64,000 nucleotides of DNA, taken from contig CAWKKS010000001.1 of NCBI GenBank assembly GCA_963850385.1, positions 1,209,551 through 1,273,550 on the forward strand, in the 5' to 3' direction. Position numbers and translations under genes: made by a program. Positions 1 through 64,000 of this stretch are shown piece by piece. The notes below the pieces were generated by a model that saw only the letters and a list, made by a program, of their open reading frames with translations, made no database searches and was not told the origin of the DNA. Within the stretch, counting starts at the first letter, position 1; every line of letters begins with the position of its first letter. The DNA is from Candidatus Dormiibacterota bacterium. GTDB lineage: Bacteria > Chloroflexota > Dormibacteria > Aeolococcales > Aeolococcaceae.

Positions 1-450
1 GGGCCCCACCCGCGGTGTCCGCATGACCAGGAACGCCGACGCCAGCATCAGGCTGACCCGGCCGCCGCGGGCCATCGGCAGCGCCGGGTCGACCAGCACC
101 AGCGAGGCCACCCGCTCGGGGTGGCGGGCGGCGACGAGGATGCTGATCAGGCCGCCCATGGAGTTGCCGACGAGGACCACCGGGCGTCCCCGGCCGACGT
201 GCTCGGCAACCCGGGCGACCACCGCGAAGTTGTTCGGGATGGTCGCTTCGCGGCCGGCGCGCGGGGTCCGGCCGAAGCCGATCAGGTCGAGCGACCACAC
301 ATGGTGGGTGCCTGCCAGGTCGGCGGTGACGTCGCGCCAGTTGAGCAGCGATCCGCCGAGGCCGTGCACCAGCAGCATGGGTGGCCCGGTGCCGCCGTGA
401 TCGACGGCATGCACCGGGCCGCCGACGTCGAGGACGAGCTCCCTGGCCAC
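1..450 (-). CDS. alpha/beta-fold hydrolase (C-terminal part lies beyond the window edge)
   Basis: Own translation from GTG at 450: VARELVLDVGGPVHAVDHGGTGPPMLLVHGLGGS...VVLVGNSMGGLISILVAARHPERV. It has the HG oxyanion motif and the G-N-S-M-G-G nucleophile elbow. It is absent from the ORF track because no stop lies inside the window. Confidence 0.75.
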   Translation of the reverse strand, partial: MARELVLDVGGPVHAVDHGGTGPPMLLVHGLGGSLLNWRDVTADLAGTHHVWSLDLIGFGRTPRAGREATIPNNFAVVARVAEHVGRGRPVVLVGNSMGGLISILVAARHPERVASLVLVDPALPMARGGRVSLMLASAFLVMRTPRVGP

Positions 451-459
451 CCCCCGATG

Positions 460-948
460 CTATCGGGCGTGTTCTCCGCGGGGCTCGTCGCGGGCTGGGC
501 CTGCGGGGCGCCACACGTTGCCGAGCACCCGCACCGGCCCATCGAAGTGCTCATCCCAGCACTCCAGGATCGCGGCCCCGATCGGCGGATGGAGCTCGAG
601 GTTGAGCAGCGTGTCGCGCCGGTGCCAGGCGACGTCGGTGAGCACGCCGTCGCGTCCGACCCGGAGCTCGCCCGGGCGCGCCGACCCGGCGAAGACCAGG
701 TTGAGCAGGTGCCGCCCTCCAGGTTCGATGGCCTCACAGACCAGCACCAGCCTGCCGACCGCCACGCTCAGCCCGGTCTCCTCGAGCAGCTCACGAGCCG
801 CCGCCTCCACCAGGGTCTCGCCCGGCTCCACTCCCCCACCCGGGACCAGCCAGTGGCTGTGCCCGTTCTTGACATGCTCGGCGAGGAGGATGCGGTCGCC
901 GTCGCAGATGCACACCGCCACCCTCACCCGGACGGCGGCGTCGCTCAC
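460..948 (-). CDS. NUDIX hydrolase
   Basis: Nudix box GGGVEPGETLVEAAARELLEETG. ORF 460..1107 is trimmed to GTG 948 (VSDAAVRVRVAV...) because the longer form would run through the divergent promoter/operator region. Confidence 0.85.
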   Translation of the reverse strand: MSDAAVRVRVAVCICDGDRILLAEHVKNGHSHWLVPGGGVEPGETLVEAAARELLEETGLSVAVGRLVLVCEAIEPGGRHLLNLVFAGSARPGELRVGRDGVLTDVAWHRRDTLLNLELHPPIGAAILECWDEHFDGPVRVLGNVWRPAGPARDEPRGEHAR

Positions 949-977
949 CTGTCGATTATCCCGGCCCGCGGCCTGGC

Positions 978-1006
978 TTGACACGAACAGGCGTTCGCTG
1001 TAGGGT
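978..1006 (+). promoter_or_regulatory. sigma-70-type promoter TTGACA-17 nt-TAGGGT for the LysM gene
   Basis: Perfect -35 TTGACA at 978-983, a 17-nt spacer, and TAGGGT (TANNNT) at 1001-1006. Confidence 0.5.
984..997 (+). promoter_or_regulatory. LexA operator (Cheo-type SOS box) 1 of LysM gene
   Basis: Perfect palindrome CGAAC-AGGC-GTTCG that fills the promoter spacer. It is 13/14 identical to the box at 52244-52257. Confidence 0.65.
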
Positions 1007-1016
1007 TGACGCCATG

Positions 1017-1030
1017 GGAACATCCGTTTG
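1017..1030 (+). promoter_or_regulatory. LexA operator 2 of LysM gene
   Basis: GGAACATCCGTTTG. The 15-mer GGGAACATCCGTTTG (1016-1030) recurs exactly on the opposite strand at 3582-3596 in front of lexA. Confidence 0.6.
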
Positions 1031-1043
1031 GGGTGGTGGTGCG

Positions 1044-1358
1044 ATGCTGACCGACTATGGGCGCGCGGTTCGCCGTCCGAGGCGCCGCCCGCTGCGACGC
1101 CGTCCACGCGTGGTTGTCGCCGGGGCGCTGACCGCTGCGGCCGGCCTCGTGATGCTCGGGGGCAATGTCTACGGTGGGTTCAACGTCGGCCAGGCGCAGC
1201 ACGTCAGGGTGCACGCGGGCGACACCCTCTGGACCATCGCCGCCGGCCACTACCAGGGCGGCGACATCCGTGACCACGTGGACCAGATCGTCAGCCTGAA
1301 CCACCTCGCGGGCGGCTCGATCACCCCCGGCGAGGACCTGCTCCTGCCGGCACCCTGA
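1044..1358 (+). CDS. LysM-domain membrane-anchored protein, putatively SOS-regulated
   Basis: Arg-rich N-terminus, one TM segment (VVVAGALTAAAGLVMLGG), then a LysM-like motif HAGDTLWTIAAGHY...IVSLNHLAGGSITPGEDLLLP. The start is moved to ATG 1044, downstream of the promoter and operators. Confidence 0.75.
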   Translation: MLTDYGRAVRRPRRRPLRRRPRVVVAGALTAAAGLVMLGGNVYGGFNVGQAQHVRVHAGDTLWTIAAGHYQGGDIRDHVDQIVSLNHLAGGSITPGEDLLLPAP

Positions 1359-2259
1359 CCGGGCGCCGGACCGGCGCAGGCTCTGGCACGGTGCGGCCGG
1401 AGTTGATGTCGGCGAGCCACGGCACCGACCCTGACGGCTGCGGGCTGGGCGTGTCGACGCCGCGACGGCGACCGCCTCCCCCGCCGTCGTCGCTGTCGTC
1501 GTCGCCCGCGGGCTCGTTGAGCATTCGCAGGAACACCACGCTGAACGCCACGAACAGGGCCAGCTTGCTGACCAGCGCGATGCACGCCCCGGCAATCTGC
1601 TGGTCGGCGAGCACGCCCAGGCCACCGATGCGCGGCGCTGTGGCGTAGCTCGCATAGAGCGGGTGCTTGGCCAGCGCCACGGTGATCCCGCCGAAGGTCT
1701 GGGGGATGGTGGCGATCATGATGTAGCCCAGCGTGGCCCAGCGGCTGAGCACCCGCCGTCCGCCCAGCGGTACCACGATCGGCCACCAGAAGAGCACGGA
1801 CGCGGCGAGCAGGCAGAGCTGCTGAGCGGCGTACAGCGAGGGGTTGCCGAGCGACGCCTGGTACGCGCCGCTGAGGTGCCACCCGAAGAAGGCCGCGTTG
1901 ACGGCGACGATCCCGGCGAGGGGATGGACCAGGGCGCGCCCCATCCGCAGCAGCGCCGGCGGAGTCCCCGCCCAGCCGCGCCCGGGCAGGCCGAGGAGGA
2001 GAAGCGGTGGGACGACACCCATCACCAGGGTGATCTGCAGCAGGTGGGCGGTGAGGAGGTAGTGGGCGGCCAGCGTCTGCAGCGGCGACACCCATGACGC
2101 GGCCAGGAGCACCACTGCCACTGCGGCCGAGCAGCGGCGCCACCGCCTCCGCGGCGCACCGCGCGACGCCCGCATCGAGGCCCCCGCCACGGCGCCGGTG
2201 GCCACGAGCCCGGCGATCAGCAGCGGGTCAAGCGGTACCGTCCAGGGCGTTGGCAGCAC
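1321..2259 (-). CDS. ctaG: cytochrome c oxidase assembly factor CtaG-like (COG3336) polytopic membrane protein
   Basis: Multi-pass membrane protein (..FFGWHLSGAYQ.., ..LFWWPIVVP.., ..LADQQIAGACIALV..) with an acidic, Gly-rich C-terminal tail. The start is set at GTG 2259. The family call is from remembered motif pattern only. Confidence 0.65.
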   Translation of the reverse strand: MLPTPWTVPLDPLLIAGLVATGAVAGASMRASRGAPRRRWRRCSAAVAVVLLAASWVSPLQTLAAHYLLTAHLLQITLVMGVVPPLLLLGLPGRGWAGTPPALLRMGRALVHPLAGIVAVNAAFFGWHLSGAYQASLGNPSLYAAQQLCLLAASVLFWWPIVVPLGGRRVLSRWATLGYIMIATIPQTFGGITVALAKHPLYASYATAPRIGGLGVLADQQIAGACIALVSKLALFVAFSVVFLRMLNEPAGDDDSDDGGGGGRRRGVDTPSPQPSGSVPWLADINSGRTVPEPAPVRRPVRVPAGAGPRRG

Positions 2260-2416
2260 AGTCAGAACGGTAGCGCAGCCGCCCCGCGAAGGCGAGCATC
2301 GTGATGCGCCGGCGCCTCTGCCGGCTGCGCGACCGGTGTCCGAAGGCGTACAAAGGGCACCGCAGTTCGCGCACGGCTCGGCGATCGTCCCCCGAGCCCG
2401 TGCCCATGCCTCAACG

Positions 2417-2878
2417 ATGCCAACCAACCCGTACCAATTCTCGCTCCGGACCAGCCGAGACCCCGGCGAGGTTCTCGACGACGTGGCGGCACGTCCCCTG
2501 CCGGGGATCGCGGTATCGGAGCGCGGCACGCACTACCTCGTGCTGCGGCCTCGGCGGCGCTCGCGGTACGGGTCGGACATCGCCGTCGGTATCGCCATCG
2601 CGATCGTGCTCGCGGTGCTGATCGCCACCGCGGTCACTCCGCTGTTCATCGTGCTGCTGCCGCTGGCGGTGCTCCCCGGGTTGCCACTGCTTCTCGACCG
2701 CCGCCGCCCCGACCTGGCCGTCAGCGCCGTCATCGATGACGATGGCAGCACGCGCGTCACGGTGCACGGCGAGGCATCCGAGGAGCTGGCCGCGGCGGTT
2801 GACGCCTTCCTGGGCGCTCTGCCGGAGCCGCCCGTGATCCCGCTCGAGGTCGCCGACCCCGTCGCGTCCACCGGGTAG
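2417..2878 (+). CDS. hypothetical membrane protein
   Basis: ORF 2198..2878 trimmed to ATG 2417 (MPTNPYQFSL...). The central hydrophobic stretch IAVGIAIAIVLAVLIATAVTPLFIVLLPLAVLPGLPLLL suggests two TM helices. No family recognised. Confidence 0.5.
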   Translation: MPTNPYQFSLRTSRDPGEVLDDVAARPLPGIAVSERGTHYLVLRPRRRSRYGSDIAVGIAIAIVLAVLIATAVTPLFIVLLPLAVLPGLPLLLDRRRPDLAVSAVIDDDGSTRVTVHGEASEELAAAVDAFLGALPEPPVIPLEVADPVASTG

Positions 2879-2880
2879 CT

Positions 2881-3525
2881 CTAGCCGATCACCCGGATGA
2901 CCGCGGTGACGACCCCCTCGATGGCCAGGTCGCGTGCGTAGATCGGTTCGAGAGTTGGGTTCTCCGGCTGCAGCCGCACCCGTCCACTCTCGCGGAAGAA
3001 GCGCTTCACCGTGACCTCGGATTCGCCGGTCGTCTCGTTCTCGATGCGTGCCACCACGATGGTGCCGTTGGCCGGCGCGTCGTGCCGGGGCCTCACCAGC
3101 ACGATGTCGCCGTCGTTGATGCCGGCGCCGATCATGCTGTCGCCGTGCACGGTGAGTGCGTACGCATCATCACCGCCGGCGATCTCGGGGCCCACGCTGA
3201 TGTGGTCCTCCACGTTCTGCTCGGCAAGCAGTGGTGTGCCCGCGGCCACACGGCCGACGAGGGGAAGGCGGAGGATGTTCGAGGAGGCCGGGACGGCGGC
3301 GACGGTGACGTCGTCAACGACCTCCACGGTGCGCGACTTGGTTGGATCGCGACGGATGAGGCCCTTGGACTCGAGTGCGTTGAGGTGGTTCTGCACCGTC
3401 GACGACGAGCTGAGCCCGACCGCGTGGCCGATCTCGCGCACCGTCGGCGGGTAGGAGTGCTGACGGGCGTGGGTGCGAAGGAACTCGAGGATCTGGCGCT
3501 GGCGCCCCTCGACCGGCTCTGTCAT
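2881..3525 (-). CDS. lexA: LexA repressor
   Basis: Winged HTH (RQRQILEFL..YPPTVREIGHAVGLSSSSTVQNHLNALESKGLIRR), cleavage region VAAGTP, and S24 peptidase Ser (HGDSM) and Lys (VKRF). ATG 3525 is preceded by GGAGGA. An alternative ATG lies at 3546. Confidence 0.92.
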   Translation of the reverse strand: MTEPVEGRQRQILEFLRTHARQHSYPPTVREIGHAVGLSSSSTVQNHLNALESKGLIRRDPTKSRTVEVVDDVTVAAVPASSNILRLPLVGRVAAGTPLLAEQNVEDHISVGPEIAGGDDAYALTVHGDSMIGAGINDGDIVLVRPRHDAPANGTIVVARIENETTGESEVTVKRFFRESGRVRLQPENPTLEPIYARDLAIEGVVTAVIRVIG

Positions 3526-3581
3526 GTCATCCTCCAAGCCTTCCATGGCGGCCGCAATGTACCACGGATCCGTCGACAGCG

Positions 3582-3595
3582 CAAACGGATGTTCC
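3582..3595 (-). promoter_or_regulatory. LexA operator upstream of lexA (autoregulation)
   Basis: Minus strand reads GGAACATCCGTTTG, about 57 nt upstream of ATG 3525. It is an identical copy of the box at 1017-1030. Confidence 0.65.
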
Positions 3596-3729
3596 CATCA
3601 CCAGCCGCAGCGCCGCCCCCGGTTTCAACGGACCGGTGGCGACTGCGTGAACGAGCCGTACCGGAGGCGGTCGCAGCGCGGCCGAAGGCCTAGGATCTGG
3701 CCAGAGGAACCCATCCCCACTGGCGGTAG

Positions 3730-4428
3730 TTGAAGATCCCCCCCGACGAGCCTGTCCTGATCGACCACGCTGAGTTCGAGCGGCGGATGGCGCCCTTCCG
3801 CATGCGCGACGGTGTCCTGCCGGTGGTGACCCGCTGTGGCGAGCCGGGCTGCGAGGCCGAGCCGGTTGACGCGTGCGGATACGTCGACAGCCGCGGCACC
3901 GCCTGCCGGACTCATTGGTGCGCGGCGCACGGACCCGAGGTGGGCGGCCAGCGCTACTGCCGCCGCCACGCCGGCACCATGGTCGCCCTCGGCAGCAAGG
4001 CCAACAACCCGCGGGCGCTGCCTGACGTGGGTCACCGCGGCGCGTCGCTGGTTCGGTGGGTGTATCGCGACCTCGACCCGGCGCTGACCACGCTGCTCGA
4101 GGCGGAGAGCCGCAGCAACGAGCACCTTCTCCGCGACACGGAGGTCGCCGTCGGCCGTGCTGACGATGGCAGCCGGTGCTGGGAGATGAGCTGGAAGCTG
4201 GCCTCCCCGTCGGGCATTCGCATGCGCATCACCCTGATGGTCGAGGAGGAGGACGACTCGATCGTGCTCGTCCGCCTCAACGGCGAGGTTCTCGCCAGCG
4301 GGGTCCCGCCGTGGATCGAGGCGCGCCGGCTCGGCCAGCAGGTGACCGAGGACGAGGACCGCGAGCAGCGGCGCAGCTTCTACGCCTTTCTCGAGCAGTA
4401 CCTCACCGAGGCGATCCGGCAGGCATAG
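3730..4428 (+). CDS. hypothetical Cys/His-rich protein, divergent from lexA
   Basis: 232-aa ORF with good GC3 bias. The N-terminal cluster is CGEPGCEAEPVDACGYVDSRGTACRTHWCAAHGPEVGGQRYCRRH and the C-terminus is acidic. No family recognised. TTG start without a clear SD. Confidence 0.55.
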   Translation: MKIPPDEPVLIDHAEFERRMAPFRMRDGVLPVVTRCGEPGCEAEPVDACGYVDSRGTACRTHWCAAHGPEVGGQRYCRRHAGTMVALGSKANNPRALPDVGHRGASLVRWVYRDLDPALTTLLEAESRSNEHLLRDTEVAVGRADDGSRCWEMSWKLASPSGIRMRITLMVEEEDDSIVLVRLNGEVLASGVPPWIEARRLGQQVTEDEDREQRRSFYAFLEQYLTEAIRQA

Positions 4429-5353
4429 CCAGGGCCCCCAGGACGGCGTCGACGACCTCGTCGAGCCCGGTCCCGCGGCGCCGCTCCAGGCGCAGCACCG
4501 CGTCCTCGTGCCTGAACCAGGTGCGCTGCGCCTTCACGTACCGCGAGGTGCGTTGCATGGCGCGCGCCTTCGCCCCAGCGACGTCCAACGCACCATCGAG
4601 GACCTCGACCGCCTCGCCGTACCCGATGCCGGCGCGGCGCAGCGCCGCCGGTGCGGTTCCGCGCCCGAGCTCGGCGCGCACCTCCTCGAGGATGGCGCCG
4701 CCGTCGAACATCGCATCGATGCGTGCCTGCAGCGCGGCGCGGTGGAGCTCACGGTCGGCATCGAGTACGACCAGCGCCAGCTCGCGTGCACCGGACCGTC
4801 CGCGTGCTGCGGCCAGCGGGCCGCGGCTGTGGCGGAGCACCTCGATGGCGCGGATCACGCGGCGCGGGTTGGCCAGGTCGAGGCTGGTCGCGGCGTTGGG
4901 GTCGCGGTCGCGCAGCTCGGCGACGAGCTCGGCCAGCCCGTCCGCTGTCGCCGCCATCGCTGTCAGGTCGCGGCGCTGCTCGGCGCGCGGCGCCACGCTC
5001 CCAAAGTCCCATCCCTCGTGCAGCGCGCGGAGGTACTGGCCGGTGCCGCCGACCACGATCGCGGTACCGCCCCGCTCCTCGATGCCCGCAAGGGTCTCCC
5101 GCGCGAGACGCACCCAGTCCGCCGCGGTGAATGGCTCGCCGGGCTCGCAGAGGTCGAGCAGGTGGCAGGGCACCGTTCCCAGCTCCGCCGCCGTCGGGCG
5201 GGCGGTCCCCGCCACCAGGCGCCGCAGAACCTGGCGCAAGTCGGCGTTGACAAGCTCGGCCCCGGTGCGACGTGCCAGCTCGACGGCGAGCATGGTCTTG
5301 CCGGTGCCGGTGGGGCCACCGATCGCCAGCGTCGGCCCCGGCCGGCCACTCAT
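4403..5353 (-). CDS. miaA: tRNA dimethylallyltransferase
   Basis: P-loop IGGPTGTGKT, and the GGTGQYLRAL and VKAQRTWFR motifs. ATG 5353 overlaps the mutL stop (ATGA). Confidence 0.9.
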   Translation of the reverse strand: MSGRPGPTLAIGGPTGTGKTMLAVELARRTGAELVNADLRQVLRRLVAGTARPTAAELGTVPCHLLDLCEPGEPFTAADWVRLARETLAGIEERGGTAIVVGGTGQYLRALHEGWDFGSVAPRAEQRRDLTAMAATADGLAELVAELRDRDPNAATSLDLANPRRVIRAIEVLRHSRGPLAAARGRSGARELALVVLDADRELHRAALQARIDAMFDGGAILEEVRAELGRGTAPAALRRAGIGYGEAVEVLDGALDVAGAKARAMQRTSRYVKAQRTWFRHEDAVLRLERRRGTGLDEVVDAVLGALAMPAGSPR

Positions 5354-7101
5354 CCCGGCGGGCGACGGAAGATGCGGCGCAGGGTGGGTTCGTCGAAGAT
5401 GGCCAGCGCCGGGCGACCATGCGGGCAGGTGGTGCCCCCGCTGGTCTCCACCAGCTGGTCGAGCAGACGCTGCTGCTGCTCGGCACTGAGCTCGTCGCCG
5501 AACCGCACCGCGGCATGGCAGGCGATCAGGGCGGCCGCGCGATGGCGCTGCTCGGTGAGCGGGCCGCCGGCGCCGAGGGAATCGAGGAGCTCGGCGACGA
5601 GGCGTGCGGGGTCGGTCGCCGACGCACTGGCGGGGACGGCGGTGCACCGCAGCGTGGTCGGGCCGAACGGCTCGACGGTGAACCCGCACGCGGAGACCAG
5701 CGCGGCGTGCGCCGCGAAGGCCTCGAGCCTGCGCGCATCACACTCCACCAGCACCGGGATCAGCAGCAGCTGACCCGCCACCGGCCCCGCCGTCCACCCC
5801 GTGACCAGGCCGGCGTAGATCACCTTCTCATGGGCGGCGTGGGGGTCGACGACGACCACCCCGGCGCTCGAGCTGGCCAGCAGCCATCGGCCCTCGTGCT
5901 GCCCCAGCGTCAGCAGCGGACGCAGCGACTGCAGCGAACCCGGTGCCTCCTCGGGCCCGCCACCGAGGTCGATGGCCGGCTGCTGGTGGGCGAGTGGTGG
6001 CAGCCGCGCCGGGGGATCCTCGGCTTGTCGGTTCGCCCTCGCCTCGTCGGCGAGCTCGAAACCAGGCCACTCCCCCGCCGACACGCGGTACACGGAGGCG
6101 CCCTGGAGAGCCTGCCAGCAGGCACGCTGCACCGCCGCGAACACGCCTCGCTCATCGCGGAAGCGCACCTCGCGCTTGGTCGGATGGACGTTGACGTCGA
6201 CCTCGACCGGATCGATCGCCACGCTGACCACGCCGAACGGGAAGCGGCCGGCGGGCACCAGCCCGCGGTACGCCTCGGCCACGGCGGCGACGAGGGCGCG
6301 GTTGTGAACGCGCCGGCCGTTGACGACGATCACCAGGCCGCTGCGCGTGCCCCGGTGACGGGCGGGCTCGCTGATCGCCCCCCCCACGTTGATGTCGCCC
6401 TCGGCGGCGACCGGGAGGAGGTTCGACGCATCCGTGGCGAACACCGCGCGCAGGGCGTCGTCAAGGCCACCTCCCGGTGAGCGCAGCCGCGTTCGCCCGT
6501 CGACCACGCAGGTGAGTCGCAGCGCCGGGCGGATCAGCGCCAGGTCGCTGACCACGCTGATCGCCGCCGCGGTCTCGGCGCGGTCGCCCCGGAGGAAGCG
6601 CAGGCGCGCCGGCGTGGCCGCGAAGAGGTCGAGCACCTCGATGGTGGTGCCGGCCGGGCCGCCACGACGCCCCTCCTCCACCACCTCGCCGTGGCGCACG
6701 CGCATCCACGCACCCCAGGCGTCGTTCATCGGTCGCGAGGCGATGGTCACGTCGGCGACGGCCGCGATGCTGGCGAGTGCCTCGCCACGGAAACCGAGCG
6801 TGGTGATCGCCTCGAGGTCCGGGGCGGCGGTGATCTTCGAGGTCGCGTGGCGGGCCAGCGCCAGGGGGAGCTCGCCGGCCGCGATGCCGACGCCGTCGTC
6901 GGTCACCCTGATGCGCACCGTGCCGGCACCGTCGATGACCACGTCGACCGCCGTGGCGGCGGCGTCGACGGCGTTCTCGCAGAGCTCCTTGACCACCGAC
7001 GCCGGACGCTCGACCACCTCGCCGGCGGCGATGGCGTCGGCGACCGCCTGGGGCAGGCGCCGGATCGGTGCCGGCACCCCCGGGACCGCCGGGGCGCTCA
7101 C
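5350..7101 (-). CDS. mutL: DNA mismatch repair protein MutL (endonuclease type)
   Basis: GHKL ATPase motifs (VVKELCENAVDA, TDDGVGI) and a C-terminal DPHAAHEKVIY endonuclease-like motif. GTG start overlaps the mutS stop (GTGA). Confidence 0.92.
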   Translation of the reverse strand: MSAPAVPGVPAPIRRLPQAVADAIAAGEVVERPASVVKELCENAVDAAATAVDVVIDGAGTVRIRVTDDGVGIAAGELPLALARHATSKITAAPDLEAITTLGFRGEALASIAAVADVTIASRPMNDAWGAWMRVRHGEVVEEGRRGGPAGTTIEVLDLFAATPARLRFLRGDRAETAAAISVVSDLALIRPALRLTCVVDGRTRLRSPGGGLDDALRAVFATDASNLLPVAAEGDINVGGAISEPARHRGTRSGLVIVVNGRRVHNRALVAAVAEAYRGLVPAGRFPFGVVSVAIDPVEVDVNVHPTKREVRFRDERGVFAAVQRACWQALQGASVYRVSAGEWPGFELADEARANRQAEDPPARLPPLAHQQPAIDLGGGPEEAPGSLQSLRPLLTLGQHEGRWLLASSSAGVVVVDPHAAHEKVIYAGLVTGWTAGPVAGQLLLIPVLVECDARRLEAFAAHAALVSACGFTVEPFGPTTLRCTAVPASASATDPARLVAELLDSLGAGGPLTEQRHRAAALIACHAAVRFGDELSAEQQQRLLDQLVETSGGTTCPHGRPALAIFDEPTLRRIFRRPPG

Positions 7102-9740
7102 GGCGCGGCGCGCTCGCGCAGCTCCGCCAGCTTGTTGAGCGCGGCGATGGGCGTCAACCCCTCGATGTCGAGCTGAGCCAGCTCGGCGATGACCGGGTGC
7201 TGGGGAGCGGCGATCCCCAGGCTCAACTGGTCGGGGACGCCCCCGCCCGAGCCTGCCACCGGTCGCTCGCGTTCCAGGTCGGCGAGCAGCTGGCGCGCGC
7301 GCACCAGGACGCTGGCCGGGACACCGGCCAGGCGGGCGACGTGGATCCCATAGGAGCGATCGGCACCGCCCGGCACGATGCGGTGCAGGAAGGTCACCGC
7401 ATCCCCCTCCTCGAGGACCTCCACGCGCGCGTTGGTGACCCGCGGCAACCGGTCGGCGAGCACGGTGAGCTCGTGGTAGTGGGTGGCGAACAGGGTGCGG
7501 CAGTTGAGGCTGGGTGCCTCGTGCAGGTGCTCGACAACCGCCTGCGCGATCGACATGCCGTCGTAGGTCGAGGTGCCCCGGCCGATCTCGTCGAGGATGA
7601 CCAGGCTGCGACTGGTCGCCTGGCGCAGGATCGCCGCGGTCTCGGCCATCTCCACCATGAAGGTGGACAGCCCACCGCTGAGGTCGTCCTGGGCGCCGAT
7701 GCGGGTGAAGACGCGATCACAGACGCCGATGCGCGCACGCGCCGCGGGCACGAAGCTACCCATCTGCGCGAGCAGCGCAAGCAGCGCGACCTGGCGGAGG
7801 TAGGTCGACTTCCCCGCCATGTTCGGCCCGGTCAGGACCATCAGCCGCTCGGCGGCGTCGAGGCGGCAGTCGTTGGGGACGAAGCGTCCCGGCCCCAGCG
7901 CGCGCTCGACCAGGGGATGCCGCCCCTGGTCGATGTCGACGACCCCGGACGAATCGACCTGGGGTCGCACCCAGCGCTCCTCGACCGCGACGCAGGCGAG
8001 CGAACGGTGCACGTCGATGATGGCCACCGCCGCGGCGGCGTCGAGCAGGGCGGCGGCGTCGGTCGCCACCGCGTTGCGCAGATCATCGAGCAGCTCGTGC
8101 TCGCGCGCCAGCGCGCGCTCGCGGGCTCCGAGCACGATGGTCTCGCGCTCCTTCAGGTCGGCTGTGATGTACCGCTCCGCCCCCACCAGGGTCTGCTTGC
8201 GCACGTAGTCGGCGGGCACCGCGTCGCGATGTGCGTTGGGCACCTCGATGTAGTAGCCGAAGACCCTGTTGTAGCCGACCTTCAGCGAGCCGATCGCGGT
8301 GCGGCGGCGCTCGGTGTCCTCGAGGCCGGCGATCCAGGCGCGCGAGCCGGCGCCCGCGGCGATGAGCTCGTCGAGCTGGGCGTCGGCGCCCTGGCGGATG
8401 CAGCCGCCGTCGCGGCTGGTCTGGGGCAGCTCATCGACGAGCAGCTCACGCAACCGCCGCCCCAGGGTGTCGGGCGCCACGCACCGTGTGGCGGCGGCGG
8501 TGAGCTCGCCGGAGCGGACACCGGAGAGGATGTCCTGGATGGCCGGCAGGGCCGCGCAGGCCTGGCGGATGGCGCCCAGGTCACGCGGACCGGCGCTGCC
8601 CTGCACGCAGCGTGCCACCAGCCGCTCGAGGTCGCGCACCGCCCCGAGGGCCTCGCCGAGCGTCTCGCACAGCCGCGGCGAATCGGCGAGCTCGGCCACG
8701 GCGTCCTGGCGGGCAAGGATCAGCAGCGGCTCGATGAGTGGCTCGACGACGCGCGCACGGAGGAGGCGGCCCCCCATCGGCGTGCGGGTGCGATCCAGCA
8801 ACGCCGCCAGCGAGACCCCACCGCCGAGCGGGGCCACGAGCTCGAGGTTGCGTCGAGTCTGCGCGTCGAGTCGCATGCCCGCGCTCTCGTTGCGCCGTCG
8901 CACGTGCACGAAGCCCGTGCTGAGGATCAACCGCGCGCGCTCGCAGTAGGCGAGCACCGCCCCCGCCGCGCAGACGGCGCGGTCGAGGTCGTCGATGCCG
9001 AGCCCGTCCAAGCTTGCCGACGAGACCGCACGAAGCCGATCGCGCGCACGGGAGCCGTCGAAGAACGACCGGGGGAGCAACGAGCGCCGGCTCCCCGGGG
9101 CCAGCCCCGTCGGGACGGTGCCGCCGTCGTCGGCGATGAGGATCTCGGCGACGTCGAGCCGATCGCACTCCTCACGCAGCGCCACCGACTCGATGCCGCC
9201 CGCGACCTCGGTGAGGAGCAGCTCACCACTGGCCGGGTCGAGCGCGGCGATGCCGCTCCGGCCGCCGGCGCTGTGGACGGCGACGCAGCGCGCCACCCGA
9301 CCGTCGTCCAGGTATTCCGCTTCGCTGATCGTCCCCGGGCTGAGCACCCGGGTCACCTCACGCTGCACCAGCCGGCCGGCCACGACCTCCCCGACCTGGT
9401 CCCACAGGGCGACGCGCCGCCCCGCGTCGAGGAGGCGGCGGATGTAGCCGGGGGCGGCGTGGTGCGGCACCCCGCACATCGGCAGCCGACCGGCCGCGCC
9501 GAACCCGCGCCCGGTGAGGGCGACACCCAGCAGGGGCGCCGCCTCCTGCGCGTCCGCCCCGAACATCTCGTAGAAGTCCCCGAGCCGTGCCATCACCAGC
9601 GCGTCGGGGAACTCCGCCTTGACCGCTCGGTACTGCTGGAGGATCGGGGTGCTGCCCGCGGCGTCGAGGTCGATGACCGGCCCGGGCGGTTCGGCGTCGC
9701 CGGTCTCGTGAGGCGCGCGCCCCTGGCCCCGCCGGGTCAC
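7098..9740 (-). CDS. mutS: DNA mismatch repair protein MutS
   Basis: TPILQQYRAVKAEFPDALVMARLGDFYEMF mismatch-binding N-terminus and Walker A GPNMAGKST. ORF 7098..10292 is trimmed to GTG 9740, which overlaps the miaB stop (GTGA). Confidence 0.92.
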   Translation of the reverse strand: MTRRGQGRAPHETGDAEPPGPVIDLDAAGSTPILQQYRAVKAEFPDALVMARLGDFYEMFGADAQEAAPLLGVALTGRGFGAAGRLPMCGVPHHAAPGYIRRLLDAGRRVALWDQVGEVVAGRLVQREVTRVLSPGTISEAEYLDDGRVARCVAVHSAGGRSGIAALDPASGELLLTEVAGGIESVALREECDRLDVAEILIADDGGTVPTGLAPGSRRSLLPRSFFDGSRARDRLRAVSSASLDGLGIDDLDRAVCAAGAVLAYCERARLILSTGFVHVRRRNESAGMRLDAQTRRNLELVAPLGGGVSLAALLDRTRTPMGGRLLRARVVEPLIEPLLILARQDAVAELADSPRLCETLGEALGAVRDLERLVARCVQGSAGPRDLGAIRQACAALPAIQDILSGVRSGELTAAATRCVAPDTLGRRLRELLVDELPQTSRDGGCIRQGADAQLDELIAAGAGSRAWIAGLEDTERRRTAIGSLKVGYNRVFGYYIEVPNAHRDAVPADYVRKQTLVGAERYITADLKERETIVLGARERALAREHELLDDLRNAVATDAAALLDAAAAVAIIDVHRSLACVAVEERWVRPQVDSSGVVDIDQGRHPLVERALGPGRFVPNDCRLDAAERLMVLTGPNMAGKSTYLRQVALLALLAQMGSFVPAARARIGVCDRVFTRIGAQDDLSGGLSTFMVEMAETAAILRQATSRSLVILDEIGRGTSTYDGMSIAQAVVEHLHEAPSLNCRTLFATHYHELTVLADRLPRVTNARVEVLEEGDAVTFLHRIVPGGADRSYGIHVARLAGVPASVLVRARQLLADLERERPVAGSGGGVPDQLSLGIAAPQHPVIAELAQLDIEGLTPIAALNKLAELRERAAP

Positions 9741-11032
9741 GCCGCCGCGCTGACCGAGTCGATCTCGAGCTGCCAGTGCGTGGCCCGGGCGACGCGGCCG
9801 CTGTGCAGCCCGCCCCCGACGGCGCTGCCCGGCGGCAGCCACGCCACCTTGCCCTGGCGGGTCCGGCCATACGGACGTCGATCCGCCGCGACGCCTTCGA
9901 CGAGCACCTCGACCTCGCGGCCGAGCAGGGCCTGGTTGCGTTCCAGGGCGATGCCCCGCTGCACGTCGAGGAGATGGTTGAGGCGGCGCTTCTTCTCGAC
10001 GAGGGGGACGTCGTCCGGTCGCCGCGCGGCCGCGGTGCCCGGGCGCACCGAGTACGCCTGGATGTGCACGACGTCGTAGCGCACGTCGCGCAGGAGTTGG
10101 ACGGTGCCCTCGAACTCCGCCTCCGTCTCGCCGCTGAAGCCCACGATGATGTCGGTGGTGAGCGCGAGATCCGGCACGATGGCTACCGCGGCGGCGATCT
10201 TCTCGCGGTACTCGGCGACGCTGTAGACACGGCGCATGCGCCGCAGCAGCCCGTCGTCGCCCGCCTGCACCGGCAGGTGCAGCTGCTCGCATACCGAGGG
10301 CAGGTCGCGCATCGCCTCGAACAGCTGGGGCACAGCGTTGCGGGGGTGCGAGGTCAGGAAGCGCAGGCGTCGCAAGCCGGCCACCTCGTCGACCGCCGCG
10401 AGCAGTTCGGGCAACCCCGCGCCGGACTGCGGATCGCGGTAGCTGTTGACGTTCTGGCCGAGCAGTGTGACCTCGCGCACGCCGCGGCCCACCAGCCGGG
10501 CCACCTCATCGACGATCTCCGCCGTGGTGCGGCTGCTCTCGCGACCGCGCACGAACGGGACGATGCAGTACGTGCACATCTCGTTGCAGCCGCCCATCAC
10601 CGGCACGTAGGCGAGCAGGCGGTCCGACGCCGGCATGGTGACTGGGCCGTCGATGTCGCCGCCGTACAGGGCCTGCAGTCGCGCGAAGAACCCCTCAGGC
10701 TCGCGCACGTCGAACATGTAATCGAGCTCGGTCATCCGTTCGAGCAGCGCAGGACCATGCTCCACCGCCATGCAACCGGTGAGCGCCACCGCACGTCCCG
10801 GGCGTTCCCGCTTCCACGGGATCAGCTCCTTGAACTTGCCGTACACCTTCTGTTCCGCGTTGGAACGCACCGCGCAGCTGATCAGCACCGCGATGTCGGC
10901 ATCCTCGAGCGGTACATCGGGGATGAACCCGATCTCCGCGAATGACTCGGCGAGCCGCTCATGGTCGGCGTCGTTCATCTGGCAGCCGATGTGCCAGAGG
11001 TGAACGCGCGGCGGCCGTCCCAGCAGCGGCAC
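9737..11032 (-). CDS. miaB: tRNA-i6A37 methylthiotransferase MiaB
   Basis: N-terminal GCQMN cluster, radical-SAM CNEMCTYC, and a TRAM-like C-terminus. Start placed at GTG 11032 (VPLLGRPPRVHLWHIGCQMN). The upstream start is uncertain. Confidence 0.88.
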   Translation of the reverse strand: MPLLGRPPRVHLWHIGCQMNDADHERLAESFAEIGFIPDVPLEDADIAVLISCAVRSNAEQKVYGKFKELIPWKRERPGRAVALTGCMAVEHGPALLERMTELDYMFDVREPEGFFARLQALYGGDIDGPVTMPASDRLLAYVPVMGGCNEMCTYCIVPFVRGRESSRTTAEIVDEVARLVGRGVREVTLLGQNVNSYRDPQSGAGLPELLAAVDEVAGLRRLRFLTSHPRNAVPQLFEAMRDLPSVCEQLHLPVQAGDDGLLRRMRRVYSVAEYREKIAAAVAIVPDLALTTDIIVGFSGETEAEFEGTVQLLRDVRYDVVHIQAYSVRPGTAAARRPDDVPLVEKKRRLNHLLDVQRGIALERNQALLGREVEVLVEGVAADRRPYGRTRQGKVAWLPPGSAVGGGLHSGRVARATHWQLEIDSVSAAA

Positions 11033-11198
11033 GATCGGTTCGCGACGCGCGGGCGACGCGGTGTCGCCGCGCTGGGCCAGCGGTAGCGGCCTGAAGTGCG
11101 ACGCGGAGTTGCTCAGGGTGGGGAGATACACGCGCCACCAAGCGTAGCGATTGCGCGGGCCCGCCGACGCCGCCCGGCGCGGTGAGCGACCGGGGCTG

Positions 11199-11459
11199 CT
11201 AGCGGACCTCGACCAGCAGGCGGATCCCGGTGCGCTCCTCGCCGTCGATCGAGATGTCGATGAACGACGGGATGCAGACCAGGTCGAGCCCGCCCGCGGC
11301 GACGTAGCCACGCGAGATGGCGATCGCCTTCACCGCCTGGTTGATCGCACCCGCTCCGATGGCCTGCACCTCCACCCGGTGCTGGGTGCGGACCACGCCG
11401 GCGATCGCGCCGGCGACGGCGACAGGCTTGCTGGTGGCTGAGACCTTGAGTACTTCCAC
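11199..11459 (-). CDS. spoVS: stage V sporulation protein S homologue
   Basis: The 86-aa product VEVLKVSATSKPVAVAGAIAGV..QAIGAGAINQAVKAIAISRGY..DLVCIPSFIDISIDGEERTGIRLLVEVR matches SpoVS end to end, as I remember the family. GGAG lies 9 nt before GTG 11459. Confidence 0.85.
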   Translation of the reverse strand: MEVLKVSATSKPVAVAGAIAGVVRTQHRVEVQAIGAGAINQAVKAIAISRGYVAAGGLDLVCIPSFIDISIDGEERTGIRLLVEVR

Positions 11460-11592
11460 GGGGTCTGGCTCCCCCTGTGAGGACGCATGCTTGGGCGGCT
11501 GCTGGGACGTGATCATGAATTCTCGCGATTGTGAGCCGCCCGGGCGATTCTCAGGTTTGGCTGCGATGCAATCGTTACTTTCCTGGAGCGGC

Positions 11593-13107
11593 CTACTTGG
11601 CGTACTCGACGCTGCGGGTCTCCCGCAGGACGACCACCTTGACCCGCCCCGTGTAGCTGCCCTCGGCGTGCAGCCGTTTGGCGATCTGGCGCGCCAGCAC
11701 CTGGGCGCGGTCGTCGCTCACCTCATTGGGTCGCACCATGACGCGCAGCTCCTTGCCCGCCTGGACCGCGAAGCTGTGTTCGACGCCGTCGAACTCCGAG
11801 GCGATCGCCTCGATCCGCTCCAGCCGTTTCACCGCTGTGGCCAGGGCCTCGCGCCGGGCCCCGCGGCGGGTGGCGGCGATGGCATCGGCGGTCATGACCA
11901 CGAAGGCGCCGACCGAACGCGGCTCCTCGTCGTAGTGGTGCGCGCGCACCGCCTGGACGACGTTGGCGGGGCGTCCCAGGCGCGCCAGGATCTCGCCGCC
12001 GATGATGGCGTGCGAGCCCTCCACGCCCTGCTCGACGGCGTGGCCGATGTCATGGAAGAGGCCGATCTCCCTGGCCTCCTGCTCGTCGTAGCCGATCTCC
12101 GCGGCGATCATCCCGGCGATCGCGGCGGTGTCCTTGCTGTGGCTCAGCACGTTGTGCCCGTACGAATTGCGGAAGCGAAGGGTGCCCAGGAGCTTGGCCA
12201 GCTCGGGGTGCACCGAGGGGATGCCCAGCTCCTGGCATGCCGCCTCCCCCTCCTCTTTGATGCGCTGGACGATCTCGCCGCGACTCTTGCCGACCATCTC
12301 CTCGATGCGCGCGGGATGGATGCGCCCATCGGCGAAGAGGCGCTCGAGGGTCACGCGGGCGACCTCGCGGCGCACCGGGTCGAAGCCGGACAGGACGACG
12401 GCCTCCGGGGTCTCGTCGACGATGACGTCGACGCCGGTCGCCGCCTCGAGCGCGCGGATGTTGCGGCCCTCGCGCCCGATGATGCGGCCCTTGAGGTCAT
12501 CGCTGGGCAGGTGCATCACGGTCACCGATGATTCGCCAGTCTGGTCGGACGCGTGCCGCTGCATCGCCGCGATGAGGATCTCGCGGCTGCGCTCATCCGC
12601 CTCCTCGTGCACGCGCCGGTCGGCGGCGCGGATCCGCTCCGCCACCTCGGCGTCGAGCTCGGCCTCCACCTCGGCGAGCAGCTCGGAGCGCGCCTCCTGC
12701 TGGGACAGCGCGGCGACGCGCTCGAGCTCGCGGCCGACCAGCTCGCGCTCGCTCTCGGTGGTCTGGCGCAGCTCCTCGAGCTCCTCCTCGCGGCGGACCA
12801 GGCGCTGCTCACTCTGCTCCAGCTCGCGGAGGCGCCGTTCGAGCGCCTCCTCACGCTGGCTGGTGCGCTGTTCCAGCCGGGCCACCTCGGCGCGGCGCTC
12901 GCGGACGTCTGCCTCGGCCTCACCGCGGATGCGGAAGGCCTCCTCGCGGGCGCCGACGAGGATCTGCTGCGCCTCCTGGTCGGCGGACTGCTGGCGGGTG
13001 TGCTGCTCGAGGTCGGCAGCGCCACGGCCCTCGCGTGCCCGCTCTGCGGTGCGGCGTGCGTACAGCACGGCGGCGACGGCGAAGGCCACGGCGATGCCCA
13101 AGCCCAC
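11593..13107 (-). CDS. rny: ribonuclease Y
   Basis: N-terminal hydrophobic anchor, Glu/Arg coiled coil, KH (GRIIGREGRNIRALE) and HD domain (LFHDIGH). The true start may be the non-canonical ATC at 13134 (see findings). Confidence 0.9.
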   Translation of the reverse strand: MGLGIAVAFAVAAVLYARRTAERAREGRGAADLEQHTRQQSADQEAQQILVGAREEAFRIRGEAEADVRERRAEVARLEQRTSQREEALERRLRELEQSEQRLVRREEELEELRQTTESERELVGRELERVAALSQQEARSELLAEVEAELDAEVAERIRAADRRVHEEADERSREILIAAMQRHASDQTGESSVTVMHLPSDDLKGRIIGREGRNIRALEAATGVDVIVDETPEAVVLSGFDPVRREVARVTLERLFADGRIHPARIEEMVGKSRGEIVQRIKEEGEAACQELGIPSVHPELAKLLGTLRFRNSYGHNVLSHSKDTAAIAGMIAAEIGYDEQEAREIGLFHDIGHAVEQGVEGSHAIIGGEILARLGRPANVVQAVRAHHYDEEPRSVGAFVVMTADAIAATRRGARREALATAVKRLERIEAIASEFDGVEHSFAVQAGKELRVMVRPNEVSDDRAQVLARQIAKRLHAEGSYTGRVKVVVLRETRSVEYAK

Positions 13108-13336
13108 GACTAGGGCGACGATCTCGATTGTGATGGGGGTTTCCTCGGGGTCGCGATCCTGGGGTGCGCCGGCGCACCCGGCCTGGCAACGCCTCAGCGG
13201 CGACGTCGCCTCCCCGAGCCCGGGTGCGGCTGCGTCGCCCGCGGCCGCGCGTGGCCGGGGTCGAGACGTGGTCGCATTGTAGTCGTGGAGGTGGTGTGAC
13301 GAAAGCTTCGCCGCCCCTCGATTACCCTAGCAACGA

Positions 13337-14713
13337 GTGAAGTCGGACCCATTCCGCCCCCCGATCGCCCCTCGACCGGCCGAGGGGATCGACCCGGTCG
13401 AGGCCCCCGGCACGCCCGCCGACGAGCTGGACCGTGCCGCCGCCGTCGAGCAGGAGCTGCTTGACAGCCACCCCAGTGCGCTGGGAGCCCTCCTGGTCGG
13501 GACGACGCTGCTGCGCATCGGGACCTCCGGCGCCGGGGTGGCGATCGGCTTCGACCTCGTCGACATGTTCGGTGGCCGCCCCAGCGGCCTGGTGGTGGGT
13601 TTCATCGGGGCCAGCCAGGCCGTGCCCGAGATGGTCTTCGCGCCCATCCTCGCTCGCCTCGCGGACCGCCTCGGTCGCCGGCTCTTCCTGATCGGGGGGC
13701 CACTCTTCAGCGTCGTCGGAGCGGTCATGCTGAGCCTGGCCACCCAGCCGTCACAGATCGTGCTGGCGCGCCTGGTCGAGGGTCTCGGCGCCGCCTGCTT
13801 CATCCCCACCGCGCTGGGGACGATCGCCGCGGCCACCAGCCACAGCCGCCAGGTGCGTGCCAACGCCAGCGGTGCCTTCGAGGCCGCCAACCTCGCCGGG
13901 TATGCCGGCGGGTTCGTGGTGGGTCCGTTCGCCTACCACTGGCTCCACCACGGCGCCTTCCTGGTGCTGGCCGGGCTCTACCTGGTCGCCGCCATCGTGT
14001 GCGCGGCGCTGGTCCCGTACGTGCCGCCGATGCCGGTCAGCCCGATGCGCCGGGTATTCGGTGCGGTGTTCGGCCGCGGGCCGCTGCGCAGCTTCCTACC
14101 CGCGTGGGTGGCCTGTTTCGCCCTGCTCGGCGCCTACGCCGCCCACCTGCCGGCCCTGCTCCGACGGGCCCCCATCCTCGGCCAGACGTTGGTCCATCAC
14201 TTCGATGAGCGGCTGGTCTCAGCGATGCTGGTGAGCTGGATCGCGCTGCTCCTGGTCGGGATCGCGCTGTGGACGCCCCGGATCCCGCGGATCGGTGCCG
14301 TCCGGGTGATGCGCCTGGCGACCCCGGGTGCCTGGCTGATCGCCGGTGCGCTGCTGCTGATGAACCACGTCGGGCTGGCCTGGTCGCCGTTGATCCTCCC
14401 CGCGCTGGCGCTCGGGGTGCTCGTCCTGGCCGGGTTCGGTCCCGCCGCCGTCACCTACCTGGCCGAGTGCTCCGAGACGTTCGTCGCCGACCGGGCTGCC
14501 CTGATGGCGTTCTACACGGTGGCCCTGGCCGGGGGCGGCGCGCTGGGCTCGATCATCGGTGGCGTGGCGGTGCGCGCCGGCAACCTCGACGGGCTGGTGT
14601 GGTTCGGCTTCGTGCTCTCTCTGATCGCCTACTTCGCGCTCACCCCGGTGCTGCGCTACGAGCGTTCCCTGCTGCGGTCCCGTGAGGCTGGGACGCCCAA
14701 GGTCCGCGTCTGA
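13337..14713 (+). CDS. MFS transporter
   Basis: About 12 predicted TM segments and the MFS loop motif LARLADRLGRR. Confidence 0.8.
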   Translation: MKSDPFRPPIAPRPAEGIDPVEAPGTPADELDRAAAVEQELLDSHPSALGALLVGTTLLRIGTSGAGVAIGFDLVDMFGGRPSGLVVGFIGASQAVPEMVFAPILARLADRLGRRLFLIGGPLFSVVGAVMLSLATQPSQIVLARLVEGLGAACFIPTALGTIAAATSHSRQVRANASGAFEAANLAGYAGGFVVGPFAYHWLHHGAFLVLAGLYLVAAIVCAALVPYVPPMPVSPMRRVFGAVFGRGPLRSFLPAWVACFALLGAYAAHLPALLRRAPILGQTLVHHFDERLVSAMLVSWIALLLVGIALWTPRIPRIGAVRVMRLATPGAWLIAGALLLMNHVGLAWSPLILPALALGVLVLAGFGPAAVTYLAECSETFVADRAALMAFYTVALAGGGALGSIIGGVAVRAGNLDGLVWFGFVLSLIAYFALTPVLRYERSLLRSREAGTPKVRV

Positions 14714-14740
14714 TCGTCGTCCGCGCGACCTCGACCGCGC

Positions 14741-16315
14741 TCAGGCCGTGCGCGGGGTGACCGGTGGTGTCAGCGGGGGCACCGAGGCGGTGCGCAGGGA
14801 ATCCCCCGCCTGCGGACGGTAGTCGGCGTCGCTCAGCTTTCCCGGGGTGCGATGCCGCGTCGCTGCGGCCAGCAGCGAGCCCACTGCGACGATCGCCAGG
14901 TTGACCACGATCGCGGCGAAGCCGATGTAGATCTTGCCCCCGACGCCGAAGTCGTGGAGGCTGGTGGCGAACTTCTCCTGCACCAGCGCGTACGTCCCCA
15001 GACCCATTCCACCCGCCCAGCCCAGGACCATCGCCCAGAGGTGCAGCCGCTTGACGTACAGCGCGACCACCAGCGCCGGGAGCGCGTTGATCATCCAGAC
15101 GCCGCCGGCGGTCTGGTAGTTGATGATGTCGGTGGTCGGCAGCGCCAGCACGAACACCAGCGCGCCGACCTTGACCAGCAGCGACACGATCTTGCTGACG
15201 GTGGCCTCCTCGCGACGGCTCATCGCGGGGTGCACGTACTCCCGCCAGATGTTGCGGCTGAACAGGTTCGCGGCGGCGATCGACATCACGGCGGCGGGAA
15301 CCAGCGCGCCGACCGCGATGGCGGCGAAGGCGATGCCCGTGAACCAGCTCGGGAACATGTTCTGGAAGAGGTCGGTGATGGCGCTGTTGTTGCCGAATGC
15401 CTTGCTCGGCTTGACCCCGGCGGCGATTGCCATGAAGCCGAGGAGCCCGATGAGGCCGAGCAGGAACGAGTACGCCGGCAGGAATGAGGCGTTGCGCTTG
15501 ATGACCCGCTGGCCACTGGCGCTGAACACCCCGGTGAGCGAGTGCGGGTAGAGGAAGAGCGCCAGGGCCGAGCCCAGAGCGATGCTGCTGTAGGCGTTGA
15601 ACAGCGAGGGCTGCAGCACGTCGGGCTTTCTCTTGGTGACCGGCGCGGCGGCCGCCACCTGCTGCACTTTGTGGAAGATGCTGCCGAAGCCGCCGAGCTT
15701 GTAGGGGATGTAGATGACGGCGACGATCACCACCAGCCAGATGAGCGCGTCCTTCACCACCGCGATCAGCGCCGGGGCGCGCAGGCCACTGACATAGGTG
15801 AACAGCGCGAGCACCCCGAAGGCGACCACCAGCGCCACCTCCGGGCTTATGCCGATGCTGGCCAGCACCAGCTTGATGCCGAAGATCTGCAGGGCGATGT
15901 ACGGCATCGTCGCCACCAGCCCGGTCAGGGCGATGAGCAGCGCGAAGAAGCGGCTGTCGAACCTGTCCTTCACGTAGTCCGGACCGGTCACGTAGCCGCG
16001 GTTGCGTGACACCTGCCACAGCCGCGGCATGGTGAGGAAGACGATCGGGTAGATGAGGATGGTGTAGGGGAGCGCGAACAGACCGTAGGCGCCGAGCGCG
16101 AAGACCACCCCGGGGACGGCGACGAAGGTATAGGCCGTGTAGAGGTCTCCGCCGAGCAGGAACCAGGTGATGATGGTCCCGAAGCTGCGGCCCGCCAGGC
16201 CCCACTCCTCGAGGTGGTTGAGGTCGGCGCGGCGCCACCGGGCGGCGCCGAACCCGATCACGGTGACCAAAACCCCGACGGCGATGACGATGGCAAGCTC
16301 GTCCCAATGTGTCAC
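14741..16315 (-). CDS. sodium:solute symporter family permease (monocarboxylate-type)
   Basis: 524-aa polytopic protein typical of the SSS family (..WGLAGRSFG..LLGGDLYTAYTF..). It is preceded by a small DUF3311-like partner with a 4-nt overlap. Confidence 0.85.
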   Translation of the reverse strand: MTHWDELAIVIAVGVLVTVIGFGAARWRRADLNHLEEWGLAGRSFGTIITWFLLGGDLYTAYTFVAVPGVVFALGAYGLFALPYTILIYPIVFLTMPRLWQVSRNRGYVTGPDYVKDRFDSRFFALLIALTGLVATMPYIALQIFGIKLVLASIGISPEVALVVAFGVLALFTYVSGLRAPALIAVVKDALIWLVVIVAVIYIPYKLGGFGSIFHKVQQVAAAAPVTKRKPDVLQPSLFNAYSSIALGSALALFLYPHSLTGVFSASGQRVIKRNASFLPAYSFLLGLIGLLGFMAIAAGVKPSKAFGNNSAITDLFQNMFPSWFTGIAFAAIAVGALVPAAVMSIAAANLFSRNIWREYVHPAMSRREEATVSKIVSLLVKVGALVFVLALPTTDIINYQTAGGVWMINALPALVVALYVKRLHLWAMVLGWAGGMGLGTYALVQEKFATSLHDFGVGGKIYIGFAAIVVNLAIVAVGSLLAAATRHRTPGKLSDADYRPQAGDSLRTASVPPLTPPVTPRTA

Positions 16316-16539
16316 GAGCCGTCCTCATGGCGGCTCGCGGCGTACACGAGGCCGGTGATGGCGACACCGAGGATCACCCAGAGGAACTGGTACCAGATGA
16401 AGAACGGGATCCCGGCGAGGCGCGGGTCTGCATGTGCGTAGAGCGTGGGGAACAGGAGTGCCACGAACGGCACGATGAGCAGGATGCGCGCCCTGCCACC
16501 GTGGCGACCTGGTTGCGGCGACCTCGCCATGCGGGGCAA
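16312..16539 (-). CDS. small two-TM membrane protein (DUF3311-like partner of SSS permease)
   Basis: 75-aa ORF with two hydrophobic helices, translationally coupled to the permease. The family call rests on the typical gene pairing. Confidence 0.55.
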   Translation of the reverse strand: MPRMARSPQPGRHGGRARILLIVPFVALLFPTLYAHADPRLAGIPFFIWYQFLWVILGVAITGLVYAASRHEDGS

Positions 16540-16580
16540 CGTCGCGCAGGTGTACCCCTGATGTCAAGGCGCGGCGACGA

Positions 16581-17549
16581 TCACCACGCGTAGGCCTGCG
16601 GTGCCGGTCCGACCGGCGGAAAGATGGCGTCCAGTCGTTCGAGAACGGGCTCGTCGAGGGTCACCTCGAGCGCACCGAGGTTGCTGTCGAGCTGCTCGAG
16701 CGTACGGGGGCCGATGATCGGCGCGGTCACCCCCGGCTGCCTCAACAGCCACGCCAGCCCGACATCGGCGGGGTGGACGCCGAGCTCGTCACACAACGCC
16801 TCGTAGCGCTCGATCTGATCGCGGTGAGCCTCGACCAGCTGCTGGGTCTGCTCGGACGCTGACCGCCCCTCCTTCTGCTTGCGCAGGACGCCGCCGAGCG
16901 CGCCACGCATCAGCGGGCTCCAGGGAATGATGCCCAGGCCGTACTCCCGCGCTGCCGGCAGCACCTCCATCTCGATGCGTCGCTCCATCAGGTTGTACAG
17001 CGACTGCTCGCTGACCAGGCCCTGGAAGTGGCGGGCACGTGCGCTCTCCTGCGCCTGGGCGATGTTCCACCCCGCGAAGTTCGATGAACCCACGTAGATG
17101 ACCTTCCCCTGGCGCACCAGCGTCTCCATCGCCTGCCAGATCTCGTCCCACGGGGTCTCCAGGTCGACGTGGTGCATCTGGTAGAGGTCGAGGTGATCGG
17201 TCTGCAGCCGGCGCAACGACCCCTCGCAGGCGCGAATGATGTTGCGCGCCGACAGGAAGGTGTCGTTGGGCCAGTCGCTCATCGACCCGTACAGCTTGGT
17301 GGCGATGACCACCTTCTCGCGCCGGGAGCCGCCCTGGGCGAACCAGCGTCCGACGATCTGCTCGGTCCACCCCTCCCCCTTCCGCCAGCCATAGACGTTG
17401 GCGGTGTCGAAGAAGTTGATGCCGCGCTCCAGCGCGCGGTCCATGATCCGGTGTGAGTCCTCCTCGGTCGCGTGCGGACCGAAGTTCATGGTGCCGAGAC
17501 AGAGGCGGCTGACCGAGAGGCCGGATCGGCCCAGGTGGGTGTATTCCAT
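16581..17549 (-). CDS. aldo/keto reductase
   Basis: MEYTHLGRSGLSVSRLCLGTMNFG...INFFDTANVYG..., the canonical AKR N-terminus and length. Confidence 0.9.
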   Translation of the reverse strand: MEYTHLGRSGLSVSRLCLGTMNFGPHATEEDSHRIMDRALERGINFFDTANVYGWRKGEGWTEQIVGRWFAQGGSRREKVVIATKLYGSMSDWPNDTFLSARNIIRACEGSLRRLQTDHLDLYQMHHVDLETPWDEIWQAMETLVRQGKVIYVGSSNFAGWNIAQAQESARARHFQGLVSEQSLYNLMERRIEMEVLPAAREYGLGIIPWSPLMRGALGGVLRKQKEGRSASEQTQQLVEAHRDQIERYEALCDELGVHPADVGLAWLLRQPGVTAPIIGPRTLEQLDSNLGALEVTLDEPVLERLDAIFPPVGPAPQAYAW

Positions 17550-17553
17550 CCCC

Positions 17554-18090
17554 TCAGTCTGCAGGCTCGGTCGCCAGTTCAGCCTCCAGCTGACGGAGCA
17601 CCCAGTGCACCGTCTCGCTGTCGAACCCTCGCCGCTGCAGCTGGGCGAAGAGGCGACGGCGTTCGCCGGTCACGTCCTCGCTCCCGCCACCGCGATGCTG
17701 GAGGCGGCGACCGAGCGCCAGGGCGCCGGCTCGCTCGGCGTCGCTGTCGAGCACCGCCAACGTCCCAGCCACGTCCTCGTCGCCGATCCCACGAGCGCGC
17801 AGCTGCGCGGCGGCGTGGAGGCGTCCGTGCCCGGTGCGCCGGCTGCGCGCCGCGAGTGAGCCGGCCAGCACCGCATCATCGACGTAGCCGAGAGCGACCA
17901 TGCTCGCCGTCGCGGCCAGCGCCGCCTGCTCGGTGAATCCACGGCGTTGGAGACGTTGCTGCAACGACCGCTGTGACTGCGCGGCGCCGCGCAGGATGCG
18001 CAGCGCGACGTCCTCGGCGGCCCTGACAGAGTCGGGGTCATCGGGTACCGCCGGCGTCACCCGCTCGCCGGCGAAACCCGAATCGCTCAC
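17554..18090 (-). CDS. recX: recombination regulator RecX
   Basis: Located directly after recA. Repeated helical RecX-type motifs (LRILRGAAQSQRSLQQRLQRRGF.., LFAQLQRRGFDSETV). GTG 18090 lies 5 nt after the recA stop. Confidence 0.85.
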   Translation of the reverse strand: MSDSGFAGERVTPAVPDDPDSVRAAEDVALRILRGAAQSQRSLQQRLQRRGFTEQAALAATASMVALGYVDDAVLAGSLAARSRRTGHGRLHAAAQLRARGIGDEDVAGTLAVLDSDAERAGALALGRRLQHRGGGSEDVTGERRRLFAQLQRRGFDSETVHWVLRQLEAELATEPAD

Positions 18091-18094
18091 CTGG

Positions 18095-19228
18095 TCAGCC
18101 GACGGCAATCGGCGGGGCGGCGCCGTTGGCGTCGGCTTCGATGACGGCCGCCGCCTCGGGGAGGGACTGCACCTTGACCTTGGCGGCGATCTCCTCGAGC
18201 AGGTCGGCATTCTGGCGCAGGAAGTCGCGCACGTTCTCACGCCCCTGGCCGAGCCGCATCTCACCGTACGAGAACCACGCACCGCTCTTGTCCACCACCT
18301 TGGTCTCGATGGCGATGTCGAGCACGCTGCCAGCGTAGGAGATGCCTTCGTTGTACATGATGTCGAACTCCGCCGTGCGGAACGGCGCGGCCACCTTGTT
18401 CTTGACCACCTTCACCTTGACGCGGTTACCGACCACGTCGAGACCTTGCTTGATCGAGTCGATCTTGCGGATGTCCATGCGCACCGACGCGTAGAACTTC
18501 AGCGCGCGGCCACCGGTGGTGGTCTCGGGGTTGCCGAACATGACGCCGATCTTCTCGCGGAGCTGGTTGATGAAGATGACGCAGGTGTTGGAGCGGGCGA
18601 TGGCCGCGGTGAGCTTGCGCATCGCCTGGGACATGAGCCGGGCCTGGAGGCCGACGTGGCTGTCACCCATCTCGCCGTCGATCTCGGCCTTGGGAACGAG
18701 CGCCGCCACCGAGTCGATGACGACGACGTCGACAGCGCCGCTGCGCACCAACACCTCGACGATCTCCAGCGCCTGCTCGCCGGTGTCAGGCTGGGAGATG
18801 AGCAGCTCGTCGCACTTCACGCCGATGCGACCCGCGTACTGGGGATCGAGCGCGTGCTCCGCGTCGATGAAGGCGGCGACCCCGCCGAGCCTCTGCGCCT
18901 GCGCGATCACGTGCAGGGTGAGGGTGGTCTTGCCCGACGACTCCGGTCCGTAGATCTCGATGATCCTTCCCCGCGGTACGCCGCCGACGCCGAGCGCGAT
19001 GTCGAGGGTGAGCGCCCCGGTGGGGATGGCGTCGACGCGCTGGGTGCGCGCCTCGCCGAGCCGCATGATCGCTCCCTTGCCGTGAGAGCGCTCGATCTGA
19101 CCGAGCGCCGTGCTGAGCGCCCGCTCGCGTTCTGTGGTCACCGCCTCACCCCCGTTCACCGCGGCCGCGCGCCGCCCGTTCAACTCCACGACGGGATCGA
19201 TGTTACGACTTTCTGGTGTTGTTGTCAA
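18095..19228 (-). CDS. recA: recombinase RecA
   Basis: [23 protein letters not shown], Walker [10 protein letters not shown], and L1/L2 regions. The start is placed at TTG 19228 (GGAG 8 nt upstream). The longer ATG 19306 abuts the operator. Confidence 0.93.
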
Positions 19229-19306
19229 AGCAGAAACTCCATGAACGGTGGAATGAGCGGGATCGGTGCGGGACGGCGCGGCGGACGGGTCGCTGGGCAC
19301 TGGCAT

Positions 19307-19320
19307 CGAACAGATGTACG
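19307..19320 (-). promoter_or_regulatory. LexA operator upstream of recA
   Basis: CGAACAGATGTACG (GAAC-N4-GTAC), 4 nt downstream of the -10 element. Confidence 0.7.
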
Positions 19321-19324
19321 CCTC

Positions 19325-19353
19325 ACTGTAGCGGTTGACGGATGGGATGACAA
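19325..19353 (-). promoter_or_regulatory. recA promoter TTGTCA-17 nt-TACAGT
   Basis: The minus strand reads TTGTCA (19353-19348), a 17-nt spacer, then TACAGT (19330-19325). Confidence 0.5.
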
Positions 19354-19407
19354 CGACATGCTGCTCGTCCCCCGCGACAGCAGCCTGTCGCGCTGGACGG
19401 CGGGTTG

Positions 19408-19902
19408 TCACCCATCGACCAGGAGGCGCAGCGCCGCCCGCACCGCGGCGGCGCGATTGCCGTCGCGGCCGTTGTCACCCTCGAGGCGCAGCGTGCGGGT
19501 GCCGTCGGGGCTGGCGATGGCCACGAACACCAGGCCCGCCTGCTTGTCCTCCTCACCTCCCGGACCGGCGACCCCGGTGATACCGATGCCGACATCGGCT
19601 CCGAGGCGGTCGCGCGCTCCCCGCGCCATCGCGACACCCACCTCCTCACTGACCGCGCCGTGCCGGCCCAGCTCCGCGGGATCGACACCCAGCAGCTCGA
19701 CCTTGACGGCGTTGTCGTAGGCGATGATGCCGCCGCGGACGTAGGCGGATGAGCCCGGGACCGCGGTCAGGACGGCGCCGAGCAGGCCGCCCGTGCAGGA
19801 CTCCGCCACCGCGACCGTCCACCCCCTCCGGCGCAATGATTCGCCCGCCGCGGTGCTGTCGGGGAAGAGCTCAGCGAGGCGCGGGGCGGTGCGTTCGTCC
19901 AC
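19408..19902 (-). CDS. cinA: CinA-family C-terminal domain protein (nicotinamide-nucleotide amidohydrolase PncC-like)
   Basis: [13 protein letters not shown]...[15 protein letters not shown]...[10 protein letters not shown], in the classic pgsA-cinA-recA context. Confidence 0.85.
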
Positions 19903-19903
19903 C

Positions 19904-20443
19904 TCAGATCAGGAACCGGCGATAGCGCCACAGGTAGTCCAGGCCACTCAGCACGGTCGCCGTCACCGCCAGTCCCACCATCGCCAACGCCGCGATGTGC
20001 AGCGCCGGGAACGGCTGCTCGAGGATCAGCAGCCCGATCATCAGGTTCTGGCTCAGGGTCTTCGACTTGCCCCACGGGGTCGACGCCACCACGACGCCCT
20101 GGTTGGCGGCGACGAAGCGCAGACCGGTGATGAGGAACTCGCGCGCGAAGACCACCACCACCACCCAGGCCGGGATGATGGTCTGACCCACCAGGATCAC
20201 CAGCACGGTGATCACGAGGATCTTGTCGGCGAGCGGGTCGAGGAACTTGCCCAGCTCCGTGACCGAGTTGCGCCGGCGCGCAAGGTGGCCGTCCAACGAG
20301 TCGGTGGCCGCGGCCGTGGCATACACCGCCGCGCTCACCTGCGCGTGGTAGGCGAAGCCCGCGCTCAGCGAATAGCCGATCACCGGCACGAGAAGCAATC
20401 GGAAGATGGTGAGTTGGTTGGGCAGGGTCAGGTGACGCGTCAC
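19904..20443 (-). CDS. pgsA: CDP-diacylglycerol--glycerol-3-phosphate 3-phosphatidyltransferase
   Basis: CDP-alcohol phosphatidyltransferase motif DSLDGHLARRRN..ELGKFLDPLADK. Confidence 0.88.
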   Translation of the reverse strand: MTRHLTLPNQLTIFRLLLVPVIGYSLSAGFAYHAQVSAAVYATAAATDSLDGHLARRRNSVTELGKFLDPLADKILVITVLVILVGQTIIPAWVVVVVFAREFLITGLRFVAANQGVVVASTPWGKSKTLSQNLMIGLLILEQPFPALHIAALAMVGLAVTATVLSGLDYLWRYRRFLI

Positions 20444-20537
20444 CGGGGGACAGCACTCACCTGCACATCATCCCAACTTATGCAGGGCCGGGTCGGTGCC
20501 GGCTCGGGCAGCGCCGACGGCTCTGCCGCGCGTCCTG

Positions 20538-21029
20538 TCAGCGGTAGTTGGTGAACTGCAGCGGCACCTCGAGGTCGGTGTCGCGCAGCTTGGCGATCAC
20601 CGCCTGGAGCGTGTCCTTGTCCTTGCCGGTCACGCGCAGCTGGTCGCCCTGGATGCGCACCTGCACCTTGGGGTGGTCGGCCCGGATCTCTTTCTGCAGC
20701 TTCTTGGCGAGCTCGTCGTTGATCCCCCGTCGCAGCTTGAGCACCTGGCGCACGTTGCCCCTGGCTGCGTCCTCGGGCTTCTGCGGGTCGAGGATCTTGA
20801 GGTCGAGGCCGCGCTTGTGGAACTTGCTCTTCAGCACGTCCGTCATGGCCCGCAGCTGCATGTCCCCCTCGGTGGTGAGGGTGATCTGCTCCTTCTCGAG
20901 CTCGATCTCCGCGGTGAGGTTCTTGAAGTCGTATCGGGTGCCGATCTCCCGGCGCGCCTGGTCGATGGCGTTGACCATCTCCTGGTGATCGAAGTCGCTC
21001 ACCACGTCGAACGAGAACTCCTGCGGCAT
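20538..21029 (-). CDS. yajQ: YajQ-family nucleotide-binding protein (UPF0234)
   Basis: MPQEFSFDVVSDFDHQEMVNAIDQARREIGTRYDFK... and the C-terminal PLQFTNYR are typical of YajQ. Confidence 0.88.
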   Translation of the reverse strand: MPQEFSFDVVSDFDHQEMVNAIDQARREIGTRYDFKNLTAEIELEKEQITLTTEGDMQLRAMTDVLKSKFHKRGLDLKILDPQKPEDAARGNVRQVLKLRRGINDELAKKLQKEIRADHPKVQVRIQGDQLRVTGKDKDTLQAVIAKLRDTDLEVPLQFTNYR

Positions 21030-21107
21030 GGCACGCAGGATACCCATCCCGCGGACGCCCGTTCAGACGGCCCCGCGAGGTCGGCGCGCCAGCGAGCCCC
21101 GGCCCCC

Positions 21108-22355
21108 TCAGGGCCCGGCGTTCGGCGAGCTCGGGGTGGCGACGGCCACCTCGCGCTCCGCTGCCGGCGCTGATCGGCGGGCCACGGCGAGGAAATCGAG
21201 CAGCGGCGCGACCAGGTCGGGACGGATCTGCGAGCGCACGTCCTCGCCCTCGGCGTGCACCACCAGCCAGCCGGCGGCACGGAGCCGGTCGACCTGGTGG
21301 CGGACCTCGAGGCACTCCGTGCCCATCAGCTCGGCGAGCTCGTCGGCGGTGCGGGGATTGTCGAGGAGGTGGCGCACCAGGCGGAGGCGGTCCGGGTCGG
21401 CGAGGGCGCGGAGCAGGTCGGCCGTGGGCTGCAGCTCGTCGGGTGAGCCGGCGAGCAGGGCCCGGGCGGCGTTCCAGGCCTCCTGCGGACGGCGGGGCAG
21501 CTGACGTCCGCTGACGTAGCTGGTCTGCAGCAGGGCCTCCCCCACCGTGGCGCCGGCGCTTCGGCGCGCTGCGACGATGTAGATGATGGCGACGACCACC
21601 ATCGGGATCACCGCGTCGAGCCAGCCCGCCCCGATCCCCACCCCGAAGAGCCGGCGGCCGAGCGCCAGGAGCCCGGTGACGATGCTGGCGATCACCCCGA
21701 TGTCGATGGCGGCTGCGATGAGGGCGCGGGCCAGGCGCGGCACCCGGATCAACCCCGCCCCCGTCGACGGGGGTGTGCGCCTGATCGCGAGGAAGATGCC
21801 CAGCCCCATGCCCACAAGGATCACGCCCTGCACCGCCAGCTGCTCCACGCGGGTGAAGAAGTGCTCCACCGGGATGCCGACCACCGTGCCGAGCGCGACG
21901 AAGGCGCCCACCCACACGACCGTCGAAGGGACCATGGCGACGATGAACGTGCGGCGCGGCACCCGCACGGCGCCGGCGACCAGCGTGGTGTAGATGCGCA
22001 GCCCCGGGATCAGGCGGCTCACCGCCACGCCGACCCAGCCGGCCGACTGGACGCGGCGCGACACCCGCTCGAGGTTGCGCTGTTGGTGAAGCCGCTGGGC
22101 CAGCGAGATCAACCCGCGTTCACCGACCAGCCTCGCCCAGCTGTAGCCGACCACCGAGCCGGCAACGCACGACGCCATCGCCAGGGGGATGAAGACGTAC
22201 GGGTCGAGCCCCCCCGCCGCGATCAGCAGCCCGGCAGCCAGCAGCACGATCTCCCCGGGGGCGAAGGGCAGGGGCACGCCCGACTCCTCCGCGAACAGCA
22301 GCCCGCACAACAGCACCACGGCGACGACGCCGTGGAGGCCCTGGAGGAAGTTCAC
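21108..22355 (-). CDS. DedA/VTT - RDD - ArsR-type wHTH fusion membrane protein
   Basis: aa 1-200 are DedA-like (FAEESGVPLPFAPGEIVLLAAG..RLIPGLRIYTTLVAG). aa about 205-300 are RDD-like (RLARALIAAAIDIGVI..AGATVGEALLQTSYVSG). The C-terminus is an ArsR-like HTH (LLRALADPDRLRLVRHLLDNPRTADELAELMG..VRHQVDRLRAAGWLV). GTG 22355 overlaps the upstream stop (GTGA). Confidence 0.7.
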   Translation of the reverse strand: MNFLQGLHGVVAVVLLCGLLFAEESGVPLPFAPGEIVLLAAGLLIAAGGLDPYVFIPLAMASCVAGSVVGYSWARLVGERGLISLAQRLHQQRNLERVSRRVQSAGWVGVAVSRLIPGLRIYTTLVAGAVRVPRRTFIVAMVPSTVVWVGAFVALGTVVGIPVEHFFTRVEQLAVQGVILVGMGLGIFLAIRRTPPSTGAGLIRVPRLARALIAAAIDIGVIASIVTGLLALGRRLFGVGIGAGWLDAVIPMVVVAIIYIVAARRSAGATVGEALLQTSYVSGRQLPRRPQEAWNAARALLAGSPDELQPTADLLRALADPDRLRLVRHLLDNPRTADELAELMGTECLEVRHQVDRLRAAGWLVVHAEGEDVRSQIRPDLVAPLLDFLAVARRSAPAAEREVAVATPSSPNAGP

Positions 22356-22849
22356 CGGCTGCGCTCCAGGCCGAGGTCGACGATCTCCGCGGCCACCACC
22401 CCGCCCTCCAGTGACATGAGCCCCATGGTGAAGGTGGGCATGCTGCGGCGGTCGGTCGGTGAGCCCGGGTTGAGCAGCAGCAGGTCGCCGTCGTCGTCGC
22501 AGACGGGGATGTGGCTGTGCCCGAAGACGACCACCCGGGCGTCGGGCCAGCGTGCCCGGAGTCGCGCACGGCGACCAGCCGAAGGGCCTGAGTCGTGCAC
22601 GACGGCAAGGCGAACCCCGCCCAGCTCGAGCACCAGCTGGTCGGGGAGGTCGGGAAGGTCGAGGTCGTTGTTGCCGCGCACCGCGTGCAGCGGCGTGTGC
22701 GCGGCGATCCTCTCGAGCAGGGAACCGTGGGTCACGTCTCCAGTGTGGATCACCAGCTCCGACGAATGGATCAGAGCCCATGCGCCCGGCGGCAGGTCAC
22801 GCGCGCGGCGGGGCAGGTGGGTGTCGCCGATGACGGCGACGCGGATCAC
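22352..22849 (-). CDS. YfcE-like metallophosphoesterase
   Basis: Motifs GDTH, HTGD, GNND, GHSH in canonical order. Confidence 0.85.
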   Translation of the reverse strand: MIRVAVIGDTHLPRRARDLPPGAWALIHSSELVIHTGDVTHGSLLERIAAHTPLHAVRGNNDLDLPDLPDQLVLELGGVRLAVVHDSGPSAGRRARLRARWPDARVVVFGHSHIPVCDDDGDLLLLNPGSPTDRRSMPTFTMGLMSLEGGVVAAEIVDLGLERSR

Positions 22850-25176
22850 TCCTCGCCTAGCTCGGCGAGGTATTCGTCGACCTGGATGACGTCCATGAGC
22901 ACCTCACGCGACTTGCTGCCCTCGTAGGGCCCGACGATGCGGTGCTCGGCGAGCTGGTCGACGAGCCGAGCCGCCCGGGTGTAGCCGACGTTCATCTTGC
23001 GCTGGAGGAGTGACGCCGCCGCCCGCCCCTCGGCGGCGACGATGTGCGCAGCCTTGGCGAACAGGGGATCGCGTTTGGTCGCCTCCTTGGCCCAGGACAC
23101 CGACGCCTCGACCTGGAAGATCTCGTCCTGGTAGTCCGGCGTCCCCTGCGCCTTCCAATGCCCGATCAGGGCGTCGAGCTCTCGGTCGCTGACGAATGCG
23201 CCCTGCAGACGCTGTGCCTTTCCCTGGTCGATGGGCAGGTACAGCATGTCGCCACGGCCGAGCAGCTTCTCGGCGCCCATCTCATCGAGGATGACGCGCG
23301 AGTCGGTGCCGCTGGACACCGCGAACGCCACCCGCGATGGGATGTTCGCCTTGATCAGCCCGGTGATGATGTCGGCGGACGGCCGCTGCGTGGCCACCAC
23401 CAGGTGGATGCCCACCGCCCGTGCCAGCTGGGCGATCCGGCAGATGAGGTCCTCGATCTCGCCGGCGGCGACCATCATCAGGTCGGCGAGCTCGTCGATG
23501 ACGATGACGGTGTACGGCAGCGCCGAGAGCCCGAGGCCGGGGGCGCGCTCGTTGAAGGCTGCGATGTTGCGCGCGCCGTGTGAGGCGAAGAGCTTGTAGC
23601 GCTCCTCCATCTCCTTGACCGCCCAGCGCAGCGACGCCACCGCCGCCTCGGGTTCGACCACCACCGGGACGAGCAGGTGTGGGAGGTCGGCGAAGTTGCT
23701 GAGCTCCACGCGCTTGGGGTCGATGAGGATGAGCTTCAGCTCGGCCGGCGTCGCCTGGAGGAGGAAGCCACCGAGGACGGCGTTGATGCACACCGACTTG
23801 CCGCTGCCGGTGGCACCGGCGATGAGGAGGTGGGGCATGCGGGTCAGGTCGCCGGCCACCGGGTGCCCGCTGACGTCGGCCCCGAGCGCGACCGCCAGCC
23901 GGGCGCGGCTGTCGGTGAAGGCGGTCGACTGCACCACCTCCTTGAGCGCGACCAGCTGTGCTGCCTTGTTGGGCACCTCGATGCCGATCGCCGACTTCCC
24001 GGGGATGAACGGCTGGATGCGGATCGGCGCGGCCAGCGCCAGCGAGAGGTCGGTCTGGTAGCCGACGATCTTGCGCACCGGCACCCCGGCGGCGGGCTGC
24101 AACTCGTACTGGGTCACCGTGGGGCCCACCAACTCCCCGATGATCCTGGTCTCGATACCGAAGCTGCGCAGCGTCGAGACGATGGTCTGCTTGTTGCGCT
24201 CCACCTCGGCGTTGAGCCGCTCGCGCTTGCCCGCGACGGTGTCGAGGATGTCAGGGCTGGGAAGCACCCAGACCTTCTCGCCGTCGTCGATGTCGATCGC
24301 ATGCCCGAGCGCGACCTCGGGGATGGGTCCGAGCGCCGGCTCGGCGGTCCCCTCGAACTCGCGCACGAAGCCCTCGTCGCCGAGCGGCTCGACGTTGTCC
24401 AGCTCGTCGGGTGCGGCGATGCTCGCGAAGGCCTCGGGCAGGTCGACCGGCGGGGTCGGTGGCGGGACGAAGAGCGGCGGGGCCGCGGTGCCCGTGAGGT
24501 TGACGTCGGCGGCCCCCTCGGTGGAGCGGCGCTCGCGCTTCACCGGCGGGTAGGGCTGGTCGCTGCCGAGGTGGTCGCGGACCCACGCGGCCAGCGGCGC
24601 GACGCGCAGGTCGATGGCCAGCACCAGCCCCAGCGAGGCGGCGACGATCATCAGCACCGCCGAGGCCGGCCCTCCCAGCCTGTCGGCGACGCCGGGCCCG
24701 AGCCGGTTGCCGATCCACCCGGCGCTGCCGGTGGCGGCGAGGCCGAGGAAGCCGAGCACGGCGAGCACGGTCACCAGCGAGCCCACCCCCGCCATCATCC
24801 CGCCGCGCCATTCGTGTCCCTGGAGCAGGCGGGCGCCGGTGACCATGAACCCGGCCGCGACGAGCCACGCCCCCACCCCGAGGACGGTGAAGAAGCCGTC
24901 ATGGACGGGGCCGGCGACCGAACCACCCCCGGGGATGAGCAGCAGCACGGCGAGGATGGCGCCGAAACCGAGGAAGGCAACCCCGCTCAGCTCGCGTCGC
25001 TGGTCAGGCGTCAGCAGCGGCTGGCGATGGAGCGGCGGGCGGCGCGGCGCGCGGCTGGTCCGCGCCGGGGCGCGCCGCCGGGTCGCTGGGCGGGATCTCG
25101 TGGGAGCGCGTGGTGCCATATCTGGGGTGCAGCCTGGAATTGGACGTCTGCAGCGAAGCGGCTGCGCTCCGGGCAT
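22846..25176 (-). CDS. ftsK: DNA translocase FtsK/SpoIIIE
   Basis: N-terminal TM helices, a Pro-rich linker, Walker A GATGSGKS, Walker B VIVIDELADLMM, and the gamma wHTH LLQRKMNVGYTRAARLVDQLAEHRIVG. An alternative start lies at ATG 25119. Confidence 0.92.
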   Translation of the reverse strand: MPGAQPLRCRRPIPGCTPDMAPRAPTRSRPATRRRAPARTSRAPRRPPLHRQPLLTPDQRRELSGVAFLGFGAILAVLLLIPGGGSVAGPVHDGFFTVLGVGAWLVAAGFMVTGARLLQGHEWRGGMMAGVGSLVTVLAVLGFLGLAATGSAGWIGNRLGPGVADRLGGPASAVLMIVAASLGLVLAIDLRVAPLAAWVRDHLGSDQPYPPVKRERRSTEGAADVNLTGTAAPPLFVPPPTPPVDLPEAFASIAAPDELDNVEPLGDEGFVREFEGTAEPALGPIPEVALGHAIDIDDGEKVWVLPSPDILDTVAGKRERLNAEVERNKQTIVSTLRSFGIETRIIGELVGPTVTQYELQPAAGVPVRKIVGYQTDLSLALAAPIRIQPFIPGKSAIGIEVPNKAAQLVALKEVVQSTAFTDSRARLAVALGADVSGHPVAGDLTRMPHLLIAGATGSGKSVCINAVLGGFLLQATPAELKLILIDPKRVELSNFADLPHLLVPVVVEPEAAVASLRWAVKEMEERYKLFASHGARNIAAFNERAPGLGLSALPYTVIVIDELADLMMVAAGEIEDLICRIAQLARAVGIHLVVATQRPSADIITGLIKANIPSRVAFAVSSGTDSRVILDEMGAEKLLGRGDMLYLPIDQGKAQRLQGAFVSDRELDALIGHWKAQGTPDYQDEIFQVEASVSWAKEATKRDPLFAKAAHIVAAEGRAAASLLQRKMNVGYTRAARLVDQLAEHRIVGPYEGSKSREVLMDVIQVDEYLAELGEE

Positions 25177-25218
25177 CCCGGAGGCGCGTCGATCGTATCA
25201 GCAGGTCGCCGGACGTGC

Positions 25219-25232
25219 CGAACCGGCGTTCG
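25219..25232 (-). promoter_or_regulatory. LexA-type operator upstream of ftsK
   Basis: Perfect palindrome CGAAC-CGGC-GTTCG in the 67-nt rnj/ftsK spacer, 43 nt upstream of ATG 25176. Confidence 0.55.
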
Positions 25233-25243
25233 CCCTCCCCCCG

Positions 25244-26887
25244 CTACACCTCGGTGACGACGGGCAGGATCATGGGGCGGCGACGGGTCCTCGAGTACAG
25301 GAAGCGTGAGAGCCCCTCGTGGATCGCCGACTGCCAGACGCTCCACTCGGCGTCGGGCCTGAGCTTCTCGACCAGCGCCAGCGTGTGGGCACGGGCCTCC
25401 TCGAAGAGGTTGTCGGTGGCGCTGTCCTCGATGAAGCCGCGGGAGATCAGGTCGGGCCCGGCAATGATCGCCCCGGTGCTCCGCTCCACCGTCAGGGCGA
25501 CGATGACCACGCCGTCCTGGGCGAGCAGCCGCCGGTCGCGCAGGACGACGTCGCCCGCCTCGTCGATGCTGAGCCCGTCGACGTACACGTAGCCGGCCGG
25601 GACGCGCTGGTCGCGACGGCGGATGGTGTCGCCGTCGATCTCGATCACGGTGCCGTTGTCGACGGGCATGATGCGGTCACGTTGGATGCCCACCGAGGCG
25701 GCGATGTCGGCGTGGATGGCGAGGTGGCGGTACTCGCCATGCACGGGCACGAAGTACCGCGGACGGGTGAGGGTGAGCATCAGCTTCAGCTCCTCGCGGC
25801 TGGCGTGTCCCGATGCGTGGACGTGGTGCTTCGATGAGTTGAAGACGCGCGCCCCACGCCGGTAGAGGTTGTTGATGGTGCGATGCACCGCCTCCTCGTT
25901 GCCGGGGATGGGGTTGGCGCTGATGATCACGGTGTCGCCCTCGTGCAGCTGCACCATGGGGTGCTCACCGGCGGCAATTCGTGACAGGGCCGACATCGGT
26001 TCGCCCTGCGCCCCGGTGCAGAGCACCGCCAGCTGGTTGTCGGGGACGGCGGCGTGCTGCTTGGGCGAGACGAAGACGTCGGGTGTGCGCAGGAAGCCCA
26101 GCTCCTGGCCCACGCGCACGTTGTTGAGCATCGAGCGGCCGACGATGAAGCACTTGCGGTCACAGTCGACCGCGGCATCGATCGCCTGCTGCAGACGCGA
26201 GATGTTCGAGGCGAACGTCGCCATGAGGACCCGGCCGGGCGCGGCTGCGAAGAGCGGTGCCAGGCCCTCACCGACGTGGCGCTCGCTCGGCGTGGTGCCC
26301 TCGTGCTCCGCGTTGGTGGAGTCGCTGAGCAGCAGCAGCACACCCTCTTCGCCGAGACGGGCGAGCCGGGCCATGTCCGGAGGCGATCCCTGCACCGGCG
26401 TCTGGTCGATCTTGAAGTCGCCGGTGTGGATGATCACCCCGTCGGGCGTGTGCAGCGCGAGCGAGCACGCGTCCGGCACGGAGTGGGTGATGTGGATCCA
26501 CTCGACAGCGATCGAGCCCAGCTGCACGGTGTCGCCGGGACGGACTGTGTACAGGAAGGTGGAGTCGAGGAGCTTGTGTTCCTTCAGCTTGTTGCGCAGG
26601 AAACCAAGCGTGAGCCCGGTGCCGTAGACCGGCACGGGCAGGCGTGGGAGAACGTAGGGGAGCGCGCCGATGTGGTCCTCGTGCGCGTGGGTGAGGACGA
26701 TGCCGCGGACGCGCTGCACGCGCTCCATGAGCCAGGTGATGTCGGGGATGACCAGGTCGATGCCGAGCATCTCCTGCTCAGGGAACATCAACCCGCAGTC
26801 GACCACCACGATGTCCTCGCCGCACTCGATCGCCATCAGGTTGCGGCCGATCTCGCCTAGGCCGCCCAGCGGCACCAGCGAGATCAC
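25244..26887 (-). CDS. rnj: ribonuclease J
   Basis: Metallo-beta-lactamase/beta-CASP fold: LTHAHEDHIGALP, and the N-terminal MISLVPLGGLGEIGRN is typical of RNase J. Confidence 0.92.
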   Translation of the reverse strand: MISLVPLGGLGEIGRNLMAIECGEDIVVVDCGLMFPEQEMLGIDLVIPDITWLMERVQRVRGIVLTHAHEDHIGALPYVLPRLPVPVYGTGLTLGFLRNKLKEHKLLDSTFLYTVRPGDTVQLGSIAVEWIHITHSVPDACSLALHTPDGVIIHTGDFKIDQTPVQGSPPDMARLARLGEEGVLLLLSDSTNAEHEGTTPSERHVGEGLAPLFAAAPGRVLMATFASNISRLQQAIDAAVDCDRKCFIVGRSMLNNVRVGQELGFLRTPDVFVSPKQHAAVPDNQLAVLCTGAQGEPMSALSRIAAGEHPMVQLHEGDTVIISANPIPGNEEAVHRTINNLYRRGARVFNSSKHHVHASGHASREELKLMLTLTRPRYFVPVHGEYRHLAIHADIAASVGIQRDRIMPVDNGTVIEIDGDTIRRRDQRVPAGYVYVDGLSIDEAGDVVLRDRRLLAQDGVVIVALTVERSTGAIIAGPDLISRGFIEDSATDNLFEEARAHTLALVEKLRPDAEWSVWQSAIHEGLSRFLYSRTRRRPMILPVVTEV

Positions 26888-27537
26888 AGGGCGAAGAGGC
26901 TCAGCTGATCCACCGTGTCATGCTCGCTGACCGCCGGCGAGGTTCGCTCGCGGGCGGCACGCGTGGCCGCCGCCTCGTCGAGGTAGCCGCGCACGCGCTG
27001 CATGTCATTGAACAGCGTCTCCCGCAGCGAGCCGTTGTACAGCGCCGCCGCGGGGTGGTAGAGCGGCACGTACACGCGATCCTCGCGCAGCACGCGCTCA
27101 CCGTGCAGGCGGGTGATCCCGGCGGCTTCCGGCAGCAGCCGCTGCAGGGCGTGGCGCCCGAGGATGAGGATGACGTCGGGGCGCAGCAGGTCGATGGTCT
27201 CGTCGAGGAAATGGCTGCACGCCTGCACCTCGTCGGGCTCGGGGTCGCGGTTGGCAGGTGGCCGGCAGCGCACCGTGTTGGTGATGTAGATGTCGCGACG
27301 GGTGAGGCCGATCGATTCGACGAGCTCGGTGAGCAGCCGGCCGGCGGCGCCGACGAACGGCCGTCCCTGCTGGTCCTCCTTCTCGCCGGGCGCCTCCCCC
27401 ACCGCCATGATCCGCGCCTCGACCGGCCCATACCCGGGCACCGCCTGGCTACGGGTCACGTGGAGGCGGCAGGCGACGCAGGCCCGGATCCGGTCGTGGA
27501 TCTCGAGGAGCTGCTCCGTGGTCGGCGCCAGCTGCAT
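26884..27537 (-). CDS. udg: uracil-DNA glycosylase, family 4
   Basis: CVACRL Fe-S cysteines, GEAPGEKEDQQGRPFVGAAG, and HPAAALYN. Start at ATG 27537. The stop overlaps the rnj start (GTGA). Confidence 0.88.
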   Translation of the reverse strand: MQLAPTTEQLLEIHDRIRACVACRLHVTRSQAVPGYGPVEARIMAVGEAPGEKEDQQGRPFVGAAGRLLTELVESIGLTRRDIYITNTVRCRPPANRDPEPDEVQACSHFLDETIDLLRPDVILILGRHALQRLLPEAAGITRLHGERVLREDRVYVPLYHPAAALYNGSLRETLFNDMQRVRGYLDEAAATRAARERTSPAVSEHDTVDQLSLFAL

Positions 27538-27603
27538 TGGCGTCCGATTGTAGGGAGTGCCGGGCCGCCGCCCCTCCACCACACGGTGAGGGTGACGGCC
27601 TCG

Positions 27604-28218
27604 CTACCGGGCGCCCAGCGCTTGTGCTTGCCCGGTGGCGAGCAGGTCGGCAGAGCGCAGAGGGGCCAGAGAGGCGGCGAGGGCGCGCAGCGCCAGGCGG
27701 GTACGGCTCTTCACCGTCCCCAGCGGTCGGGCCATCAGGGCGGCGATCTCAGGCTGCGTGTAGCCGCCGTAGTACGCGAGCTCGATCGTCTCCCGCTGTG
27801 CCGGGGGGAGCGCGGCGAGCGCAGCGGTGATCGACTGCGCCTCGTCGTGGCGGATCACATCGGCAACGACGTCTGCCGGGTCGTACAGCGAGGCGATGTC
27901 GTCGAGCGACTGGTCGGTGCGGCGGCGTCCAGCGGTGCCGCGCAGCTGGTCGATGGCGCGGTTGCGCACGATGGTGCACAGCCAGGTGCGCAGCGAGGCC
28001 CGCTGCGGCTGGTAGCGCTGGGCGTTGCGCCACAGGGTGAGGAAGGCATCCTGCACCACGTCCTCGGCGACGCCGCGGTCGCCGACGATCCGATGGGCCA
28101 GGGTGAAGGCGAGGGTGCCGTACTGGTCGTAGATGCCGGCGATGTCCAAATCCGACGCGGGCGGCGGGCTGACGGCGGCGATTGCGGTCGGGGAAGTGGC
28201 TGCGCTGGCACCTGACAT
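27604..28218 (-). CDS. ECF-type RNA polymerase sigma factor
   Basis: Region 2 (AEDVVQDAFLTLWRNAQRY..LRTWLCTIVRNRAID) and region 4 (ETIELAYYGGYTQPEIAALMARPLGTVKSR). Confidence 0.85.
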   Translation of the reverse strand: MSGASAATSPTAIAAVSPPPASDLDIAGIYDQYGTLAFTLAHRIVGDRGVAEDVVQDAFLTLWRNAQRYQPQRASLRTWLCTIVRNRAIDQLRGTAGRRRTDQSLDDIASLYDPADVVADVIRHDEAQSITAALAALPPAQRETIELAYYGGYTQPEIAALMARPLGTVKSRTRLALRALAASLAPLRSADLLATGQAQALGAR

Positions 28219-28283
28219 GGGCCCAGTGTCACCGCCGCGGAGTCGCCTGGGGTGGCGCTGGGCCCCTCTACTTGGACAAGAAC

Positions 28284-28973
28284 CTATACAGGGGTGGTGG
28301 CCTCAGGAGCGGTGGACGCCGGTGGCCAGAGCTCCATGCCGGAGGACGAGAGCTGCTGGCCGATGAGGACGACGAGCGAGCTCGTCATCGTCGGCAGCAC
28401 GTAGCTGTCGAAGCTGAAGAGGGCCGAGAGCATCGGGGTGCGCAGGTTGAGCTCCCAGCCTCGCCGTCGCTGCGGGCGGTTGCGGTACAGGCGCGCCGCC
28501 TTGGAGCGGTCTCCCGGTTCGATGAGGTCGAGCAGGCGCGTTCCGCGGAGGTTCGGGCGCAACACCCCGGCCGCGCGCGCGAACGCCATGTTCACGTCGA
28601 TGATCTGTCCCTGCTCATCGAGGATGCACACCACCGAGGGGAGCAGGTCGGCCACCGCGCGCCAGGGGGCGGCGAGCGCGGCCGAGGGCGTCTCGCCGTC
28701 GACCTGGGGCGGCTGCAACGCGCCGTCCAGCTCCCCCAGCACCAGCCCGTTGGCCTCGGCCACGGCCAGCTTCAATGAGAGCCCGCGGGCGGAGACGTTG
28801 GTCCTGACGCGGCGCAGGGTGTCGACGTCGGCCATGGTGTAGCGGCGCTGTCCGGCAGCCGTGCGGCCCGGCGTCAGCACGCCGTGGCGGCGCTCCCATG
28901 CCCGGATCGTGTCGGTTGACACACCGACCATGGCGGCCAGCTCACCGATGGTGAGCGAGGGGTCAGCGTGCAC
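28284..28973 (-). CDS. MerR-family HTH regulator with C-terminal PAS-like domain
   Basis: LTIGELAAMVGVSTDTIRAWERRHGVLTPGRTAAGQRRYT (MerR HTH), then VVCILDEQGQIIDVNMAFARAAGVLRPNLRGTRLLDLIEPGD (PAS-like). Confidence 0.8.
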   Translation of the reverse strand: MHADPSLTIGELAAMVGVSTDTIRAWERRHGVLTPGRTAAGQRRYTMADVDTLRRVRTNVSARGLSLKLAVAEANGLVLGELDGALQPPQVDGETPSAALAAPWRAVADLLPSVVCILDEQGQIIDVNMAFARAAGVLRPNLRGTRLLDLIEPGDRSKAARLYRNRPQRRRGWELNLRTPMLSALFSFDSYVLPTMTSSLVVLIGQQLSSSGMELWPPASTAPEATTPV

Positions 28974-28982
28974 CGGTCACAT

Positions 28983-29651
28983 CTACAGCAACCGTCGCAT
29001 CAGCACGGTGGCGACCCGCGCGTCGCTGCCGTGTGCGTCGGCCCCGACGGCGCGCCACAGGTCGGGGGCGCGGTTGAACAGCGGGCCACCCACCAGCACG
29101 GGAACGCCGAGCTTCCTGACCGCGCCGATGGCCGCGGTGATCTGTGGTGCGGTGGGCAGGAAGGCAGCGGAGAGCCCGACCACGTCGGGGCGCCACTCAC
29201 CGACCGCTCGCAGCAGCTCGGCCTGCGGCGTCGGCGGGGGCAGTTGGTTCACCGCCCAGCCCTCGTCCTCGAGCGCCAGCGCGAGAAGCTGGAGGCCGAC
29301 CACGTGGCGCTCGCGCGGAAGCCCGGCGAGGATGCAGCGCGCCCCGCGCCTGACCGGCTGGGCGACGGGGGTGGGCGGCAGCGACCCGGCGATGGCGGTG
29401 ACGATCGCTGTCGCCCTGTGCTCCTCGGCGACACCCAGCCTGCCCTGGTACCAGAGCTCGCCGATCTGGTACTGGGCGGGGTGGAAGAGATCGCTGATCA
29501 AGGTCAGGCGTGAGCCGGTGGCGGCCAGGTGACGCTGCGCCACCTCGGTCGCGGTAGGACCGTCGCCGGCCACCAGGGCGGCGGTGAAGCTCTGCACCGG
29601 CGCACGCGGCCGCCGGCCCCGGCCTGCCGGCTGCGCGCCGCGATCAGTCAT
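28983..29651 (-). CDS. stand-alone CarH-type cobalamin (AdoCbl)-binding photoreceptor-like domain protein
   Basis: W-x9-EH signature (GELWYQGRLGVAEEHRAT) in the helical bundle and E-x-H-x-x-G (PRERHVVGLQLLA) in the Rossmann B12-binding domain. No DNA-binding domain. Confidence 0.85.
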   Translation of the reverse strand: MTDRGAQPAGRGRRPRAPVQSFTAALVAGDGPTATEVAQRHLAATGSRLTLISDLFHPAQYQIGELWYQGRLGVAEEHRATAIVTAIAGSLPPTPVAQPVRRGARCILAGLPRERHVVGLQLLALALEDEGWAVNQLPPPTPQAELLRAVGEWRPDVVGLSAAFLPTAPQITAAIGAVRKLGVPVLVGGPLFNRAPDLWRAVGADAHGSDARVATVLMRRLL

Positions 29652-29723
29652 GTCCAGGATCTTGTCAAACCCCCGGGATGTTCGCGAGCGTGGGCCGGGG
29701 CACGCCCGCCTAGTGTTGGCCGC

Positions 29724-30086
29724 GTGAGCAGGAGGCCGGCGGCAAACGTGCCCGTGCTGGTCCTCTGCGCCGACGCAGCACTGCGGCAGTCGCTCGGCGA
29801 GCTTCTCCTCGCGGATGGACGGGCGCTGGCCCCAGAGCCGGGCGTACCCCCGAGGCCGAGCCCGAATGGTCGGCTGGTGGTGGTGGCGGCCTGCGATGCA
29901 TGGCCGCCCGGCTGGAACGTCGCCCGGGTCCGGCGCACGTTCGCGCGCGCCCCGTGCCTGATGCTGAGCGGCTCACCGCTGGGCGGAGACTTCGCGGCGG
30001 CCGAGCTCCCCAACGGCTACTTCGCGCAGCTGCCGGCCTTGCCGAGCACATTCCTCGGGCTCGTGGCGGAGCTGTCAGCTGCCTAG
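29724..30086 (+). CDS. hypothetical receiver-like (pseudo-receiver) protein
   Basis: VPVLVLCADAALRQSLGELLLADG..LVVVAACDAWPPG.. resembles a degenerate CheY-like fold. GTG start chosen after the divergent gene. Coding-like sequence continues in the +1 frame past the stop. Confidence 0.4.
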   Translation: MSRRPAANVPVLVLCADAALRQSLGELLLADGRALAPEPGVPPRPSPNGRLVVVAACDAWPPGWNVARVRRTFARAPCLMLSGSPLGGDFAAAELPNGYFAQLPALPSTFLGLVAELSAA

Positions 30087-30279
30087 CTGGGACGCGGACG
30101 AGCTGGCGCTGCTCGGCCTGACCGCATCGGATCTCACCGCCCTGGCGGCGACCATCGAGGTGCTCCGGCGCCGCCGCCCCTCCGACCCGACGGTGCTGCG
30201 CGCGCACCAGCTGGTGACGGGGCTGCACGGGACGGTCAGCCAGCTCATCGGACGGCTGAAGGCGTGACCACGGTCACCG

Positions 30280-31284
30280 TCACCGCTCCAGCAGCAGCTC
30301 GGCCACCTGGACCGCATTGGTCGCCGCGCCCTTGCGCAGGTTGTCCGCGGCGATGAAGAGCGCGAGACCGTTCTCGCGCGATCGGTCGTCGCGGACCCGG
30401 CCCACGTGCACCGCATCGGACCCGGCGACGGCCCGGGGGGTCGGGTACTGCTGGGTGGCCGGGTCGTCGACCACCAGCACACCGGGGGCCTGGGCGAGAA
30501 GCCGGCGCGCGTCCGCGGCGCTCAGCGGTGCCTCCGTCTCGACCCACACCGCCGCCGCATGCCCCACGGCGACGGGAACGCGCACCGTCGTCACCCCGAC
30601 CGGCAGCTCGGGGAGGTCGAGGACGCGGCGCACCTCCGCGACCACCTTGGTCTCCTCCTCGGTGTCGTCGCCGACCATCGCCCATCCACCGGGGACGACG
30701 TTGCCGTGGAGGACGTGCGGGTACACCTCGGCGCGGGGCGGTCGCCCGTAGGCGTCATCGCGCTCCTGGCGGCCGAGCTCGGCTGCCAGCGCCCTGCCGC
30801 CGCCACTGGCTGCCTGGTACGTCGCCACGGTGAGGTGACGCAGACCGGCGTGCCGCTGCAGCGGGGCGAGCACGACCGTCAACGGGATGGCCACGCAGTT
30901 GGGGTTGGCGACGATGCCGTGGTGACCGGCGAGCGTGGCCGCGTTGACCTCGGGGACCACCAGCGGGACGGCGGGGTCGAGACGGTAGGCGCTGGACTTG
31001 TCGACGGCCACGCCGCCGCCGGCCGCGACCAGCGGCGCGAAACGACGCGACGTGTCACCACCGGCTGCGAAGAACACCAGGTCGGCGCCCGCCAGCCCGG
31101 CCGCGTCCACCTCGGCCACGACGATGTCGTGGCCGCGAAACCGCACCGACGACCCGGCGCTGCGCGCGCTCGCCAGCGCTCGGAAATCGCCGATCGGAAA
31201 GACGCGGTCCTCGAGGACGCGCAACAGCGTGCCCCCGGCAGCGCCCGTCGCCCCCACCACGGCGACGACGGGCGGGCTCTGCAC
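30280..31284 (-). CDS. asd: aspartate-semialdehyde dehydrogenase
   Basis: VAVVGATGAAGG NAD(P) site, active-site IVANPNCVAIP, and appropriate length. Confidence 0.92.
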   Translation of the reverse strand: MQSPPVVAVVGATGAAGGTLLRVLEDRVFPIGDFRALASARSAGSSVRFRGHDIVVAEVDAAGLAGADLVFFAAGGDTSRRFAPLVAAGGGVAVDKSSAYRLDPAVPLVVPEVNAATLAGHHGIVANPNCVAIPLTVVLAPLQRHAGLRHLTVATYQAASGGGRALAAELGRQERDDAYGRPPRAEVYPHVLHGNVVPGGWAMVGDDTEEETKVVAEVRRVLDLPELPVGVTTVRVPVAVGHAAAVWVETEAPLSAADARRLLAQAPGVLVVDDPATQQYPTPRAVAGSDAVHVGRVRDDRSRENGLALFIAADNLRKGAATNAVQVAELLLER

Positions 31285-31292
31285 GGTGCGGG

Positions 31293-33436
31293 TTATGCCG
31301 GCCCGCCGCTGCCGGCGCCGGCAGCCTCTGACTGCTGCTTGGCCAGATCGCGGATGGCCTCCTTGCGGGAGAGGTTGATCCGGCCGCGGTCGTCGACCTC
31401 GATGACCTTGACCATGATCTCGTCGCCGATGTTGACAACGTCCTCGACCTTCTCGACGCGGTGCTCGGCGAGCTGGCCGATGCGCACCAGGCCCTCCTTC
31501 TTGGGAGCGATCTCCACGAAGGCGCCGAAGCCCATCAGCCGGGCCACGCGACCCTTGTAGATCTTGCCGATCTCCACGTCCTCGGTGAGGTCGCGGATCA
31601 TCGCCAGTGCCTGCTCACGCGCGGCTGCGTTGGCCGACGCGATGCTGACGGTGCCGTCGTCCTCGATGTCGATCTGGCAGCCGGTCTCCTCGACGATCTT
31701 GCGAATCATCTTGCCTCCCGGGCCGATGACGTCGCGGATCTTGTCGGGGTTGATGTGGATCGTCTCGATCCGCGGTGCCCACGGGCTCATCTCGGTGCGC
31801 GGCTGCGCCAGCGCCTCGGCCATCTTGCCGAGGATGTGGATGCGGCCGGCGCGGGCCTGCGCGAGCGCCTGCTCGAGAAGCTCCCAGCGCAGCCCCTTGA
31901 TCTTCATGTCCATCTGCAGCGCGGTGATGCCGTTCTGGGCTGCCGGCGACCTTGAAGTCCATGTCGCCGAGAGCGTCCTCCATGCCCTGGATGTCGCTGA
32001 GGATGGCGGCACGGTCGTCACCCTCGTCGGTGATCAGGCCCATGGCGATGCCGGCCACCGGTGCCACCAGGGGCACGCCGGCGTCCATCAGCGCGAGGCA
32101 CGAGCCGCACACCGACGCCATCGAGGTCGAGCCGTTGCTCGAGAGGATCTCGGTGACGATGCGCACCACGTAGGGGAAGTCGGCGTCGTCCGGCATGACG
32201 TTGTGCACCGCGCGCTCGGCGAGCGCGCCGTGGCCGATCTCGCGGCGCCCGGGGGCACGCTGGAAGCGCGCCTCGCCGACGGAGTACGGCGGGAAGTTGT
32301 AGTGGTGCATGAAGCGCTTGAACTCCTCGAGCCCAAGACCGTCGATCTTCTGCTGGTCCTGGCCGGAGCCGAGCGTGACGATCGACAGGGCCTGCGTCTG
32401 GCCGCGGGTGAAGATGGCACTGCCGTGGGTGCGTGGCAGAACACCGACCTGCGCCCAGATCGGCCTGATCTCGTCGGTGCGACGACCGTCCGGGCGAACG
32501 CCCTCATGGAGGATGGCGTTGCGCACCGCCTTCTTGGTCTCCGACTCGAACGCCTTGCTGATGTCGGCGCGCTTCTCCGGGAAGCGCTCTGACAGCTGGG
32601 CGACGACGTCTGCCTTGAGGTCGTCGAGCTGACGCTCTCGCGCCGTCTTGTCGACGTTGCGTGCAGCCTGGCCGATGCGATCGGCGACGAGGGTGTGCAC
32701 CTCGGCCGCGACGTCGGGATCGGTGCCGACCGGCGGGTAGCTCATCGTCGGCTTGGCGCCGACCGCGTTGCGGATGTCGAGCTGGAACTGGACGAGTCGC
32801 TTGATCTCGTCGTGCGCCATGCGCATCGCCTGGAGCATCACGTCCTCGGCGACCTGGCGCGCGCCCGCCTCCACCATGGAGATCGAGTTCGGCCGTGCCG
32901 GCGACCACGAGATCGAGGTCGGACTCGGCGATCTGCTGGAGCGTGGGGTTGAGCATCAGCTGCCCGTCGATCATGCCGACGCGCACGCAGCCGACCGGGC
33001 CGGCGTGGGGGATGTCGCTGATCGCCAGCGCCAGCGACGCACCGGTGACCGCGAGGGTGGTGGGGTCCTGTTCCTGGTCAGCGCTGACGACGGTCGCGAT
33101 GATCTGGACGTCGTTGCGGAAATCCTTGGGGAACAGTGGCCGCAGCGGACGGTCGATCATGCGGCTGGCGAGGACACCGGCCTCGCTGGGGCGTCCCTCG
33201 CGGCGGGGAAAGCTGCCGGGCACGCGGCCGACGGCGTACAGCTTCTCCTCGTAGTCGCAGGTGAGTGGGAAGAAGTCGATGCCCTCGCGCGGGGCCTTGT
33301 TGGCGGTGGCGGTGACCAGCACCACGACGTCCCGGCAGCGGATGAAGAGGGCGCCGTTCGCCTGCTCGGCGATGTGCCCGGTCTCGACGGTCAGTGTCTG
33401 GCCGGCGTAGTCGGATTCGAATTTCTGGTAGGCCAT
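31293..33436 (-). pseudogene. pnp: polynucleotide phosphorylase, reading frame broken twice (about 32890 and about 31938)
   Basis: Three overlapping ORF-track ORFs (32504..33685, 31615..32877, 31293..32021) together give a colinear PNPase: MAYQKFESDY..DLVVAGTAE / [18 protein letters not shown] / [17 protein letters not shown]1. Removing one nt at each junction restores AGTANSISMVEAGA and [15 protein letters not shown]. Confidence 0.9.
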
Positions 33437-33497
33437 TGGGTCTCCTGTTGCGTGGATGACCCGGGTACGACGGGACCTGCTGCACCGCGCGACTGGT

Positions 33498-33587
33498 GGT
33501 GAGATTGGAGGCTGGAGGTCGGCTGTCGGGTCGCGCCGCCGGGCTGCGATGCCGATCTGCTGCCGAGGTCCAGGCGCCAACCTCTCA
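33498..33587 (-). promoter_or_regulatory. long imperfect hairpin in rpsO-pnp spacer (candidate RNase III-type pnp leader)
   Basis: Arms 33561-33587 and 33498-33522 are largely complementary (GUGAGA..UUGG..CUGGA..UCGGC). Position is analogous to the autoregulatory pnp leader of E. coli. Confidence 0.4.
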
Positions 33588-33725
33588 CCGCTGCGCGTGG
33601 CTGCGGGGGTCGTCGCTCCCGGGTCGGAACGATTTGGTTGCTCTTTGTATAGATGTCGGGCCCACAGGTCACATGGGCTGGGCACAGCCCTCCGTGGGGT
33701 GGACCAACGAGCGTGAGTGCATCGC

Positions 33726-34004
33726 TTACCGGCGCAGCCCGAGCTGGGCGATGATGGCGCGGTAGCGCTCGACGTCGGTGCGGGTGAGGTAGTCGAGGAG
33801 CCGGCGTCGTTTGCCGACCAGCTTGAGCAGCCCGCGACGCGACGCGTGGTCCTTGGGATGGTCGCGGAGGTGCTCGGTGAGCGCGGCGATGCGGTCGCTG
33901 AGGACGGCGATCTGCACCTCCGCCGACCCGGTGTCGGTGTCGTGGCGGCGGTGTTCGGCGATGATCTCCGACTTCGGTCGAACTGCGGTCAAGTAACTCT
34001 CCAT
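33726..34004 (-). CDS. rpsO: 30S ribosomal protein S15
   Basis: [53 protein letters not shown]. An alternative TTG start at 33992 follows GGAG. Confidence 0.92.
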
Positions 34005-34099
34005 GGGGGGCTTGGTGCCCTGTCGCCGGTCGGGGAGCGGGGCCGCGTGGCGCATTTCCCGATGCGCCAGAACCGAGCGGGGCTCTCCGAAGGTCGCCA

Positions 34100-35086
34100 T
34101 CAGCTTACCAGCAATCGAGTTCGACCTGCCTCTCCCGGGGGCACGCAGATGCTCAGCGCCGCGGGCAGGCAGGTCAGCGTGGCGGGCGCGGCGCCGATCT
34201 GTTCGCCCTCGATGTCGAACAGCAGCGCGCGATCGTCGAGCGGCTCGACGCGCACAGTTCGCGCCCGCCGGACGAGCACGCCCGGCTGCCTGATGTGGGT
34301 GCCCCGGTAGACCGAGGGCATGGCCATGACCGTGCGCAGCCGGCCGAGGGCAGGGAGTACCACGACGTCGAACCACCCGTCGTCGGGTTCGGCCCCGGGG
34401 GCGATCCGCATGCCCCCACCGAAATACCGCCCATTGGCGATGACCACGTTCTGGGCGTGCAGGTCGGTGCTCTCGCCATCGAGCGTGAGACGTACCGGCC
34501 GGCCACCGAAGGTGGTGAGCGCGCGCAGGGAGATCGCCAGGAACACGGCGGTCCCGCGAAGGCCACCTGCCTTGACCCTGCTGCGGTTCACCCGCGCCAC
34601 CACCTCCCCCCCGACCCCGCAGTCGGCGATGTTGATGAACTGCATCGGCGCCGTCGTCGAGTCGAAGGTGATCCGGCCGACGTCGATTCGTCGGGTGTGG
34701 TTGGCGCTGAGCACCCTGGCCAGTGCGCTGGCATCGGTGGGAAGCCCGACGGTGCGTCGGAAGTCGCCGCCCGTGCCGCTGGGCAGGAGGCCGAGCACGG
34801 CGCTCGGGTTGAGCTGTCCACCGTCGGGGGCGAAGAAGCCGTTGGCGACCTCGTTCAGGGTGCCATCGCCCCCGCAGCACACGACGCGTGCGTAACCAGC
34901 AGCCAGGGCGCGGCGCGTGGCGGCGGTGGCGTCGTGCGGGGCGGTGGTGTGGTGGACGTCGTAGGTGAGCCGTGCCAGGTCCAGGGCGCCACGGATTGCG
35001 GGCCATCGCCTGCCGGTCCGGCCGCCGGCGCTCGCCGGGTTGACGATGACCAGCGTGCGGGGCCCTCGGTCGCTCGCCCCGCTCAT
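34100..35086 (-). CDS. diacylglycerol/lipid kinase family protein (YegS/DagK-like)
   Basis: [31 protein letters not shown]. Start at ATG 35086. Confidence 0.85.
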
Positions 35087-35342
35087 GGGCGCGGATGGTA
35101 CCGGCGTGGGCCTGAACCGCTTTTCGTTGCCTGGCTGCGACAGGTGATGATCGGTTTGGTCCGCTCGCAAACTCGGCACGGATCACCGGGAGGTGACGGC
35201 GCCGCACCCCCTGGTCCTGGGCGTGTCTGCTCCGTCATTGAAAGTCGGCGTCCCGCTCGCGAGACTTACACGGTGGGTGAGGGCGGGAAGGCGGATCCTG
35301 ACCGTGGCTGCGCACCCGGCGGACGAGGAAGGGCACGGGATC

Positions 35343-35891
35343 ATGCGGCTGGTCGCGCTTCGTGGTGGGCTCACCGCCAGCTTGATGGCGGCGGCACTGG
35401 CCTCGTGTGGCGCCCCGGCGCCGTCGTCGACGCCGGCAAGCGCGCGGCCGACCGCGAGCGCCCTGCCTCGGCCCAGTGCCGCAGCCGGGCCCTGCGCGTC
35501 GGTCCTCACCACGACACCGATCAGCCAGGTGCCCGCCGCGTGCGCCGCACTGTGGGCACCGTACGGGGTCACCAAGGTCCCCCCTGCCAACCTCACGGAT
35601 GCGACTCCCCCACCGCCGCCGGTCATCAACCGAACCAACGGTTCGGTGTCGGATGGTGAAGCTCGAATCGTGGGCGCTGGCGTCGAACGGGCTGGCATTT
35701 GGTATGCGGTGGAGCGAGGCGAACGATGCAGTACCAGTCTGACTCCGCGAATTGAGGGCTCAAATGTCGTGAACGCACAGCTGGATCAACTGATGCGTCA
35801 AGGCGATGCCCGTAACAGATCCCAACTGCGACCTCTTTCCCGACCGGTATTCCGTTTTTCCAATGAGTGTCAGAGGACCGCCGGTTCCTAG
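35343..35891 (+). CDS. putative lipoprotein, unknown function (3' end uncertain)
   Basis: Signal peptide with lipobox MRLVALRGGLTASLMAAALASC, then a Pro/Ala/Ser linker. GC3 bias collapses after about 35650, so the last third of the ORF may not be coding. Confidence 0.5.
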   Translation: MRLVALRGGLTASLMAAALASCGAPAPSSTPASARPTASALPRPSAAAGPCASVLTTTPISQVPAACAALWAPYGVTKVPPANLTDATPPPPPVINRTNGSVSDGEARIVGAGVERAGIWYAVERGERCSTSLTPRIEGSNVVNAQLDQLMRQGDARNRSQLRPLSRPVFRFSNECQRTAGS

Positions 35892-36197
35892 CATCCTTCG
35901 GCGAGATCACGTCGTCGACACTTTCGTCTTGGTTGGCCGTTACCCAGGACCGTGCTCGCTGACTGCGCACTTTCCGAGCGGCAGAGTACAGAGCACTGTT
36001 CGCCGGCATTGCGGCGCTCGTGATCACCTTTTTCGCGGGCACTTTCCGGCATGACCCGCTTCTCGGAGACCTTCTGGTTCATGGACGCGCGGTGGACTGT
36101 GCACAGCTCGCGGCGCTCCTTCGACTTGGTGTGCGTCGTCTGAGGTCGCGGCGCTTGATCTGCGCGTCTCTGGTCGCGATGTTGCATCGCAGCTTCA

Positions 36198-37601
36198 ATG
36201 AGCCAAGCTCGTGTAGGCCGCGGGCACCTCGTCGGCGGCTGTGCGGGTGCTGGCGGTGGCGGCACCGCTGGTATCGGCGCGGCACTGGCGTGTGGGCTGC
36301 CGCCCCCGGCGGCGCCGACGCCTCAGGACCAGGGCTCCGGCGTGCTGTCGGCGACGGGGGGCTTGCCCTTGGGGTCTCCCTGCATCGTCACCCAGCAGAT
36401 CCCCGTCGGGGTGATCGATCCCACGAACGGTGCTGCCAGTCGCCACTACGTCACCCTGGCGCCGTTGCTCGCCGGCAACCCGGAATCGGGCCTCACCGCC
36501 ACCGCGACGATCGCGTCGCCGCTGCCCATCGGGTCGCCGGACGGGCCCACCTCTGTCCGCGTGCCGGCTGAGCCGGTCGAGACCGCCGCGCAGCAGAACG
36601 CCGACTTCTTCGCCGCCGGCCAGGGGATCGCCGACGAGCTGAATGCATTCCAGCAGCAGCAGATTGCCGCCGCCTCGGACTCCGCGTTTCAGAACCCGTC
36701 CGCCGCCATCGCGTACCTTTTGAAGACGCCGCCCTTCACGGCGGCGAGCTTCTACGAGCCGGTCGGTCCACCGGTCGCCGGTGCAAGGGCCACCTCCGAG
36801 GATGCCACCACGTGGACGATGCAGGAGGCGGTGTATGTCGACGCCGGCCAGGTGGTGCACGACCAGGTGCGGATCGGACCGGGCGGCCTGCCCGTGTATG
36901 GACCGGAGTACTGCAGCGGGTTGAAGGTGGTCGCCAGCGATCCGCCAAGCCTGGTCGCTCAGGTGACCACCGCGGTCCCGTCCTTCACCGCGCAGGTCAA
37001 CCAGATCGCCGAGGACCTGTGGCACAGCTTCCGCCGCGGCGGCATCGTCAGCTCACCGCCGGTGGGATCGCCAACCTATGTCGGGATCCCGACGTGTGTC
37101 GGGGTCGACACGGGCCTGCCCACGGGGTCACGGACGCCCAACCCGTTCACGCTCACTCTGCCCCTCACCCTCCACGGCGTCGCGGGCCAGCTGCCGGTCA
37201 CCGTTTCCGGCCGCGTCGCCGTCTCCATCGTCGCCGACGGGGTGCAGTGGAACTTCCACGATCCCTCCGGCGACACCCAGGTGCGTGGCCAGGGGTCAAG
37301 CAACCCCACACCTCCCAACGGTGCCCCGACATTCGACTCCGCCACCGGGACGTGGCCGGACGCCGATGCCAAGTGCAGCGTGTACCACCAGTACCGCGGC
37401 CTGGCCGCCGCGCCCGGCGTGGCGATCACTGCGACCGAGCACTTCCACATCGAGGTGTCCGGGGCGTACAGCACGGGCGCTGCCGCGCCGATGGCCTTCG
37501 CGTACACGTACGAGCCGGCTGATTCGCCCGTGGTCTGGTCTGCCGGGCCCTACCCGGTCTTCCAGATCGAGGCCGTGCCCTTCGCGCCCAGCCCCACCTG
37601 A
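36198..37601 (+). CDS. hypothetical secreted/lipoprotein-like protein, no recognised family
   Basis: 467-aa ORF with strong GC3 bias from about 36300 onward. Possible lipobox GAALAC near the N-terminus. Rich in Pro/Gly/Thr/Val. Start codon uncertain. Confidence 0.6.
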   Translation: MSQARVGRGHLVGGCAGAGGGGTAGIGAALACGLPPPAAPTPQDQGSGVLSATGGLPLGSPCIVTQQIPVGVIDPTNGAASRHYVTLAPLLAGNPESGLTATATIASPLPIGSPDGPTSVRVPAEPVETAAQQNADFFAAGQGIADELNAFQQQQIAAASDSAFQNPSAAIAYLLKTPPFTAASFYEPVGPPVAGARATSEDATTWTMQEAVYVDAGQVVHDQVRIGPGGLPVYGPEYCSGLKVVASDPPSLVAQVTTAVPSFTAQVNQIAEDLWHSFRRGGIVSSPPVGSPTYVGIPTCVGVDTGLPTGSRTPNPFTLTLPLTLHGVAGQLPVTVSGRVAVSIVADGVQWNFHDPSGDTQVRGQGSSNPTPPNGAPTFDSATGTWPDADAKCSVYHQYRGLAAAPGVAITATEHFHIEVSGAYSTGAAAPMAFAYTYEPADSPVVWSAGPYPVFQIEAVPFAPSPT

Positions 37602-37644
37602 CCGAGGGCGTCGACGCGCAGCGGCACCGCCTGTCGCGAGTGGG

Positions 37645-38586
37645 TCACCCTGCGGGCGGCTGCTCCCGAGCCAGCACCGCTCGGACGTCCTCGACGTCAC
37701 GCGCGATCTGCGCGACGAGCTCGTCGACAACGGCGTAGTTGCGTTCCTCGCGCATGCGCTCGACGAAGACGGCTCGGACCTCGTGGTCGTAGAGGTCACC
37801 ACTGAAGTCGAGCAGGAAGGCCTCGACCGTGAGGCGGTCGCCGCCGAAGGTCGGTCGGTACCCGACGTTGGTGGCCGCCGCGTGCCAGGTGCCATCCACC
37901 CGCACCCACATCGCGTAGATCCCGGGCGCCGGAAGGCACTTGGACGCTTCGATCGACAGGTTGGCGGTGGGGAACCCGAGGTGGCGTCCCACCTCTTCCC
38001 CGTGCTCCACGACGGCGTCCATGAAGTACTCGCGGCCAAGCAGCGCGGCGGCGTGGCGCACCTCCCCCTCGCCCACCAGCGATCGCGCCAGGGACGACGA
38101 CACCACCTCGTGGCCAACCTGCACCGCATCGACCACGACCACCGGGAACCCGTGGCGCGACCCGTACTCGCGCAGGAAGGCGATGTCGCCCTGCCGCTTG
38201 TGGCCCAGCGCGAAGTCATGACCCACCACCAGCGCGCGCAGGTCGAGCGCGGCCGTCAGCTTGTCGCAGAACTGCTCGGCGCCCCACGCACTCACGGCGC
38301 GCGTGAACGGCAGCACCAGCAGTCGATCGAGCCCAGTGGCGCCGAGCAGGTCGCGTTTCTCCGCCACGGTGGTGAGTGCCTGGGGGCAGTGGGCGGGATC
38401 CAGGACGCAGCGCGGATGGGGATCGAACGTCAGCAGGGCGGACTGCGCTCCGTGCGCCGCCGCCCCGGCACGCACCGCCTCAAGCAGCGCGGCATGTCCG
38501 AGGTGGACGCCGTCGAAGTTGCCGATGGTCAGGACGACCGGTGGATCGCTCTCCTGCCTGGTTGCCAGCCCGCTGTCGACGCGCAT
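37645..38586 (-). CDS. ribF: bifunctional riboflavin kinase / FMN adenylyltransferase
   Basis: GNFDGVHLGH, and GFPTANL in the kinase half. Confidence 0.92.
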   Translation of the reverse strand: MRVDSGLATRQESDPPVVLTIGNFDGVHLGHAALLEAVRAGAAAHGAQSALLTFDPHPRCVLDPAHCPQALTTVAEKRDLLGATGLDRLLVLPFTRAVSAWGAEQFCDKLTAALDLRALVVGHDFALGHKRQGDIAFLREYGSRHGFPVVVVDAVQVGHEVVSSSLARSLVGEGEVRHAAALLGREYFMDAVVEHGEEVGRHLGFPTANLSIEASKCLPAPGIYAMWVRVDGTWHAAATNVGYRPTFGGDRLTVEAFLLDFSGDLYDHEVRAVFVERMREERNYAVVDELVAQIARDVEDVRAVLAREQPPAG

Positions 38587-38590
38587 GCGG

Positions 38591-39511
38591 CTAGCTGTTG
38601 AGGACCTTCGTCGGCCGCATCAGGGTGCCGGCGATCTCGCCGATGGCGATGAGCCGCCCGTCCGCGCTGTGCACCCTGCACTGGTTGCCCGCGGTCAGCG
38701 CGGGCGCCCGCGACAACCAGACCGGCTGGCCGCGGCTCACCATGGTCGCCTGTTGCGGCGGCAGGTCGATGCGCGGCAGGAACGCCACCGCGTTGTCGAG
38801 CGGCAGCAGGGCGACGGTGGGATCCTCCAGCGCGGCCAGTGCGTCGGGGCTCACGGCATCCTCGAGCGTCAGCGGACCGTAGGAGGTGCGCGAGAGCCAC
38901 GCCAGGAGGGCGCCCGTGCCGAGCCGTGCGCCGATGTCGGCGGCGAGCACGCGCATGTATGCGCCCTTGCCGCTCACCACTGTGAGCTCCGCCTCCGCGA
39001 GGGTGCCGGGACGGAAGCCGGTCACCTCGATGCTCTCGATATGCACCGTGCGCGCCTTGCGCTCGACCTCGCGGCCGCTGCGGGCCAGCTCGTAGAGGTG
39101 CTTGCCCTCATGCCGCACCGCGGAGTGCATGGGAGGCACCTGGTCGATGTCACCCACGTAGTGCGCGGCGGCAGCGGCGACGTCGGCCTGGGTCACCGCC
39201 GAGGCATCGCCGGACGCAACCACCGCGCCCTCGGTGTCGAGCGTGTCGCTGACCTGTCCGAGGCGCACCACGCAGCGATAGGTCTTGGTCTGCTGGTGGA
39301 AGTAGTCGACCAGTCGCGTCGCCTGGCCGATGCACACCGGGAGCAGACCGGTGGCGGTGGGATCGAGGGTGCCGGCGTGACCCACGCGGCGCTCGTTGAA
39401 CACGCGCCGCACCACCCGGACCGCGTCGAAGGACGTCATCCCCGCGGGTTTGTCGATGGCCAGGATGCCGCTGGTGGTGGCGGTGCGCGGCCCCGCCAGG
39501 GTCGGCGTCAC
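38591..39511 (-). CDS. truB: tRNA pseudouridine(55) synthase
   Basis: GILAIDKPAGMTSFD and GHAGTLDPTATGLL with the catalytic Asp. Confidence 0.92.
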   Translation of the reverse strand: MTPTLAGPRTATTSGILAIDKPAGMTSFDAVRVVRRVFNERRVGHAGTLDPTATGLLPVCIGQATRLVDYFHQQTKTYRCVVRLGQVSDTLDTEGAVVASGDASAVTQADVAAAAAHYVGDIDQVPPMHSAVRHEGKHLYELARSGREVERKARTVHIESIEVTGFRPGTLAEAELTVVSGKGAYMRVLAADIGARLGTGALLAWLSRTSYGPLTLEDAVSPDALAALEDPTVALLPLDNAVAFLPRIDLPPQQATMVSRGQPVWLSRAPALTAGNQCRVHSADGRLIAIGEIAGTLMRPTKVLNS

Positions 39512-40503
39512 CGTGAGGACCGCAGCAGCTCCCGGGCGACATCGAGGACACGCGGTTCGAACACCGCCAGGGGCTCGCGCAGCTCAGCGCCGGCGGCCCG
39601 GTGGTGTCCTCCCCCGCCGAACGGCCGGCAGACCGCCGTGGCGTCGTACGGGTCGCGGGTGCGCACGCTCACCTTGGTGACCCCGGGGCCATGCTCCTTG
39701 AAGAGCAGCGCGATCTGCATGGTGTCGATGCTCTGCAGCTGGTCGATCACGCCCTCGGACTCCATCATGTCGGCGCCGGCCTCACCGAGCATCTGCTGGG
39801 TGATCTGCGACCAGACGAGGCGGCCGTCGAACTCCGTCGTCAGCCGCGCCACCGCCAGCCCCTCGAGCTTGATCTGTGACACCGAGCGTGACTTGTAGCT
39901 CTTCAGGGCCACCCAACCCGGGTCGGCGCCCGCCGCCACCAGGTCGGCGCCCAGACGCAGGGCCGTCTCGGTGGTGTTCTCGTGGCGGAAGCCACCGGTG
40001 TCGGTGAAGAGCGCGGCGTACAGGTTGGTGGCGACGCCGGCGGTGATCGGAGCCCCGATGCTGGTGAGCAGCCGGTGCACGACCTGGCCGGTGGCGCTGG
40101 CGGTCGCCTCGATGAGGTTGATGGTGCCGAAACCCTCGTTGCTCACGTGGTGGTCGACGTTGACCACCGTGTTGGCCCGGGCGATCAAGTCCTGCTTGTC
40201 ACCGAACCTGCCGACGGTCGCACAGTCGAAGGTGAACAGGGTGTCGATGTCACCGGCCTCCTCGCTGACGGTGTCGAAGCCCGGCAGGTACTCGAGCATC
40301 CGGGGCATCGGCGAGGGAACCAGGACGCGGACCTCGCGGCCCATGGCGCGCATCGACAGCGCGAAGCCGAGAGCGGAGCCGAGGCTGTCGGCATCGGCGT
40401 CCTTGTGCGCCAGGCACGCGATCACCCGCGCGCGGTCGATCACCTGGCGGATGTCGCCGACGACGTCGTCGAGCGCGGGCCAGGGGGTGGTGACAGCTGT
40501 CAT
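39508..40503 (-). CDS. nrnA: DHH/DHHA1 phosphoesterase (NrnA-like oligoribonuclease/pAp phosphatase)
   Basis: DADADSLGS, NVDHH, GGGGHHRAAG motifs. Confidence 0.88.
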   Translation of the reverse strand: MTAVTTPWPALDDVVGDIRQVIDRARVIACLAHKDADADSLGSALGFALSMRAMGREVRVLVPSPMPRMLEYLPGFDTVSEEAGDIDTLFTFDCATVGRFGDKQDLIARANTVVNVDHHVSNEGFGTINLIEATASATGQVVHRLLTSIGAPITAGVATNLYAALFTDTGGFRHENTTETALRLGADLVAAGADPGWVALKSYKSRSVSQIKLEGLAVARLTTEFDGRLVWSQITQQMLGEAGADMMESEGVIDQLQSIDTMQIALLFKEHGPGVTKVSVRTRDPYDATAVCRPFGGGGHHRAAGAELREPLAVFEPRVLDVARELLRSSR

Positions 40504-40961
40504 TCGACGACCTCCGCGAGTGGCTCGGTGCCATCGCCGGGCGGGTCGAGCTCGCGGAGCACGCTGGCGATGTGGATGCTGTACGCGATGGACTCGTCGA
40601 GCTCGAACCGAAGCTTGGGCGGCGTCTTGAGGCTCTCGAGCCTCTCGCCGAGCTGGCCGCGCAGGTAGCCCTCGGCATGGCGCAGCGCGGTCACCACCGC
40701 GCGCCGCTCACGCTCGTCGCCGATCGCGCTGACCATGACCCGGGCGCTCTTCATGTCACGGGCCACCTTGACCTCGCTGATCGAGGCCATGCGCACCCGC
40801 GGGTCCTTCATCTCGATGAGCATCATCTGGGAGATCTCCTGGCGGAGCAGCTCAGCGACGCGCTCGCTTCGCGGAGGCCGCGACCCCTGCTGGGCGTGGC
40901 TGTGGAAGCTCGTCATCCCCGCGCGGTCTGGACCGCGGTGGCGAGCCGAGATTGCACTCAC
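40500..40961 (-). CDS. rbfA: ribosome-binding factor A
   Basis: RSERVAELLRQEISQMM..DPRV..ISEVKVARDMKSARV. GTG 40961 overlaps the infB stop (GTGA). An alternative ATG lies at 40916. Confidence 0.88.
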   Translation of the reverse strand: MSAISARHRGPDRAGMTSFHSHAQQGSRPPRSERVAELLRQEISQMMLIEMKDPRVRMASISEVKVARDMKSARVMVSAIGDERERRAVVTALRHAEGYLRGQLGERLESLKTPPKLRFELDESIAYSIHIASVLRELDPPGDGTEPLAEVVE

Positions 40962-42739
40962 AGGTTCTGCTGCTCGACCGTGTACGCCTCGAGGATGTCG
41001 CCCACGACGAAGTCGCCGAAATCCTCCAGGGTGATGCCGCAGTCGTAGCCGCGGGCGACCTCGCGGACGTCGTCCTTGAACCGCTTCAGGACCGCGATGC
41101 GGCTGCGCGCGATCTGCCTGCCATCGCGGAGGACGTTGCAGATGGAGTTGCGCGGGATGCGGCCGTCGACCACGTGCGAGCCGGCGATCGCGGGCCGGCC
41201 ATCCACCGTGAACACCTGGCGTACCTCGGCGCGCCCCTGGAACACGTCGACGAAGGTGGGCTCGTACAGGCCCTTGATCGCGCTGGCGATGTCGTCGGTG
41301 ACCTGGTAGATGACGTCGTAGTAGCGGACGTCGACTCCCTGGGTGTCGGCCGCGGCCTTGGCTCGATCGTCCGGGCGGACGTTGAAGCCGATGACGATCG
41401 AGTCGGTCACCGCGGCAAGGTTGACGTCCGCCTCGCCGACCGGCCCGACGCCGGAGGCCACGATGACCACCCGCACGTTGGGGTCATCGATCTTCTCGAT
41501 CTGGCCGCGCAGCGCCTCGAGCGAACCGTTCGCCTCGGCCTTGACGACCACGTTGAGCGACTTCACCGAGCCCTCGGCAACCTGGGAGGCGAGGTCGGCG
41601 AGCGTGATCCGCCGCACCGGCTGGGCCAGCTGCTGCTTGGCGGCGAAGCCCCGTTCCTCGGCCAGCGACCGCGCGGCGCGCTCATTGGCCATCACCTGGA
41701 AGACGTCGCCGGCCTCGGCCACGCCGGACAGACCGGTGACCACGGCCGCCGCGCTGGGTGCTGCCTGTTGCAGCCGGCCGCCGCGCTCGTCGAGGAGAGC
41801 CCGGATCCGGCCGTACACCTGGCCGGCCACGATGTAGTCGCCCACCTTCAGCGTGCCGTTCTGCACCAGGACGGTCGCGACCGGCCCGCGTCCGGGGTCG
41901 CGGTGCGACTCGATGACCGTCCCGACGGCGCCGCCCTTGGGGTTGGCCTTCGGCTCGACCTCGGCGTCGGCGGTCAGCAGGATCATGTCGAGCAGGTCGT
42001 TGACGCCTTCGCCGGTCTTGGCGCTGGTGCGGACGACGGTGATATCGCCGCCGTAGTCGCTGCTCACCAGCCCGCGGTCGGCGAGCTGCTGGAGGATGCG
42101 GTCGGGGTTGGCACCGTCCTTGTCGATCTTGTTGAGGGCCACGATGATCGGCACCTCGGCGGTGCGGACGTGCTGGATCGCCTCCTCGGTCTGGGGCATC
42201 ACGCCGTCGTCGGCGGCGACGACGAGCACGGCGATGTCGGTCACGTCAGCCCCGCGGGCGCGCATCGCCGTGAAGGCCTCGTGGCCCGGGGTGTCGATGA
42301 AGGTGATCTTGCGACCGTTCTTCTCGACCTGGTAGGCGCCGATCTTCTGGGTGATCCCCCCGGCCTCGCCGGCGGCCACCGCGGATTCGCGGATGGCGTC
42401 GAGGAGCGAGGTCTTGCCGTGGTCGACGTGACCGAGGACGGTCACGACCGGCGGTCGCGACATCAGGGTTGCCGGGTCGGCGCCGGACTGGTCGAGCAGG
42501 GGATGACGGCGCCGGGTGGATCCCGGGACGGCGGCAGCCGCCGTGGCCGCCTCCTCACTCTCCGCCTCGAAGCCGAAGTGATCGGCGGCCAGGGCGGCGG
42601 TGTCGAAGTCCACGGACTGGTTGAGGGTGGCCATGACCCCGTTGCCCATCAGGTACTTGATGAGCTGCGGCCCGGAGACCGAAAGGCGTTCGGCAAGCTC
42701 CTTGACCGGCACCGTGGCCGGCAGGGAGAGCTTCTTCAC
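40958..42739 (-). CDS. infB: translation initiation factor IF-2 (short N-terminal form)
   Basis: G domain [25 protein letters not shown], followed by the C1/C2 domains. Confidence 0.93.
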
Positions 42740-43029
42740 CGTGGCGATGGCTGGACCTCCTGGATGAGCGCCTCGAGGGCTGCGCTCAGCTCCGCGTAGT
42801 TGATGACATCTTCCCCCACCCGCAGGGAACGCATCAGTGCCCGCCGGCGCCGTGCCTGCGTCAGGCAGTCGATGCCGTCAGCGCAGAGGTAGGCTCCCCG
42901 GCCGGGAAGCTGGTTGCGAGTATCAAGGGTAACCTGTCCGCCGCTTCCAAGGGCGAGCCGGACCAGCTCGGGCCGGTCACGCACCTGGCGGCAGCCGACG
43001 CAGGTCCGCCGCGGCACCCGGCCGGTCAC
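42736..43029 (-). CDS. ylxR: YlxR-family (DUF448) RNA-binding protein
   Basis: RRTCVGCRQ...GRGAYLC motif and the nusA-ylxR-infB context. Confidence 0.85.
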   Translation of the reverse strand: MTGRVPRRTCVGCRQVRDRPELVRLALGSGGQVTLDTRNQLPGRGAYLCADGIDCLTQARRRRALMRSLRVGEDVINYAELSAALEALIQEVQPSPR

Positions 43030-43994
43030 CGGGCCTCGACATCGACGACGTCGATCCGCCAGCCGGAGAGACGGGCGACCAGGCGGGCGTTGTCCCCTCC
43101 CCTGCCGATGGCCAGGGACAGCTGGTCGGCGTCCGCCGTGACTGTGGCGGTGCGGGTCTCCTCGTCGAGGCGGACCCCTCGCACCGTGGCCGGGGCGAGG
43201 GCGTTGGCGATGTAGGTGGCGGGGTCGTCCGACCAGACGATGATCTGCACCTGCTCACGACCGAGAACCGAGGTGATCGCCTGGTGGCGAACCCCGCGCG
43301 GACCGATGCAGGCGCCGCGCGCGTCGACCGCGGGATCGACGGCCTCGACGGCCACCTTGCTGCGCCGGCCCGCCTCGCGCACGATGCCGCGCACCACCAC
43401 CTGGCCGTTGGCGACCTCGGGGACCTCCTGTTCGAGGAGCAGCCGTAGCAGCTGCGGGTGCGACCGCGAGACCACGACCACGGCGTCCTGGGCGCGGCGA
43501 CGCCCCTCCAGCACCATGACCTTGAGGTGCCGGCCGGCGACCAGCTCCTCGCCGACGATCTGCTCCTCGGGCGGCAGCAACACCGTCATCTCCCCGGCGC
43601 GCAGGTACCAGACAGGCCCCGACCGGGTGTCGACGACGGTGTCGATGAGCTCACCGCGCCGCAGAGACGCCTCGCGGAGCACGCGGTCCTTCCCCGCCTC
43701 GCGCAGCGCGCCGGCCACGGCGGCCCGGGCCGCGTGGGCGGCCTGGCGGGGAAAGTCGGGAACGGAGACGTCCACCGTCTCCTCCCCGCCATCCGGGCCG
43801 CGCCGGTACATCGAGCAGTGGCCCGACTGCAGGTCGACGCGGGCGTGGATGGACGGATCGTCATCGATGACCCGGCGGTAGGTGTCGACGAAGGCAGCCT
43901 CGAAGAGCGCGGCGAGGCGATCGTCGTTCAGCGCTGTGGTCTCGCGCAGCGTGGCGATGGCGCCCTCCAGGGGCGCCGGTGCGTCCTCGCTCAC
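43026..43994 (-). CDS. nusA: transcription termination/antitermination factor NusA
   Basis: S1-like region and two KH motifs (ACIGPRGVRHQAI, AIGRGGDNARLVARLSG). Confidence 0.9.
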   Translation of the reverse strand: MSEDAPAPLEGAIATLRETTALNDDRLAALFEAAFVDTYRRVIDDDPSIHARVDLQSGHCSMYRRGPDGGEETVDVSVPDFPRQAAHAARAAVAGALREAGKDRVLREASLRRGELIDTVVDTRSGPVWYLRAGEMTVLLPPEEQIVGEELVAGRHLKVMVLEGRRRAQDAVVVVSRSHPQLLRLLLEQEVPEVANGQVVVRGIVREAGRRSKVAVEAVDPAVDARGACIGPRGVRHQAITSVLGREQVQIIVWSDDPATYIANALAPATVRGVRLDEETRTATVTADADQLSLAIGRGGDNARLVARLSGWRIDVVDVEAR

Positions 43995-43999
43995 GGCGC

Positions 44000-44465
44000 T
44001 CAGATGTCAACCACGATGCGGGCCGCGACCACCTCGGCGCGGGCCAGCGTGGTCAGCCGCCGCCGGTGGCGGTCGCGCGCCTCCACCTCGATGGCCCCAC
44101 CGTCGATCCTGAGAAGGCGGCCCTCGACGACCAGCTCGGCGTCGCCGCTGCGGACGCGCACGTTGACCCGACGGCCCACCGCGGACTGCCACTCGAGGTC
44201 GGTGCGCAGCGGTCTCTCCGCACCTGGCGACGAGACCTCCAGCGAGTACCGCCCGGCGATCGGATCGTAGGCGTCGAGGACCGCGCCGACGGCGTGCGAG
44301 ACGCGCTCGCAGTCGTCGAGGCTCACCCCATGCGCCGAGTTCGATGACCAGGCGGAGCACGCTGCTGCGCCCGGGGCGCCATTGCAGGTCGACGAGGTCG
44401 AGCCCCAGGTGCCGCAGTGACGGCTGCACCAGGTCGGTCAGCTGCTCTGTCGATACCGTATTCAT
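44000..44465 (-). pseudogene. rimP: ribosome maturation factor RimP, reading frame broken once (about 44333)
   Basis: The N-terminal part [42 protein letters not shown] is in the frame of ORF 44007..44531. The C-terminal part (H)[41 protein letters not shown] is in the frame of ORF 44000..44326. One extra nt separates them. Confidence 0.8.
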
Positions 44466-44481
44466 GTGTTGTGGGGAGCTG

Positions 44482-46959
44482 TCAGGCGGCGCGAGCCACC
44501 CGACGCGGCGAGCCCGGCGGCGGTGCTCCACCGCTGCGCATCGCCGAGGCCTTCTGCCAGGCGACCAACAGCGTGCTGGCGTTGAAGATGGAGCTGTACG
44601 TGCCGGTGACGATCCCGATCAGCAGGGCGAGCACGAACCCGGTGATCGTCGAGCCGCCGAAGAGCACCAGGGCGAGCAGCACGAACACGACGGTCAACGA
44701 GGTGTTGAGCGACCGGGTCATGGTCTGCACGGTGGAGAGGTTGATGACCTGGTCGAAGGTCAGGCGCGGCCCGAACCGCAGGTTCTCACGGACGCGGTCG
44801 AAGACGACGATGGTGTCGTGGATGGAGAACGCCACCGAGGTGAGGATGGCCGTGACGAACAGCGTGTCGACCTCTCCGAGGCTGGTGAAATGGCCGAGGA
44901 TCGCCCATATCCCGGCGAGCACGAAGACGTCGTGGAGCAGCTTGAAGAAGGCGCACGCCGAGAAACGCCACGCGGAGATGACGCGTTGGCGGCGGAACGC
45001 CAGTGCCAGGTAGACGGCGATCAGCGCTGAGGCGACAAGGATCAGCACGATGGCGCTGCGCACCAGGTCGGAGGCCACGCTCGGGCCGATGAACTGCTCC
45101 TGGATGTCGGGGTTGTGCGTCCGCGGGTCCGTGGGGATCCCGTAGGACGTCTTCAGGGCCGACTGCACCGCGTCCACCGGGTCCTTGCCGCCGTTGGCCG
45201 TGCCGGGCAGGAAGCTGATCTCGTAGCGGGTGCTCGAGTCGGCCTGGATCTGCGGCTCGAGGTTGCCGATCACCGAATTGACGGTGTTGGCCACCTGCGC
45301 CTGCGTGGTCGCGTGGCTCAGGGCCACGTCGACCTTGTAGCCGCCGCGGAAATCGAGCCCCAACCGGAATCCCCAGACGATGATCGCCAGGATGCCGGGG
45401 ATGATGATCGCCAGCGAGCCGGCGAAATACCAGTTGCGCGAACGCACGATGTCGAACTGGCCGCGCGGTGGCTTCTGCTCGTACTCGTCGTGGATCTGCG
45501 TGTAGAGCGTCGGGTTGCGACCCAGGCGCAGGCGCAGCGCCGCGGCCAGGAGCGCGCGCGTCACGGTCACCGCGCTGAAGAAGCTCACCGCCACGCCGAT
45601 GCCCAGGGTCAGCGCGAAGCCCTTGACCACGTCGGTGCCGAGGCCGAACAGCACCAGGCACGCGATGATCGTGGAGACGTTGCTGTCGCGGATCGCCGGG
45701 AAGGCGCGCCGGAAGCCCGTGTCGACCGCCGGGCCCACGCTGCGTCCGTGACGTAACTCGTCGCGCGTTCGCTCGAAGATGAGCACGTTGGCGTCGACGG
45801 CCATGCCGACGCTCAACACGAACCCGGCGAGCGCGGCCAGGGAGATGGTCACGCCGATGAGCTTGAACAGGGCGAGCACGATGGCGCCGTACGCGACCAG
45901 TGCCAGGCAGGCGAGCAGGCCCGGGAACCTGTAGTAGGCGATCATGAAGAGGACGATGATCATCAGCCCGACGGCGCCCGCGATCAGGCTGCGCTGCACG
46001 GTCTGCTGACCGAGGGTGGCGCTGACCACGTTGGCCTGCACGGTGCCGATCTCCGCGGGCAGGGCGCCCGCGGAGATGTCGCTGGCCAGCGCCTGCGCCT
46101 GCTGGCTGGTGAAGCCGCCGGTGATCTGTGTCTGGTTGCTGGACGGCTGCTGCACGACCGGCGCGGTGATGATGTCCTTGTCGAGGAAGATCGCCACCTG
46201 CGCCTGCGCCGGCGGGGCCTGGGGGCTGCGCTGGGTGAATGCGTACGCCGCCGTGGTGACCTTGTTCCACTCGGTGGCGCCGGCCTCGTTGAAGGTGATG
46301 TTGACCGCGATCTGGCCCGTCGAGTCGGTGCCCACGTCGGCCGAGGTGACATCGCTGGCGTCGAGGGCATCATCGATCTTCCAGTGGTAGCCGGCCGGGT
46401 AGAGCTGGGGGTTGCCGAACTGGGCGGGGTCGTAGAGCTGTTCCTGGTCGGCGAGGAACCTGGGGTCGCCCGGGTTGGGCGAGCCGGCCACGGCGGTGGC
46501 GAAGTGCAGCTTGGCGGTGGTACCGACGGCGGCCTTGGCCTCGTCGATGCCCACCCCGGGCAGCTGGATGAGGATCTGGTCGGTGCCCTGCGCGGAGACC
46601 TTTCCCTCGGTCACGCCCAGGCCGTTGACGCGCGCCGCCAGCAGGGGGATCGTCTTGTCGCGCGCCTCGCTGACGGTCTGCCCCCTGGGACCGTTGCGGC
46701 AGCCGGCGTTGGGCGGGTCGTTGAGGCCATGGCAGACCTCGACGACCAGCTCCGTCCCGCCCACGAGGTCGAGCCCCTTGACGAAGGTGATCGGGTGGCC
46801 ACCGATGCTCGGGACCGTGGTCAGCGCCTGCGGGAAGGGCTGGTGGACGACGACGTAGCGGTAGAAGATGCTGTAGCCGTCGATGAAGAGGGCGCCGAGG
46901 ATCACCAGCACGACGATGACCACGCGCACACGGCTGACGCGGAGGAAGAACTCAGCCAC
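44482..46959 (-). CDS. secDF: fused protein-export membrane protein SecDF
   Basis: SecD half (..LGLDLVGGTELV.., large periplasmic loop, 6 TM) and SecF half (..GLDFRGG.., 6 TM) in one ORF. Start at GTG 46959. Confidence 0.9.
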   Translation of the reverse strand: MAEFFLRVSRVRVVIVVLVILGALFIDGYSIFYRYVVVHQPFPQALTTVPSIGGHPITFVKGLDLVGGTELVVEVCHGLNDPPNAGCRNGPRGQTVSEARDKTIPLLAARVNGLGVTEGKVSAQGTDQILIQLPGVGIDEAKAAVGTTAKLHFATAVAGSPNPGDPRFLADQEQLYDPAQFGNPQLYPAGYHWKIDDALDASDVTSADVGTDSTGQIAVNITFNEAGATEWNKVTTAAYAFTQRSPQAPPAQAQVAIFLDKDIITAPVVQQPSSNQTQITGGFTSQQAQALASDISAGALPAEIGTVQANVVSATLGQQTVQRSLIAGAVGLMIIVLFMIAYYRFPGLLACLALVAYGAIVLALFKLIGVTISLAALAGFVLSVGMAVDANVLIFERTRDELRHGRSVGPAVDTGFRRAFPAIRDSNVSTIIACLVLFGLGTDVVKGFALTLGIGVAVSFFSAVTVTRALLAAALRLRLGRNPTLYTQIHDEYEQKPPRGQFDIVRSRNWYFAGSLAIIIPGILAIIVWGFRLGLDFRGGYKVDVALSHATTQAQVANTVNSVIGNLEPQIQADSSTRYEISFLPGTANGGKDPVDAVQSALKTSYGIPTDPRTHNPDIQEQFIGPSVASDLVRSAIVLILVASALIAVYLALAFRRQRVISAWRFSACAFFKLLHDVFVLAGIWAILGHFTSLGEVDTLFVTAILTSVAFSIHDTIVVFDRVRENLRFGPRLTFDQVINLSTVQTMTRSLNTSLTVVFVLLALVLFGGSTITGFVLALLIGIVTGTYSSIFNASTLLVAWQKASAMRSGGAPPPGSPRRVARAA

Positions 46960-48160
46960 GACGGCCGAGTGTACCCGGGAGCCCCGCTGAACCGATCGCT
47001 CTGGCCGGCCGCGGCGAATCCGCCAGGTCGGCGCCGTCGGGCGCGGTGTCGATCTCATCGCCGGCGGTCAGGCGCGCCTCGGTCTGGTCGCGGAAGCCGG
47101 CGAAGCGGCCCTCGACGATGGCGGCGCGGGCTGCCGCCATCAAGCTGGTGATGTGGGTGATGTTGTGGACGCTGAGCAGTCGGTGACCGAGGATCTCACC
47201 GGCGCCGATGAGATGGCGTATGTAGGCGCGTGAGAACCGCGCGCAGGCGGTGCAGAGGCAGCCCTCGACCAGCGGCCGCAGGTCGTCCCGGTAGGCCGCC
47301 CGGCGGAGCGCGAGCCGCCCTCCCGGGGTCATCGCCGCGCCGGTGCGCGCCAACCGCGTCGGCGCGACGCAGTCGAACATGTCGACGCCCAGGGCCACCA
47401 TGGTGAGGAGCTCCCGGTCCGTCCCCAGCCCCATGAAGTAACGCGGGAGCTCAGCGGGGAGCTCGGCGACCGACGCCGCGGTCATCGCCTCCATGACGTC
47501 AAGCGGCTCGCCGACGGAGAGGCCGCCGACGGCCACGCCGTCGAAGTCGAGGGCGGCGACCTGGCGCGCCGAGTCGGCGCGGCCCTGGGCGTCGAAGCCT
47601 CCCTGGCAGATCCCGAAGAGGAGCCGGCCATTCCCCGGGTGCGCCGCCCGGCACCGCGCCGCCCAGCGGTGGGTGCGGCCGGTGGCCAGCTCGGCGTCCG
47701 CAGCGCTGCGGCCCCACCCCACCGGCTGGTCGAGGCACATGACGATGTCCGCGCCGAGCCGCGCCTGGATCGCCACCGCCTCCTCCGGGGTGACGCGCAG
47801 GCGCGTGCCGTCGTACGGCGAGACGAACGTCGCCGCCTCCTCGTCGACGCTGGTGACGGCGCGCAGGCTGACCAGCTGGAAGCCGCCGCTGTCGGTGAGG
47901 ATCGGACCGTCCCACCCCATGAAGGTGTGCAGCCCGCCGGCGCGTTCGATCAGCTCGACCCCGGGCCGCAGCGCCAGGTGGTAGGCGTTGCAGAGCAGGA
48001 TGTCGGCGCCGGCAGCGCGGACCTCGTCGGGGTGCAGCGACTTCACCGTCGCGTGCGTGCCGACCGGCATGAAGGCAGGGGTGCGCACCTCACCGTGTCC
48101 GGTCACCAGCGTGCCGGCGCGCGCCGCACCGTCGCGCGCCTCGATGCGAAGAGCTGTCAC
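46952..48160 (-). CDS. tgt: queuine tRNA-ribosyltransferase
   Basis: TPAFMPVGT, LTDSGGFQ, and the zinc site CLCTAC..H. Confidence 0.92.
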   Translation of the reverse strand: MTALRIEARDGAARAGTLVTGHGEVRTPAFMPVGTHATVKSLHPDEVRAAGADILLCNAYHLALRPGVELIERAGGLHTFMGWDGPILTDSGGFQLVSLRAVTSVDEEAATFVSPYDGTRLRVTPEEAVAIQARLGADIVMCLDQPVGWGRSAADAELATGRTHRWAARCRAAHPGNGRLLFGICQGGFDAQGRADSARQVAALDFDGVAVGGLSVGEPLDVMEAMTAASVAELPAELPRYFMGLGTDRELLTMVALGVDMFDCVAPTRLARTGAAMTPGGRLALRRAAYRDDLRPLVEGCLCTACARFSRAYIRHLIGAGEILGHRLLSVHNITHITSLMAAARAAIVEGRFAGFRDQTEARLTAGDEIDTAPDGADLADSPRPARAIGSAGLPGTLGRRG

Positions 48161-49230
48161 GGGGCCCCAGCGCGCCAGCAGAGCATGCAGTCCCCAAAGC
48201 TGAGGAACCGGTAGCCGCGCGCCAGCGCGTGGTCGTAGACGCGGCGCCAGTGCCGTTCACCGAGGAACGCGGCGAGCAGCACCAGCAGCGATGAGCGCGG
48301 CTGGTGAAAGTTGGTGAGCAGCCCGTCGACCGCCTGGAAGCGGTGGCCGGGGGTGATGAAGAGGTCGGTGCTGCGCGTCCCGGGCTGGAGCTCCCCGCGC
48401 TCGTCGACGTGCGACTCGAGGGTGCGGACGACGGTGGTGCCGATCGCCACGACCCGCCCGCCCGCGGCACGCGTCTGTGCGATGCACGCCGCGGTCGCCG
48501 CGGGCAGCGTGCACCGCTCGGCGTGCATGCGGTGGGCGCCGAGGTCGGCCGCGGTGATCGGCGCGAAGGTCCCGAGGCCGACGTCGAGCTGCACGGTGCA
48601 CCAGCCGACGCCACGCCCTGCCAGCGCGGCGCGCACATGCTCGGTGAAGTGCAGTCCCGCGGTCGGGGCAGCTGCGGATGTCGGTTCGCCCGCCGCGTAC
48701 ACCGTCTGGTACCGCTCGGTGTCGGCCAGCGGGGCGCGGATGTAGGGAGGCAGGGGCGGCTCACCGGCAGCGGCGATGACGGCCTCGACGTCCTCGTCGC
48801 ATTCGAGCGTGACCAACCTCGCGCCGGCGTGGCCGGGCGCGGGCCCGGCGATGCTGATGCGCAGGCCGTCGCTGACTCGGACCCACATCCCCTCACGGAG
48901 CCGTCGCCCGGGTCTCACCAGGGCCGTGAAGCGACGGGCATCGAGGTGCTCGAGCAAAAGGACCTCGGCGCGGCCGCCGTCCTCCCGGCGCCCGCGGAGG
49001 CGGGCGGCGCGAACCCGGGTGTCATTGGCGACCAGCAGGTCGCCGGGTCGGAGCAGGCCGGGGAGCTCGGTGAACACGTGGTCGCTCAGCGCGCCCCGCG
49101 GCCCCAGGTGCAGGAGGCGCGCAGAGTCACGCGGCTCCACCGGTGTCTGCGCGATACGCTCGCTCGGCAACGCGTAGTCGAACAGGTCGGTTGCCGGTGC
49201 CGGCATAGCGGCGCGATCTGCCCCCGTCAT
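48157..49230 (-). CDS. queA: S-adenosylmethionine:tRNA ribosyltransferase-isomerase
   Basis: FDYALPSERIAQTPVEPRDSARLL, GLHFT, LLTNFHQPRSSLL. An alternative ATG lies at 49206. Confidence 0.9.
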   Translation of the reverse strand: MTGADRAAMPAPATDLFDYALPSERIAQTPVEPRDSARLLHLGPRGALSDHVFTELPGLLRPGDLLVANDTRVRAARLRGRREDGGRAEVLLLEHLDARRFTALVRPGRRLREGMWVRVSDGLRISIAGPAPGHAGARLVTLECDEDVEAVIAAAGEPPLPPYIRAPLADTERYQTVYAAGEPTSAAAPTAGLHFTEHVRAALAGRGVGWCTVQLDVGLGTFAPITAADLGAHRMHAERCTLPAATAACIAQTRAAGGRVVAIGTTVVRTLESHVDERGELQPGTRSTDLFITPGHRFQAVDGLLTNFHQPRSSLLVLLAAFLGERHWRRVYDHALARGYRFLSFGDCMLCWRAGAP

Positions 49231-49243
49231 CGCCCTCGCAGCG

Positions 49244-50290
49244 TTAAGAGAAGAGCGCTGTCTGGGAGGCGTCTGCGCCGACGGTGCCCGGCGGCACCGT
49301 GAGCCCGAGGTGCTCGTAGGCGCGCGCCGTCGGGACGCGCCCGCGCGGCGTACGCGCCAGCATGCCGAGCCGGATCAGGTAGGGCTCGACGACGTCCTCG
49401 ATCGTCTCGGGTTCCTCCTGCACGCTCACCGCGATCGTCTGCACCCCGACCGGGTGCCCGCGCAGCGGACCGCACAACGCGGCCAGGACGCGGCGATCCA
49501 TCTCGTCCAGGCCGGCGGCGTCGATGCCGAGCATGTCGAGAGCCGAGGTGGCCGCGGCAACGTCGATGTGCCCGGCGGCGCGAACCTGCGCATAGTCACG
49601 GGCGCGGCGCAGCAGCCGGTTGGCGACGCGCGGCGTGCCGCGGGCACGGGAGGCGAGCAGCGCGGCGCCATCGTCGTCGATGGGGATCGCCATCAGTCGC
49701 GCGCTGCGCCTGATGATGTCGGCGAGCTCGCCGTCGTCGTAGTAGTCGAGGCGGAAGGTCACCCCGAACCGATCGCGCAACGGCCCTCCCAGCGCCCCGG
49801 CACGGGTGGTCGCCGCGATCACCGTGAAGCGGTTGAGGCTGAGGCGCAGCGTCTGGGCACCCGCGCCACGCCCCGCGACGAAGTCGAAGGCGAGGTCCTC
49901 CATGGCCGGGTACAGGGCCTCCTCCACCGCGTGGTTGAGACGGTGGACCTCGTCGATGAAGAAGACGTCGCGGTCGTTCAGCGAGGTGAGGATGGAGGCG
50001 AGCATGCCCTGGTGCTCGAGCGCCGGCCCCGAGGTCAGCCGCGCCTGGACGCCCATCTCGGTGGCGATGATCTGCGCCAGCGTCGTCTTGCCAAGACCCG
50101 GGGGCCCGTACAGGAGGACGTGGTCGAGGGGCTCGCCACGCCCGCGCGCCGCCTCGACGAGGACGCGCACCTGTTCGTGGATGTTGGCCTGGCCGACGAA
50201 ATCCTCGAGGCGCTGGGGACGCAGCGCGACCTCGGCCGCGTGGTCCTCCTCGTGCTCCAGCGGGTCGACGGGACGCGGTTCGGTCATCAC
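49244..50290 (-). CDS. ruvB: Holliday junction branch-migration helicase RuvB
   Basis: LRPQRLEDFVGQ, Walker A GPPGLGKTT, Walker B FIDEVHRL. Confidence 0.93.
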   Translation of the reverse strand: MMTEPRPVDPLEHEEDHAAEVALRPQRLEDFVGQANIHEQVRVLVEAARGRGEPLDHVLLYGPPGLGKTTLAQIIATEMGVQARLTSGPALEHQGMLASILTSLNDRDVFFIDEVHRLNHAVEEALYPAMEDLAFDFVAGRGAGAQTLRLSLNRFTVIAATTRAGALGGPLRDRFGVTFRLDYYDDGELADIIRRSARLMAIPIDDDGAALLASRARGTPRVANRLLRRARDYAQVRAAGHIDVAAATSALDMLGIDAAGLDEMDRRVLAALCGPLRGHPVGVQTIAVSVQEEPETIEDVVEPYLIRLGMLARTPRGRVPTARAYEHLGLTVPPGTVGADASQTALFS

Positions 50291-50901
50291 CCCGCCGCCA
50301 CCATGTCGAGGCGTCGCAGCGCGGCGGCCACCAGGGCGGCGACGTCCAGGGGCGCGGCCCCGTCGGTGAGCGCAGCCTTGACAGCGTCACGGGCCGCGTT
50401 CTCGCGGAAGCCCATGGTTGCCAGCCCGTCGACCGCCGCGCGGATCGCCTGTTCCGCCGCCGCCTCCACTGGCGTTGCCCGGTCGCCGGGGAGCGCCAGG
50501 CCGTCCAACTTGTCGCGCAACTCGAGCACCACGCGCTCGGCCGTCTTGGCGCCGATCCCGGGCACGGTGGAGACCATCGCGGCGTCGCCACTGCGCAGGG
50601 CCCGCACCATGGTGGCGAGGTCGGCGCGTCCGAGGATGCCGAGCGCCGCCTTGGGGCCGATGCGCTCGACCGCGATGAGCAGCCGGAAGAGGCGCAGCTC
50701 CTCGCGGCTGGTGAAACCGTACAGGCGGATGGCGTCAGCGCTGACGGAGGTGTGCACGTGGAGGGTTACCTGGGCAGGGCTGTCATGCAGGGCGACGGCG
50801 GTGCGCAGATGGCACTGCACCGCGTACCCGACACCGTTGACGTCCACGGTGACAACGTCCTCGTCGACCCACAGGACCGTGCCGCGGAGCAGCGCGATCA
50901 C
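50287..50901 (-). CDS. ruvA: Holliday junction DNA-binding protein RuvA
   Basis: VIALLRGTV..VDVNGVGY.., and HhH motifs (VPGIGAKTAERVVLEL). GTG 50901 overlaps the ruvC stop (GTGA). Confidence 0.9.
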   Translation of the reverse strand: MIALLRGTVLWVDEDVVTVDVNGVGYAVQCHLRTAVALHDSPAQVTLHVHTSVSADAIRLYGFTSREELRLFRLLIAVERIGPKAALGILGRADLATMVRALRSGDAAMVSTVPGIGAKTAERVVLELRDKLDGLALPGDRATPVEAAAEQAIRAAVDGLATMGFRENAARDAVKAALTDGAAPLDVAALVAAALRRLDMVAAG

Positions 50902-52229
50902 CGCGTCGCCGCACCGAGGCGGTGGCGTGCAGCCGCGACGGCGGTGTCGAGCGCAGAGACCCGTGCCGGCTGTGCCTGGCGGCGCACCCGCACGGTCAGG
51001 GCGGCGCGATGGTGATGACAGACGGCGACGGCGCACGCGTCGGCGACGTCATCGGGCCCCTCGATCCGCTCCACCGCGAGCAGTTGGCGCGTCATCCTCT
51101 GCACCTGTGGCTTGCGGGCCGCCCCGTAGCCGGCGACCGCCTCCTTGACCTCGTTGGGCGTGTACTCGAAGACCGGGACGCCCGCAGCCGCCAGCGCGCA
51201 CAGAAGGACGCCGCGGGCCTCGCTGACCCGCATTGCCGTGGTGCGGTTGGTCGAGAAGAACAGCCGCTCCACGGCGGCGAAGGCCGGCCGGTACTCGCTG
51301 ACCACGGCGGTGATCAACCGCGACAGCGCGTAGAGGCGCTGCGGGTCGGCGGCGTCCGCGGTGGTGCTCAGGCAGCTGCTGTGCACGAGGGTGAGCGACC
51401 CCGGCCCACCGTCCACGACCGCGACGCCGGTTCGTCCCAGTCCCGGATCGACGCCCAGGACGCGCACCCTCAGCCGACCGAACTCGAGGACGTCGTCAGG
51501 GATCTCGGCGTTGGCGTAGACCTGTTGCACGTCGTCGTCCTCCTCGAGGGCGTCGAGCAGACGCAGCACCGCGGCCGCCTGCTTCGCATCGAGCGCCACC
51601 GAGGTGCTCGGGTTCATGGTCACCTCGCCGGAGTCGATGGCCAGGCCTGCGTGCTCGATGGCGGCGCGCGCGGCCTCGAAGTGGACCGGGTCGACGGTCA
51701 CGATGACCGCGTCGTCATCGACGCTGACGTCGCCGTCGTGACCGACGTCGACGAGCTCCAGGAGGCGCAGGGCCAGCTCCTCGGGGTCGTCGGCGCCGGC
51801 CACGACGCGCAGGACGCCCTGCTGGGTGAACATCCAGCCCACGCTGTTGGTCTCGCCCAACGACCCGCCGGAGCGGGTGAACAGGTTGCGAACCGCCGCC
51901 ACCGTCCGATTGCGGTTGTCGGTGAGCACGTCGACCATCACCGCCACCCCGTGGGGACCATAGCCCTCGTAGCGGATCTCCTCGAGCTGGCTGCCGTCCT
52001 TGCCGCCCGCGCCGCGCTGCACGGCCCGCTCGATGTTGTCGGCGGGCATGTTGACCTCGCGCGCCTTCTGCATGGCCAGCCGAAGGCGGAAGTTCGCGGC
52101 GGGGTCGGGTCCGCCCTCGCGGGCCGCGACCGACAGCTCACGGGCCACCTTGGTGAAGACCTGTCCACGCTTGGCGTCGACGATCGCCTTCTTGTGCTTG
52201 ATCCCCGCCCACTTGCTGTGACCGGACAT
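50898..52229 (-). CDS. yebC-ruvC: single ORF fusing YebC/PmpR-family protein (aa 1-254) to crossover junction endonuclease RuvC (aa 255-443)
   Basis: MSGHSKWAGIKHKKAIVDAKRG...DVQQVYANAEIPDDVLEFGRLR runs in frame, with no stop, into VRVLGVDPGLGRTGVAVV...ERLFF...DACAVAVCH. The internal GTG is at 51467. GGAGGA precedes ATG 52229. Confidence 0.85.
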   Translation of the reverse strand: MSGHSKWAGIKHKKAIVDAKRGQVFTKVARELSVAAREGGPDPAANFRLRLAMQKAREVNMPADNIERAVQRGAGGKDGSQLEEIRYEGYGPHGVAVMVDVLTDNRNRTVAAVRNLFTRSGGSLGETNSVGWMFTQQGVLRVVAGADDPEELALRLLELVDVGHDGDVSVDDDAVIVTVDPVHFEAARAAIEHAGLAIDSGEVTMNPSTSVALDAKQAAAVLRLLDALEEDDDVQQVYANAEIPDDVLEFGRLRVRVLGVDPGLGRTGVAVVDGGPGSLTLVHSSCLSTTADAADPQRLYALSRLITAVVSEYRPAFAAVERLFFSTNRTTAMRVSEARGVLLCALAAAGVPVFEYTPNEVKEAVAGYGAARKPQVQRMTRQLLAVERIEGPDDVADACAVAVCHHHRAALTVRVRRQAQPARVSALDTAVAAARHRLGAATR

Positions 52230-52243
52230 GGGTCCTCCGTTGT

Positions 52244-52257
52244 CGAACAGGCGTTTG
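52244..52257 (-). promoter_or_regulatory. LexA-type operator at the yebC-ruvCAB promoter
   Basis: CGAACAGGCGTTTG on the plus strand, 15 nt upstream of the yebC ATG and 2 nt downstream of the -10 element. Confidence 0.65.
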
Positions 52258-52259
52258 CC

Positions 52260-52288
52260 ATTGTATTCGCGCCGCCGGCTTCAGTCTA
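52260..52288 (-). promoter_or_regulatory. yebC-ruvCAB promoter TAGACT-17 nt-TACAAT
   Basis: The minus strand reads TAGACT (52288-52283), a 17-nt spacer, then TACAAT (52265-52260). Confidence 0.5.
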
Positions 52289-52337
52289 TGAGGTGGTGGT
52301 CCTGGCTCAGCGGGCGGTGACGGATCGACTGCGCATC

Positions 52338-52365
52338 TTGACTACTCCGGCAGGAGGTCTATCCT
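52338..52365 (+). promoter_or_regulatory. candidate plus-strand promoter TTGACT-16 nt-TATCCT
   Basis: TTGACT at 52338-52343 and TATCCT at 52360-52365. It is divergent from the yebC promoter. Confidence 0.4.
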
Positions 52366-52371
52366 GAGCAG

Positions 52372-52704
52372 CAAGGAACCGACTGCATACGGAGGAGAAC
52401 TTCACGATGCGTACGGTCTTCCAGCGCCTCCGGCACACTCGAGCCGAGAGGTAGGGCCCGAACCACTCGGGCGTTCGCCACGGGCCCGTTTCCCTGCGCC
52501 ACCGTCGAACCCGGGCACAAGACCCGGCGGCTCCGGTGATTGGTTGGAAGAGTGCAGGCGTGGGATCCCGGTGAGCGGCCTGGTTCGGGCTGGCCAGCCG
52601 GCACCCGCGAGGGTGTCCACCTCATAGCCCGGTCTATCCACCGGGCCGCCGACTGAGTTCGGCACTTCAGGGGGCCGGCGTCATCGCCGGTCCCCTTCTT
52701 TGTG
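52372..52704 (+). ncRNA. candidate orphan transcript (unclassified sRNA or small-peptide mRNA), about 330 nt
   Basis: Bounded by the promoter above and a strong intrinsic terminator. No long ORF in any frame. G+C is visibly below that of the flanking genes. It contains GGAGGAG, 9 nt, then ATG and a 15-codon ORF (52407-52454). Confidence 0.3.
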
Positions 52705-53278
52705 CGGGCGTCCTGGACACGGCCGGGTGGCCCGTCCACCAGAAGCGCAGCGGCAGGTCGGTGGCGCGGCTGATGCCGACCCGCGGCCCGGACGAGACCG
52801 GGGGCGGTTGGGGGCGCCGTTCCAGCTGCAGGCGGCCGGGCAGGCAGAGGTCGGCGCCGTTGTCCACGGTGCCGATGCCGAGCCCGCGACAGAGGTTGCC
52901 CGGGCCGCTCAGCAGTCGCTGCGGGAGCACCGCCGGCCCCCGTCGGGCGCGCACCACCGCCGCGCCGGCGATGACCTCGGCCGCGCGCAGCAGCACCGCG
53001 GCAGCGCTGCCGTCGGGGCCGCAGACCACGTTGGCACAGTGATGCATCCCGTAGCTGAGGTACACGTAGAGGCGGCCGGGAGGCCCGAACATGATCGAGG
53101 CCCGCGGGGTCGGCCCGCGGAAGGCGTGGGACGCGGGATCCTCCTGCCCCAGGTAGGCCTCGACCTCGACGATGCGCGCGCGCACCTCGGCGGCGGTCCC
53201 CGGGTCGGCGACAACCAGCGCTCCCACCAGGTCCCGGGCCACCTCGGCGGCGCCACGAGCCAGGTCGGCCCGCGCCAC
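52667..53278 (-). CDS. mpg: DNA-3-methyladenine glycosylase (Mpg/AAG family)
   Basis: RIVEVEAYLGQEDPASHAFRGPTPRASIMFGPPGRLYVYLSYGMHHCANVV is typical of the family. Confidence 0.88.
   Translation of the reverse strand: MARADLARGAAEVARDLVGALVVADPGTAAEVRARIVEVEAYLGQEDPASHAFRGPTPRASIMFGPPGRLYVYLSYGMHHCANVVCGPDGSAAAVLLRAAEVIAGAAVVRARRGPAVLPQRLLSGPGNLCRGLGIGTVDNGADLCLPGRLQLERRPQPPPVSSGPRVGISRATDLPLRFWWTGHPAVSRTPAQRRGPAMTPAP
52670..52704 (+). terminator. rho-independent terminator (plus strand), overlapping the 3' end of mpg
   Basis: GGGGGCCGGCG-UCAU-CGCCGGUCCCC forms an 11-bp stem (one G-U) followed by UUCUUUGUG. The minus-strand reading lacks a U tract. Confidence 0.6.
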
Positions 53279-53286
53279 GCGGCGCG

Positions 53287-55742
<2,456 letters not shown>

Positions 55743-55746
<4 letters not shown>

Positions 55747-56798
55747 CCCTGGCTCACGAAGCGCACGTCGTTGTCGTACAGCAGGCGGCCATCCTCGATG
55801 CCGTAGCTGAGCATCGCGATGCGTTCCACGCCCATGCCGAACGCGAACCCGCTGTAGCGGTGTGGGTCCACCCCGCCGTTGCGGAGCACGTTGGGGTGAA
55901 CCATGCCGCCGCCGAGGACCTCGAGCCAGCCGCTCCCCTTGCACAGCCGGCAGCCGTCACCGCCGCAGACGGCGCAGGAGACATCGAGCTCGATGGACGG
56001 CTCGGTGAACTCGAAGTGGTGGGGACGCAGGCGGATGGCGCGGTCGACGCCGAAGGTCGACCGAGCGAAGAACTCGAGCGTGCCCTTCAGGTCGCTCAAG
56101 GCGATGCCCTGGTCGATGCACATCCCCTCGACCTGGAAGAACATCGGGAAGTGCGTGGCATCGTAGTCGCGCCGGTACGCCTTGCCGGGGACGATGATCC
56201 TCTGGGGCGCCCCCCTGATCACCATGCTGCGCACCTGCACGGGCGAGGTGTGGGTGCGCAGCAGGCGGTCGTCGTCGATGAAGAACGTGTCCTGGGTGTC
56301 GCGTGAATGATGCCCGGGCGGCATGTTCACCAGCGTGAAGTTGTAGCGGTCGTACTCGACCTCGGGGCCGCCGACGGCGACGTAGCCGAGCTGAGCGAAG
56401 ATCCGGCGGACGTCGCGGAACACGCGGCTCACCGGGTGGAGATGCCCGCGGCGCAGGGGCGGTGGCGGCCAGGTGAGGTCGACGGCCTCGGCGTCGCCGC
56501 CCCCGGCCTGGCCAAGCGCCGCGCGTCGCTCCTCGAGCGCCTCGGTCACGCGTCCGATCACCGCGTTGACCGCCTGCCCCACGGCGCGCTTGGCCTCGGC
56601 GTCCGCGATGGCGCCGATGCCCCTGCGAATGACGGTGAGCAGGCCGTCACCGCGCCCGAGGTAGCGGGAGCGGACATCCTCGAGGGTGCGCAGGTCGGTG
56701 GCGGCGGCGATCTCGTCCTGGGCGCGCGCGCCCACCGAGTGGACATCGGCGCCACCGGTTTGGCCTGGTCGGGCCGGCTTGCCGCGGTCGCTGGTCAC
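55743..56798 (-). CDS. pheS: phenylalanine--tRNA ligase alpha subunit
   Basis: Class II motifs (HPVSRV.., [32 protein letters not shown]). Confidence 0.92.
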
Positions 56799-57157
56799 GC
56801 CGTCGTCAGAGCGCCCCGGGCCACCTCGACGAGCTGGGTGAAGGACGCGGAGTCCTCGACGGCGAGGTCGGCGAGCATCTTGCGGTTGATGTCGATGCCG
56901 GCGTTCTTCAGCCCGTGCATGAACTGGCTGTAGGCCAGCCCGTTCTGTCGCGCCGCGGCGTTGATGCGGGTGATCCAGAGTGCGCGCATGTCGCCCTTGC
57001 GGAGCTTGCGGTCGCGGTACTGGTAGGACAGCGAGTGCATGACCGCTTCGTTGGCGGCCTTGAACAGCAGCCGACGGTCACCTTGCATCCCCTCGGCAAG
57101 CTCGAGGATCTTCTTGTGACGGGCACGCGCGGTGACCCCTCTCTTGACTCTCGCCAT
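56795..57157 (-). CDS. rplT: 50S ribosomal protein L20
   Basis: [23 protein letters not shown]...[22 protein letters not shown]. Confidence 0.95.
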
Positions 57158-57172
57158 GGTGCCTCCTCCCGC

Positions 57173-57370
57173 CTACAGGTACGGTGCCAGTCGGCGCACG
57201 TTCTTCACGTCGGCCGCGGACACCGGGTGCTGCATGTTCATGACGCGCTTGCGCTTGCTGCTCTTGTGCTCGAGCATGTGAGACTTGAAGGCCTTGCGGC
57301 GCATCACCTTGCCCGTGCTGGTGACGCGGAAGCGCTTCTGCGTCGCCTTATGCGTCCGGATCTTTGGCAT
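57173..57370 (-). CDS. rpmI: 50S ribosomal protein L35
   Basis: MPKIRTHKATQKRFRVTSTGKVMRRKAFKSHML, 65 aa. GGAGGGGAG lies upstream of ATG 57370. The longer ORF-track form is rejected. Confidence 0.93.
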   Translation of the reverse strand: MPKIRTHKATQKRFRVTSTGKVMRRKAFKSHMLEHKSSKRKRVMNMQHPVSAADVKNVRRLAPYL

Positions 57371-58187
57371 TTGCTCCCCTCCGCGGCTGGGCGGTCTTCT
57401 TCTCGGTGCTGGTGACCCGGGTGCGCTTGACAGCCGCCTTGGGGGGCGCCTCCGCCGGGGCCTGGCCTGGTGTCGCGAGCCCCTCGTCGGCCTGAGGCGG
57501 GGACTCGGTCTCTGTGGCTGCCGTCGCGGCGGGTCGATCGGGCTCGGCGGTGGTCGCCGCGGCCGGCGCCACCGTGGCGGGCTCCGCCACGGCCGTGGCC
57601 GCGCCATTGCCCGTGCCCCGGGTGTCAGCGTGGTGCCGGTCCTCGTGAGGGCGGTCGCCGCGCGCCTGCTTCTTGGTCGTCGGGCTCAGGATCATGATCA
57701 TGTTCCGTCCCTCGACGAGCGGGGATCGTTCGATGATCGCGAGCTCGCTGAGCTCCTCGGTCATGCGATCGAGCAGCTTGCGGCCGAACTCCTGGTGGAC
57801 CATCTCCCGTCCGCGGAACATGATCGTGAGCTTGACCTTGTCGCCCTCGCCGAGGAACTGCTTCACCTTCGCCAGCTTGGTGCGGAAGTCGTGGTCCGAG
57901 ATCTTCGGGCGCAGCTTCTGCTCCTTGAGCTGGACGACGTTGTGGTCCCTGCGGCTGTCCTTCTCCCGCTTCAGGGCCTCGAACTTGAACCGTCCGTAAT
58001 CCATCAGCCGGCATACCGGCGGCTGCGCCAGCGGTGCCACCTCGACGAGGTCGAGGCCGCGGTCCACGGCGAGCTGACGGGCTGTGTCGATGGGGACGAT
58101 TCCGAGCGCTTCATCGGTGGTGTCGTCGAAGAGACGCACCTGCGGGATTCGGATCTGCTCGTTGATCCTCAACTCTCGGAAGGCGAT
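57348..58187 (-). CDS. infC: translation initiation factor IF-3 with non-canonical ATC start and about 100-aa low-complexity C-terminal tail
   Basis: IAFRELRINEQIRIPQVRLFDD...KLTIMFRGREMVHQEFG...EGRNMIMILSP. GGAGG lies 9 nt before the in-frame ATC at 58187. The tail is Pro/Ala/Thr/Lys-rich and overlaps rpmI by 23 nt. Confidence 0.85.
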   Translation of the reverse strand: MAFRELRINEQIRIPQVRLFDDTTDEALGIVPIDTARQLAVDRGLDLVEVAPLAQPPVCRLMDYGRFKFEALKREKDSRRDHNVVQLKEQKLRPKISDHDFRTKLAKVKQFLGEGDKVKLTIMFRGREMVHQEFGRKLLDRMTEELSELAIIERSPLVEGRNMIMILSPTTKKQARGDRPHEDRHHADTRGTGNGAATAVAEPATVAPAAATTAEPDRPAATAATETESPPQADEGLATPGQAPAEAPPKAAVKRTRVTSTEKKTAQPRRGANAKDPDA

Positions 58188-58204
58188 GGGTGGAAACCTC
58201 CAAC

Positions 58205-58237
58205 AAAAAAACCTGGACAGCGATTCCGCTATCCAGG
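58205..58237 (-). terminator. intrinsic terminator/attenuator immediately upstream of the infC SD (L20-leader-like position)
   Basis: The minus strand reads CCUGGAUAGCG-GAAU-CGCUGUCCAGG (11-bp stem, one G-U), then UUUUUUU, then GUUGGAGG. Confidence 0.6.
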
Positions 58238-58344
58238 CATCGGTCCGATCTGGACCTCCAAGGCGAACCCGGAAGGTGGGGTCCGCTGTGCACGGGCCCT
58301 CTTGACGGCGCCACGTCGGCGTCCGGTGAGCGAGCATACCACGC

Positions 58345-59073
58345 TCATGACGCCCCCACTCCCCGGCGTCGCCGGGCGTGGAGGAGCATCTCCCGAGCCC
58401 CGTGGGCGCCGGTGACCGGGGAATCGATCGAGGCCTGCACGTCCCAGCCCGCGGCGGTGACGCCCTCGGTCGCTGCCCGCAGCGCCGCGTCGAGGCTGGC
58501 TCGGTCTGTCGGCGCCGTGGCAGCGCGCAGCTCGAACATCGGCTTGACCAAGGCCACCAGCTGTGCGTCGACGGCCAGCGCGATGCGGTCGAGCTGGGCC
58601 GAGGCCCGCGCGACGCTGAGGTAGGAGACGTCGATGCTGACCACGTCGATCGTCTCGGGCACCAGGACGGCGTCGAGCTCGGCGACGTTGACCGACTCGA
58701 GGTTGACCACGCGCTGATGCTGTCGGAGTGAGCCGAGCAGCTGGCCGTGGCCGGCATCGACCGCATACACGAGACGGGCCCCGGCCTCGAGCAGCACGGT
58801 GGTGAAACCTCCCGCCGCGGCACCGATGTCGAGCGCCACCTGGCCGTTGACGTCCACGGCGAAGGCCTCGAGCGCGGCGCGGAGCTTGGCGGACCCACGC
58901 AGCGTGGTGAGCGGTCGCCGGGTGACCCGTGCGCCCGCGCGCAGCCGGCGCCGCGGGCTGGTCACCGGGATGCCGTCCACCAGCACCTCCCCAGCCTCGA
59001 TCAGGCGTTCAGGATCGTCGCCCGGGAACAGCGCACCAACGGCCTGGATCAGCCAGCGCCCCTTGGGCTGCAC
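58345..59073 (-). CDS. tlyA: TlyA-family rRNA 2'-O-methyltransferase
   Basis: S4-like N-terminus (GEVLVDGIPV) and the FtsJ-type SAM site ALDIGAAAGGFT. Confidence 0.85.
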   Translation of the reverse strand: MQPKGRWLIQAVGALFPGDDPERLIEAGEVLVDGIPVTSPRRRLRAGARVTRRPLTTLRGSAKLRAALEAFAVDVNGQVALDIGAAAGGFTTVLLEAGARLVYAVDAGHGQLLGSLRQHQRVVNLESVNVAELDAVLVPETIDVVSIDVSYLSVARASAQLDRIALAVDAQLVALVKPMFELRAATAPTDRASLDAALRAATEGVTAAGWDVQASIDSPVTGAHGAREMLLHARRRRGVGAS

Positions 59074-60885
59074 TCAGCCGTTCGAGCGCGACGCCGCTTC
59101 GTCCAGCAGCCGGCTGACGAGCTCGTCCGCGGGGACACTCTCCTGGGTCCCCCCTCGGGTGGAGCGGACATTGACCACACCGTCGCCGCGCTCGAGGTCG
59201 CGACGCCCGACCACGGCGATGTAGGGCACCTTGCGCAGCTCGGCGTCACGGATGCGCGCCTGCATGCGTTCTCCCGGCTTGTCGTTCACCTCGGCGCGCA
59301 ATCCCGCGCCGCGCATCCGGTCGCGCAGGCCGATGGCGTAATCGATCACCTCCGGAGCGTCGTCCTGCACCGGCACGATCTCACACTGCACGGGCGCCAG
59401 CCACACCGGGAAGTGCCCGGCGTAGTGCTCGATGAGGATGCCGATGAACCTCTCCAGCGAACCCAGCAGGGCTCGGTGGATCACCACCGGCGTGTGGTCC
59501 TCGCCATCGTCGCCGACGTAGGTGAGCCCGAACCGGGCGGGCATCTGGTAGTCGAGCTGAATGGTCCCCATCTGCCACGACCGTCCCAGCGAATCGGTCA
59601 TGTGCAGGTCGATCTTGGGACCGTAGAAGGTTCCCTCGCCCGGCGAGATGACGTACTCCATGCCGTGGCGCTTGAGGGCGTCCTCCAGGGCCGCCTCGGC
59701 CTCGTCCCACTGCGTTTCTGAGCCGAGCCGTTTCTCCGGGCGTGTCGACAGCTCAGCGCGCGGTTGCACGCCCAGCATCGCGTAGAGGTGGTTCGCGTAC
59801 TCGACGATGCCGTGGATCTCGTCCTGGACCTGGTCGGCCGTGCAGAAGATGTGCGCGTCATCCTGGGTGATGTGGCGCACCCGCAACAGCCCATGCAGGG
59901 TGCCGCTGCGCTCGTCGCGGTGGAGCGTGGACGACTCCGCGTACCGGATCGGCAGCTCGCGGTAGCTGCGCAATCCTGTCCCGAACAGGAGCATGTGGCC
60001 CGGGCAGTTCATCGGCTTCAGGGCGAGCTGGTTGTGCTCATCCCGCGACGAGACGAAGAAGATGTTCTCCGCGTAGTTTTCGTAGTGACCCGAGGTCCTG
60101 TAGGTGTCGATGTCGAACAGCAGCGGCGTCTTGACCTCGAGGTAGCCGCGTCTGCGGTTCTCGTCGCGACGCACGTCCTCCAGGGTGTTCCAGATGATCA
60201 TCCCGTTGGGATGCCAGAACGGGGAGCCGGGCGAGTGCTCGGAGACGTGGAACAGGTCGAGCTCGGCCCCCAGCCGCCGGTGGTCGCGCCGCCGCGCCTC
60301 CTCGCGTTGCTTGATGAACGCCTCCAACTGTTCGCGTTCGAAGAACGCGGTGCCGTACACGCGCTGCAGTTGCTCGTTGCGCTCGTCGCCCCGCCAGTAG
60401 ACGCCGGCGACTCGCAGCAGGCGCACCGCACGCAGGTGACCACTGTGGGGGACATGGGGGCCGCGGCAGAGGTCGATGAACGCGCCGGTGCGGTACACAC
60501 CAACGTTCTCGACGTCCTCGCCCATCCGGTCGATGATCTCCACCTTGAAGCGCTGGCCGATCCCGGTGAACAGCTCGCGCGCGTCCTCGCGTGACAGGAT
60601 CTCGCGCTCGAAGGGGATGCGTCGTTTGGCCAGGTCCCTCATCCTCGCCTCGATGCGCTCGAGGTCGGCCTCGCTGAAGTGAGCGCCGTCGGCGAGGCGG
60701 AAGTTGTAGAAGAAGCCCTCCTCGGTGGCCGGCCCGACGTCGTACTGGGCCCCCTCGAACAGCTCGGTGACAGCGGCTGCCATGAGGTGCGCGGCGCTGT
60801 GGCGGAGGATGTCGAGGGTCAGCTCGGCGGGGACCTCCAGGGGCAGACCCGCTTCAGCGGCGTCGTCGACGAGCTCGTCAACCAT
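59074..60885 (-). CDS. thrS: threonine--tRNA ligase (no N-terminal TGS domain)
   Basis: The editing domain starts at aa about 28 (RHSAAHLMAAAV). Motifs MCRGPH-like CRGPHV, AYWRGD, RDHRRLG, the class II core and an anticodon-binding domain are present. Confidence 0.93.
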   Translation of the reverse strand: MVDELVDDAAEAGLPLEVPAELTLDILRHSAAHLMAAAVTELFEGAQYDVGPATEEGFFYNFRLADGAHFSEADLERIEARMRDLAKRRIPFEREILSREDARELFTGIGQRFKVEIIDRMGEDVENVGVYRTGAFIDLCRGPHVPHSGHLRAVRLLRVAGVYWRGDERNEQLQRVYGTAFFEREQLEAFIKQREEARRRDHRRLGAELDLFHVSEHSPGSPFWHPNGMIIWNTLEDVRRDENRRRGYLEVKTPLLFDIDTYRTSGHYENYAENIFFVSSRDEHNQLALKPMNCPGHMLLFGTGLRSYRELPIRYAESSTLHRDERSGTLHGLLRVRHITQDDAHIFCTADQVQDEIHGIVEYANHLYAMLGVQPRAELSTRPEKRLGSETQWDEAEAALEDALKRHGMEYVISPGEGTFYGPKIDLHMTDSLGRSWQMGTIQLDYQMPARFGLTYVGDDGEDHTPVVIHRALLGSLERFIGILIEHYAGHFPVWLAPVQCEIVPVQDDAPEVIDYAIGLRDRMRGAGLRAEVNDKPGERMQARIRDAELRKVPYIAVVGRRDLERGDGVVNVRSTRGGTQESVPADELVSRLLDEAASRSNG

Positions 60886-60936
60886 GGCCGCGAATTGTAG
60901 ATGCGACTGGGGATTTCCAGCGCCCCGGCCCTACGG

Positions 60937-61377
60937 TCAGCTGCAGAGGCGCGACATTCCCCGTGGCACGTCCTCTCGTCCCTCGGAGATGCGCGAGATC
61001 GCAGCCTCCGGGTTGTTGGCCGCGTACAGGCTGAAATTGAGCTGGCGTGTCATCGGCAGCACGCGCCGGTTGCGCTGCGCGGACTGACGGATGCGCGCGT
61101 GGCGCTCCGGGTCGAGAGAGCAGCAACGCACACTGCAGTACTTCGCGGTCGCCTTCTTGACCGGGGCGGTGCATCCGCGGCGGGCGCAGATCCGGCGCGG
61201 TGCGGTCGCGTGCGCGCGGAGTTCGCGATCGGATGCCACGGGCCGGAGTGTACGGCCGCCATCCACGGCACTGTCAACGGGCCGCGGCGGCCTGGTGGCG
61301 CGCTGCACGGTGACGCGAACGCAGCGCTCGCCTGTGAAAAGTGTGGACAACTGCATCAGGTCGCTGTGGACATCCAT
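60937..61377 (-). CDS. hypothetical protein with FCS-like zinc-ribbon (C-x4-C-x12-YCSVRCC)
   Basis: RICARRGCTAPVKKATAKYCSVRCCSLDPERHARI. GC3 bias is acceptable in the C-terminal two-thirds. The N-terminal extent is uncertain. Confidence 0.5.
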   Translation of the reverse strand: MDVHSDLMQLSTLFTGERCVRVTVQRATRPPRPVDSAVDGGRTLRPVASDRELRAHATAPRRICARRGCTAPVKKATAKYCSVRCCSLDPERHARIRQSAQRNRRVLPMTRQLNFSLYAANNPEAAISRISEGREDVPRGMSRLCS

Positions 61378-61484
61378 GCCCGTCCTGTGCGCAACGTGTG
61401 CATTGTCGCGCCCTGAGCAACTTCTTAAGGAATCGGCAGCCGTTCGTGGGGTCGCAACGGGGCCTGCCGGCCCAGGGCGCGGCG

Positions 61485-61561
61485 TGGTGGGCGCAATAGG
61501 GATCGAACCTATGACCTCTGCGATGTCAACGCAGCGCTCGTACCAACTGAGCTATGCGCCC
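61485..61561 (-). tRNA. tRNA-Val (anticodon GAC), CCA encoded
   Basis: Hand fold: acceptor GGGCGCA/UGCGCCC, D arm GCUC..GAGC, anticodon stem CUGCG/CGCAG with loop UUGACAU, T arm AUAGG-UUCGAUC-CCUAU, discriminator A plus CCA. Total 77 nt. Confidence 0.95.
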
Positions 61562-61615
61562 GCGCGCGTCGGCGCCGCGATGATACCAGCCGTGGCCCGA
61601 GGCCCCGACGTGGGA

Positions 61616-61801
61616 CTAGACGCGCGCCTTGCGCGCGCGGCCGACGCTCTTCTGGGCCGTGGAGAGGTCGTCAGCGGTGACCTCGACCCGGAGGATCCCC
61701 TCGCAGTCGTGACAGACGACGTGGAACGCCTCGGGCCGCCCGATCGGCCGCGCCACCGCCTGCCGGTGTCCGCAGCACTCGCACGTGACTATGGCCCGCA
61801 T
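61616..61801 (-). CDS. small hypothetical zinc-ribbon protein (CxxC ... CxxC)
   Basis: MRAIVTCECCGHRQAVARPIGRPEAFHVVCHDCEGILRVEVTADDL.., 61 aa from ATG 61801. Confidence 0.45.
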   Translation of the reverse strand: MRAIVTCECCGHRQAVARPIGRPEAFHVVCHDCEGILRVEVTADDLSTAQKSVGRARKARV

Positions 61802-61924
61802 CTCGTCCTCTCCCGCGTTCACGGCATGCCCTCTGGGGGTGCGGGCGAGCATTCCACCGACGGGGCGCGAGCAGAGGAAGATGATGGCTTCGCGACCGCG
61901 TCGTTGCAGAGCCGCGACGCGGCC

Positions 61925-63316
61925 CTAGTGGGGCGCGCTCGCCGGCACGTCGAGGACCGCGAGTTGCCGCCAGAACACGGTCCGGGCGCCGATGGCGCCA
62001 AGCAGGATGATCGCGCCAAGTCCGGCCACAACGCCGGCGACCCCGACGGCGTCGGCGATGATCCCCGCCACCAAGAGCGGGATGGCCACGGCGGCGTTGA
62101 TGACCGCGAAGATGCCGCCGAAGATCCGTCCGCGGGACTCCTCGTCGGTACGCTCCTGGAGGACCGTGAACGCGGGGATGAGCAGCGCGCCCAGGGCGCA
62201 GCCGAACACCGCGCTGAGCACCAGCACCAGCGGGATCACCGCGCCCTCCGCACCGAGTGTGCGCAGCAGCGGTGGCGTGAGACCGACCGCGGCCAGCGAT
62301 GCCCCGGCCACTGCGAGGGCGACGACCAGGGTCAGCGCCTTCGAGAGCCGGCCGGCGGCGGGTTGGGCGAGCACGGCGGCCATGCCGACCAGCCCGAGGG
62401 TTGCCGGGATCAGCACCAGGTACGTGTCCTGGTCGCTGCGGTGCAGCTCGCGCACCATGAACACCGGCCCGAGCGCGAACACGGTGAAGACGACGATCAG
62501 CGCGATCGCCAGCTGGTACAACCCGAGCCTGATCGCCGGGTTGCCGGCGATCAGGCTGATCCCCTCGCGCAGCTCGCGGCGGACACTGGCGGCACCCCCG
62601 GGGACCGTCCGTGCGGTGCGCAGTGGGGTGGAGATGCGCCAGATCGCCAGGGCGGCGAGCGCGAACAGCACCGTTGCGATGTAGAACGGCGCCCGTTCGC
62701 CCACCAGGCGGATCGCCAGCGTGGCCGCGGGCACGCCGAGCACCACGGTGAGGATGACCGTCGTCATGAAGAGCGAGGTGGCGCCCATGATCTGGTCGCG
62801 GTGGACCAGCGCCGGGATGCTGGCCGCCTCAGCCGGTGCGAAGAGCTGGCCCACCGAGCTGAAGAGGAGGGTGATCACGATCAGCGGCCACGCCTGGTTG
62901 CCCACCACCGGAAGCACCTGGATGATCGGGATGAGCAGGATGAGGACGCCGCGGACCGCGTTGGTGGCGATCATCAGGGTCCGCTTGTCGTGCCTGTCGG
63001 CGTACACCCCGGCGGGGGCGCTGAGGAAGACCGACGGCAGCGTGTACGCGATCATGAGCACCGATTGGATGGATGCCTTGTGGCTCACGTGGTAGACGAC
63101 GATGAGCAGCGTGAACATGAGGAACTTGTCGGCCAGCTGGCTCGCCGCCTGGGCCAGCCAGAGACTGCGGAAGTCGCGGCGCCGGAGCACCGCACGGAAA
63201 CCCTGGCGGTCTTCGGGGAGCGGTGGCACGGCGGTGCGCGCCGCGTGCAGGTGACGTCGTGACGCCGGTGGGGCGATCTCGTCTGCCGGCGGGAACGCGG
63301 TGGTTGGGTCGGTCAC
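61925..63316 (-). CDS. MFS transporter (EntS/DUF894-like)
   Basis: LRRRDFRSLWLAQAASQLADKF.. and GVYADRHDKRTLM.., with about 12 TM segments. GTG 63316 overlaps the rsmA stop (GTGA). Confidence 0.8.
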   Translation of the reverse strand: MTDPTTAFPPADEIAPPASRRHLHAARTAVPPLPEDRQGFRAVLRRRDFRSLWLAQAASQLADKFLMFTLLIVVYHVSHKASIQSVLMIAYTLPSVFLSAPAGVYADRHDKRTLMIATNAVRGVLILLIPIIQVLPVVGNQAWPLIVITLLFSSVGQLFAPAEAASIPALVHRDQIMGATSLFMTTVILTVVLGVPAATLAIRLVGERAPFYIATVLFALAALAIWRISTPLRTARTVPGGAASVRRELREGISLIAGNPAIRLGLYQLAIALIVVFTVFALGPVFMVRELHRSDQDTYLVLIPATLGLVGMAAVLAQPAAGRLSKALTLVVALAVAGASLAAVGLTPPLLRTLGAEGAVIPLVLVLSAVFGCALGALLIPAFTVLQERTDEESRGRIFGGIFAVINAAVAIPLLVAGIIADAVGVAGVVAGLGAIILLGAIGARTVFWRQLAVLDVPASAPH

Positions 63317-64000
63317 TGGTTGGCGGGAAGCGTACGGGCGGCGACGGCCACGCTGTGCCATTCGTCGAGGTCCAGCGTCCCGGGACGCCGGCCGGGGTCG
63401 ATACCAGCGGCCTCCAGCCACGACATGCCACGTGCCTCATCGCCACCGGCGGCGCGCGTGATGCCATGCCGCAGGGTCTTGCGGCGCATCTGGAACGCTG
63501 CCCTGGCGATGTCGATGACAACGGCACGCGATGCCGGGTCCAGTCGCGCCGACGGCTCGAGCTTGACGATGCTCGAGTGGACCGCGGGCGCCGGGTCGAA
63601 GCTGGCCGGGGCGACGTCGCGGACGCGCTCGACCGTGGCCACGCTGCGCACGGCGACGGTGGCCAGGCTCCACCCGCCGGCCGCGGCGGCGAGGCGGCCG
63701 GCCACCTCTCGCTGCACCAGGAACACCCCCCGGGCGGGCGGCTCGGCCAGCTCGAAGAGGCGCGTCAGCAGCGCGGTGGTGATGCTGTACGGAATGTTGC
63801 CGGCAGCCAGCCAGCGGCCCGTCAGGCCCAGCGCGGCCGGCACCACGCGCAGCGCATCGTCGCGGACCACCTCAACGTTGGGACGCGAGCGCTGGGTGAT
63901 GCGCGTGGCCGCCACGCAGCGCTCATCGACGTCGACCGCCACCACACGGTGCGCGCGGGCCGCCAGCTCACCGGTCAGCGTGCCCATCCCCGGTCCGACC
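63313..64000 (-). CDS. rsmA: 16S rRNA (adenine1518/1519-N6)-dimethyltransferase RsmA/KsgA (N-terminus beyond window)
   Basis: GPGMGTLTGELA.., VAVDVDERCV, GNIPYSITTALL, SFDPAPAVHSSIVKL. Confidence 0.88.
   Translation of the reverse strand, partial: VGPGMGTLTGELAARAHRVVAVDVDERCVAATRITQRSRPNVEVVRDDALRVVPAALGLTGRWLAAGNIPYSITTALLTRLFELAEPPARGVFLVQREVAGRLAAAAGGWSLATVAVRSVATVERVRDVAPASFDPAPAVHSSIVKLEPSARLDPASRAVVIDIARAAFQMRRKTLRHGITRAAGGDEARGMSWLEAAGIDPGRRPGTLDLDEWHSVAVAARTLPANQ

Follow-up and report, generated by a model that had tools for sequence, protein, structure and literature searches.

CarH and the class I LitR proteins combine a MerR/CarA-type DNA-binding domain (DBD) and an adenosylcobalamin (AdoCbl)-binding domain in one polypeptide (PMC8156234, PMC9758184). 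The CarH operator repeat is an 11-bp sequence, nAnnTnnACAn, of which TnnACA forms the core (PMC8156234). In S. griseus, litR and litS are described with bidirectional promoters (PMC11519972), which corrects the statement in the preliminary description of the DNA analysed here that litS follows litR in Streptomyces. Control in trans is also known, as in Pseudomonas, where a short LOV protein, adjacently encoded, controls class II LitR by light-dependent binding (PMC9758184); this precedent was missing from the preliminary description. Our literature search, with most subscription journals outside its coverage, found no paper that treats a pairing of B12 and MerR-PAS proteins, nor one on light sensing by Dormibacterota.

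The locus described here lies in the window, the whole 64,000-nt stretch of Candidatus Dormiibacterota DNA that was analysed, and has the following features.

28983..29651, minus strand: stand-alone B12 (AdoCbl) photoreceptor-type module, 222 aa (Pfam, conservation, AlphaFold2, Foldseek, PDB profile).
28284..28973, minus strand: CarH/CarA-type winged-helix DBD, linker and PAS domain, 229 aa, start codon GTG (Pfam, PDB profile, AlphaFold2, Foldseek, alignment).
27604..28218, minus strand: ECF sigma factor, 204 aa, probable output of the module (Pfam r2, r4 and ECF; linkage to the pair in 13 loci).
29724..30086, plus strand: divergent stand-alone receiver-like (pseudo-receiver) gene (conserved in 13 loci by tblastn, alignment, receiver-domain profile).
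29651..29669, minus strand: operator-like site 1, TTTGACAAGATCCTGGACA, two TnnACA direct repeats with a 12-bp period.
28272..28290, plus strand: operator-like site 2, TTGGACAAGAACCTATACA, inverted, and shared by all five loci of the window clade.
29711..29716, plus strand: putative -10-like hexamer TAGTGT, 7 nt before the receiver GTG (hexamer conservation).
28225..28230, minus strand: putative -10-like hexamer GACACT, 6 nt before the ECF sigma ATG (hexamer conservation).

The B12 and MerR-PAS genes are separated by 9 nt and the MerR-PAS and sigma genes by 65 nt; on re-checking, these gaps and the coordinates of the three genes agreed exactly with the preliminary description. With slightly more confidence than doubt, we take the locus to encode a CarH/LitR-type B12 photoreceptor-regulator, naturally split and conserved in Dormibacterota.

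The 222-aa protein matches only two Pfam families, B12-binding_2 (PF02607, 2.4e-11) and B12-binding (PF02310, 1e-15), and its AlphaFold2 model (pLDDT 93) consists of a four-helix cap bundle and a Rossmann fold; as had been claimed earlier, Pfam finds no DNA-binding domain in it. The two CarH hallmarks already reported for this protein are both present: the cap motif ELWYQGRLGVAEEHRAT reads W67-x9-E77-H78, and RERHVVG supplies E114-x-H116-x-x-G119, part of the cobalamin motif. S161 and G188-G189 complete the B12 motif, with a spacing (G119-x41-S161, then x24 to G188G189) that fits the CarH motif. The preliminary description had made its reading depend on conservation of the motif residues in orthologues, and W67, E77, H116 and G119 proved invariant across 35 homologues, down to 41% identity, as did S161, G188 and G189; the Wx9EH and ExHxxG motifs are therefore not due to chance. 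H78 is retained in the closer clades, including all clades with short partners. The homologue sequences used throughout come from MAGs of uncultured bacteria, the Dormibacterota loci including one from the Antarctic MAG Candidatus Aeolococcus gillhamiae (locus L002), and an exact-sequence database look-up of the B12 protein returned no matching record.

The closest solved relatives of this module are all B12 photoreceptors, namely the photocobilins 8j2w/8j2x/8j2y, the B12 domain of a Chloracidobacterium MerR-family protein (8jbs), TtCarH and AerR. Comparison with PDB profiles gave 8j2w at 1.4e-24, CarH at 3e-12 and AerR at 5e-11, and the best fold matches in Foldseek were 8jbs, 8j2w, TtCarH and AerR, with TM scores of 0.74-0.79 for the photoreceptors against 0.48-0.50 for corrinoid proteins. 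W67, E77, H78 and H116 align with W61, E71, H72 and H108 of SasPcob (PMC10979010). The residue after the cap Trp is an invariant Tyr where TtCarH has its upper-ligand His, and for this reason the light state would differ from that of CarH; SasPcob is likewise without a bis-His state (PMC10979010). The N-terminal tail of the protein is Arg-rich and has no conserved His.

In the 229-aa partner, Pfam recognises MerR_1 (1e-16) and PAS (7.5e-8), so that all four families for which profile searches had been proposed (B12-binding_2, B12-binding, MerR_1 and PAS) found a match in the pair. The protein can be divided into a winged-helix DBD (aa 1-75), a disordered linker (aa 83-97) and a PAS domain (aa 103-211). 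Against PDB profiles the HTH scores 8e-17 with TtCarH/LitR (3whp/5c8d) and 8.5e-14 with the M. xanthus CarA DBD (2jml), the next family following at 5.6e-8, and the CarH model is its top HTH match in NCBIfam (1.2e-11); judged by these profiles, the HTH is specifically of CarH/CarA type, beyond general MerR. The AlphaFold2 model (pLDDT 85) contains an entire PAS fold at residues 103-211, and the domain described earlier as a PAS-like fusion to a MerR HTH thus deserves the name without the qualifier. Its Foldseek matches include PpsR, a similarity that both Foldseek and the PDB profiles confine to the generic PAS fold. Within the PAS domain, W104/R105, D126/N128, R156/K158 and R171-N176 are invariant. 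The alignment shows no conserved LOV photoactive Cys (NCRFLQ motif) in the PAS domain, the corresponding stretch reading N128-M/I/V-A-F-A-R, and the AlphaFold2 model has no MerR coiled coil, the HTH being followed by a disordered linker, as in CarH.

The two genes are adjacent in 30 non-redundant Dormibacterota loci. In 24 of 26 loci MerR-PAS lies downstream of the B12 gene; about 19 loci show a stop/start overlap of 4 nt, and the window clade has a gap of 4-9 nt instead. Of 25 full-length MerR-PAS loci from the reciprocal search, about 20 have a B12 gene upstream, and MerR-PAS paralogues without an adjoining B12 gene are few (L041, L050-L052). The two proteins co-diverge (Mantel r 0.85, with none of 2000 permutations as high) in a sample of 30 non-redundant pairs that includes within-genome paralogues. 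Furthermore, the variant of the cap motif tracks the partner: Wx9EH with ExHxxG accompanies short partners, and B12 variants with Wx9E[L/V] and DPHxxG pair with MerR-PAS-PAS-GAF proteins. At the level of gene order and sequence, the overlaps, the co-divergence and this covariation argue for joint function. A fused B12 and MerR-PAS protein was not found among the 240 clusters listed. We also considered whether the split might be a frameshift artefact of a fused carH and rejected this: the order, B12 then HTH, reverses that of CarH, two in-frame stops separate the ORFs in the window, and the split holds in the 30 non-redundant loci, mostly with the two genes in different frames. The preliminary description had suggested a two-polypeptide version of CarH/LitR and named co-occurrence across relatives as a check on it; the suggestion gains support from the CarH/CarA-type DBD, the photoreceptor-type B12 module and the co-conservation, translational coupling and co-divergence of the pair.

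The candidate operators show two evident repeats with a 12-bp period, as against the tandem 11-bp repeats of CarH, which overlap the promoter. Site 1 shares one base with the B12 start codon, its first, is 54 nt away from the receiver GTG and is identical in L001-L004; variants of it, TTAGAC-N6-TTAGAC, occur in other clades. Site 2 begins at the stop codon of MerR-PAS and precedes the sigma ATG by 53 nt, and in the five window-clade loci its distance from the sigma start is fixed at 53-54 nt while that to the MerR-PAS stop varies; the receiver gene keeps the same 53-54 nt geometry to its site in the window locus, L001 and L012. TnnACA-N6-TnnACA occurs three times in the window, against 0.17 expected, with two of the matches within the locus, and we take the third (43628-43645), inside a NusA-like ORF (43026-43994), to be due to chance. 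The strict motif is found in 10 of 33 upstream regions, against about 0.005 expected per region, and more divergent clades are without the TnnACA repeat motif.

Promoter assignments here derive only from conserved -10-like hexamers, a promoter and terminator scan of 27500-30200 having found no consensus sigma-70 promoter or terminator. In 17 loci a conserved hexamer, TAGnGT or CA(G/C)AGT, stands 6-9 nt ahead of the receiver start codon, and (G/A)ACACT-N6-ATG/GTG precedes the sigma gene in the window locus and L001-L004; the (G/A)ACACT hexamer resembles CACAGTGGGCCCATG, found before the receiver gene in L012. The position of TAGTGT, only 7 nt before the GTG, suggests that the receiver mRNA is leaderless. 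If these mRNAs are leaderless, operators 53-72 nt from the receiver and sigma starts occupy a non-classic position for a repressor. Placement at -54 to -72 of both promoters could equally mean activation.

The sigma protein matches Sigma70_r2, Sigma70_r4 and ECF in Pfam and a SigK-like NCBIfam model below cut-off, in keeping with the earlier placing of an ECF sigma gene beyond MerR-PAS. Its linkage to the pair, found in only about half of the loci, takes two arrangements: in the window clade the gene is downstream of the pair and has its own operator-like copy, and in one Dormibacterota clade (L009-L016) it is divergent. In L005 the sigma gene is followed by a 541-aa ORF whose low complexity makes it look spurious. 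It is probable that the pair controls the neighbouring ECF sigma factor. The receiver-like protein matches receiver domains by PDB profile (FleR REC, 8e-7) and keeps D17, D58 and S82, and since the window clade has Gln in place of the conserved Lys, its earlier label of pseudo-receiver-like is a fair one. Some related loci carry c12 accessory genes, whose products show weak similarity to a photoglobin-like N-terminus (hhalign E ~1e-3, probability 14-19%) and gave nothing significant in PDB or Pfam searches; there is no c12 gene in the window. Pfam scans of 40 other window ORFs found no carotenoid or photolyase gene, in agreement with the earlier statement that no such target lies in the window, and the absence of light-protective target genes from the window speaks against the photoreceptor reading.

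From these comparisons we can propose a model of how the split regulator would work. The 222-aa protein would bind AdoCbl in a base-off/His-on mode via H116, with the W67/E77/H78 cap covering the adenosyl group, and its coupled partner would bring a CarH-type winged-helix DBD, flexibly tethered to a PAS domain that docks onto the B12 module. In the dark, a cofactor-dependent head-to-tail assembly of B12 modules would place the DBDs on the tandem TnnACA direct repeats. Operator 1 would serve the B12 operon, whose start it overlaps, and the divergent receiver gene 54 nt away; operator 2 would serve the sigma gene from a distance of 53 nt upstream. On exposure to UV, blue or green light, cleavage of the Co-C bond would loosen the assembly, and transcription would change for the operon as well as for the receiver and sigma genes. 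CarH itself forms an AdoCbl-dependent oligomer in the dark that light takes apart. The ECF sigma factor would then activate a regulon in other parts of the genome. The model thus presumes that the pair binds AdoCbl and is light-sensitive and that the B12 module and the PAS domain are in direct contact. As to polarity, we lean somewhat towards co-repression of the B12 operon in the dark, an anti-repressor acting in the light being the less favoured mode. A wider proposal, which we hold tentatively and with doubt slightly uppermost, is that of a heteromeric B12 photoreceptor whose separate AdoCbl module makes the assembly of a CarH-type DBD light-dependent, in trans, via PAS docking. This would represent a sixth LitR/CarH class, with several paralogous pairs per Dormibacterota genome and a sub-branch that has acquired PAS-GAF sensors and no longer has the adenosyl-capping His.

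The opposite polarity, in the style of AerR or short LOV, appears to us rather unlikely. MerR-PAS would then dimerise via its PAS domain and bind the operators alone, and the B12 protein would bind MerR-PAS only once illuminated, with its cobalamin photolysed, and either strip it from DNA or make it an activator. Once it has bound the hydroxycobalamin that light generates, AerR modulates CrtJ, a regulator of PAS-HTH type (PMC9144470), class II LitR is kept from binding DNA when illuminated short LOV attaches to it (PMC9758184), dimerisation is common among PAS domains, with the PpsR PAS among our fold matches, and an operator at -54 to -72 of the receiver and sigma genes suits an activator. 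However, neither the N-terminal tail nor the position beside the Trp offers a conserved His to capture photolysed cobalamin, unlike LAerR and CarH, and the intact adenosyl-capping Wx9EH points to a functional dark AdoCbl state; moreover, direct repeats, not a palindrome, suggest a CarH-like head-to-tail assembly over a symmetric PAS dimer. It is also conceivable, if improbable, that the pair senses B12 chemically and not light, reporting cobalamin supply with AdoCbl as co-repressor and tuning the sigma factor. The B12-binding motif is intact, CarH-type repressors require AdoCbl for DNA binding and therefore also report B12 supply (PMC8156234), and the host soil bacteria are probably often in the dark. 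Yet the Pfam scans of 40 window ORFs found no genes nearby for B12 biosynthesis, transport or B12-dependent enzymes, an Rfam scan (sole match, one tRNA) found no cobalamin riboswitch in the window, the closest solved relatives are photoreceptors, every one, and some related loci have a photoglobin-like gene, albeit of weak similarity.

We give little credence to the two proteins acting independently, MerR-PAS sensing a ligand or redox state via its PAS domain and the B12 protein having another target, such as the ECF sigma factor, on which it might act like an anti-sigma factor under light control. There is no anti-sigma gene beside the ECF sigma gene in the window, and stand-alone photocobilins have been proposed to regulate partners by protein contacts, including STAS/anti-sigma-antagonist proteins (PMC10979010); against this, the adjacency of the B12 and MerR-PAS genes is far better conserved than linkage to the sigma gene, the 4-nt overlaps, co-divergence and motif/partner covariation tie the two together, and the DBD has no coiled-coil oligomerisation element of its own. 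A corrinoid methyl-carrier (MtbC/MtgC-like) identity, as given by some automatic annotations, is effectively refuted and has scarcely any likelihood left. JGI labels several homologues 'methanogenic corrinoid protein MtbC1', and 1y80, 4jgi and 7xcn are among the PDB matches, but the NCBIfam models fall far below their cut-offs (MtgC 30 bits against 370, MtbC 13 against 350), the fold match to corrinoid proteins is poorer than that to photoreceptors, the 40 scanned window ORFs include no methyltransferase gene of corrinoid-partner type, and the gene sits in an obligate operon with a transcription factor.

If the split-photoreceptor reading is right, the CarH light switch is workable as two polypeptides, with the oligomerising B12 sensor apart from the DBD, and the LitR/CarH family gains a PAS-bearing class. 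A natural green-light-controlled heteromer of a B12 module and a PAS docking partner would be directly useful in optogenetics, and light sensing would extend to an uncultured soil and desert phylum with no known light response. The locus offers a testable handle on light or B12 responses in the uncultured soil phylum Dormibacterota, and the covariation of motif and partner can serve as a natural experiment on the loss or exchange of sensing function among B12 photoreceptors.

Compared with CarH and class I LitR (T. thermophilus, M. xanthus, B. megaterium, Streptomyces), the window system has the same CarH/CarA-type winged-helix DBD with a flexible linker behind it, the same four-helix cap and Rossmann B12 module with Wx9EH and ExHxxG...S...GG, predicted operator-like TnnACA direct repeats over its own promoter region and, as in Streptomyces, a partner ECF sigma gene (PMC11519972). 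It differs in consisting of two polypeptides with the B12 gene first, in a DBD that carries PAS in place of the B12 domain, in the Tyr for His beside the cap Trp, in its repeats (two seen, 12-bp period, against 3-4 repeats of 11 bp) and in having a receiver-like gene as part of the module. It resembles the LitR-LitS cascade by layout, the sigma gene being adjacent in 13 loci with an operator-like copy 53-54 nt upstream in five window-clade loci. The photocobilins SasPcob and AbDPcob provide the top solved-sequence match (1.4e-24, 33% identity, TM 0.78), with the W, EH and lower-His residues common to both and no His beside the Trp, consistent with a non-bis-His light state (PMC10979010); their B12 module is fused to a biliverdin-binding photoglobin, whereas the window protein ends after the Rossmann fold.

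With AerR/PpaA and CrtJ/PpsR the system shares the principle of a stand-alone B12 protein acting in trans on a PAS and HTH regulator (PMC9144470), trans action being proposed here, and AerR matches the B12 module significantly in sequence (5e-11) and in fold, albeit more weakly than photocobilins and CarH. The window protein lacks the His10-type (LAerR) upper-ligand tail, its partner, with an N-terminal CarH-type HTH and one PAS, is not homologous to CrtJ/PpsR (PAS-Q-PAS-PAS-HTH, HTH C-terminal), and there is no photosynthesis-gene context in the window. The AerR-like action in trans put forward earlier thus stands as a reasonable mechanistic analogy, but membership of the AerR family does not, the upper-ligand His tail and a CrtJ-type partner being absent. 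The short LOV and class II LitR pair uses the same three domain types (CarH-type HTH, B12-type and PAS-type), differently distributed: in Pseudomonas the HTH is joined to a degenerate four-helix bundle and LOV is separate, whereas in the window the HTH is joined to a PAS without the LOV cysteine, the apparently complete B12 module is separate, and the chromophore would be AdoCbl, not FMN. The AerR-CrtJ and short LOV/class II LitR systems are precedents for action in trans, to which the window locus would add a PAS-bearing split arrangement.

The locus lies in DNA of about 71% G+C whose closest protein relatives are found in Candidatus Dormibacterota MAGs, and all of the evidence considered here is computational and drawn from MAG sequences. 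A preliminary description proposed a light-sensing module made of three genes, with a pseudo-receiver-like ORF divergent from it. The analysis confirmed it in every particular, because the genes and their 9-nt and 65-nt spacings, the signature motifs, the domain assignments and the divergent ORF were all as it had stated.

28983-29651, minus strand: B12 gene, 222 aa; Pfam B12-binding_2 and B12-binding, no DNA-binding domain
28284-28973, minus strand: MerR-PAS gene, 229 aa, GTG start, 9 nt beyond the B12 gene; Pfam MerR HTH and PAS
27604-28218, minus strand: ECF sigma gene, 204 aa, 65 nt beyond MerR-PAS; Pfam sigma-70 regions 2 and 4 and ECF domain
29724-30086, plus strand: divergent receiver-like gene; profile match to receiver domains, 8e-7

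Elsewhere in the window, the pnp (polynucleotide phosphorylase) gene (31293-33685, minus strand) is broken across three reading frames, with junctions near 32888 and 31938 and segments 85-96% identical to the intact orthologue in the related locus L001, which points to indels from the assembly or else to a gene that recently became a pseudogene. These apparent indels mean that the window may contain indel errors, despite which the B12, MerR-PAS and ECF sigma genes are full-length relative to their homologues. A 443-aa ORF with YebC/TACO1 and RuvC domains (50898-52229, minus strand), overlapping the RuvA ORF (50287-51036) by ~140 nt, may be a genuine fusion or a further product of indels.

The two CarH motifs ascribed to the B12 protein were located as W67-x9-E77-H78 and E114-x-H116-x-x-G119, together with the remaining cobalamin motif (S161 and G188-G189). 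Across 35 homologues, the most distant at 41% identity, W67, E77, H116 and G119 do not vary, and the closer clades also keep H78. The AlphaFold2 model (pLDDT 93) combines a bundle of four helices with a Rossmann fold, and the best solved relatives by both sequence profile and fold are all B12 photoreceptor modules: the photocobilins 8j2w, 8j2x and 8j2y (E 1.4e-24, TM 0.78), 8jbs (B12 domain from a MerR-family photoreceptor of Chloracidobacterium), TtCarH and AerR. W61, E71-H72 and H108 of SasPcob are the aligned counterparts of the cap and ligand residues (PMC10979010). Corrinoid methyl carriers superpose less well (TM ~0.5) and the protein falls far below their NCBIfam cut-offs, so that a methyl-carrier role is effectively excluded. 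The residue following the cap Trp is an invariant Tyr, and a bis-His light state in the style of TtCarH would therefore not form; SasPcob, the nearest relative, also does without such a state, yet monomerises in light (PMC10979010). Residues 1-19 (29595-29651, minus strand) form a conserved Arg-rich tail (RGRRPRAPV; consensus RxxRxxV), a low-confidence part of the model with a loose resemblance to an AT-hook, which could contact DNA or the partner protein.

In the MerR-PAS model, residues 1-75 fold as a winged helix and residues 83-97 are a disordered linker, followed at residues 103-211 by a complete PAS fold that lacks a LOV cysteine. Its HTH is specifically of the CarH type, the family profile matching TtCarH/LitR at 8e-17 and the DNA-binding domain of M. 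xanthus CarA at 8.5e-14, with TnrA the next family at 5.6e-8. The MerR coiled coil is absent, as it is from CarH.

A genome scan for the B12 family gave 27 loci, almost all of them in Dormibacterota MAGs; 26 of the 27 count as family members. The expected co-conservation of the pair was borne out, with MerR-PAS immediately following the B12 gene in 24 of these 26. In ~19 loci the B12 stop and the MerR-PAS start share 4 nt, whereas a gap of 4-9 nt separates them in the window clade (the window and its closest loci, five in all). In the reciprocal scan, full-length MerR-PAS was confined to this group and lay directly downstream of a B12 gene in ~20 of 25 loci, leaving a few paralogues without one. 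Identity matrices of the two proteins correlate at r = 0.85 over 30 non-redundant adjacent pairs, which include paralogous pairs from one genome, and none of 2000 permutations scored as high. Partner size also tracks the B12 motif: proteins with Wx9EH and ExHxxG (EH-type) accompany short partners of ~215-240 aa, and those with Wx9E[L/V] and DPHxxG accompany MerR-PAS-PAS-GAF proteins of 516-586 aa. Taken together, adjacency, overlap, co-divergence and covariation of motif and partner argue that the B12 and MerR-PAS proteins function together. No fused ORF occurs in the compared loci, nor the domain combination in 240 listed protein clusters, and the relative reading frames of the two genes vary. 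These findings also show that the split arose long ago and was not created during assembly.

Several variations on this arrangement were seen. The Wx9E[L/V]/DPHxxG sub-family (L021, L024, L042, L044, L045, L047 and L048) may be a light-independent branch or have a different sensing mode. Two to three paralogous pairs occur in each of the MAGs SMAG_U11102, MFD09603.bin.2.48, SMAG_U4902 and MFD00731.bin.1.225, and one MAG contig (L040:2725-6898) carries MerR-PAS, B12 and MerR-PAS genes in tandem with a further B12 gene on the opposite strand. A conserved gene of ~115 aa (invariant HHFR, C71, W84 and W89), absent from the window, comes directly after MerR-PAS, or else after an orphan B12 gene, at L005:6633-6998, L006:6633-6968, L007:6315-6725, L013:1267-1635 and L026:380-739. 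In profile comparison its product weakly resembles the N-terminus, photoglobin-like, of B12 proteins 356 aa long (hhalign E ~1e-3).

In the EH-type clades, most loci have a direct repeat, TTAGAC-N6-TTAGAC, upstream of the B12 gene; its form in the window is TTTGACAAGATCCTGGACA. Both halves contain the TnnACA core of CarH's nAnnTnnACAn repeat (PMC8156234), but with a 12-bp period. For TnnACA-N6-TnnACA, 0.17 matches are expected in the 64 kb and three occur, two of these within this locus, and its strict form was found in 10 of 33 upstream regions (~0.005 expected per region).

29651-29668, minus strand: site 1; next to the B12 start codon; distance to the receiver gene GTG, 54 nt
28273-28290, plus strand: site 2, inverted; begins at the stop codon of MerR-PAS; distance to the sigma ATG, 53 nt
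43628-43645, minus strand: third match, TCGACACCGTCGTCGACA, inside a NusA-like coding region; probably chance
28216-28230: span with -10-like hexamer GACACT, sigma
29651-29663: span with -10-like hexamer CAAGAT, B12
29711-29726: span with -10-like hexamer TAGTGT, receiver

Site 2 stands 53-54 nt from the sigma start in all five window-clade loci while its distance to the MerR-PAS stop varies, and the receiver gene keeps the same spacing in the window, L001 and L012. Conserved -10-like hexamers precede the starts of the B12, receiver and sigma transcription units by 6-9 nt (6-7 nt in the window), and no Shine-Dalgarno sequence precedes the three start codons in the window; this suggests that mRNAs in this lineage may be leaderless. 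A consensus promoter scan of 27500-30200 found no promoter. In the L009-L016 clade, by contrast, the B12 gene is preceded by ribosome-binding sites of the GGAGG type.

The receiver-like ORF is kept in 13 related loci and retains Asp at the phospho-acceptor position, with the conserved Lys replaced by Gln in the window clade. In the L009-L016 clade, the genes for the receiver, the sigma factor and a small DoxX membrane protein lie in a row as an operon that runs divergently from the B12 operon, so that one putative operator could serve both; in the window clade the sigma gene is relocated downstream and bears its own copy of that putative operator. The DoxX-family protein (~129 aa; L009, L010, L012, L014, L015 and L016), of which the window has no homologue, might supply the anti-sigma-like partner that is otherwise missing. 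A family-4 uracil-DNA glycosylase gene (26884-27582, minus strand) starts 21 nt past the sigma stop, shares 4 nt at its 3' end with the beginning of RNase J, and may be co-transcribed with the sigma gene, a layout retained only in L001 and L002.

The best-supported reading is that the B12 and MerR-PAS proteins constitute a split CarH/LitR. In this model, the free AdoCbl module would confer cofactor- and light-dependent assembly, probably docking on the PAS domain, and the CarH-type DNA-binding domains would read the direct repeats. Transcription of the module's own operon would thereby be controlled, together with that of the receiver-like gene and of the ECF sigma factor; the sigma factor would in turn direct a regulon sited elsewhere. 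Three experimentally studied systems make each step plausible by analogy: the PAS-HTH regulator CrtJ is acted on in trans by AerR (PMC9144470), class II LitR is bound in light, and released from DNA, by a short LOV protein encoded next to it (PMC9758184), and the Streptomyces LitR-LitS cascade uses bidirectional promoters for litR and litS (PMC11519972). As to polarity, site 1 overlapping the B12 start would be in keeping with dark repression as in CarH, and a putative operator at -54 to -72 of the receiver and sigma genes would suit activation, provided that their mRNAs are leaderless.

The main alternative retains the partnership and concerns its polarity, with the B12 protein acting as an anti-repressor of MerR-PAS. 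A purely chemical B12 sensor appears less likely, as the ORFs scanned within the window include no B12-related gene nearby and no riboswitch was found. Independent functions for the two proteins are likewise unlikely in view of their gene coupling and covariation.

Five LitR classes, distinguished by their C-terminal domains, have been described so far, and none is presented in that account as combining a PAS C-terminus with a separate B12 protein (PMC9758184); nor did we find a published description of the pair in the literature searched, coverage of which was incomplete. The pair is so far restricted to Dormibacterota, where it has multiplied into several paralogous pairs in a genome. Outside this group, HTHs of this type are joined to a B12 domain in one protein, as canonical CarH; such fusions (one frame, WH...EH) lie near ECF sigma genes in an Anaerolineaceae MAG (L076:1672-3342) and a Thermomicrobiales MAG (L082:2264-4725), possibly the ancestral layout of the Dormibacterota split system. 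The locus shares both signature motifs and the type of DNA-binding domain with CarH, but divides them between two polypeptides and is therefore not a CarH. It resembles AerR-CrtJ and short LOV-LitR in having two protein components, although it is a member of neither.

What the first reader, a model, noticed from the sequence alone, without database searches (positions are those of the whole stretch)
52300..52704. Orphan plus-strand transcription unit hidden in the 437-nt mpg/yebC spacer
The spacer is unusually long for this compact region. It has no credible ORF over 20 codons in any frame, and its G+C is visibly lower than its neighbours.

On the plus strand it contains:
- TTGACT, 16 nt, TATCCT (52338-52365);
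- GGAGGAG, 9 nt, then ATG, opening a 15-codon ORF (MRTVFQRLRHTRAER, 52407-52454);
- a possible SD-sequestering pairing, CGGAGG (52390-52395) with CCUCCG (52427-52432);
- about 200 nt of GC-rich hairpins;
- a textbook terminator (52670-52704) that overlaps the last codons of convergent mpg.

In addition, an 11-nt perfect inverted repeat (CTATGAGGTGG at 52286-52296, CCACCTCATAG at 52617-52627) brackets most of the region. My rough estimate is about 0.02 such matches expected by chance at uniform base composition, and more in GC-rich DNA.

I could not match it to RNase P, tmRNA, SRP RNA, 6S RNA or a cobalamin riboswitch. It may be an unclassified sRNA or a small-peptide gene.
Basis: seen in the sequence. 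Interest (0 to 1): 0.6.

Follow-up and report, generated by a model that had tools for sequence, protein, structure and literature searches.

The report
Tiny peptide gene inside structured RNA
The long gap between yebC and mpg holds a self-contained gene, conserved in the uncultured soil phylum Dormibacterota, for a folded RNA of about 335 bases that also carries a 15-codon reading frame under protein-level selection; it matches no known RNA family and its role is unknown.

Summary
On the plus strand at 52338-52704 there is a sigma-70-type promoter, a Shine-Dalgarno site, a 15-codon ORF, GC-rich hairpins and an intrinsic terminator.

- **Distribution.** The unit is single-copy. A model of its 5' part hit 85 of 106 genomes of the window's family (Ca. 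Dormibacterota) and 1 of 44 in a sister family. A peptide-based pattern found 42 further copies in soil metagenomes, all genuine.
- **Coding signal.** Across at least 15 genera the peptide stays M-R-T-V-[W/F/Y]-[Q/E]-x-[L/F/Y]-R-[H/R]-[G/T]-R-A-E-x. Arg is written with five codons, the stop is TAG, TGA or TAA at the same place, and variation sits at third codon positions.
- **RNA structure.** The SD, start and first codons lie in a covarying hairpin. A GC helix abuts the stop codon. Three more hairpins and the terminator show compensatory changes.
- **Known families.** Rfam gives nothing. RNase P, tmRNA and SRP RNA lie elsewhere in the genome.

The most likely reading is a new dual-function (coding) small RNA whose translation is gated by its 5' hairpin. 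Function is unknown and no transcript data could be obtained.

The parts
52338..52365 (+). Sigma-70-type promoter: -35 TTGACT (52338-52343), 16-nt spacer, -10 TATCCT (52360-52365). The predicted transcription start is near 52372.
   Evidence: Promoter scan (0.0 expected in shuffles). In 18 same-genus sequences the -35 and -10 are invariant or nearly so while the spacer between them varies. TTGACx-16/17-TAnnnT at a fixed distance is found in 44 of 49 loci from at least 15 genera.
52375..52422 (+). 5' hairpin (H1). It encloses the Shine-Dalgarno GGAGG (52391-52395, paired with CUUC at 52400-52403), the ATG, and codons 2-5.
   Evidence: Minimum-free-energy folds. The unpaired probability of the SD is 0.02-0.17 in this genus and has a median of 0.20 over 49 loci. 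On the model-fitted alignment 85% of cells are paired against 26-48% with slid partners, and 16 of 25 pairs show changes on both sides.
52407..52454 (+). 15-codon ORF plus TAG: MRTVFQRLRHTRAER. Family consensus: M-R-T-V-[W/F/Y]-[Q/E]-x-[L/F/Y]-R-[H/R]-[G/T]-R-A-E-x.
   Evidence: Kept in 49 of 49 loci found with the covariance model and 42 of 42 metagenome loci. Summed entropy at codon positions 1/2/3 is 7.2/6.6/12.2. Synonymous to non-synonymous codon differences are 3033:3456 in frame, against 857:5581 and 846:5852 out of frame. Stops are TAG 23, TGA 20, TAA 6. Starts are ATG 43, GTG 5, TTG 1.
52453..52593 (+). Middle domain. The stop-adjacent strand GGGCCCGAACC (52453-52464) pairs either locally (GCCCGA...UCGGGC, to about 52472) or at long range with GGUUCGGGCU (52583-52592), closing a variable rod. 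The rod contains the conserved GCGCCACCG...CGGUGAUUGGUUGGAAGAGUGC segment. The whole domain is absent in short-form genera.
   Evidence: Fold. The long-range helix is 88% paired in 19 sequences, and one pair occurs as GU, AU and GC. GGCCCGG directly follows the stop codon in nearly all loci. Two size classes exist, 220-260 nt and 307-352 nt.
52588..52617 (+). Two hairpins: GGCUGGCCAGCC (52588-52599) and H3 GGCACC...GGUGUC (52600-52617).
   Evidence: H3 is 98% paired, with 5 of 6 pairs changed on both sides across 47 loci. The first small hairpin is weaker at 84%.
52627..52663 (+). Adjacent hairpins H4 (GCCCGGU...ACCGGGC, 52627-52646) and H5 (GCCGA...UCGGC, 52648-52663).
   Evidence: H4 is 96% paired with 6 of 7 pairs changed on both sides. 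H5 is 98% paired with 3 of 5 pairs changed on both sides.
52669..52704 (+). Intrinsic terminator: 12-bp stem (52669-52696) followed by the T-rich tail TCTTTGTG. It overlaps the last 12 codons and the stop codon of mpg on the minus strand.
   Evidence: Terminator scan. A hairpin plus T-rich tail is found in 49 of 49 loci. All 12 stem pairs show changes on both sides across genera. The Mpg Pfam domain ends at residue 185 of 203, so the overlapping tail lies outside the conserved domain.

Best explanation
This is an independent, single-copy gene of Ca. Dormibacterota for a dual-function (coding) small RNA.

Proposed mechanism:
1. A housekeeping-type promoter drives a transcript of about 335 nt that ends at an intrinsic terminator.
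2. Near its 5' end the RNA carries a 15-codon ORF. Its basic peptide (MRTV-aromatic-..R..RAE) is itself under selection, so it is a product or an actor, not a by-product.
3. Translation is gated: the SD, start codon and first five codons are locked in a hairpin that must open first.
4. A GC-rich helix begins immediately after the stop codon and closes the downstream domain. A terminating ribosome must therefore melt it, which would couple translation to the fold of the 3' part.
5. The 3' part (H3, H4, H5 and the terminator) is a conserved folded module. It stabilises the RNA and probably binds a partner.

Shown here: the conserved promoter, ORF and terminator; the coding signature; and covariation in the helices. 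Inferred: transcription, translation, gating, ribosome-driven refolding, and any trans activity.

The confidence given (0.5) is for this dual-function reading. That the unit is a real, conserved gene I hold at about 0.9.
For: Conservation and copy number:
- One copy in the window's own genome.
- 17 of 18 same-genus genomes match at 70-77% identity.
- The 5'-domain covariance model hits 85 of 106 genomes of the family, in 17 of 28 genera sampled across the order, once per genome in all but two, plus 1 of 44 in a sister family.
- 42 of 42 metagenome pattern hits are genuine.

Independent unit:
- The promoter is kept in 44 of 49 loci and the terminator in 49 of 49.
- The unit persists with different neighbours (G006, G019, genus g15).

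Coding:
- The amino-acid sequence is kept while codons change (Arg as CGT, CGA, CGG, AGA or AGG).
- All three stop codons are used at one position.
- Third-position entropy is about twice that of positions 1 and 2.
- The in-frame synonymous share is about 47%, against about 13% out of frame.

Structure:
- Plus-strand z = -4.3, minus-strand z = -1.7.
- 3' helices: 92.7% paired, 29 of 34 pairs with double changes, slid controls 32-51%.
- 5' hairpin: 85% paired, against 26-48% in slid controls.
- Stop-adjacent helix.

No known family applies: Rfam is negative, and RNase P, tmRNA and SRP RNA lie elsewhere in the genome.

Precedent for a 15-aa protein encoded on a small RNA: Spot 42/SpfP (PMC8916003).
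Against: - There is no transcript, ribosome or peptide evidence.
- The loops of H4 and H5 vary within the genus. This argues against loop-mediated base-pairing with targets.
- No Hfq or CsrA homologue was found by tblastn in this genome, which is 85% complete.
- The middle domain is dispensable in several genera.
- The covariation counts come from alignments fitted to the model's structure, which leans towards that structure.
- In two genomes the stop codon is lost and the peptide gains 5 residues.
Confidence: 0.5

Rival explanations
1. Plain microprotein mRNA. The only product is the 15-aa peptide, and the hairpins merely control its translation, protect the short mRNA from nucleases and terminate transcription. 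The RNA has no activity of its own.
For: The coding signature is the strongest single signal. Hairpin loops are variable and the middle domain can be lost. No Hfq or CsrA was found.
Against: Stem sequences and pairing of three extra hairpins (H3, H4, H5) are kept across at least 15 genera with compensatory changes. That is more than a terminator or a stabiliser usually needs. The non-coding part is five times longer than the ORF.
Confidence: 0.25
2. Cis-acting regulatory nascent peptide (arrest or leader type). The ribosome pauses at the end of the ORF and keeps the stop-adjacent helix open. This switches the downstream fold and, for example, terminator read-through into the convergent mpg-pheT genes.
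For: - The whole peptide would fit in the exit tunnel.
- It has an invariant R-A-E near the C-terminus and an aromatic residue 10 positions before the last residue. From my memory of SecM this is a resemblance, a lead and not a test.
- A helix abuts the stop codon in nearly all loci.
- Rare Arg codons are used: CGT, CGA and AGG in the ORF, against 54% CGC genome-wide.
- mpg is convergent in 24 of 27 genome loci and 30 of 36 metagenome loci.
Against: - No same-strand downstream gene is conserved.
- The terminator has no evident competing antiterminator.
- The overlap with the mpg ORF ranges from -345 to +79 nt, so the antisense relation is not conserved.
- The unit survives without mpg in genus g15.
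- The last residue is variable, and there is no Pro-Pro as in RAPP-type arrest peptides (PMC10951233, PMC7897499).
Confidence: 0.12
3. Type I toxin-like mRNA. A small toxic peptide is held translationally silent by 5' structure and is controlled by an antisense RNA.
For: The translation initiation region is sequestered. The RNA is highly structured and probably stable. The 5' and 3' ends can pair in the minimum-free-energy fold.
Against: The peptide is hydrophilic and basic, has no membrane-spanning stretch and is shorter than known type I toxins. No promoter-like site was found on the minus strand inside the unit. It is single-copy and vertically conserved with stable synteny, unlike typical toxin-antitoxin loci.
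Confidence: 0.04
4. Pure non-coding RNA in which the 15-codon frame is fortuitous, or alternatively minus-strand regulatory sequence (yebC 5' leader or mpg 3' UTR).
For: The ORF overlaps structured RNA, so some conservation could be structural. The yebC promoter and a LexA-like box lie in the same spacer.
Against: Third-position variation, five Arg codons, three stop codons at one site and a fixed length are not expected from structure alone. The yebC promoter TAGACT-17-TACAAT lies at 52288-52260, leaving only a short yebC leader. The unit persists where yebC is not the neighbour. The minus strand folds no better than shuffles.
Confidence: 0.05

Closest known systems
Spot 42 RNA / SpfP of Escherichia coli and other dual-function small RNAs (SgrS/SgrT, SR1/SR1P, RNAIII/delta-haemolysin, AzuCR/AzuC); PMC8916003, PMC12310071, PMC12612679
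   Same: It is a free-standing small transcript with its own promoter and intrinsic terminator, and it carries a very short translated frame (SpfP is also 15 aa) next to structured RNA.
   Different: There is no sequence or structure similarity and no Rfam hit. The RNA is three times longer than Spot 42. The SD and start are locked in a hairpin. No Hfq was found in this genome. No target or base-pairing seed has been identified.
rnTrpL / peTrpL of Sinorhizobium meliloti (attenuator-derived small RNA whose 14-aa leader peptide acts in trans); PMC7298713, PMC7968998
   Same: It is a terminated short RNA carrying a peptide of 14-15 aa. In both cases a ribosome at the end of the small ORF is expected to affect the folding of the RNA.
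   Different: It is not upstream of any biosynthetic operon (the downstream gene is convergent). There are no tandem regulatory codons: the single aromatic position varies as W, F or Y, which fits a structural residue rather than a codon sensor.
Ribosome arrest peptides (SecM; RAPP-type ApdA/ApdP/ApcA); PMC7897499, PMC10951233, PMC10987492
   Same: It is a short conserved peptide with an invariant Arg-Ala near its C-terminus and an upstream aromatic residue, and an RNA helix lies just downstream of the ORF end.
   Different: It has no Pro-Pro or Gly-Pro at the stall site (R-A-E-x-stop). It is not upstream of a Sec or YidC gene, and there is no downstream SD to unmask.
Type I toxin mRNAs (hok, tisB, aapA1)
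   Same: The translation initiation region is sequestered and the RNA is long and stable relative to a tiny ORF.
   Different: The peptide is hydrophilic and only 15 aa long. No antisense partner was seen. The locus is vertically inherited, single-copy and syntenic.

Membership tests
Any Rfam 15 family (including 6S, tmRNA, RNase P, SRP, riboswitches, T-box, Spot_42) | Match to the family's covariance model at or near its gathering score | tested here: not met
   There is no gathering-score hit in the spacer. The best E-value-mode hits score 15-20 bits against cut-offs of 50-80. Ten distant homologous loci give nothing in the unit. RNase P, tmRNA and SRP RNA are found elsewhere in the genome. 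6S gives only a weak 20.8-bit hit elsewhere.
Dual-function (coding) small RNA, a functional class | Discrete small transcript with its own promoter and terminator | tested here: inconclusive
   The sequence signals are present and conserved.
Dual-function (coding) small RNA, a functional class | The small ORF is translated or selected as protein | tested here: met
   The evolutionary signature of coding is present: synonymous codon turnover, three stop codons at one position, a kept SD with 6-13 nt spacing, and a fixed length. Translation itself could not be tested.
Dual-function (coding) small RNA, a functional class | The RNA has a regulatory activity of its own (base-pairing or protein binding) | not testable with these tools
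   Only conserved structure is shown. No conserved single-stranded seed was identified.
Ribosome-dependent transcription attenuator or leader peptide (trpL, pheL, rnTrpL type) | Located upstream of, and co-oriented with, the regulated operon, with regulatory codons in the leader | tested here: not met
   The downstream gene is convergent mpg in most loci, and unrelated genes in genus g15. There is no run of any one codon, and the aromatic position varies as W, F or Y.
RAPP-type or SecM-type arrest peptides | C-terminal RAPP, RGPP or RAGP stall motif, encoded upstream of a Sec or YidC component | tested here: not met
   The C-terminus is R-A-E-x-stop with a variable last residue. The neighbours are yebC and mpg. 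The motif definitions are taken from PMC10951233 and PMC7897499.
Type I toxin-antitoxin | Hydrophobic membrane peptide, with an overlapping antisense RNA gene | tested here: not met
   The peptide has 4-5 Arg, His and Glu and no hydrophobic stretch. The only minus-strand promoter-like site in the spacer is that of yebC.

The most novel reading that the evidence does not exclude
The peptide never leaves the ribosome as a free effector. Instead it is a new kind of nascent-chain sensor on a free-standing RNA: a pause at R-A-E-x-stop holds the stop-adjacent helix open and switches the 3' domain between two folds. The RNA would then act as a translation-gated riboregulator that reports on ribosome or release-factor status. 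This would be an arrest-peptide device with no downstream gene.
Probability: 0.1. Interest if true: 0.85.

Novelty: new member of a known kind. Interest (0 to 1): 0.55.

Why it matters
Dormibacterota (AD3) are abundant in poor soils and have no cultured member that I know of, so almost nothing is known about how they regulate genes. This unit is one of the best-conserved non-annotated genes in that lineage: it is single-copy and widespread in one family.

It combines a peptide of only 15 residues under clear protein-level selection with a covariation-supported RNA fold. It therefore adds a phylogenetically remote case to the very short list of dual-function RNAs with peptides this small. Because the peptide and the RNA can be synthesised, it also gives a concrete target for heterologous tests.

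Gene callers will never annotate it, so genome annotations of the phylum miss it.

Tried and rejected
- **Rfam scans:** the whole window at gathering scores, the spacer in E-value mode and ten distant loci. Only chance-level hits were returned.
- **Housekeeping RNAs:** RNase P, tmRNA and SRP RNA are elsewhere in the genome, so the unit is none of these. 6S gives only a weak hit elsewhere.
- **Repeat or mobile element:** rejected. The unit is single-copy, and the 11-nt inverted repeat is marginal (5% of simulations) and not conserved.
rejected as a conserved feature.
- **Antisense control of mpg:** weakened. The overlap with the mpg ORF varies from none to 79 nt, and the unit exists without mpg.
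- **yebC leader:** rejected. yebC has its own promoter close to its start codon, and the unit occurs without yebC.
- **Hfq or CsrA partner:** no homologue by tblastn in this 85%-complete genome.
- **Pairing of the sORF with the GGUUGGAAG bulge** predicted by RNAalifold: not kept outside the genus on inspection.
- **Resemblance of the peptide to the N-terminus of ribosomal protein L34:** considered from memory only and not pursued, because the peptide is too short for any test here.
- **Protein-family and structure tools:** could not take a 15-residue query.

Full report
**Setting**

The window comes from a 2.49-Mb, three-contig assembly that is 85.6% complete. Contig titles of its relatives name them Candidatus Dormibacterota MAGs.

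The finding lies in the 437-nt gap between two minus-strand genes. One is yebC, with TACO1/YebC domains; in this assembly it forms a single ORF with RuvC. The other is mpg, with a Pur_DNA_glyco domain covering residues 6-185 of 203. pheT follows mpg.

**Observation**

- The consensus scan finds TTGACT-16-TATCCT at 52338-52365, against 0.0 expected in shuffles. It also finds a 12-bp terminator stem at 52669-52696 followed by a T-rich tail.
- The same scan shows a minus-strand promoter, TAGACT-17-TACAAT, at 52288-52260. This sits just upstream of yebC, so the rest of the spacer is not needed as a yebC leader.
- G+C drops to about 0.60 in the 5' half of the spacer.
- The plus strand of 52372-52704 folds at -172.8 kcal/mol (z = -4.3, 0 of 100 shuffles as good). 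The minus strand reaches only z = -1.7.

**Conservation and distribution**

- The spacer occurs once in its own genome.
- BLAST finds it at 70-77% identity in 17 of 18 genomes of the same genus. Only its 5' 90 nt are found in a second genus.
- A covariance model of the 5' domain (R1) hits 85 of 106 genomes of the family, in 17 of 28 genera sampled across the order. It hits once per genome in all but two and always full length. It also hits 1 of 44 genomes of a sister family.
- A strict DNA pattern found 17 genome contigs. All are labelled Dormibacterota except one 4.4-kb contig binned as Gemmatimonadaceae.
- A pattern written from the peptide, with third codon positions free, found 42 metagenome contigs. 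Every one has ACGGAGG, a start codon and the post-stop GGCCCGG, so there were no false hits.

**An independent unit**

- In the same-genus alignment the -35 and -10 hexamers are fixed while the 16 nt between them and the sequence upstream vary freely.
- A TTGACx-16/17-TAnnnT promoter at a constant distance is found in 44 of 49 loci from at least 15 genera.
- A hairpin with a T-rich tail closes the unit in 49 of 49 loci. Unit lengths fall into two classes, 220-260 nt and 307-352 nt.
- The usual neighbours are divergent yebC and convergent mpg: mpg in 24 of 27 genome loci and 30 of 36 metagenome loci.
- The unit keeps its form where yebC is replaced (G006, G019, G041, G044, G150, G032). It also keeps its form in genus g15, where neither neighbour is present.
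- The mpg ORF runs into the terminator in this window by 38 nt. Across genomes the relation ranges from a 345-nt gap to a 79-nt overlap, and the conserved Mpg domain always ends before the terminator. An antisense link to mpg is therefore not the conserved feature.

**The mini-ORF is under protein-level selection**

- All 49 loci found with the covariance model carry the frame. The consensus is M-R-T-V-[W/F/Y]-[Q/E]-x-[L/F/Y]-R-[H/R]-[G/T]-R-A-E-x.
- The frame has 14-16 codons. The exceptions are two genomes in which the stop is mutated and five residues are added.
- Invariant Arg positions are written with CGT, CGA, CGG, AGA and AGG. Ala13 is written GCC or GCG. The stop is TAG (23), TGA (20) or TAA (6) at the same place. 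The start is ATG (43), GTG (5) or TTG (1), 6-13 nt after GGAGG.
- On the 43 distinct sequences found with the covariance model, summed entropy at codon positions 1, 2 and 3 is 7.2, 6.6 and 12.2.
- Differing codons are synonymous in 3033 of 6489 comparisons in frame. Out of frame the figures are 857 of 6438 and 846 of 6698. These figures do not use the metagenome set, which was selected by peptide pattern.
- The ORF prefers Arg codons that are rare in this genome. CGT, CGA and AGG dominate in the ORF, while CGC makes up 54% of Arg codons in 623 long ORFs. This may reflect the overlapping RNA structure or slow decoding. I cannot tell which.

**RNA structure**

1. *5' hairpin.* It encloses the SD, the start codon and codons 2-5. 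In this genus the SD pairs with CUUC four nucleotides downstream and its unpaired probability is 0.02-0.17. In most other genera CAGACGG pairs with the Thr-Val-Trp codons CCGUCUG. On the model-fitted alignment 85% of cells pair, against 26-48% with slid partners, and 16 of 25 pairs change on both sides.
2. *Stop-adjacent helix.* GGCCCGG follows the stop codon directly in nearly all loci. It can form a local hairpin. In this genus it can instead form a 10-bp long-range helix with GGUUCGGGCU at 52583-52592, which closes the variable middle domain. That helix is 88% paired, and one pair occurs as GU, AU and GC. A ribosome at the stop codon would have to open this strand. That step is inference.
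3. *3' module.* I built a model of H3, H4, H5 and the terminator from the same-genus alignment with a structure I wrote by hand. It aligns every locus on the correct strand. On 47 loci 92.7% of cells pair, against 32-51% with slid partners. 29 of 34 pairs change on both sides, and none of 500 shuffles reach the observed values.

These alignments are fitted to the model's structure, so the counts lean towards it. The size of the gap to the slid controls, and the visible compensatory changes in raw sequences, make the helices credible.

**What it is not**

- No Rfam family matches, whether in the window, in the spacer at E up to 10, or in ten distant loci.
- RNase P RNA, tmRNA and SRP RNA are found elsewhere in the genome. 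6S gives only a weak 20.8-bit candidate elsewhere.
- It is not repeated DNA.
- The 11-nt inverted repeat occurs in 5% of simulations, is not conserved, and has one arm outside the transcript.
- No Hfq or CsrA homologue was detected by tblastn.

**Mechanism**

I commit to a dual-function RNA.
- The peptide is selected for its own sequence.
- Its synthesis is gated by the 5' hairpin.
- The 3' module is a conserved fold that at least stabilises the transcript and probably binds a partner.
- Termination at the ORF end is structurally coupled to the downstream domain.

The main rival is a plain microprotein mRNA with protective structure. A cis-acting arrest-type peptide is a minority reading. The invariant R-A-E and the aromatic residue ten positions before the C-terminus recall SecM, from memory only. 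The defining Pro-Pro or Gly-Pro of RAPP/SecM motifs and the Sec/YidC context are absent (PMC10951233, PMC7897499). A type I toxin is unlikely because the peptide is hydrophilic.

**Novelty and earlier notes**

No paper in the held library connects Dormibacterota with such an RNA.

Earlier reports of this scan described the same family on other genomes. One described a roughly 335-nt RNA between yebC and mpg with a 15-16-codon frame (e1-2846205). Another described a roughly 240-nt short form (e1-2778658). My results agree with them and add the following:
- the family-wide counts;
- the off-frame controls for coding;
- the covariation of the 5' arm with codons 3-5;
- the stop-adjacent helix;
- the variable overlap with mpg;
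- the relocation in genus g15;
- the rare-codon bias;
- the negative Hfq and CsrA search.

**Limits**

- The genome search closed before a class-wide search with the broader model R2 could run. The outer boundary of the distribution is therefore unknown.
- Related genomes are kin, so the counts overstate independence.

Noticed in passing
window 50898-52229 (-), junction near 51467-51480: yebC and ruvC read as one 443-aa ORF containing both Pfam domains. Relatives end YebC with ...VLExVG-stop at 252 aa. Here the frame differs by one base, so VG-TGA falls out of frame. The closest relative (L002/G003) shares ...LEFGRL but then runs on out of frame with RuvC. This may be an assembly indel or a shared real change.
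   Followed up: partly
window 52244-52257: CGAACAGGCGTTTG, a LexA/Cheo-box-like palindrome between the yebC promoter and its SD, is invariant in all 17 same-genus relatives that have yebC next to the spacer.
   Followed up: partly
L032 (DATBBP010000058.1, 4456 bp), match at 3774-3802: A 4.4-kb contig binned as Gemmatimonadaceae carries the exact Dormibacterota 5' motif. It is probably a mis-binned contig.
   Followed up: no
own genome C1:1305114-1305299 (-), outside the window (L038): This is the only 6S RNA candidate in the genome. It is a full-length but weak match (20.8 bits, cut-off 46.4). The 6S RNA of this lineage may be too divergent for Rfam.
   Followed up: no
L085 (G020) and L089 (G022), end of the small ORF: In two genomes the stop codon is changed (TAC and CAG), and the peptide is extended by five residues into the stop-adjacent helix. 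This may be natural variation or MAG error.
   Followed up: no
L090 (G032, sister family), 1228-1349 (-): The one sister-family copy has an extra hairpin of about 20 nt inserted in the 5' leader and a short 3' part, but it keeps the peptide (MRTVWSYLRHTRAES) and convergent mpg. The model probably misses other copies in that family.
   Followed up: partly
window 52407-52454: In this genome the five Arg residues of the peptide are written with five different codons: CGT, CGC, CGG, CGA and AGG.
   Followed up: no
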